From the IMG/VR virus record IMGVR_UViG_2872192773_000009: a stretch of DNA of 24,800 nucleotides; one strand, written 5' to 3'. This document shows positions 1 through 24,800 of this stretch, piece by piece. The notes under the pieces are model-generated. The model ran no database searches. It saw only the letters and a list, made by a program, of their open reading frames with translations, and was not told the origin of the DNA. Both the position numbers and the translations under genes were made by a program. This DNA is from a virus (Duplodnaviria; Heunggongvirae; Uroviricota; Caudoviricetes). The first letter of the stretch is position 1; each line of letters starts with the position of its first letter.

Positions 1-8634: not shown

Positions 8635-10130
8635 TATGCTGACTCCTCTGAATACTGAAGACGGAACTGGTTAACCACCGCAAAGACACGTAACTGATTA
8701 ACATAATCCGGCGGGAACAGCGTATTCAGTCGGTTCGGGTTATCTGCATCACGCTCAACTATCAGATACTGTTTAAACAGATCGTAATTTTCCACAATAC
8801 CGGCACGCTCCATCTGACGATATGTCGCCAGAAGTTCCCCTTTGATAACGGCAGGAGTGACAATCGCCTGCCCCGGACCAAAACGGGTACCATCATTTGC
8901 CAGCTTGTGACGTCCGTACTTGCTTGTGATGACCGATTTCAGTTTGCGAAGAACATATGCACTGGTATGCAGAGTTTCACTGTCCAGATAGCTGTTGTCT
9001 GCCACGCCATACGCATTCTTTTTGTAGGTGGTTACGGAACGCTGGATCTGCAACGTGCCGCCTTCCACATAAGCCGTCGCCACGCCGTGAGATAAAAGGG
9101 TCTGCTGCTCTGTCATGATGAATCGCTTACCTTTCGGTGCCGGAAGCATCCCCACCAGCTCCCCCGTCTGTGTCGGACGGGCAGGATCATTCCGGATAAA
9201 TACCGCTTCACGGGCAAGGCGACTGGCAACCAGTTCATCGACAGGCGACTGGGTTTCTTTTTCGTAACCGGCAAGCGTGATATGTTGCTGATTATGCATA
9301 TCTCCGGCACCAACCAGCTCTGACAGCGTTCCCAGTTTTGCGGTATAGACATGCCCGTATAACTGGCGCGCATAACTCCAGCGACCGCTGCTGTCATTCA
9401 TTTCGGTCATCATCATATTGATGGAGGCGGCATCGTTGAACGGCAGACCGATAAAGTCGAATGCCTCATCGCCCATAGCAGCAACAGCGGCGGTAAGATC
9501 AGGCGCTCCGCTACCGGCAGCACCGACTTCCGTCACCACCCGAAGCCCTGCTGGCAAAATCTCACCACCACCAGAACCATAATAATTCAGACAGACCGGT
9601 AACTCATTACCATACAGCCCCTTATGACGGGCAGTCAGCGTCACCACGCCTGCATCAGATGACGCCGTAAACGGCAGGGTGATAACCCCGTTTACCGCTT
9701 CCTTAATCGCGGTGGCAACCGCAGTGGCATCATCGCCATTCACCACAGGCACCTGTACACGGGAGCGCCCGACATACAGACTCAGGGTGCCGCTTTCCTC
9801 TGCTTCTCCGGCAACCGTCACCCTGACCGTCGCCGCCGCCCCTCTGGCTTCCGGTACTGCAATAACATACAGTTCACCGAAAGGATCTGTCTGACGGTAG
9901 ACTTCCACCATACGCGCCAGCTGGCTCCCCGCCCCACAAATCTGGCGGGCATAATCTGCCGATGGCATCAGCACCAGGCTGTTAACCTCAATGGCTGCAT
10001 CGTTGCTGGCATGCCCGATCAGTAATGCAGGCGCGCTGGTCACCGCTGTATTTGCCGCAGAATTGTTCATCTCGGCGTAGAACAACGGCACCAGCGTATT
10101 CGACGGAACAGTATTAAAACTTATCGTCAT
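8634..10130 (-). CDS. Phage tail sheath protein (contractile tail)
   Basis: 498 aa; size and gene order (small protein, sheath, tube, chaperone, tape measure) typical of Mu-like or myovirus tail modules. Confidence 0.8.
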   Translation of the reverse strand: MTISFNTVPSNTLVPLFYAEMNNSAANTAVTSAPALLIGHASNDAAIEVNSLVLMPSADYARQICGAGSQLARMVEVYRQTDPFGELYVIAVPEARGAAATVRVTVAGEAEESGTLSLYVGRSRVQVPVVNGDDATAVATAIKEAVNGVITLPFTASSDAGVVTLTARHKGLYGNELPVCLNYYGSGGGEILPAGLRVVTEVGAAGSGAPDLTAAVAAMGDEAFDFIGLPFNDAASINMMMTEMNDSSGRWSYARQLYGHVYTAKLGTLSELVGAGDMHNQQHITLAGYEKETQSPVDELVASRLAREAVFIRNDPARPTQTGELVGMLPAPKGKRFIMTEQQTLLSHGVATAYVEGGTLQIQRSVTTYKKNAYGVADNSYLDSETLHTSAYVLRKLKSVITSKYGRHKLANDGTRFGPGQAIVTPAVIKGELLATYRQMERAGIVENYDLFKQYLIVERDADNPNRLNTLFPPDYVNQLRVFAVVNQFRLQYSEESA

Positions 10131-10288
10131 GATTTTTTAGCCTTATCCTGTTTAACACGTACCACATCACCCGCCGCTATACGGCGGAACCAGTAGCTGC
10201 TTTCTTCCACATTTCGCCCTTCGGAAGGCAAAAGGTCTCCACGGGCAGGGTCAGGAACCGACCGCCCTTTCAGGGGTTTCACAAACAT
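10127..10288 (-). CDS. Small phage protein (53 aa) upstream of the sheath gene, DUF2635-like by position
   Basis: Manually translated: MFVKPLKGRSVPDPARGDLLPSEGRNVEESSYWFRRIAAGDVVRVKQDKAKKS. Its stop overlaps the sheath ATG (ATGA coupling). Not on the ORF track because it is under 60 aa. Confidence 0.45.
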   Translation of the reverse strand: MFVKPLKGRSVPDPARGDLLPSEGRNVEESSYWFRRIAAGDVVRVKQDKAKKS

Positions 10289-10297
10289 GAGGGACTC

Positions 10298-10638
10298 TTA
10301 ATTCTGAGGGAAACGCATTTCCAGATGGTGCTCAATGTCACCATCCGGGCCAGTACCAGGATCGATGTAATCCACATCAATACTCAGCAGGGATAAATCC
10401 GGCAGGGCATTCACGTCCTCTGCCTGTCGCGTGTCTTCTTCCGTGATTTCATACTTCGCCGTAAAATCAAACTGGTAATACAGTTCGTAACGGTTCAGAT
10501 CCAGCAGGGTGCCACCGACATAAACAATCTCGCCCCCTTGCGGGTCCGGCATCCATCCAAGCAGGGCTTTCCAGAGTTCTCTCCGGACATCATGAACGGC
10601 GTCATAGGCTGCCCACTGCCCTTTTTCATCACGCTCAT
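10298..10638 (-). pseudogene. 3' part of a phage structural gene split by IS600
   Basis: Joins in frame with 11903-12128 once IS600 and one copy of the CAT duplication are removed, restoring a 187-aa ORF. The M at 10654 on the track lies inside the IS600 end. Confidence 0.6.
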
Positions 10639-10681
10639 TGAGGTGTACTGGCAATAGCGGACACTACCATTTATTCTTTTT

Positions 10682-11500
10682 TTAAGCAGCCATCTGATGA
10701 TATTTTTCCCTGAAGGCTGCCGGGGAGATATTCCCCAGACGAGAGTGACGACGCTGACGATTGTAGAAAATCTCAATGTATTCCCGTATTACTGAGATGG
10801 CTTCATCCCGGTTATTAAAACGATAGTGGCTCAGGCTCTCATTTTTCAGCGTTCCCCAGAAGCTTTCCATCGGAGCGTTGTCGTAACAGTTACCTTTACG
10901 CGACATTGATGTTTTCAGACCAGACTGCTCCTGTATGACCCGGTAATCGTATGCGCAGTACTGTGAACCTCGATCAGAGTGGTGGATTAGCCCGGCAGGT
11001 GGGCGCTGGCTCCTGAGCGCCATAAACAGGGCTTTACCTGTCAGCTCTTTTGTCATGCGCTCTCCCATGGCGTAGCCGACAATTTCGCACGTATAAACAT
11101 CTTTGATGCCAGCGAGGTACAACCATCCCTCCTGTGTGGCAACATACGTCAGGTCCGCCACCCAGACCTGATTTGGTGCTGTAGGAGCGAACGTCTGGTT
11201 CAGCAGATTTGGCGCAACTGGCAGATTGTGGTTCGGGTTCGTAGTCGCTCTGAACTTGCGTTTCTGCTTACAGCGTAGCCTCAGCTCCTTACGAAGACAT
11301 GCCAGTCGGTCACGACCAACGATGATGCCATTCTCTGCCAGCTCCGTCTGGAGCCGCCGGGTTCCATATGTTTCGCGAGTGCGGATATGTGCCACCTTAA
11401 TCTCCAGTTTTAGCCGCTCATCACTTTGTTTTCTGTCTGAGGGTTCATGCTGTACCCAGTTGTAATAACCGCTCCTGGATACACCAAATACCTGACACAT
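10682..11500 (-). CDS. IS600 OrfB transposase
   Basis: 272-aa IS3-family DDE transposase frame (…HHSDRGSQYCAYDYR…NCYDNAPMESFWGTLK…), the IS600 sequence as I recognise it. Confidence 0.85.
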   Translation of the reverse strand: MCQVFGVSRSGYYNWVQHEPSDRKQSDERLKLEIKVAHIRTRETYGTRRLQTELAENGIIVGRDRLACLRKELRLRCKQKRKFRATTNPNHNLPVAPNLLNQTFAPTAPNQVWVADLTYVATQEGWLYLAGIKDVYTCEIVGYAMGERMTKELTGKALFMALRSQRPPAGLIHHSDRGSQYCAYDYRVIQEQSGLKTSMSRKGNCYDNAPMESFWGTLKNESLSHYRFNNRDEAISVIREYIEIFYNRQRRHSRLGNISPAAFREKYHQMAA

Positions 11501-11535
11501 CGCTTCAATGGGAAATTGTTGTCGCCATTGTTCGA

Positions 11536-11838
11536 TTAACGCGTATTTTTCAGCGACTCCTGTGCAAAATACGCTGTTGCTTTTTTTAATATATCTCGCT
11601 CAAGGCGAGCTTCATTTAACGCCTTACGCAGTTGCAGAATTTCAGATTCCAGTTCAGCCACCGTGCGGGAACCAGGAGTACCGAGCCCTTTTCTGGCGGC
11701 GGTAACCCATTGTCCTAAAGTGCCTTCAGGAAGAGATAATCGGGAAGCGCCTTCACTGATCGAAAGTTGATTTTCAAGAACCGTTCTGACAGCTTCGGCT
11801 TTGAACTCTTTAGAGTAACGTTGGGTTTTTCTGCTCAT
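11536..11838 (-). CDS. IS600 OrfA (helix-turn-helix / leucine-zipper transposase N-terminal protein)
   Basis: 100 aa MSRKTQRYSKEFKAEAVRTVLENQLSISEGASRLSLPEGTLGQWV..., typical IS3-family OrfA. Confidence 0.85.
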   Translation of the reverse strand: MSRKTQRYSKEFKAEAVRTVLENQLSISEGASRLSLPEGTLGQWVTAARKGLGTPGSRTVAELESEILQLRKALNEARLERDILKKATAYFAQESLKNTR

Positions 11839-11902
11839 TATTAGCTCCTTCTGATGCCATTCTATTTCAGGAAGGAGTGTCCGTTAAACTCAGGCTACCT
11901 CA

Positions 11903-12128
11903 CATTGCTGAGCACCACAATCACGGAGAAGCCTTCAGTCAAATCCTGCCAGTAATCGGTCTGTGATTTTTGTTCCCCCGGCGCATCGTCAGAGGGAACC
12001 ACATAGGCAGCAGGCAGGCGAAGTTTTCCGGCATCAGGGATCGCCTTAAACTGCGCCGCGCCACCAACACGCTCCTCAAAACGCGGGCATCGCTCACGCA
12101 GTGCCGCAATTATCGTTGTCAGTTTCAT
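11903..12128 (-). pseudogene. 5' part of the phage structural gene split by IS600 (tail completion or Mu gp37-like by position)
   Basis: Starts MKLTTIIAALRERCPRFEERVGGAAQFK...; its ATG overlaps the stop of the upstream gene (ATGA). The reading frame is cut by the IS600 end at 11902. Confidence 0.55.
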
Positions 12129-12649
12129 TTATGCTTCCTTTTTACCGGACGTAACGAACGCTGCAGCTCACGGGACAACAGTTCCTGCGTCCAGTGACGC
12201 CGACGCTCAATAACGTCAGCCATAAAGTTATTACGCGGGGCCAGCCGGAAAGTCGAAGAATGGTGCTTCTTCTGCCGCTTATCCTTTTTATCCATTCCAT
12301 ACGCTGAATGGCGAACGCCGTAATACAGAAACGCCGGATAATAAGGAGCACCTTCAGGAAAACGGCGATTCCCCTGCCCGTTTTTCTGGTCAGGGGAAAT
12401 TTTCACCATCAGTCCGGGGCGACGCGTCGTTTTTTTGGGAACGTAATAACCAATGGAGCGGGCCAGACGCCCGGTCTGATATCCCGGGTTCTCTCCCGGA
12501 CCGGAGCGTCCGCGTTTAATCACCAGACGTCTGGCATCACGCATGTAAACGCGCCCGATTTGCACAAACGCCCGACGCAGACGGGCGCGATTAAACTCCA
12601 GCTCCTCTGGTTGTTTAAAGTCGACGTGTAAAAATGCTGTCTGATTCAT
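12125..12649 (-). CDS. Phage head-tail joining protein (HK97 gp10-like, tentative)
   Basis: 174 aa from the ATG at 12649 (the track ORF starts further upstream at 12688). Basic protein between the head-tail adaptor and tail genes, translationally coupled on both sides. Family assignment is by position only. Confidence 0.4.
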   Translation of the reverse strand: MNQTAFLHVDFKQPEELEFNRARLRRAFVQIGRVYMRDARRLVIKRGRSGPGENPGYQTGRLARSIGYYVPKKTTRRPGLMVKISPDQKNGQGNRRFPEGAPYYPAFLYYGVRHSAYGMDKKDKRQKKHHSSTFRLAPRNNFMADVIERRRHWTQELLSRELQRSLRPVKRKHK

Positions 12650-13031
12650 GGCATTCACCCCGTCGTCGCGCTGTACGCAGTTCTTCACATTCCAGTAATA
12701 AAAAACGCCGCTGACCGTTCAGGTCACGTATTCGCCGGATCCGGTACTCTTGGCCGTAATAAACCACTTCGTGATCTGCCGTGATGTCGTGCCGGAAACG
12801 GATCGTAAAATAATGCGTAACGATATTTTCTGTCTGCACTGAGCCCTGATAAGCGGCAGCGCCTGGCTGAGCCACCTTTGCCCAGACATCAAACGACTCC
12901 GGATACGTTGGCTCCGTACCAAAATCAGCGGTGGGTTCATCCACACGAAGGCGGATCTTTATCCGGCGATTCAGCTCTCCGGGATCCGGTAAAAGGTAAG
13001 TGGCACTGGTCTGACTTTGCCTGATTTTCAT
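12615..13031 (-). CDS. Phage head-tail adaptor / head closure protein
   Basis: 138 aa from the ATG at 13031. Pattern ...RRIKIRLRV...YYGQEYRIRRIRDLNGQRRFLLLECEE resembles the head-tail joining family as I recall it. ATG overlaps the stop of the upstream connector gene. Confidence 0.55.
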   Translation of the reverse strand: MKIRQSQTSATYLLPDPGELNRRIKIRLRVDEPTADFGTEPTYPESFDVWAKVAQPGAAAYQGSVQTENIVTHYFTIRFRHDITADHEVVYYGQEYRIRRIRDLNGQRRFLLLECEELRTARRRGECHESDSIFTRRL

Positions 13032-13351
13032 AGCGGGACAATCCTGTAAGGGCCAGCAAGCCATCTGAAACTCATTGGCGTTTCCAGTTTCTCCACATCG
13101 GTAATCGTTGAGCGATTTTCATAAAAATGACTGACCAGCATCAGCATTGCCAGACGAACGTCATCAGTCAGATGCATCCCGTCAGGATCATCTTCCGGAA
13201 TCGTCTCTTCCGGTGCATACAACTTCCTGTTCAGGTATGTCTCTGTTTTTTTCTGTACCGCCTGTGCCAGCAGTTTCAGAAAATCGCCGTCACTGTACAA
13301 ACCATCATCGAGCCGGAGATGAGATTTAATCTCCTCTTCTTTCAGGAGCAT
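13028..13351 (-). CDS. Phage gp6-like head-tail connector protein
   Basis: 107 aa MLLKEEEIKSHLRLDDGLYSDGDFLKLLAQAVQ..., resembling the gp6-like connector family. AGGAGG ribosome-binding site upstream. Confidence 0.55.
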   Translation of the reverse strand: MLLKEEEIKSHLRLDDGLYSDGDFLKLLAQAVQKKTETYLNRKLYAPEETIPEDDPDGMHLTDDVRLAMLMLVSHFYENRSTITDVEKLETPMSFRWLAGPYRIVPL

Positions 13352-13441
13352 ATTTTCCTCCTGTGCCCGCGATTACGCGGGCACAAAAAACCGCATTACG
13401 CAGCGGCTTTCTGGCGGGTTGCAGCCCCAATTTTCATCAGC

Positions 13442-14317
13442 TTAATCGCCTGAGAATCCACCAGCATACCGCCGGTTCGCTTGGTGGTATAAAAACCCAC
13501 GAACGGTGTCATCTGCGTGCACCTTTCCTGCCTCCAGAACATAGTCATTCAGCGCTATATACAGAGGACGGAGTTTGTCTGCCATTTCTGATACCCAGCG
13601 CACCATGGTATTACGGCTCAGCTCCACGCCCTGTCGCGCGTATATTTCTGACTGGCGATATAAAGGGATATGTTCCATATATTTGCTGACCAGGATCCGT
13701 GCAAGTAACCCTGCACTGGCATAACCGCGTTCGATCGGTTTAGGAGGAAGTGGTGCCTGAACGATGACATCACACCGGCTACAGGCCAGTTTGGGACGTA
13801 TGGTTTCGATAACTTTAAAGGCGGTATTAATGATATCCAGTTGCTCTGAGATTGTTTCCCCCATTTCTTTCAGAACACCTCCACAGGCCGGGCAACTGGT
13901 TTCAGCAGGCAGAAGGCGATGTGTCTCCCGGGGAAGTTCTGCCGGCAGCGGTTTTCGTGAAGATTTTCGTCCCGGGAATTCAGGCTTACTGGCGATCGGG
14001 TTTTCTGACGGGGGACTGGTGTCAGGTGAATCTGTGACTGACGATGCATCTTCCAGAAGATTTCTGGCTGTGTTCAGCCGGTTTTCCAGTTCCGACAGTC
14101 GTTTTTCTGCCTGTCGGATCTGATTTTCAAGCTTATGACGCTTTTTCTCTGAACTCTGGCCGAACAACATACGACGCAACCTGTCGAGTTGCGCTTTCAG
14201 CCGTTCAATTTCCTGCTCATAGCCCGCGACCTGACAGGCATACTGTCGAAGCCGACTCTGTTGCTTACGCAACATGGCTTTAAGCAGCTCAATATCATCG
14301 GGGAGTTCATTGTTCAT
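13442..14317 (-). CDS. IS66-family transposase TnpC, 3'-truncated (ends just after the first catalytic HADDT)
   Basis: N-terminal coiled-coil and zinc-finger region (CPACGG...CSRCD) and ...GKVHADDT as in IS66 TnpC, then an unrelated tail and stop. Full TnpC is about 520 aa; 291 aa here. Confidence 0.7.
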   Translation of the reverse strand: MNNELPDDIELLKAMLRKQQSRLRQYACQVAGYEQEIERLKAQLDRLRRMLFGQSSEKKRHKLENQIRQAEKRLSELENRLNTARNLLEDASSVTDSPDTSPPSENPIASKPEFPGRKSSRKPLPAELPRETHRLLPAETSCPACGGVLKEMGETISEQLDIINTAFKVIETIRPKLACSRCDVIVQAPLPPKPIERGYASAGLLARILVSKYMEHIPLYRQSEIYARQGVELSRNTMVRWVSEMADKLRPLYIALNDYVLEAGKVHADDTVRGFLYHQANRRYAGGFSGD

Positions 14318-14664
14318 TCCCTTGTTTTATCACGGGTTATATCCGGATGCCAGGCCGTTCTGTCCGTTTGGGATGTTGCCACGCGATCCCCTCCAGTAGC
14401 ATGGATAACTGAGCTGGCGTCAGGTGCACTTTCCCTTCCCGGGTCACCGGCCAGACGTTTGGCGAACAGGCATAACCCGTCACGATCGGCCCACAGTATT
14501 TTCACCATTTTGCCACTGCGGCCCCGGAAGACGAAGATATGCCCGGAGAACGGGTCATCTTTCAGCGTGTTCTGCACCTTCGAAGCCAGGCCATTGAAGC
14601 CACAACGCATATCTGTGATGCCAGCGATGATCCAGATTTTGGTACCGGTCGGCAGCGTTATCAT
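14314..14664 (-). CDS. IS66-family TnpB (Orf2)
   Basis: 116 aa MITLPTGTKIWIIAGITDMRCGFNGLA..., the canonical IS66 Orf2 as I recognise it. Confidence 0.8.
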   Translation of the reverse strand: MITLPTGTKIWIIAGITDMRCGFNGLASKVQNTLKDDPFSGHIFVFRGRSGKMVKILWADRDGLCLFAKRLAGDPGRESAPDASSVIHATGGDRVATSQTDRTAWHPDITRDKTRE

Positions 14665-15335
14665 CGGATACCCCCTTTCATTTCGCGGATTAGCGCCCGT
14701 AACAGTTCCGGAGTGAGAGGGTCAAACAGTTTTACCACACCTGATTTAAGATGCAGCTCGCACCGTGGGACGTTTCCGGGAGCCCCCTCAGGGCGCTCAT
14801 CATGCTTGTTACGCCAGAAGGGATTTGTAACTGGTCTGGTCGGCTCCGGCGTATCAGTCAGTGCCACCGGGACAGGCATGCATTCCTGTATGTCATCATC
14901 GCTCAGTAAGCCGTCCTCGTACTGGCTTTTCCATTTAAACAGCAGGTTATCATTGATATCGTGTTCTCTGGCGATCCGGGCAACAACAGCCCCAGGCTGT
15001 AACGCCTGCTTAGCCAGACGGACCTTAAATTCACGGCTATAGCTGGTTCGCCGTTCTTTTCGCCATGAGCCTTCTCTGATTTGAGGCTCTGTTAATTCCT
15101 TCTTTCTGTTGGCATAAAGGATGGCGTCAAGTTGAGCGAATGAAACTGAATCGGGCAATGGCCATGCGATACCGGATGCAAGAAATCGCTGAAAAAGCGT
15201 ATGTATTGTGGAATGACTGAGACCCAGACGCTGAGCGATGGCCCGGATGGTCAGTTTATCTTCAAATCTTAAACGCAGGGCATCAGGCAAATAAGAACGG
15301 AAGCAGGGAATATCTTTTGTTGTCTGGGAATTCAT
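14661..15335 (-). CDS. IS66-family TnpA (Orf1, helix-turn-helix protein)
   Basis: 224-aa ORF with a helix-turn-helix segment (LTIRAIAQRLGLSHSTIHTLFQRF), immediately upstream of and overlapping tnpB. Confidence 0.65.
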   Translation of the reverse strand: MNSQTTKDIPCFRSYLPDALRLRFEDKLTIRAIAQRLGLSHSTIHTLFQRFLASGIAWPLPDSVSFAQLDAILYANRKKELTEPQIREGSWRKERRTSYSREFKVRLAKQALQPGAVVARIAREHDINDNLLFKWKSQYEDGLLSDDDIQECMPVPVALTDTPEPTRPVTNPFWRNKHDERPEGAPGNVPRCELHLKSGVVKLFDPLTPELLRALIREMKGGIR

Positions 15336-15417
15336 CGTTCGTGTCCATCAATATAGATGGGCGCGATTGTTGCCAGACAGGACAATTTTCACAAGACGTC
15401 GCTGATGGGGCGCTTAC

Positions 15418-15434
15418 CGTAATGATGGCGACAT
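15418..15434 (-). pseudogene. Stub of a signal-anchor-release (SAR) endolysin gene (first 5 codons, MSPSL plus R), disrupted by the IS66-family element
   Basis: ATG overlaps the holin stop (TAATG). Encoded MSPSLR resembles the N-terminus of phage-21 R21 endolysin (MPPSLRK) as I recall it. The frame is interrupted by the IS end within codon 6. Confidence 0.45.
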
Positions 15435-15649
15435 TATTCACCTCTCGCAGCCTTACGCTTGTCTTCTCTGATTTTGAAGTACAGATTTGTCAGATAAGTC
15501 AGGAAGCCCAGAACCAGACTCCCCAGTACACCAATCGCAGCCCACTGTGACGGACTGACCTGATCAAGCCACTGTAAAAACCAGTAGCCAGCACTGCCTG
15601 CGGAGGTGCCGTAGGCAATGCCCGTTGAAATTTTGTCCATGGATTTCAT
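15434..15649 (-). CDS. Phage holin, S21-like class II pinholin
   Basis: 71 aa [71 protein letters not shown]; two transmembrane segments. Matches the phage-21 S / DLP12 EssD family as I recall it. Confidence 0.8.
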
Positions 15650-15941
15650 AGCCTCACCTCCGCAAATAACGGATGGCGTAGTTTTACACTGAGAAATGAA
15701 AGGGATTTGAAAAGAAAAAACCGCAAAAGCGGGCGAAACGATATATACAGTAAGGAAAGCACTCTATCCAACAAACCACTCACAGTTAATCGGAATAAAA
15801 GCAGAGTGCTTATGAATGATCGCCTGCCCGAAGGTTAGTATTTCTGCACAGCAATTTTGCAAAAAAAAGCGATCATTCATAACTTAAACGTCTTTCAGTC
15901 ACTCCGGGATTTCCCATCATCGCAGACTGAAAGACTCTGAC

Positions 15942-16016
<75 letters not shown>

Positions 16017-16019
16017 ATA

Positions 16020-16095
<76 letters not shown>

Positions 16096-16097
16096 AC

Positions 16098-16174
16098 TGG
16101 ACCGCCACCGGGGACTCGAACCTCGCACACTCAACTTAAAGGGTTGACGCTCTTTCCTGATGAGCTAGTGGCGG
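16098..16174 (-). tRNA. tRNA-like gene, nominal anticodon UUU (Lys) with atypical C33; possibly degenerate
   Basis: 77 nt CCGCCACTAGCTCATCAGGAAAGAGCGTCAACCCTTTAAGTTGAGTGTGCGAGGTTCGAGTCCCCGGTGGCGGTCCA. Perfect acceptor (C1-G72), D and anticodon stems; TTCGAGT T-loop; anticodon loop CCUUUAA; A.C mismatch in the T-stem. Confidence 0.45.
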
Positions 16175-16175
16175 T

Positions 16176-16251
16176 TGGTGGCCCTTGCTGGATTTGAACC
16201 AGCGACCTGGCGATTATGAGTCGCTCGCTCTCACCACTGAGCTAAAGGGCC
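16176..16251 (-). tRNA. tRNA with CAU anticodon, ileX/ileZ-like (tRNA-Ile2, or elongator Met)
   Basis: 76 nt GGCCCTTTAGCTCAGTGGTGAGAGCGAGCGACTCATAATCGCCAGGTCGCTGGTTCAAATCCAGCAAGGGCCACCA; close to E. coli ileX as I recall it. Confidence 0.7.
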
Positions 16252-16355
16252 GGGCGCAGGATAATAACGTTACGAAATCAATGTTGCAAGCATTCAAAAA
16301 TCACCCTTATCTCCTCCACCAGCGCATTCACCATGTCTATCCGAGATAAGTGGCA

Positions 16356-16380
16356 CAAAAAACCCGCTTGTGGGCGGGTT
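16356..16380 (-). terminator. tR'-like intrinsic terminator downstream of the late promoter (stem-loop works in both orientations)
   Basis: Minus strand: cccgc-ccacaa-gcggg followed by TTTTTT, about 65 nt downstream of the predicted late promoter, as for lambdoid pR'/tR' short transcripts. Confidence 0.55.
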
Positions 16381-16432
16381 TTGTTTGCTTTTGCCATCAC
16401 GTACAAAATCGGCAAAGTATCAGATTTGCATG

Positions 16433-16461
16433 AATATATGCCTTTCAATCTACTTTTGCAA
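16433..16461 (-). promoter_or_regulatory. pR'-like sigma-70 late promoter (-35 TTGCAA, 17-bp spacer, -10 TATATT) overlapping the end of the Q-like gene
   Basis: Read from the minus strand: ttgcaa aagtagattgaaaggca tatatt; position matches lambdoid late promoters just after Q. Confidence 0.45.
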
Positions 16462-17133
16462 CACTTTGCTTTGAAAATGCCGTCTTTTTTTTGAACGTGT
16501 TCTCATTACAAACAATAAAGCCTCACTATCCAGTCGGTGAAAAATGTGTTTCATTGCAACCCAGTGACGAGTAAATGTTTTGGACCAGTTTTTAGTTGTC
16601 ACTCCCGCCAGTAATGCCAGCTCCTGGTATTCATAACCTTCCCCACCAAAAAGTTCTGCTTTTACTGCCTGCGCCGCCAGCCAGATTAATTTTTTCAGGC
16701 GTTCCTGCGTTTTCCCTGCAATTTTTCTGGTACCGGATTGAGCATTAAATTCATTCCACGCCCACTGTGTTATCGCGATCTGATATTCCCAACAAATACT
16801 CCCGCTGTAACACCACAACAACCAGGCTTTATAGTGCTCTTCAAGAGACAGAACAGCCCGCCGCCACGATGATGTCGAAAACTCAACCGGACTGACCAGA
16901 GGAATTGACGTCCCCTTCGCCAGCGATTGCTTTCCCGGGATTGGTGGATTATCCCGCGTTATCATTTTTCCAGTCACTTCATCGCGGTACCGGATTTTTT
17001 TACGCCTGTAACGCCCTGTATCGAACATGGCATTCTCTTGCCAGGCTTCAAGCTGACCTTTTGTTGCCCCACTCAAATCAGCGGTGGCGATAATGAGCTG
17101 CTCACGCACAAACTGTAAATACTGGTTATTCAT
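16450..17133 (-). CDS. Putative late-gene antiterminator (Q-like; same position as Qin ydfT/quuQ)
   Basis: 227 aa from the ATG at 17133, which overlaps the rusA stop (ATGA). Assigned mainly by position: directly upstream of the late promoter, terminator, tRNAs and holin, and downstream of rusA. No sequence-level recognition claimed. Confidence 0.45.
   Translation of the reverse strand: MNNQYLQFVREQLIIATADLSGATKGQLEAWQENAMFDTGRYRRKKIRYRDEVTGKMITRDNPPIPGKQSLAKGTSIPLVSPVEFSTSSWRRAVLSLEEHYKAWLLWCYSGSICWEYQIAITQWAWNEFNAQSGTRKIAGKTQERLKKLIWLAAQAVKAELFGGEGYEYQELALLAGVTTKNWSKTFTRHWVAMKHIFHRLDSEALLFVMRTRSKKRRHFQSKVLQK

Positions 17134-24800: not shown

Follow-up and report, generated by a model that had tools for sequence, protein, structure and literature searches.

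An IS600 insertion shared among Shigella flexneri strains splits the tail terminator gene of a cryptic phiP27-like prophage bounded by ipaH

The window, i.e. the whole 24,800-nt stretch of virus-assigned DNA analysed here (IMG/VR record IMGVR_UViG_2872192773_000009), shares a 20,234-bp stretch of 100% identity with LR213452.1 (locus L004), which is S. flexneri AUSMDU00008355 (PMC9376355). It carries a phiP27-like prophage bounded by tRNA-Ser(CGA), integrase and mtfA (20392-22440) and by a gene for an ipaH E3-ligase effector (1311-2954). Positions 7130-10640 and 11903-13507 are collinear with the phiP27 morphogenesis module at 96.6-97.5% identity. The genes of the module run on the minus strand in the order connector, head closure, Neck1-like, terminator, DUF2635, sheath, tube, chaperone and tape measure, which matches the gene order of phiP27 and E. 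coli prophages. The terminator thus lies between the head-completion/neck genes and the sheath/tube genes of a contractile-tail module, and in the window it is split by a complete insertion sequence. The features around the split gene are as follows.

13028-13351, minus strand: head-tail connector
12615-13064, minus strand: head closure
12125-12649, minus strand: upstream tail completion/Neck1-like gene, 174 aa by public gene calls
12125-12128, minus strand: ATGA stop/start overlap of the Neck1-like gene and the terminator, read from the sequence
11903-12128, minus strand: terminator 5' fragment, codons 1-75 and the first base of codon 76
11903-11905: right target-site duplication CAT, read from the sequence
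10639-11902: complete IS600 (IS3 family), 1264 bp, transposase genes on the minus strand, identified by match to RefSeq-annotated copies
10636-10638: left target-site duplication CAT, read from the sequence
10298-10638, minus strand: terminator 3' fragment, remainder of codon 76 to the stop
10127-10288, minus strand: downstream DUF2635 small protein (PF10948, E = 7.9e-19)
8634-10130, minus strand: tail sheath, intact (PF04984, PF17482 and PF17481)

The open reading frame of the upstream gene extends back to a GTG at 12688. Its product matches phrog_879, “tail completion or Neck1 protein” (E = 2.5e-83), and gene L42 of phiP27 is annotated alike. The four-nucleotide ATGA overlap between this gene and the terminator, already pointed out in a preliminary description of the locus, is conserved in annotated relatives, being present in E. 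coli FDAARGOS_944 and between genes L42 and L43 of phiP27. An AAGGAAG Shine-Dalgarno-like motif lies 5 nt upstream of the terminator ATG. The overlap suggests that translation of the terminator may be coupled to that of the Neck1-like gene.

The inserted element begins with TGAGGTGTACTGG at 10639 and finishes with GGCTACCTCA at 11902, so that its ends have the form TG...CA (TGAGG at the start, CCTCA at the finish). In a megablast search of 5426 complete E. coli genomes it matches features annotated as “IS3-like element IS600 family transposase” over its full length at 99.6-99.8% identity, the best RefSeq-annotated copies reaching 99.8% across positions 1-1264. The preliminary description had named the element as an IS600 of 1264 bp, and both the name and the coordinates prove exact. 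Its left boundary is also marked by a truncated further copy of IS600 at 3611-4517 of the window, which in a self-BLAST begins to align precisely at 10639, and both boundaries are marked by full copies elsewhere, which align with 10639-11902 over the whole length. The internal features of the element are given below.

11876-11902: terminal inverted repeat at the orfA end, from a repeat search
11536-11838, minus strand: orfA, 100 aa, HTH_Tnp_1 (PF01527, E = 1.5e-20)
11580-11587, minus strand: A7G slippery motif between orfA and orfB; motif located, fusion reconstructed
10682-11500, minus strand: orfB, 272 aa from ATG, rve DDE integrase core (PF00665, E = 8.6e-26)
10639-10665: terminal inverted repeat at the orfB end, from a repeat search

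The two inverted repeats are 27 nt long and imperfect (70% complementary), and OrfB is additionally matched by PF13683 and PF13333. In the IS3 family the DDE transposase is an OrfAB fusion produced by programmed -1 frameshifting. A -1 shift made in silico at the A7G motif gives an open OrfAB fusion of 385 aa, the length of the public gene call in L003 and L004, and by analogy with the family the site is expected to direct such a shift in the cell. The element shares with the IS600 copies of Shigella and E. coli genomes its 1264-bp length, 99.6-99.8% identity, TG...CA ends, imperfect repeats, A7G motif and 3-bp duplication; it shows no difference of substance from annotated copies and is one further genomic copy of what is among the most frequent IS elements of S. 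flexneri (PMC4226921).

Joining 10298-10635 to 11903-12128 restores a gene of 564 nt, i.e. 187 aa plus a stop codon. Its product, the restored protein, shows 100% identity with WP_000779449.1, annotated as “phage tail terminator protein” and encoded by a 564-nt gene of E. coli FDAARGOS_944, and the two gene halves show no amino acid difference and one synonymous nucleotide difference from this intact allele. The preliminary description had held that the pre-insertion allele could be identified exactly from the window, and this natural protein bears it out. Gene L43 of the Stx2e phage phiP27 (NC_003356, 28627-29190) is likewise 564 nt long, and its product differs from the restored protein at three amino acids. 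L43 and the WP_000779449.1 gene share the ATGA overlap and the gene order with the window; L43 is intact, while its counterpart in the window is split by IS600.

The restored protein matches PF23840 (Phage_tail_terminator) over residues 3-141 with 105.1 bits (cutoff 27; E = 4e-30). What had been described as a tail gene is, on the basis of Pfam and synteny, specifically a tail terminator, the name that RefSeq also uses. PHROGs gives the full-length family the label “portal protein”, and a PDB sequence search for a solved homologue returned only a chance match (E = 0.035). The insertion point lies within codon 76 of the 187 codons, and since this codon is inside the matched residues, IS600 splits the PF23840 domain. 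The 5' fragment runs into the element and ends as a product of 77 aa (11895-12128, ending SN-VR), whereas gene callers extend the 3' fragment to a TTG at 10654 inside the element, giving an open reading frame of 118 aa. These two chimeric products are handy exact-match signatures of this one insertion. Judged from the family assignment and synteny, the split would abolish tail-terminator function, such that the prophage could not cap tube and sheath and complete its contractile tails, and polar effects on the downstream tail genes are likely.

Uninterrupted relatives define the target site independently of the window. The junction GCTCATTGCTGAG is identical in the restored gene, FDAARGOS_944 and phiP27. 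A 1000-bp restored junction aligns without gaps to FDAARGOS_944 (999/1000) and to phiP27 (975/1000), the latter being its sole match in the phage collection (two records of the same genome), and the uninterrupted locus is found, again by ungapped alignment of this junction, in 51 of the 5426 complete E. coli genomes. Empty sites hold only one CAT, and comparison with them shows that no flanking base was lost, in agreement with the simple insertion with a 3-bp CAT duplication that had been proposed. The repeat at the insertion is formally 5 nt, CATTG, as the two bases after the right CAT match the start of the element, and for this reason alignments to empty sites overlap by 5 nt. The length of 3 bp is set solely by the canonical IS600 termini and is formally ambiguous within CATTG. 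The in-frame join carries little weight as evidence, given that removal of the element plus 0, 3 or 6 extra bases leaves an equally open frame in every version.

The preliminary description suggested searching Shigella and E. coli genomes for the uninterrupted gene, and held that its reading should be rejected if relatives had another junction sequence or joined the halves out of frame. The exact 187-aa sequence occurs on 362 contigs of a large protein collection, some of them named S. flexneri, and the uninterrupted locus occurs in the 51 E. coli genomes and in S. flexneri SFL1520. All 11 of the fetched uninterrupted near-identical loci (L001 and L013-L022) contain the predicted 43-nt empty site exactly, and the reading of the junction thus withstood the check.

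One of these loci belongs to S. flexneri itself: L019 is CP032513, identified as strain SFL1520 of serotype 3b through PMC6424224. It has the empty site in an orthologous prophage, with ipaH, methyltransferase and DUF4376 genes in a flank collinear with that of the window, which places the origin of the insertion within the diversification of S. flexneri. It could be argued that the empty site of SFL1520 is secondary, IS600 having been lost either through its precise excision or when recombination with an intact prophage replaced the locus. Precise IS600 excision is documented where an IS-excision enhancer (IEE) is present (PMC9397093), and the ipaH side of the SFL1520 locus is 99.5% identical to the window when other S. 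flexneri loci are about 99.9% identical. However, the empty allele is also that of phiP27 and the 51 E. coli genomes, so that retention of the ancestral state in SFL1520 is the simpler explanation, and we regard a secondary origin as distinctly unlikely.

The filled junction, by contrast with the empty one, was found in none of the 5426 complete E. coli genomes. Partial matches that run 9-18 nt beyond the end of the element in E. coli were considered and rejected as evidence of a shared insertion, these being the extremes among 6602 IS600 places. Within S. flexneri the filled site is widespread. The right junction was found on ten loci (L003-L012), and both junctions are present in the independent complete chromosomes L003, L004, L006 and L042. 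Short-read assemblies do break at this element, and a 74-aa contig-end version of the stub accordingly appears on 395 contigs; nevertheless, the occurrence of both junctions in four complete chromosomes and of the right one on ten loci makes misplacement of IS600 by a repeat-collapsing assembler a negligible prospect.

The distribution of the two chimeric products gives a broader view. An exact copy of the 77-aa stub occurs on 340 contigs under the name S. flexneri, and one of the 118-aa fusion on 269, for example as SFxv_2265 of S. flexneri 2002017; the contig names include S. flexneri K-218, S. flexneri 2002017 and generic S. flexneri, and cover many strains and serotypes. This distribution bears on the one part of the preliminary description that did not hold, namely that the transposition was probably recent. 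In favour of a recent, essentially strain-specific event, the duplication is intact, the gene halves are unmutated (no amino acid and one synonymous nucleotide difference) and the element looks fully functional. Against it, the chimeric products occur on hundreds of contigs, the insertion is common to loci that differ by later deletions, and a target of 564 nt is too short for the absence of decay to have any dating power. At strain level the recent event is refuted, and overall we hold it to be highly improbable. The “clean” appearance of the insertion means that it has not yet recombined in the lineage of the window, rather than that it is recent.

A wide distribution could also result if several lineages of S. 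flexneri had independently acquired IS600 at this CAT, and members of the IS3 family can indeed show target preferences. But all filled loci agree in position, orientation and duplication, and their IS600 copies are 0-2 bases apart (identical in L004 and L006, with one or two bases different in L003 and L005), whereas the neighbouring IS600 copy in the same strain differs at five positions. Furthermore, none of the 51 E. coli genomes that have the target gene carries an insertion there, even though many are rich in IS600. A hot spot is therefore exceedingly unlikely. The identity of position, orientation and duplication, along with the near-identity of the element, argues instead, at the level of sequence comparison, for a single ancestral event. 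The insertion is internal to S. flexneri, yet widely shared.

The prophage in which it is found is a cryptic remnant. It does not amount to a complete, inducible phage genome: the window has no capsid, portal, terminase, lysis or baseplate genes, and the terminator is split. Two further IS-rich segments occupy the places of missing genes:

13508-15417, minus strand: truncated IS66-family element (IS66 orf1, TnpB and a truncated DDE domain by Pfam)
3611-4517, minus strand, same orientation as the complete copy: second IS600, truncated by IS1 (4513-5281), 99.78% identical over 907 bp in a self-BLAST

The IS66-family element stands in place of the lysis, terminase, portal, protease and most capsid genes of FDAARGOS_944, and positions 14106-22324 of L001 have no counterpart in the window. 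The IS1 and the truncated IS600 occupy the place of baseplate and fibre genes. Compared with phiP27, the prophage is thus without baseplate, head, packaging and lysis genes, but carries ipaH. Between Q and holin, where phiP27 carries stx2e, no open reading frame of 90 aa or more is present in the window. In these respects it resembles the prophages of the S. flexneri “ipaH islands” (named in PMC4226921 and PMC6424224), which are likewise cryptic, with a chromosomal ipaH, many IS1, IS600 and IS66-family elements, and deletions that vary from strain to strain.

Comparison among S. flexneri loci with the insertion shows one fuller state of the region and three that derive from an ancestor of that kind. 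The fullest is that of CP026871 (L003/L036), in which the interrupted terminator is found together with the whole head and lysis module. The insertion is therefore older than the deletions that removed these genes in other strains. The same locus has a second clean IS600 within orf3 of the IS66 element, in the same orientation and with its own 3-bp duplication, CTC. In the state represented by the window, the 3' part of IS66, the second IS600 and the genes from lysis to capsid are gone, and the IS66 remnant abuts the capsid remnant at an IS-free junction (13507/13508), which lies 2-4 nt from the site of the second IS600 in L036.

The state found in strains 301, 2457T and Shi06HN006 lacks the equivalent of window positions 11903-13505, and a single IS600 remains. 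Its flanks are mismatched, CTC facing IS66 and CAT facing the terminator, and since mismatched duplications are the signature of homologous recombination between two copies, the locus is best explained as the product of recombination between IS600 elements. The IS66-side flank equals that of the IS66 copy in L023, L033, L034 and L037 (the four strains in which this junction reads cleanly), and the terminator-side flank equals that of the terminator copy in seven of seven loci. By diagnostic SNPs the 3' 530 bp of the hybrid element are terminator-like; the 5' part has few diagnostic sites and is weakly informative. That L036 contains the required second IS600 supports this origin. Derivation of the 301 type from the window type through an IS600-adjacent deletion was also considered, and is rejected on the grounds that 4-6 nt of IS66 survive in the 301 type but not in the window.

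In a further state (L005/L040), window positions 4518-10638 are deleted, and L005 retains one IS600 with the flank seen at 3599-3610. This deletion is a recombination between the terminator copy and the truncated copy at 3611-4517. The insertion is older than at least three subsequent deletions mediated by IS elements, one of them being the loss of the 5' half of the gene in 301 and 2457T.

The origin of the IS-free 13507/13508 junction is more speculative. Excision with deletion of flanking DNA is a known outcome of the IS-excision enhancer in STEC, and one could read the junction as the scar of such an excision of IS600. This would imply an IEE-like deletion activity, or one driven by transposase breaks, and the terminator insertion might also have been kept because crippled tail assembly helps to lock ipaH in the chromosome. 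We consider this proposal unlikely. If true, IEE-like or transposase-break deletion would have shaped prophage decay in S. flexneri beside plain homologous recombination.

Nothing in the data contradicts the core reading of the insertion. With little room for doubt, a single IS600 transposition into codon 76 of the tail terminator gene of a phiP27-like ipaH prophage took place once, in an ancestor within S. flexneri, and the element has since acted as a recombination block. The prophage is integrated at tRNA-Ser(CGA) beside mtfA, and in that ancestor it still possessed its head and lysis modules. The DDE transposase was presumably made as OrfAB through the -1 frameshift, and the element would have moved by the copy-out/paste-in route, with its circular intermediate, of the IS3 family. 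A staggered 3-bp cut of the target, once repaired, would give the CAT/CAT flanks with no loss of host bases. What the insertion leaves of the gene is a 77-aa N-terminal stub and a C-terminal fragment with no promoter of its own. The event probably followed the split of the lineage of SFL1520 (serotype 3b), and its bearer was ancestral to much of S. flexneri. Thereafter the inserted copy served as a portable block of homology: recombination with the second IS600 in the neighbouring IS66 deleted the head module and the 5' half of the terminator (301, 2457T and Shi06HN006), and recombination with the truncated copy at 3611-4517 took out the tail genes that were left (L005 and L040). Between these stages stands the window, which has kept both junctions, and this is why its gene can be restored exactly in silico.

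A comparable case is the lacZ gene of STEC O121:H19, which is interrupted by IS600 and is precisely restored by IEE-mediated excision (PMC9397093). In both, a simple insertion inactivates a gene whose exact restoration is conceivable; excision itself is documented for lacZ. IS-driven prophage decay in Shigella is already known, the features discussed here are annotated in public genomes, and ipaH islands and their associated cryptic prophages have been described (PMC4226921, PMC6424224). In literature searches we found no paper on this particular insertion, on the stepwise series of junctions or on a link between phiP27, ipaH and IS600.

For the gene itself, the result is a pseudogene with an exactly recoverable ancestor and the name tail terminator, which is little beyond bookkeeping. 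The locus is of more use as a teaching example of how one IS insertion can seed later deletions, as the same IS600 is clean in the strain of the window, flanked by mismatched duplications in 301 and 2457T, and responsible for the loss of tail genes elsewhere. To type S. flexneri lineages cheaply, one could use the filled, empty and recombined forms of the junction as markers.

The two IS600 copies of the window (3611-4517 and 10639-11902) are direct repeats on either side of what is left of the tail genes, a stretch of about 6.1 kb, and exactly this segment is gone from at least two complete genomes (loci L005 and L040), a loss that is due to recombination between the two repeats. In strain CP026871, this prophage has an additional IS600-like copy (98.97% identical; locus L003, 8097-9359) within its head-closure gene, at a point that corresponds to window 12765-12769; the window is without that copy.

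The IS600 that adjoins the 3' fragment of the tail-terminator gene is flanked by target duplications that do not match, CTC on one side and CAT on the other, in 2457T (L023), 301 (L026) and Shi06HN006 (L025), at about locus position 1151. Four further loci (L033, L034, L037 and L039) are of the mismatched 301/2457T type, and window 11903-13505 is absent from loci of the 301/2457T/Shi06HN006 type. The mismatched element is the product of recombination between one IS600 and another, and therefore the terminator gene is not restorable from those genomes. One or two extra bases vary at the junction (GAGT in 2457T, AGAGT in 301 and AGGAGT in Shi06HN006), differences that may be sequencing errors of older assemblies.

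The join at window 13507/13508, where the truncated IS66-family element meets the 3' end of the capsid gene, is itself free of IS sequence and shows an AC microhomology. CP026871 carries a clean IS600 with a CTC duplication inside orf3 of the IS66 element, at a site 2-4 nt from this join (compared with locus L036, 13600-14900). It looks as if that IS66-borne IS600 was lost along with some 8 kb of the phage DNA beside it.

When the 187-aa terminator product, restored in silico by removing IS600 and one CAT, is compared with PHROGs, phrog_10113 matches residues 1-78 only and phrog_5122 residues 79-186 only. The existence of these two partial families suggests that split copies of the terminator were deposited piece by piece, each as a phage protein of its own. 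The family that spans the whole length is phrog_209, whose PHROGs label, "portal protein", conflicts with both the Pfam assignment (PF23840) and the position of the gene.

The other features of the window are as follows, with Rfam matches accepted at the gathering score:

44-247, minus strand, IS009 (Rfam)
327-995, methyltransferase gene flanking ipaH
1004-1183, minus strand, CssrB, a chromosome-encoded Shigella sRNA (Rfam, 230 bits), immediately upstream of ipaH
1311-2954, plus strand, IpaH-type effector of 547 aa (LRR and NEL E3 ligase), at the prophage's tail-fibre end
3134-3748, DUF4376 tail-fibre remnant flanking ipaH on the other side
15942-16251, minus strand, four phage-borne tRNA genes (Gly-TCC, Thr-TGT, Lys-TTT and one with a CAT anticodon), with the Q antiterminator on one side and the holin on the other
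19152-19327, minus strand, sok antitoxin RNA (Rfam), adjoining the hok/gef gene (about 19002-19214)
20392-21549, prophage integrase, adjoining tRNA-Ser(CGA)

The CAT-anticodon tRNA is named Met by ARAGORN and Ile by RefSeq. In the window, no ORF reaches 90 aa in the interval from the Q antiterminator to the holin, which is where stx2e lies in phiP27. Past mtfA (window 22541-24040) come a tRNA-Asn and then another ORF of the integrase family (23291-24040), shorter than the first; this second ORF probably marks the border of another island.

Most relatives with an uninterrupted terminator (L001, L014-L018, L020 and L021, all labelled E. coli) share the same insertion of ISEc60, an IS4-like element, in the sheath gene, and a second ISEc60 insertion, in the portal gene, is often present among them. 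The IS element that inactivates this prophage thus differs from lineage to lineage.

Follow-up and report, generated by a model that had tools for sequence, protein, structure and literature searches.

Shigella is a textbook case of genes turned into pseudogenes by insertion sequences (IS) and of decaying prophages. The element ISSfl3 belongs to the IS66 family and is annotated in NCBI PGAP records of E. coli, EIEC, and Shigella. The copy found in the 24.8-kb stretch of DNA analyzed here (hereafter the window) is like ISSfl3 in its tnpA-tnpB-tnpC order, its GTAAGCG end, the 8-bp duplication flanking the same insertion in CP026871.1, and its sequence, which is 99.5% identical over 1,912 nt with nine mismatches and one 20-bp gap, as measured against L005, a full-length copy of 2,754 bp that carries the annotation "ISSfl3 family." It is unlike ISSfl3 in being a dead fragment that has its right end missing, tnpB frameshifted, and TnpC cut.

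IS3-family elements such as IS629 form the second related system, since their excision, in which an IS-excision enhancer (IEE) is involved, can remove flanking DNA, with adjacent deletions of a few nucleotides to more than 40 kb in the work of Kusumoto et al. (2011) as it is cited in PMC9943667. IS3 has also been deleted together with adjacent sequence experimentally, with endpoint homology of at most 6 bp (Kanai et al., 2022, PMC8860574), and a preprint (bioRxiv 10.1101/2023.06.07.543989) puts forward a strand-switch model that acts at microhomologies of 2-4 bp. The present locus is similar in that an ancestral IS600 appears to have gone with 7.6 kb of DNA on one side, the other breakpoint lying 2-4 nt from the IS end, at a very short microhomology. 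It differs in being a natural historical event reconstructed by comparison, in its host (S. flexneri vs EHEC or laboratory E. coli), and in the role of a transposase or IEE, which is here putative; no report of an IEE in Shigella was found in the literature checked.

The prophage itself resembles phiP27, a Stx2e phage, with which its head-tail and tail genes are colinear at 96.7-97.5% nucleotide identity (phiP27 27246-28852 and 28848-33563 match window 13507-11903 and 10640-5919), but the two differ in their early and lysis modules and in cargo, which is stx2e in phiP27 and ipaH here. The P27-like ipaH prophage of FDAARGOS_944 shares the Q-tRNA-holin region with the window prophage and likewise has ipaH at its far end; it is without ISSfl3 and is 99.7-100% identical to the window in the shared parts. 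Unlike both, the window prophage has no endolysin-to-capsid segment (6.8-6.9 kb) and no baseplate and tail-fibre genes (approximately 8.2 kb), and it carries ISSfl3, two copies of IS600, and one IS1. Its lysis region follows the P21/DLP12-type cassette (S21/EssD, R21/RrrD, Rz) in having a PF04971 holin and an endolysin start that overlaps the holin stop, as in phi467 and the FDAARGOS_944 prophage, but it retains only 17 nt of the endolysin and no Rz, which makes the holin an orphan.

A 20,876-bp stretch of the window has 100% identity to LR213452.1 of S. flexneri AUSMDU00008355 (strain name from PMC9376355), and the prophage, whose integration site adjoins tRNA-Ser(cga), is a phiP27-like Shigella flexneri prophage that carries ipaH and has decayed. 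The whole arrangement is absent from E. coli complete genomes, among which no record reaches 80% query coverage. An exact 34-mer across the tnpC/capsid junction gave 0 matches in the species-representative genome collection and 0 in metagenome contigs, a 28-mer across the endolysin/ISSfl3 junction matched two genomes, and the exact 291-aa chimeric product read across the break occurs in five NCBI contigs. The features of the locus, all on the minus strand, are as follows.

15434-15649, minus strand: intact P21-S-type class II holin, 71 aa (PF04971, E=1.4e-35, full-length match; ORF list)
15418-15434, minus strand: endolysin stub of five codons and 2 nt, 17 nt in all, ATG TCG CCA TCA TTA CG (sequence; alignment with rrrD of phi467 and of the FDAARGOS_944 prophage)
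13506-15417, minus strand: ISSfl3 (IS66 family) remnant, own nt 1-1932 of 2,754 (megablast to records annotated ISSfl3)
14661-15335, minus strand: tnpA, 224 aa, apparently intact (PF01527, E=9e-24; same length as TnpA WP_046881738.1)
14314-14664, minus strand: tnpB, frameshifted (PF05717, only profile positions 2-66 of 101)
13442-14317, minus strand: truncated tnpC, a chimeric 291-aa ORF (LZ_Tnp_IS66, PF13007; zf-IS66, PF13005; DDE_Tnp_IS66, PF03050, only positions 2-76 of 284)
13506-13507, minus strand: deletion junction with the 2-bp microhomology AC (three-way alignments)
13396-13507, minus strand: 3' remnant of an HK97-type major capsid gene, last 36 codons and stop (tblastn; PF05065 profile positions 253-280 of 280)
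13352-13395, minus strand: capsid-connector spacer, 44 nt (sequence; colinear with phiP27 and the FDAARGOS_944 prophage)
13028-13351, minus strand: gp6-like head-tail connector gene, 107 aa, ATG at 13351 (PF05135, E=1.7e-9)
10639-11902, minus strand: IS600 copy B, 1,264 bp, in the tail terminator gene, with the 3-bp duplication CAT (99.5% to annotated IS600)

The initial annotation had placed an IS66-family element in codon 6 of an endolysin whose start overlaps the holin stop, and the alignments bear this out. The holin stop TAA (15436-15434) and the endolysin ATG (15434-15432) share one A in TAATG, and ISSfl3 is inserted after the second base of codon 6, the stub running into GTAAGCG to read MSPSLR before a TAA stop contributed by the IS end. 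The holin is 98% identical in nucleotides to the "Lysis protein S" region of phage phi467, and at the break point of the stub both phi467 and the FDAARGOS_944 prophage run on into an rrrD lysozyme. The stub is thus most probably that of an endolysin, as suggested by these relatives, which carry rrrD (PF00959) here and are 98-99.7% identical. The sequence TCATTACG at 15425-15418 is the remaining copy of the 8-bp target duplication of ISSfl3, both copies of which flank the same insertion in CP026871.1.

The IS66-family member in the window is a fragment and not a complete element. Its left inverted repeat GTAAGCGCCCC is at 15417, whereas its right inverted repeat has been deleted along with the last 822-823 nt; full copies in L005 and CP026871.1 possess both repeats. 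Pfam profiles find the three genes in the IS66 order. The frameshift in tnpB results from a 20-bp deletion of own nt 963-982 at window 14455/14456, a feature absent from the initial annotation. L023-L027, L030, and L031 have this deletion too; L011, L022, and L028 do not. TnpC, 533 aa at full length, is cut at residue 271 with the loss of most of its DDE domain, and the break falls, as had been proposed, at HADDT, inside the Thr codon. The chimeric ORF comprises 270 codons and 2 nt of ISSfl3 (to 13506), followed by 20 codons of out-of-frame capsid remnant to a stop.

The sequence beyond the break was initially read as the ribosome-binding site and start of the connector gene. Instead, the break is followed by the last 36 capsid codons and their stop, the 44-nt spacer, and only then the connector ATG. 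The capsid remnant is 100% identical to capsid aa 373-408 of the FDAARGOS_944 prophage (tblastn) and 97.5% identical to the 3' end of phiP27 L40, and the deletion ends inside this gene, sparing 110 nt. The microhomology AC is common to ISSfl3 nt 1931-1932 and the capsid gene; tnpC is joined straight to the capsid sequence, and neither IS600 nor a second ISSfl3 sequence is found at the window junction. The spacer contains the connector ribosome-binding site AGGAGG and a perfect 9-bp stem-loop (13384-13363), and a small terminator-like hairpin (13404-13390) spans the capsid stop. A classical terminator between capsid and connector was considered and rejected, as only a weak hairpin is predicted, and six such sites against the 3.4±1.3 expected lie within chance. 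The connector gene, whose counterpart in the FDAARGOS_944 prophage is annotated "head-tail connector protein," is the first intact gene beyond the deletion.

The extent of the loss is given by relatives that keep the genes in place. The gene row of the FDAARGOS_944 prophage is holin, rrrD, lysis protein, HNH, TerS, TerL, portal, protease, capsid, and connector. CP026871.1 presents the pre-deletion state, in which the holin and the endolysin stub are followed by ISSfl3 1-1934, IS600, ISSfl3 1932-2754, TCATTACG, the rest of the endolysin, Rz, HNH, terminase, portal, and protease-capsid genes, and the connector. The window matches CP026871.1 to ISSfl3 nt 1932 and resumes at the capsid 3' end, and alignment of the two establishes a genuine deletion of 8,852 bp, made up of 2 nt of flank, IS600 (1,264 bp), the 3' 823 nt of ISSfl3, and 6,763 nt of phage DNA. 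The phage DNA lost comprises the endolysin from codon 6, the Rz-like gene, HNH, TerS, TerL, a 60-aa ORF, the portal gene, and the protease-capsid region to capsid codon 372. The proposed loss of everything up to the connector genes therefore stands for the remaining endolysin, Rz, HNH, both terminase subunits, portal, protease, and most of the capsid, except that it stops inside the capsid gene. The packaging and head genes have indeed gone with the deletion, but the block to lysis, which had also been attributed to it, was already imposed by the ISSfl3 insertion itself. In CP026871.1, moreover, an IS600 lies within the tail terminator gene, and a deletion of 161 bp has fused the protease and capsid genes, so that the phage was very probably defective before the 8,852-bp deletion took these genes from it.

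IS600 is inserted at ISSfl3 nt 1934/1932 in L024 (CP026871.1) and in further S. flexneri genomes, namely L026, L027, and L030 and also L011, L022, and L028; this nested copy A (1,264 bp, 3-bp duplication CTC) is lost from the window. Its left junction reads ...GATGACACTC followed by TGAGGTAGCC in L026, L027, and L030 and has one extra T in L011, L022, and L028. The ancestor of the window appears to have carried the nested copy as well, because the 20-bp tnpB deletion is common to the window and to the IS600-bearing L024, L026, L027, and L030, and L011, L022, and L028, which lack the deletion, already show the junction. The SNPs within ISSfl3 are homoplastic, which points to gene conversion among IS copies and makes this parsimony argument slightly weaker. 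Relative to the nested copy, the left breakpoint lies 2-4 nt outside the left end, ambiguous over three positions (ISSfl3 nt 1930-1932), and the right breakpoint lies 7.6 kb past the right end.

A sequence of ISSfl3 insertion, nested IS600 insertion, and IS600-linked deletion is well favored by these comparisons. The order is read from the relatives, in which the first three steps and the extent of the fourth are seen. First, ISSfl3 entered endolysin codon 6 by simple insertion, duplicating TCATTACG; second, IS600, of the IS3 family, entered ISSfl3 tnpC at own nt 1932-1934 with the duplication CTC; third, a 20-bp slippage deletion frameshifted tnpB; and fourth, in one clade, a single 8,852-bp deletion joined tnpC to the last 36 capsid codons at the 2-bp microhomology. 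Concerning the number of events, SNP 17192 is T in all five deletion-bearing genomes and C in the four genomes that keep IS600 and in the outgroup, which on this phage-backbone site marks the five as a single clade that arose from one event. Independent recurrence of the same deletion, suggested by SNP 14463 in tnpB, which groups one deletion-bearing genome with a pre-deletion genome, was rejected because 17192 T unites all five; the conflicting SNPs are all within ISSfl3, where gene conversion among copies is likely.

Several other explanations of the fourth step have been weighed. Illegitimate recombination deletions are common in decaying prophages, and a junction with only 2 bp of microhomology and no IS is what would be expected if replication slippage or random-break repair at that microhomology had removed the DNA spontaneously, with no transposase and with the end beside IS600 as a coincidence. 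However, the left endpoint is 2-4 nt from the left end of the relatives' IS600, a coincidence of roughly 1 in 1,000 (a rough estimate, between 1 in 500 and 1 in 2,000, for an end that falls within approximately 4 nt in a 2-10-kb stretch), and the whole IS600 was lost, as in documented deletions of IS3-family elements with their flanks, which leaves spontaneous recombination an improbable source. The IS66-family element at one edge of the missing region had suggested that the ISSfl3 transposase, acting from the element's own end, removed the neighboring phage DNA. A transposase-made adjacent deletion retains the IS ends, but here the distal inverted repeat of ISSfl3 is itself deleted and the break is in tnpC, where it coincides with the nested IS600 and not with an ISSfl3 end. 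Moreover, CP026871.1 has the complete insertion with the rest of the endolysin behind it, showing that the insertion itself deleted nothing. An ISSfl3-made deletion is accordingly very unlikely; of the IS-mediated deletion first proposed, the link to an IS stands, and the element concerned is IS600 of the IS3 family.

Homologous recombination between two IS600 or two ISSfl3 copies, removing the genes between them, has occurred in sister lineages, in which copies A and B recombined. For instance, L011, L022, and L028 have ISSfl3 1-1934 followed by an IS600 that abuts the C-part of the tail terminator gene, the IS600 of L027 abuts the ipaH side, and L008 is without the tail genes between two IS600 copies. 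Such an exchange would leave one IS copy at the junction, and with tnpC directly on the capsid sequence it is refuted for the window junction and has hardly any probability left. A move of the lysis and head genes to another place in the same genome, for example by IS-mediated inversion or translocation as the IS1-flanked inversions at the locus in L023 and L031 might suggest, is just as hard to credit, since blastn and tblastn detect no endolysin, Rz, HNH, terminase, portal, or protease remnants in the 24.8-kb window, the junction has no IS for resolving an inversion, and a connector protein look-up, with the 28 longest contigs read, gave one place in LR213452.1.

The preferred reading is that of a deletion linked to IS600. 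From the position of the breakpoint, and with a microhomology of just 2 bp, we infer that the deletion may have been initiated by IS600 transposase activity. In IS911, strand transfer during circle formation of an IS3-family element takes place 3 nt outside the IS end. The allowed breakpoints (ISSfl3 nt 1930-1932) include the point at this distance outside the left end of IS600, and this agreement, together with the experimentally documented losses of IS3-family elements plus one flank at short microhomologies, argues for such a start. That a transposition intermediate of an IS3-family element went astray and left this junction as its natural footprint is a tentative proposal, given slightly less than an even chance. 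Circle formation by IS600 would introduce a nick in the flank, 3 nt beyond the left end, and the nicked 3' end, instead of re-copying the IS, would join 8.85 kb downstream at 1-2-nt homology, so that the IS and the lysis, packaging, and head genes of the phage would go in one step. None of the loci examined has an intermediate with ISSfl3 nt 1-1934, IS600, and CGTTCGTGGG... (capsid 3' end). The distal breakpoint was also considered as the site of a cryptic IS600 right end, with CCCGTACACC matching IRR CCAGTACACC at nine of ten positions; this was rejected, as approximately 4% of background windows score equally and the offset is 4 nt off.

The IS-linked deletion described here is of an already known type and belongs to ordinary prophage decay, and its practical value is small, as the locus belongs to an S. 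flexneri genome that is already public and annotated. The prophage is left with an immobile IS fragment, an orphan holin, and tail genes that have lost their head and packaging counterparts, and the region should be annotated as an ISSfl3 fragment, an orphan holin, and a capsid stub, with no functional IS or lysis cassette. The sequenced relatives preserve each step, from simple IS insertion and nested IS to alternative IS × IS recombinations and nested IS with flank loss, and they caution that an IS seen at the edge of a deletion is not necessarily its cause. The prophage is unable to lyse the cell or package DNA, and its ipaH cargo is thereby fixed in the chromosome. If the junction is indeed the footprint of a transposition intermediate, it would give field evidence from Shigella for the strand-switch and excision-with-deletion models, which are so far supported by EHEC and plasmid experiments, and IS600 would be an active agent that locks effector-carrying (ipaH) prophages into the chromosome.

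The relevant genes are all encoded on the minus strand, and the region is read here in that direction.

Features from the antiterminator to the connector gene
17193-16450, minus: Q antiterminator (PF06323)
16251-15942, minus: four tRNA genes (Met/CAT, Lys, Thr, Gly) between Q and the holin
15649-15434, minus: intact 71-aa holin of the P21 S family (PF04971, E=1.4e-35)
15335-14661, minus: ISSfl3 tnpA, 224 aa, apparently intact
14664-14314, minus: ISSfl3 tnpB, frameshifted by a 20-bp deletion
from 14317, minus: ISSfl3 tnpC, truncated
13395-13352, minus: 44-nt capsid-connector spacer with hairpins
13351-13028, minus: gp6-like connector gene (PF05135)

The final A of the holin stop TAA (15436-15434) doubles as the first base of an ATG (15434-15432), and the endolysin stub reads ATG TCG CCA TCA TTA CG, directly followed by the G of GTAAGCGCCCC, the terminal inverted repeat of an IS66-family element. 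Read through the window sequence, the stub gives MSPSLR and then a TAA stop contributed by the IS end, as the initial annotation had it. At the end of the stub, phi467 and the FDAARGOS_944 prophage, which lacks ISSfl3, run on into the lysozyme gene rrrD (MPPSLRKAV...); therefore, the insertion point lies after the second base of endolysin codon 6, the codon that had been proposed. The CAT-anticodon tRNA may be a lysidine-type tRNA-Ile2, because the FDAARGOS_944 annotation calls it tRNA-Ile.

Megablast against complete E. coli genomes matched 13506-15417 to elements annotated "IS66-like element ISSfl3 family". Alignment with the full-length element in L005 (2657-5410; 2,754 bp) shows that the window retains nt 1-1932 of ISSfl3, with nine mismatches and one internal 20-bp deletion in tnpB (ISSfl3 nt 963-982; between window 14455 and 14456). 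The latter is flanked by short repeats (ACG/CCTGG ... TCG/TCTGG) and, being shared by the window and most relatives, is a useful lineage marker. The annotated truncation of tnpC at HADDT is borne out, the cut falling inside the Thr codon at 13506 and leaving 271 of 533 TnpC residues with the first quarter only of the DDE domain. The remnant is a dead, immobile fragment, since tnpB is frameshifted, tnpC is cut, and the final 822 nt, including the right inverted repeat, are missing.

The break is not followed directly by the ribosome-binding site and start of the connector gene, as had been thought; the last 36 codons and stop of an HK97-type major capsid gene (13507-13396) and the spacer come first. 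This capsid remnant matches PF05065 and shows 100% identity to capsid residues 373-408 of the FDAARGOS_944 prophage and 97.5% identity to phiP27 gene L40 at its 3' end. The tnpC frame continues across it out of frame, creating a chimeric 291-aa ORF. Two hairpins occupy 13363-13404: a small terminator-like stem that spans the capsid stop and has T6 after it, and a perfect 9-bp GC-rich stem (GTGCCCGCG-TAAT-CGCGGGCAC) immediately before the connector ribosome-binding site. The whole spacer aligns with phiP27 and the FDAARGOS_944 prophage, and its hairpins may serve as an attenuator or mRNA-stabilising element.

The exact 291-aa product is present in five NCBI contigs, among which LR213452.1, from S. 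flexneri AUSMDU00008355 (PMC9376355), is 100% identical to the window over 20,876 bp. The tail and head-tail genes of the Stx2e phage phiP27 are colinear with those of the window, but the FDAARGOS_944 prophage (L006) is much closer, being 99.7-100% identical in shared parts. It carries Q, tRNAs, holin, rrrD, lysis protein, HNH, TerS, TerL, a small ORF, portal, protease, capsid and connector uninterrupted, then tail genes, with ipaH at the far end. Its segment 7780-15998 is absent from the window, and the missing genes used as blastn and tblastn queries gave no other match within the 24.8 kb, which upholds the annotated loss of the endolysin-to-capsid genes.

Looking up the window proteins in public assemblies yielded a series of S. 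flexneri-type chromosomes with the same prophage at different stages of decay. In CP026871.1, covered by the overlapping loci L024 and L013, the order is holin, endolysin stub, ISSfl3 nt 1-1934, IS600 (1,264 bp), ISSfl3 nt 1932-2754, TCATTACG, the remaining endolysin, an Rz-like gene, HNH, TerS, TerL, a 60-aa ORF, portal, a protease-capsid fusion and connector; its ISSfl3 carries the same 20-bp tnpB deletion as the window. This order indicates that ISSfl3 inserted cleanly, with an 8-bp duplication and no DNA deleted, and that IS600, of the IS3 family, entered tnpC later, duplicating CTC (ISSfl3 nt 1932-1934). The window agrees with CP026871.1 to ISSfl3 nt 1932 and picks up again in the capsid gene. 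The deletion measures 8,852 bp and comprises 2 nt of ISSfl3 flank (TC), the 1,264-nt IS600, 823 nt of the ISSfl3 3' part and 6,763 nt of phage DNA. A 2-bp microhomology (AC) at the junction leaves three candidate positions for the left breakpoint (ISSfl3 nt 1930, 1931 and 1932), and these lie outside IS600, 2-4 nt from its left end.

The IS600 left junction (...GATGACACTC joined to TGAGGTAGCC) is also found in the S. flexneri-type relatives L026, L027 and L030, and with one additional T in L011, L022 and L028. The 20-bp tnpB deletion is present in the window, L024-L027 and L030 and absent from L011, L022 and L028. By parsimony, the IS600 insertion predates the 20-bp deletion, which puts a stage with IS600 into the ancestry of the window. 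The window's junction occurs in five genomes (LR213452, CP130061, CP055132, CP097837 and CP026776), and all of them have T at backbone position 17192, where four IS600-keeping genomes and the outgroup have C; therefore, the deletion happened once. SNPs within ISSfl3 contradict this grouping and are attributed to gene conversion among IS copies. In the sister lineages, an IS copy was left at the junction, whereas the window junction has none: the nested IS600 recombined with the IS600 of the tail terminator gene in L011, L022 and L028 and with an IS600 near ipaH in L027; L026 and L030 have an additional IS1 in tnpC; L023 and L031 have inversions flanked by IS1; and L008 no longer has the tail genes that lay between two copies of IS600.

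Homologous recombination between IS copies is excluded because the junction carries no IS. The initial annotation had named the IS66 element as mediator, but an adjacent deletion made by the ISSfl3 transposase is excluded too, because the ISSfl3 end is itself deleted and the same insertion is intact in CP026871.1. What remains is a deletion of the IS3-family element together with 7.6 kb to one side of it alone; the other end of the deletion lies within 2-4 nt of the IS terminus, at the 2-bp microhomology. Chance illegitimate recombination that ended beside IS600 is the main rival, and it needs a coincidence of about 1 in 1,000. In IS911-type transposition, the first strand transfer targets a site 3 nt beyond the opposite IS end on the same strand, where it leaves a 3'-OH on the flank. 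The position 3 nt outside the IS600 left end lies between ISSfl3 nt 1931 and 1932, within the ambiguity of the breakpoint. IS629/IS3 excision, as PMC9943667 relates it in citing Kusumoto 2011, is transposase-dependent and IEE-enhanced and comes with deletions of neighbouring DNA that range from a few nt to >40 kb. IS3 and adjacent sequence were lost together in experiments with endpoint homology of up to 6 bp, rarely also without IEE (PMC8860574), and a strand-switch model with copy-out replication and 2-4-bp microhomologies has been proposed (bioRxiv 10.1101/2023.06.07.543989). Because of this published IS3-family pattern and a breakpoint range covering the IS911-type strand-transfer position, IS600 transposase activity may, on balance, well have started the deletion. 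One-step and two-step courses both fit; an intermediate of the two-step course, with adjacent deletion first and IS loss second, was not found among the loci examined. The IS600 right inverted repeat (CCAGTACACC-TCA) is matched at 9 of 10 positions by CCCGTACACC, 7 nt short of the distal breakpoint, on the deleted side of the capsid breakpoint (CP026871.1 composite 23884-23893). Read as a cryptic IS600 right end, the match is probably due to chance, since some 4% of background windows reach that score and its offset is wrong by 4 nt.

Other lesions, cargo and neighbouring genes
327-995, plus: methyltransferase, 222 aa, cargo
1311-2954, plus: intact ipaH E3-ligase effector, 547 aa, cargo (LRR and NEL E3 ligase, PF14496, E=6e-77)
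3748-3134: tail-fibre remnant (DUF4376), with ipaH and the methyltransferase beyond
10639-11902, minus: complete 1,264-bp IS600 in the tail terminator gene, with 3-bp duplication CAT
19002-19214, minus: hok/gef-type toxin gene, early prophage region (PF01848; gene calls on the identical locus L007)
20392-21432: prophage integrase, 346 aa
21604-22440: mtfA-like Peptidase_M90
22541-22616: tRNA-Asn
23291-24040: second, shorter integrase gene beyond tRNA-Asn
24147-24800: another IS3-family transposase ORF

The tail terminator IS600 interrupts its gene, leaving an N-part of 77 aa (12128-11895) and a C-part of 118 aa (10654-10298). CP026871.1 already has this IS600 and a 161-bp deletion that joins the protease ORF to the capsid ORF, and the window's ancestor very probably had both. 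The 161 bp are missing across the protease 3' end and capsid 5' end in Shigella copies of the prophage (L013 4226-5956, also L012, L015 and L021, versus L006 14845-15005), giving a 576-aa ORF; because of this fusion, the 8.85-kb deletion probably struck a head module that was already defective. A second large deletion, at 3611-5281, took out ~8.2 kb (L006 24262-32418) with genes for DNA circularisation, the baseplate and the tail fibre, in whose place a truncated IS600 (3611-4513) abuts a complete 768-bp IS1 (4514-5281); its edges are IS termini, unlike those of the ISSfl3 junction. The FDAARGOS_944 homologue of the window IpaH is annotated ipaHe and is frameshifted. The tRNA-Ser(cga) gene (21460-21549), 28 nt from the end of the prophage integrase, is the likely attachment site.

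The deletion had been read as blocking both lysis and packaging; the gene loss stands, but lysis was blocked already by the ISSfl3 insertion. Given the earlier lesions (ISSfl3 in the endolysin, IS600 in the tail terminator gene and the protease-capsid fusion) and the other damage in the window, the 8.85-kb deletion is a further decay step of a prophage that was very probably defective already. What had been observed thus holds except for the capsid remnant, and its interpretation holds for the gene loss and fails for the responsible IS. ISSfl3, IS600, IS1, phiP27-like prophages, P21-type lysis cassettes, chromosomal ipaH in prophage remnants and IS-driven decay in Shigella are already known, and the locus is part of public, annotated genomes. 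Only one aspect is mildly notable: a clean series of natural intermediates links the deletion to a nested IS600 since lost from the window.

Follow-up and report, generated by a model that had tools for sequence, protein, structure and literature searches.

The 292-nt spacer between the tRNA array and the holin gene (positions 15650–15941, minus strand) of the stretch of phage DNA analyzed here (24,800 nt at full length, hereafter the window) consists of several RNA modules arranged as a mosaic on the late-transcript strand. Its three hairpins, termed H1, H2 and H3, are under selection at the RNA level. In minus-strand order, a sigma-70-type promoter is followed by four tRNAs, by H1–H2–H3, an A/U-rich linker, a putative terminator and the holin leader (Table 1). 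The first ~230 nt of the interval (15941–15710) constitute a trailer of the tRNA operon, and the last 60 nt represent the leader of the holin gene. The favored reading, which has about an even chance of being correct, is that the trailer as a whole keeps the lysis genes insulated from the activity of the tRNA promoter and shields the RNA ends that arise from tRNA processing. The Q-lysis interval sets the timing of host killing by lambdoid phages and, in Stx phages, also the amount of toxin. An autonomous tRNA operon with a trailer under selection occupies this interval in a common prophage lineage, which is present in 540 of 5426 complete E. coli genomes.

Table 1. Features of the Q–holin region of the window, listed in the direction of late transcription.
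Feature	Position	Strand	Basis
Q gene	16450–17193	minus	PF06323, E = 4.8e-91
Short pR′-tR′ RNA region, downstream of Q	16357–16430	minus	weak sub-gathering isrK and isrJ Rfam matches
Terminator closing the pR′-tR′ RNA region	16359–16382	minus	terminator scan
Sigma-70-type promoter of the tRNA operon	16261–16289	minus	promoter scan
tRNA array: CAU, odd 'Lys UUU', Thr UGU, Gly UCC	15942–16251	minus	ARAGORN
tRNA-Gly/H1 linker GUCAGA, 6 nt	15936–15941	minus	sequence reading
H1	15890–15935	minus	inverted repeat I2; alignment A4
H2	15810–15882	minus	inverted repeat I1; RNAalifold and pair counts on A2
H3	15757–15811	minus	inverted repeat I4; covariance model R1
A/U-rich linker, H3 to terminator	15736–15756	minus	unpaired in centroid fold
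Putative intrinsic terminator of the tRNA operon, weakened allele	15710–15735	minus	fold energy and relatives' alleles
Holin gene 5′ leader, 60 nt	15650–15709	minus	sequence reading
Predicted SD-sequestering long-range stem	15600–15663	minus	inverted repeat I3; predicted fold
P21-type class II holin, 71 aa	15434–15649	minus	Pfam PF04971, E = 1.4e-35

The tRNA operon

The phage tRNAs form a self-contained operon with its own conserved sigma-70-type promoter. In the window, this promoter is composed of TTGCAA and TATTAT with a spacing of 17 nt and a G+C-rich discriminator, and the first tRNA begins ~10 nt past the –10 element. Of 17 diverse loci with otherwise divergent promoter sequences, most show the arrangement TTGCxx-17-TAT(C/T)AT with a G+C-rich discriminator directly ahead of their first tRNA, as recognized by eye; one locus (L120) clearly lacks it. 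The four tRNAs score 72.5, 44.4, 72.5 and 64.9 bits with the Rfam tRNA model. tRNA-Gly was placed at 15942–16016 by ARAGORN, and the CAU tRNA is called Met by the same program and Ile in the RefSeq annotation of a 99.7%-identical locus. The prophage of the window is lysis-defective, yet the tRNA/trailer unit is retained intact.

Among 28 representative loci, tRNAs on the same strand lie directly upstream of the element in 18 and 0.7–1.7 kb upstream, across inserted DNA, in four; at the remaining six, no tRNA is found upstream or the sequence ends upstream. As judged by eye, the first hairpin always starts 0–6 nt past the last tRNA. Where H1 is present the tRNA-to-hairpin linker measures 5–6 nt, and where H1 is absent H2 follows 0–3 nt past the last tRNA. 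The 6-nt GUCAGA linker may be the site of endonucleolytic release.

Structure and conservation of the hairpins

The 11-bp-stem hairpin noticed past tRNA-Gly in the preliminary description was recovered with arms at 15925–15935 and 15890–15900, separated by 24 nt and beginning 6 nt past the tRNA, and the 14-bp arms reported there with a separation of about 45 nt are perfect over 14 nt (15869–15882 and 15810–15823, 45 nt between them). An additional 9-nt inverted pair (15803–15811 and 15757–15765) had not been listed. All features previously described on the minus strand are present, their coordinates being shifted by no more than about 7 nt. When the 292 nt were shuffled 2000 times with dinucleotides preserved, perfect inverted repeats of at least 11 nt arose in five shuffles; neither a repeat of at least 14 nt nor a pair of repeats of at least 11 nt was ever obtained. 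Folding of the minus-strand transcript, which had been proposed as a check, gave a minimum free energy of –91.5 kcal/mol compared with –70.7 ± 4.8 kcal/mol for shuffled sequences (z = –4.3; 0 of 200 shuffles as stable).

The spacer is non-coding, as had been supposed. A small protein gene was considered and rejected, since the 38-aa and 43-aa ORFs of the spacer have no Pfam match, the ATG of the 38-aa ORF is replaced by TTG in HK639-type homologues, and a T-run within this ORF differs in length by 1–3 nt between near-identical copies.

H1 comprises an 11-bp stem, a 2-bp stem and an apical GGG/CCC hairpin and is invariably located directly 3′ of a tRNA, as is also seen past tRNA-Met in L120 and past a tRNA situated ~1 kb downstream of H3 in L255. 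In H2, a perfect outer stem of 14 bp encloses an inner stem formed by UUUUUGCA and UGCAGAAA and a small CC-UUCG-GG hairpin. The interior is swapped or deleted in three loci (L260, L285 and L263), with the outer stem retained. The first IMG/VR search pattern was situated inside H2, and part of the apparent invariance of that stretch stems from ascertainment. Within H2, TTTTGCAAAA forms a perfect DNA palindrome. An internal promoter for H3 (TTGCAA-16-TACTAA within H2) was rejected, because the promoter scan was silent and the –10 element ends without the final T; this putative –10 element becomes TGCTGA or TACTGA in other clades.

In the alignment of H2 and H3 (A2, 24 sequences), 97.0% of 979 cells are paired, compared with 32–50% when the partners are slid, and seven pairs carry two-sided changes. 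Both the percentage of paired cells and the covariation score were matched by none of 500 shuffles, statistics which are inflated by relatedness, the compensatory changes separating few clades and corresponding to roughly 10–15 independent events. Taken separately, the outer helix of H2 is paired in 96.4% of cells with two-sided changes in four of its 14 pairs (RNAalifold and pair counts, A2), and H1 in 95.7% of cells against at most 50% in slid controls, with five two-sided-change pairs (A4, 19 variants). Across more than 100 viral contigs, each of the three hairpins remains paired through compensatory and G-U changes. The preliminary description had made its reading depend on whether related prophages conserve the inverted repeats, and they do. 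There are 128 G-U cells, and 97.0% of cells are paired on the late strand versus 85.0% on the opposite strand; at L270, the covariance model R1 scored 64 bits for the late strand and 15.9 bits for the opposite one.

H3 as a separately occurring motif

H3, which had been missed in the preliminary description, is a conserved motif that also occurs separately. It consists of an 8-bp outer stem, an internal loop on the 5′ side, a 6-bp middle stem, a 4-bp AACC/GGUU stem and a hexaloop, and is matched by R1 at 15757–15811 of the minus strand with 66.6 bits (E = 7.5e-14). The near-invariant GGUGGUUUGUUGG sits inside H3, and the core consensus UCCRAYNAACCNGGGGUGGUUUGUUGGRU lies inside a covarying stem. 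Whereas the outer stem covaries, with at least six distinct sequence forms that all pair, the 3′ strand is near-invariant even in stand-alone copies.

Such stand-alone copies, which lack H1, H2 and adjacent tRNAs, were found at 12 unique viral loci and four metagenome loci. They are located either in the Q–holin interval or ~20 nt upstream of the ribosome-binding site of a DUF4406 gene and have no promoter of their own; according to R1, H3 is present in a single copy per locus. BLAST searches of the phage and E. coli collections with the H3-only variants gave no match, and a query with the 36-nt H3 core returned HK639 and noise only.

Terminator and holin leader

The linker between H3 and the terminator is non-homologous between clades, yet A/U-rich in each. 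In the window, the putative terminator (CCGC-UUUU-GCGG followed by U6CU4) reaches only –6.6 kcal/mol, and the hairpin at 15735–15710 escaped the terminator scan because its stem contains only four G-C pairs. The terminator-like hairpin with a U-run that had been noticed in the sequence is present, at a distance of 60 nt, and not ~70 nt, from the holin ATG at 15649. The weak 4-bp allele is common to the window and the Stx2f phage phi467. In relatives, GCCCGC/GCGGGC alleles attain –11.5 to –13.7 kcal/mol, and the HK639 counterpart, which is annotated as a terminator, –12.1 kcal/mol. Owing to the weak allele, insulation may be leaky in the window.

The terminators found at the equivalent place in different clades are non-homologous. 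At 63 of 83 unique H2-containing loci there is a terminator whose stem measures 5 bp or more, starting at a median of 28 nt past the H3 core, but all 12 unique H3-only loci lack a terminator within 170 nt; the terminator is associated with the tRNA-linked form only.

In the holin leader, a Shine-Dalgarno (SD) sequence, GGAGGUGA, is found at 15661–15654. A 9-bp stem between GCGGAGGUG (15663–15655) and CACCUCCGC (15608–15600), with a predicted fold of –25.7 kcal/mol, is predicted to sequester the SD sequence together with both start codons of the holin. The translation displays the dual-start motif MKSMDK; two in-frame starts and a stem at the ribosome-binding site are found together as in P21; the combination presumably corresponds to the published S21 dual-start regulation. 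Comparison of the leader with the esterase–holin spacer of E2348/69 gave two exact 9-nt T-rich words that are non-significant (E = 0.44 each). In every case, the element precedes a lysis cassette in the same orientation, and these cassettes belong to several unrelated holin families.

Proposed function of the trailer

On the favored reading of insulation and end protection, transcription from the constitutive tRNA promoter would halt at the terminator in the lysogen, keeping the lysis genes silent. Processing would free the tRNAs and leave a trailer RNA of roughly 225 nt, capped at its 5′ end by the hairpin 0–6 nt past the last tRNA and closed at its 3′ end by the terminator hairpin, and thus seemingly designed for stability. 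Once the prophage is induced, polymerase modified by Q would run from pR′ through the trailer terminator. Excision of the tRNAs would then cut the late transcript, so that the lysis-morphogenesis mRNA would begin with H1, H2 and H3 as a protected 5′ end. H3 may in addition serve as a cis-acting element bound sequence-specifically by a putative partner, a role suggested by the H3-only copies, which occur in late leaders without a terminator and once per locus. The combination of a near-invariant 3′ strand with drifting outer stems in H3 is unexplained by end protection or RNase processing, and a trans-interaction fits it better.

The main rival, to which a modest probability is given, regards the trailer as a trans-acting sRNA or sponge of the 3′ETS type, which would be expressed in the lysogen from the tRNA promoter, set free from the tRNA precursor and act on host or phage RNAs, most likely together with Hfq or ProQ, by means of either the G/U-rich motif of H3 or the A/U-rich linker. 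The invariant 3′ strand of H3 suggests a sequence-specific interaction of this kind, but the conserved G/U-rich stretch is mostly base-paired and not single-stranded. Nor did complementarity point to a target: the complement of the H3 motif matches elsewhere in the window twice against 2.6 expected, one match being H3 itself, and the H3 core is no more complementary to 16S, 23S and 5S rRNA, the ssrA (tmRNA) region and RNase P RNA than shuffled motifs are, the best case being reached by four of 100 shuffles in one of ten tests. A resemblance to GcvB (GUCUGCGAU, UUUGCAA) was rejected because, of 2000 shuffles, 111 equalled it in shared 7-mers and 133 in shared 8-mers, most of these words being T-runs. 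With a promoter and a terminator the unit is autonomous, and it stays intact in a lysis-defective prophage; however, in phi467 the trailer remains although the tRNA promoter has been lost, and the H3-only loci, lacking both terminator and promoter, are no discrete sRNA genes. The 5′ hairpin and 3′ terminator favor stability, and an A/U-rich single strand followed by a U-tailed terminator resembles an Hfq-binding module. Precedents exist in the abundant Hfq-bound sRNAs of the same prophage region (PMC4104026, PMC8550237).

That the repeats act as DNA, be it as linkers for module exchange, as protein-binding palindromes or as a MITE-like insertion, with RNA folding being incidental, is unlikely. 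Homology between differently organized loci does begin exactly at the foot of H2 or H3, and the perfect terminal arms of H2, its palindrome and its swapped interior (L260, L285) would suit such a role. But two-sided changes keep the pairing in H1, H2 and H3, and many one-sided G-U changes pair only as late-strand RNA. Moreover, there is one copy per prophage, with no target-site duplication and no dispersed copies.

A conserved multi-stem RNA with a terminator directly behind it is how attenuators are usually laid out, and terminator strength differs between alleles. The hairpins could therefore be a riboswitch-like or protein-dependent cis attenuator that adjusts how much transcription leaks from the tRNA promoter into the lysis genes. 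This is very unlikely, since the terminators are non-homologous between clades while H1–H3 are conserved, and H3 is present without any terminator. Furthermore, no conserved alternative pairing of H1–H3 with the 5′ half of the terminator could be seen by eye in the window or HK639, and Rfam, even at E up to 1, yielded neither a riboswitch nor a leader family.

The earlier idea of a processed leader or a small RNA belongs to the right family of explanations, in that the spacer is structured and non-coding and carries conserved hairpins on the minus strand. In a bolder version, put forward tentatively, H3 would act in the late operons of lambdoid phages as a hitherto undescribed cis element that a dedicated partner recognizes by its sequence, and/or the trailer would be a 3′ETS-type regulator of host RNA in the lysogen. 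The partner of H3 could be the transcription elongation complex, the ribosome, a host nuclease or a defence protein. If H3 is such a cis element, it would mark an unrecognized step in late-mRNA processing or elongation, and if the trailer is regulatory, host RNA networks would be affected in about 10% of E. coli strains. A trailer that is stable in lysogens would be a tRNA-derived addition to the prophage sRNAs that reprogram pathogenic E. coli.

Occurrence and relation to Stx phages

In the complete E. coli genomes, all copies of the spacer are chromosomal and unannotated; it is 95–99% identical in 504 genomes, with a median of one place per genome. A scan of contigs (596 Gb) with GGTTTGTTGGRTRRRGTG, a pattern too degenerate for this amount of sequence, listed 120 loci, of which only L141 (Phytobacter ursingii) and L215 are genuine, nearly all of the listed loci being chance matches.

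The interval had been described as the stx position of Stx phages. This holds by positional analogy with 933W-type phages, in which the stx position presumably corresponds to this interval, but not for the nearest Stx-carrying relative, phi467. There the same spacer is present with 98.6% identity, and the stx cassette lies upstream of tRNA-Thr/Gly, where it has taken the place of the tRNA promoter and of the first two tRNAs. Among 50,697 phage records searched by BLAST with the spacer, no Stx phage other than phi467 was found; neither sequences that flank stx nor an stx insertion at the spacer were detected in relatives, stxAB of phi467 being located upstream of tRNA-Thr. The spacer is also conserved in HK639, at 76% identity and with compensatory changes. 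It is not an empty stx slot, which corrects the earlier idea. That it is a decaying remnant or scar of lost cargo, stx or another moron, is most improbable and already contradicted, for although the Q-lysis interval is a known moron insertion site (PMC4104026) and relatives carry extra genes there (a methylase-like gene in L020, a small ORF in L045, a small heat-shock-like ORF in L260), the spacer is conserved in E. coli and HK639, is intact in phi467 with stx elsewhere, shows no similarity to other Stx phages and contains no ORF remnants.

Comparison with known RNAs

H1–H3 are a candidate for a new RNA motif or family lacking in Rfam (A2–A4, R1). A cmscan of 14800–17300 against Rfam 15, the families of which include AgvB, AsxR, STnc100, isrK, GcvB, RtT, C4, GOLLD, ROOL and riboswitches, returned at E up to 1 only the four tRNAs, antisense artefacts and weak isrK/isrJ matches (16357–16430). 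At gathering scores, the whole window gave nothing in the spacer, and six related loci gave nothing on H2 or H3 under permissive settings. Full-text literature searches with the conserved sequence strings retrieved unrelated matches only, and nothing relevant was found in the literature on prophage tRNA-trailer sRNAs and on Stx2f phages.

Several sRNAs of the late prophage region (PMC4104026, PMC8550237, bioRxiv 10.64898/2026.05.13.724894, PMC7547250), namely AgvB/AsxR (RF02702/RF02703), PasA/PasC and StxS/PasD/STnc100, share with the element the moron site between Q/pR′ and holin, and are likewise non-coding and terminator-ended. However, AgvB/AsxR and PasA/PasC are 51–85 nt long, have their own promoters and are antisense (convergent) to the late operon, whereas the element is on the late strand. 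StxS/PasD/STnc100 represent the pR′-tR′ transcript, whereas the element follows tRNAs, measures about 180–230 nt and shows no similarity to them. Identity with PasA was rejected, as blastn-short comparison with PasA (E2348/69, NC_011601 743415–743499) and the 447-nt intergenic region gave 7–9-nt T-run words only. An antisense layout of the PasA/PasC type, PasA being entered as '> < >' in Table S6 (PMC8550237), was rejected as well, since the pairing statistics and the U-tailed terminator put the element on the Q/tRNA/holin strand. PasB and PasD were discarded, their published Northern probes having no match in the window at up to 3 mismatches.

The put RNAs of HK022 and HK639 (PMC9378689) resemble the element in being adjacent stem-loops of a nascent transcript that act in cis and have sequence-specific parts. 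They differ in following the early promoters pL and pR and in their length of about 70 nt, the present element being situated in a late leader; put RNAs render RNA polymerase terminator-resistant by way of its beta′ zinc-binding domain, and such action at the spacer would defeat the terminator, so that the holin would be expressed from the tRNA promoter. A put RNA was rejected, as the best match of R1 in the whole of HK022 with filters off has E = 1.6 and 11 bits, R1 finds no copy in HK639 28000–46000 outside the late leader, and the putL-like sequence of HK639 is unrelated to the element.

Hairpins that act as 5′ stabilizers or RNase III sites, such as the ompA 5′ stem-loop, the lambda N leader and T7 R1.1, are similar in being long, in standing, as is proposed for H1–H3, at processed mRNA 5′ ends and in being conserved in position and not in their flanks; none of this type is known to have a 17-nt invariant strand as H3 does. 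GOLLD and ROOL are structured phage ncRNAs that also adjoin tRNA genes, but they measure 500–800 nt and occur in other bacterial phyla. RtT RNA of the tyrT operon (RF00391) and T4 'species 1/2' are stable structured RNAs of poorly understood function that are cut from tRNA precursors. The element is likewise a structured RNA, presumably cotranscribed with tRNAs, T4 providing the phage precedent, but phage type and architecture are different, and the spacer has no Rfam match at E up to 1.

3′ETS-leuZ, reportedly described by Lalaouna et al. in 2015, is said to be an sRNA sponge derived from the glyW-cysT-leuZ tRNA operon of E. coli. Both RNAs are non-coding and expected to be released by tRNA processing, and the phage trailer, too, follows immediately on the last tRNA of an operon that has its own promoter and may likewise end at an intrinsic terminator of that operon. 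It is, however, about four times longer, contains three large covarying hairpins and is unrelated in sequence. Unlike 3′ETS-leuZ, the phage trailer would furthermore be read through into the lysis genes under Q antitermination.

Late control region of the window

The features recognizable on the minus strand of the window are those of a lambdoid prophage's late control region (Table). In the intact locus NZ_CP065615, which is 99.7% identical, endolysin and Rz follow the holin. Since both are missing from the window and an IS66-family element stands in their place (ORFs 15335-14661, 14664-14314 and 14317-13442, minus strand; domains HTH_Tnp_1, TnpB_IS66 and DDE_Tnp_IS66), its prophage is probably lysis-defective.

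Behind Q, the pR'-tR' short RNA region (16357-16430) matches the Rfam models isrK and isrJ with 22.5 and 23 bits, below their gathering scores; this position is held by StxS/PasD/STnc100-type sRNAs in other prophages. Gathering-level Rfam matches elsewhere on the minus strand are IS009 (129 bits), CssrB, "chromosome-encoded Shigella sRNA B" (230 bits), and the sok antitoxin RNA (119 bits). About 4-5 kb past Q there are two more tRNA genes (minus-strand Ser(CGA), 21460-21549; plus-strand Asn(GUU), 22541-22616), which may mark the prophage end or attachment site.

Table. Features of the late control region, its spacer and the compared Stx2f phage.
Feature	Position	Strand	Evidence or remark
Antiterminator Q	17193-16450	minus	PF06323, E = 4.8e-91
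Short pR'-tR' region after Q, terminator	16359-16382	minus	terminator scan; weak isrK/isrJ-like matches
Four tRNAs	16251-15942	minus	ARAGORN, Rfam tRNA model
Spacer under study, 292 nt	15941-15650	minus	
11-nt inverted arms (H1)	15925-15935 / 15890-15900	minus	inverted-repeat search
14-nt inverted arms (H2)	15869-15882 / 15810-15823	minus	inverted-repeat search
Third inverted pair, 9 nt (H3)	15803-15811 / 15757-15765	minus	inverted-repeat search
U-tailed hairpin	15735-15710	minus	stem of four G-C pairs only
9-nt inverted pair spanning holin ribosome-binding site	15655-15663 / 15600-15608	minus	inverted-repeat search
P21-type holin, 71 aa	15649-15434	minus	PF04971
IS66-family element	13440-15430	minus	interrupts lysis cassette directly after holin stop codon
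IS009 / CssrB / sok matches	44-247 / 1004-1183 / 19152-19327	minus	Rfam
phi467 stx2f replacement region	L001 1098-2850		

Conserved RNA hairpins in the spacer

Conserved structures at the RNA level make up the spacer like a mosaic: a tRNA-operon 3' trailer, composed of the hairpins H1, H2 and H3, and a predicted terminator are followed by a holin leader with a sequestering stem. The inverted repeats named in the preliminary description are real and exceed chance: among 2000 dinucleotide shuffles of the spacer, repeats of at least 11 nt arose in five and of at least 14 nt in none. The proposed folding of the minus-strand RNA gave an energy z of -4.3 versus shuffles. Likewise, the terminator-like hairpin with a U-run is present, and a convincing ORF is indeed lacking: the small ORFs have no family match, and neither start codon nor frame is kept among homologues.

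An exact-pattern scan of IMG/VR yielded at least 120 contigs. Among their stretches, 104 are related to the spacer; clustered at 95% identity, these form 28 groups. Another 67 came from a second scan with its anchor in H3. In 24 diverse sequences (RNAalifold and pair counts), the 41 pairs of H2 and H3 are paired in 97.0% of cells, with both-sided changes at seven pairs, the pattern of the first scan biasing the H2 interior. Moving the 3' partners by 1-3 columns lowers pairing to 32-50%. For H1 the value is 95.7%, with both-sided changes at five pairs, so that the expected conservation in related phages holds for all three hairpins. One-sided changes lead overwhelmingly to G-U (128 cells), and for the opposite strand the pairing of this structure would drop to 85.0%, which points to folding as RNA of the late strand. 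Since the pair changes separate few clades only, the independent events are few.

Distribution and organization of the tRNA operon

Of 5426 complete E. coli genomes, 540 carry the spacer, in each case on the chromosome and without annotation, and mostly with 95-99% identity. Six phage records have it as well, and in four the sequence is near-identical to the window. Among these records is the Stx2f phage phi467, in which stxA and stxB, together with a terminator belonging to them, take the place of the tRNA promoter and of tRNAs one and two, upstream of tRNA-Thr. Exactly from tRNA-Thr onward the sequence is again homologous to the window; hence tRNA-Thr, tRNA-Gly and the trailer of phi467 depend on read-through transcription. 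A counterpart in phage HK639, 76% identical, is located 3' of a tRNA-Gly 3' half and ends in an annotated terminator. The suggestion of a scar from lost cargo or an stx slot is therefore rejected, given a spacer that is common in E. coli, intact in phi467 with stx upstream, and matched in HK639.

Of 28 representative loci, 18 have same-strand tRNAs immediately upstream of the trailer, and four have them 0.7-1.7 kb farther up with inserted DNA between; in the remaining six the upstream part is truncated or contains no tRNA. By eye, most of 17 diverse loci show a promoter just upstream of the first tRNA (TTGCxx, 17 nt, TAT(C/T)AT, G+C-rich discriminator), within surroundings that vary between clades. 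The first hairpin, H1 if present and otherwise H2, starts 0-6 nt 3' of the last tRNA in every case. Past H3, different clades carry sequence-unrelated terminators at the same position; 63 of the 83 unique loci with H2 have a clear one, whose start lies a median of 28 nt past the H3 core. A co-oriented lysis cassette always follows, with holins of several unrelated families. From this operon layout and the unrelated lysis cassettes, tRNAs, trailer and terminator appear to form an autonomous cassette inserted upstream of the lysis genes.

The other 20 H2-containing loci lack a terminator stem of at least 5 bp. The terminator (15710-15735 in the window) differs in strength among near-identical copies, with the alleles GCGGGC or GCGGGU (6-bp stem), GCGGU (4 bp; window and phi467) and GCGUU (locus L215). 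The weak allele of the window, common to phi467, may be of little consequence where an IS already breaks the lysis cassette. At L260, a small-heat-shock-protein-like ORF is inserted between trailer and holin; it is preceded, about 300 nt past the trailer, by a FourU RNA thermometer (2674-2738) that scores 91.7 bits and exceeds the gathering score.

The second tRNA (16098-16174, minus), compared between the window and L008, L020, L024, L031, L044, L047, L075, L090, L096, L104, L109 and L116, keeps one conserved scaffold, its acceptor, D and T arms being near-identical, while the anticodon loop is hypervariable. Some loci have CUUCUAA (Arg UCU) as this loop; the window has CCUUUAA, read as Lys UUU with C rather than U at position 33; elsewhere the loop is shortened to 5-6 nt, and the reading is Phe, "Stop" or an anticodon of 2 nt. 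The match of this tRNA to the Rfam tRNA model reaches just 44 bits. It may represent a pseudo-tRNA, or else a variant that acts as a decoy for anticodon nucleases or escapes them.

H3 as a stand-alone element

H3 also occurs alone, with flanks, outer-stem sequence and neighbour genes all unrelated to the window and an almost constant core (UCCRAYNAACCNGGGGUGGUUUGUUGGRU). It lies between Q, or a moron ORF, and the holin in six IMG/VR and four metagenome loci; in five others it precedes a DUF4406 gene, about 20 nt ahead of the ribosome-binding site, and a variable reverse-transcriptase-like or Abi-like gene adjoins it on the opposite strand. Its outer stem has at least six sequence forms, all pairing. 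No terminator was found within 170 nt in any of 12 unique H3-only loci. R1, a covariance model built on H3, finds one copy per locus (66.6 bits at 15757-15811 in the window) and no copy in the HK639 early region or HK022.

At L246, L251, L253, L267 and L273, the lone H3 is located at the border between a conserved block, a DUF4406 gene followed by an Rv2179c-like exoribonuclease-domain gene, and a variable region whose opposite-strand genes resemble reverse transcriptases or other defence genes. None of the five sequences has a match in the phage or E. coli collections.

Proposed function and comparison with known RNAs

In the lysogen, the terminator would prevent transcripts started at the tRNA promoter from reaching the lysis genes, and tRNA processing would leave an RNA with hairpin caps at both ends. 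After induction, Q-modified polymerase would read through, and the hairpins would give the late mRNA, once processed, a protected 5' end. The earlier reading as a processed leader or small RNA is retained in sharper form. The main rival of the proposed insulating and protecting role is a trans-acting sRNA of the type of the 3' external transcribed spacer in the E. coli glyW-cysT-leuZ operon, which likewise follows tRNAs. Complementarity to stable host RNAs, and to sites elsewhere in the window, is not above chance. The occurrence of H3 without a terminator in other leaders argues for a cis-acting element, and its invariant strand implies a putative specific partner.

At permissive thresholds, no Rfam family matches the hairpins, and a resemblance to GcvB was not above chance. 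The prophage sRNAs of the same neighbourhood (AgvB/AsxR, PasA-D and StxS/STnc100) differ from the trailer in strand, size and sequence (PMC4104026, PMC8550237, bioRxiv 10.64898/2026.05.13.724894, PMC7547250), and the putL-like RNA of HK639 is unrelated to it. The H1-H3 trailer is a candidate for a new family of RNA motifs in a system of known kind.
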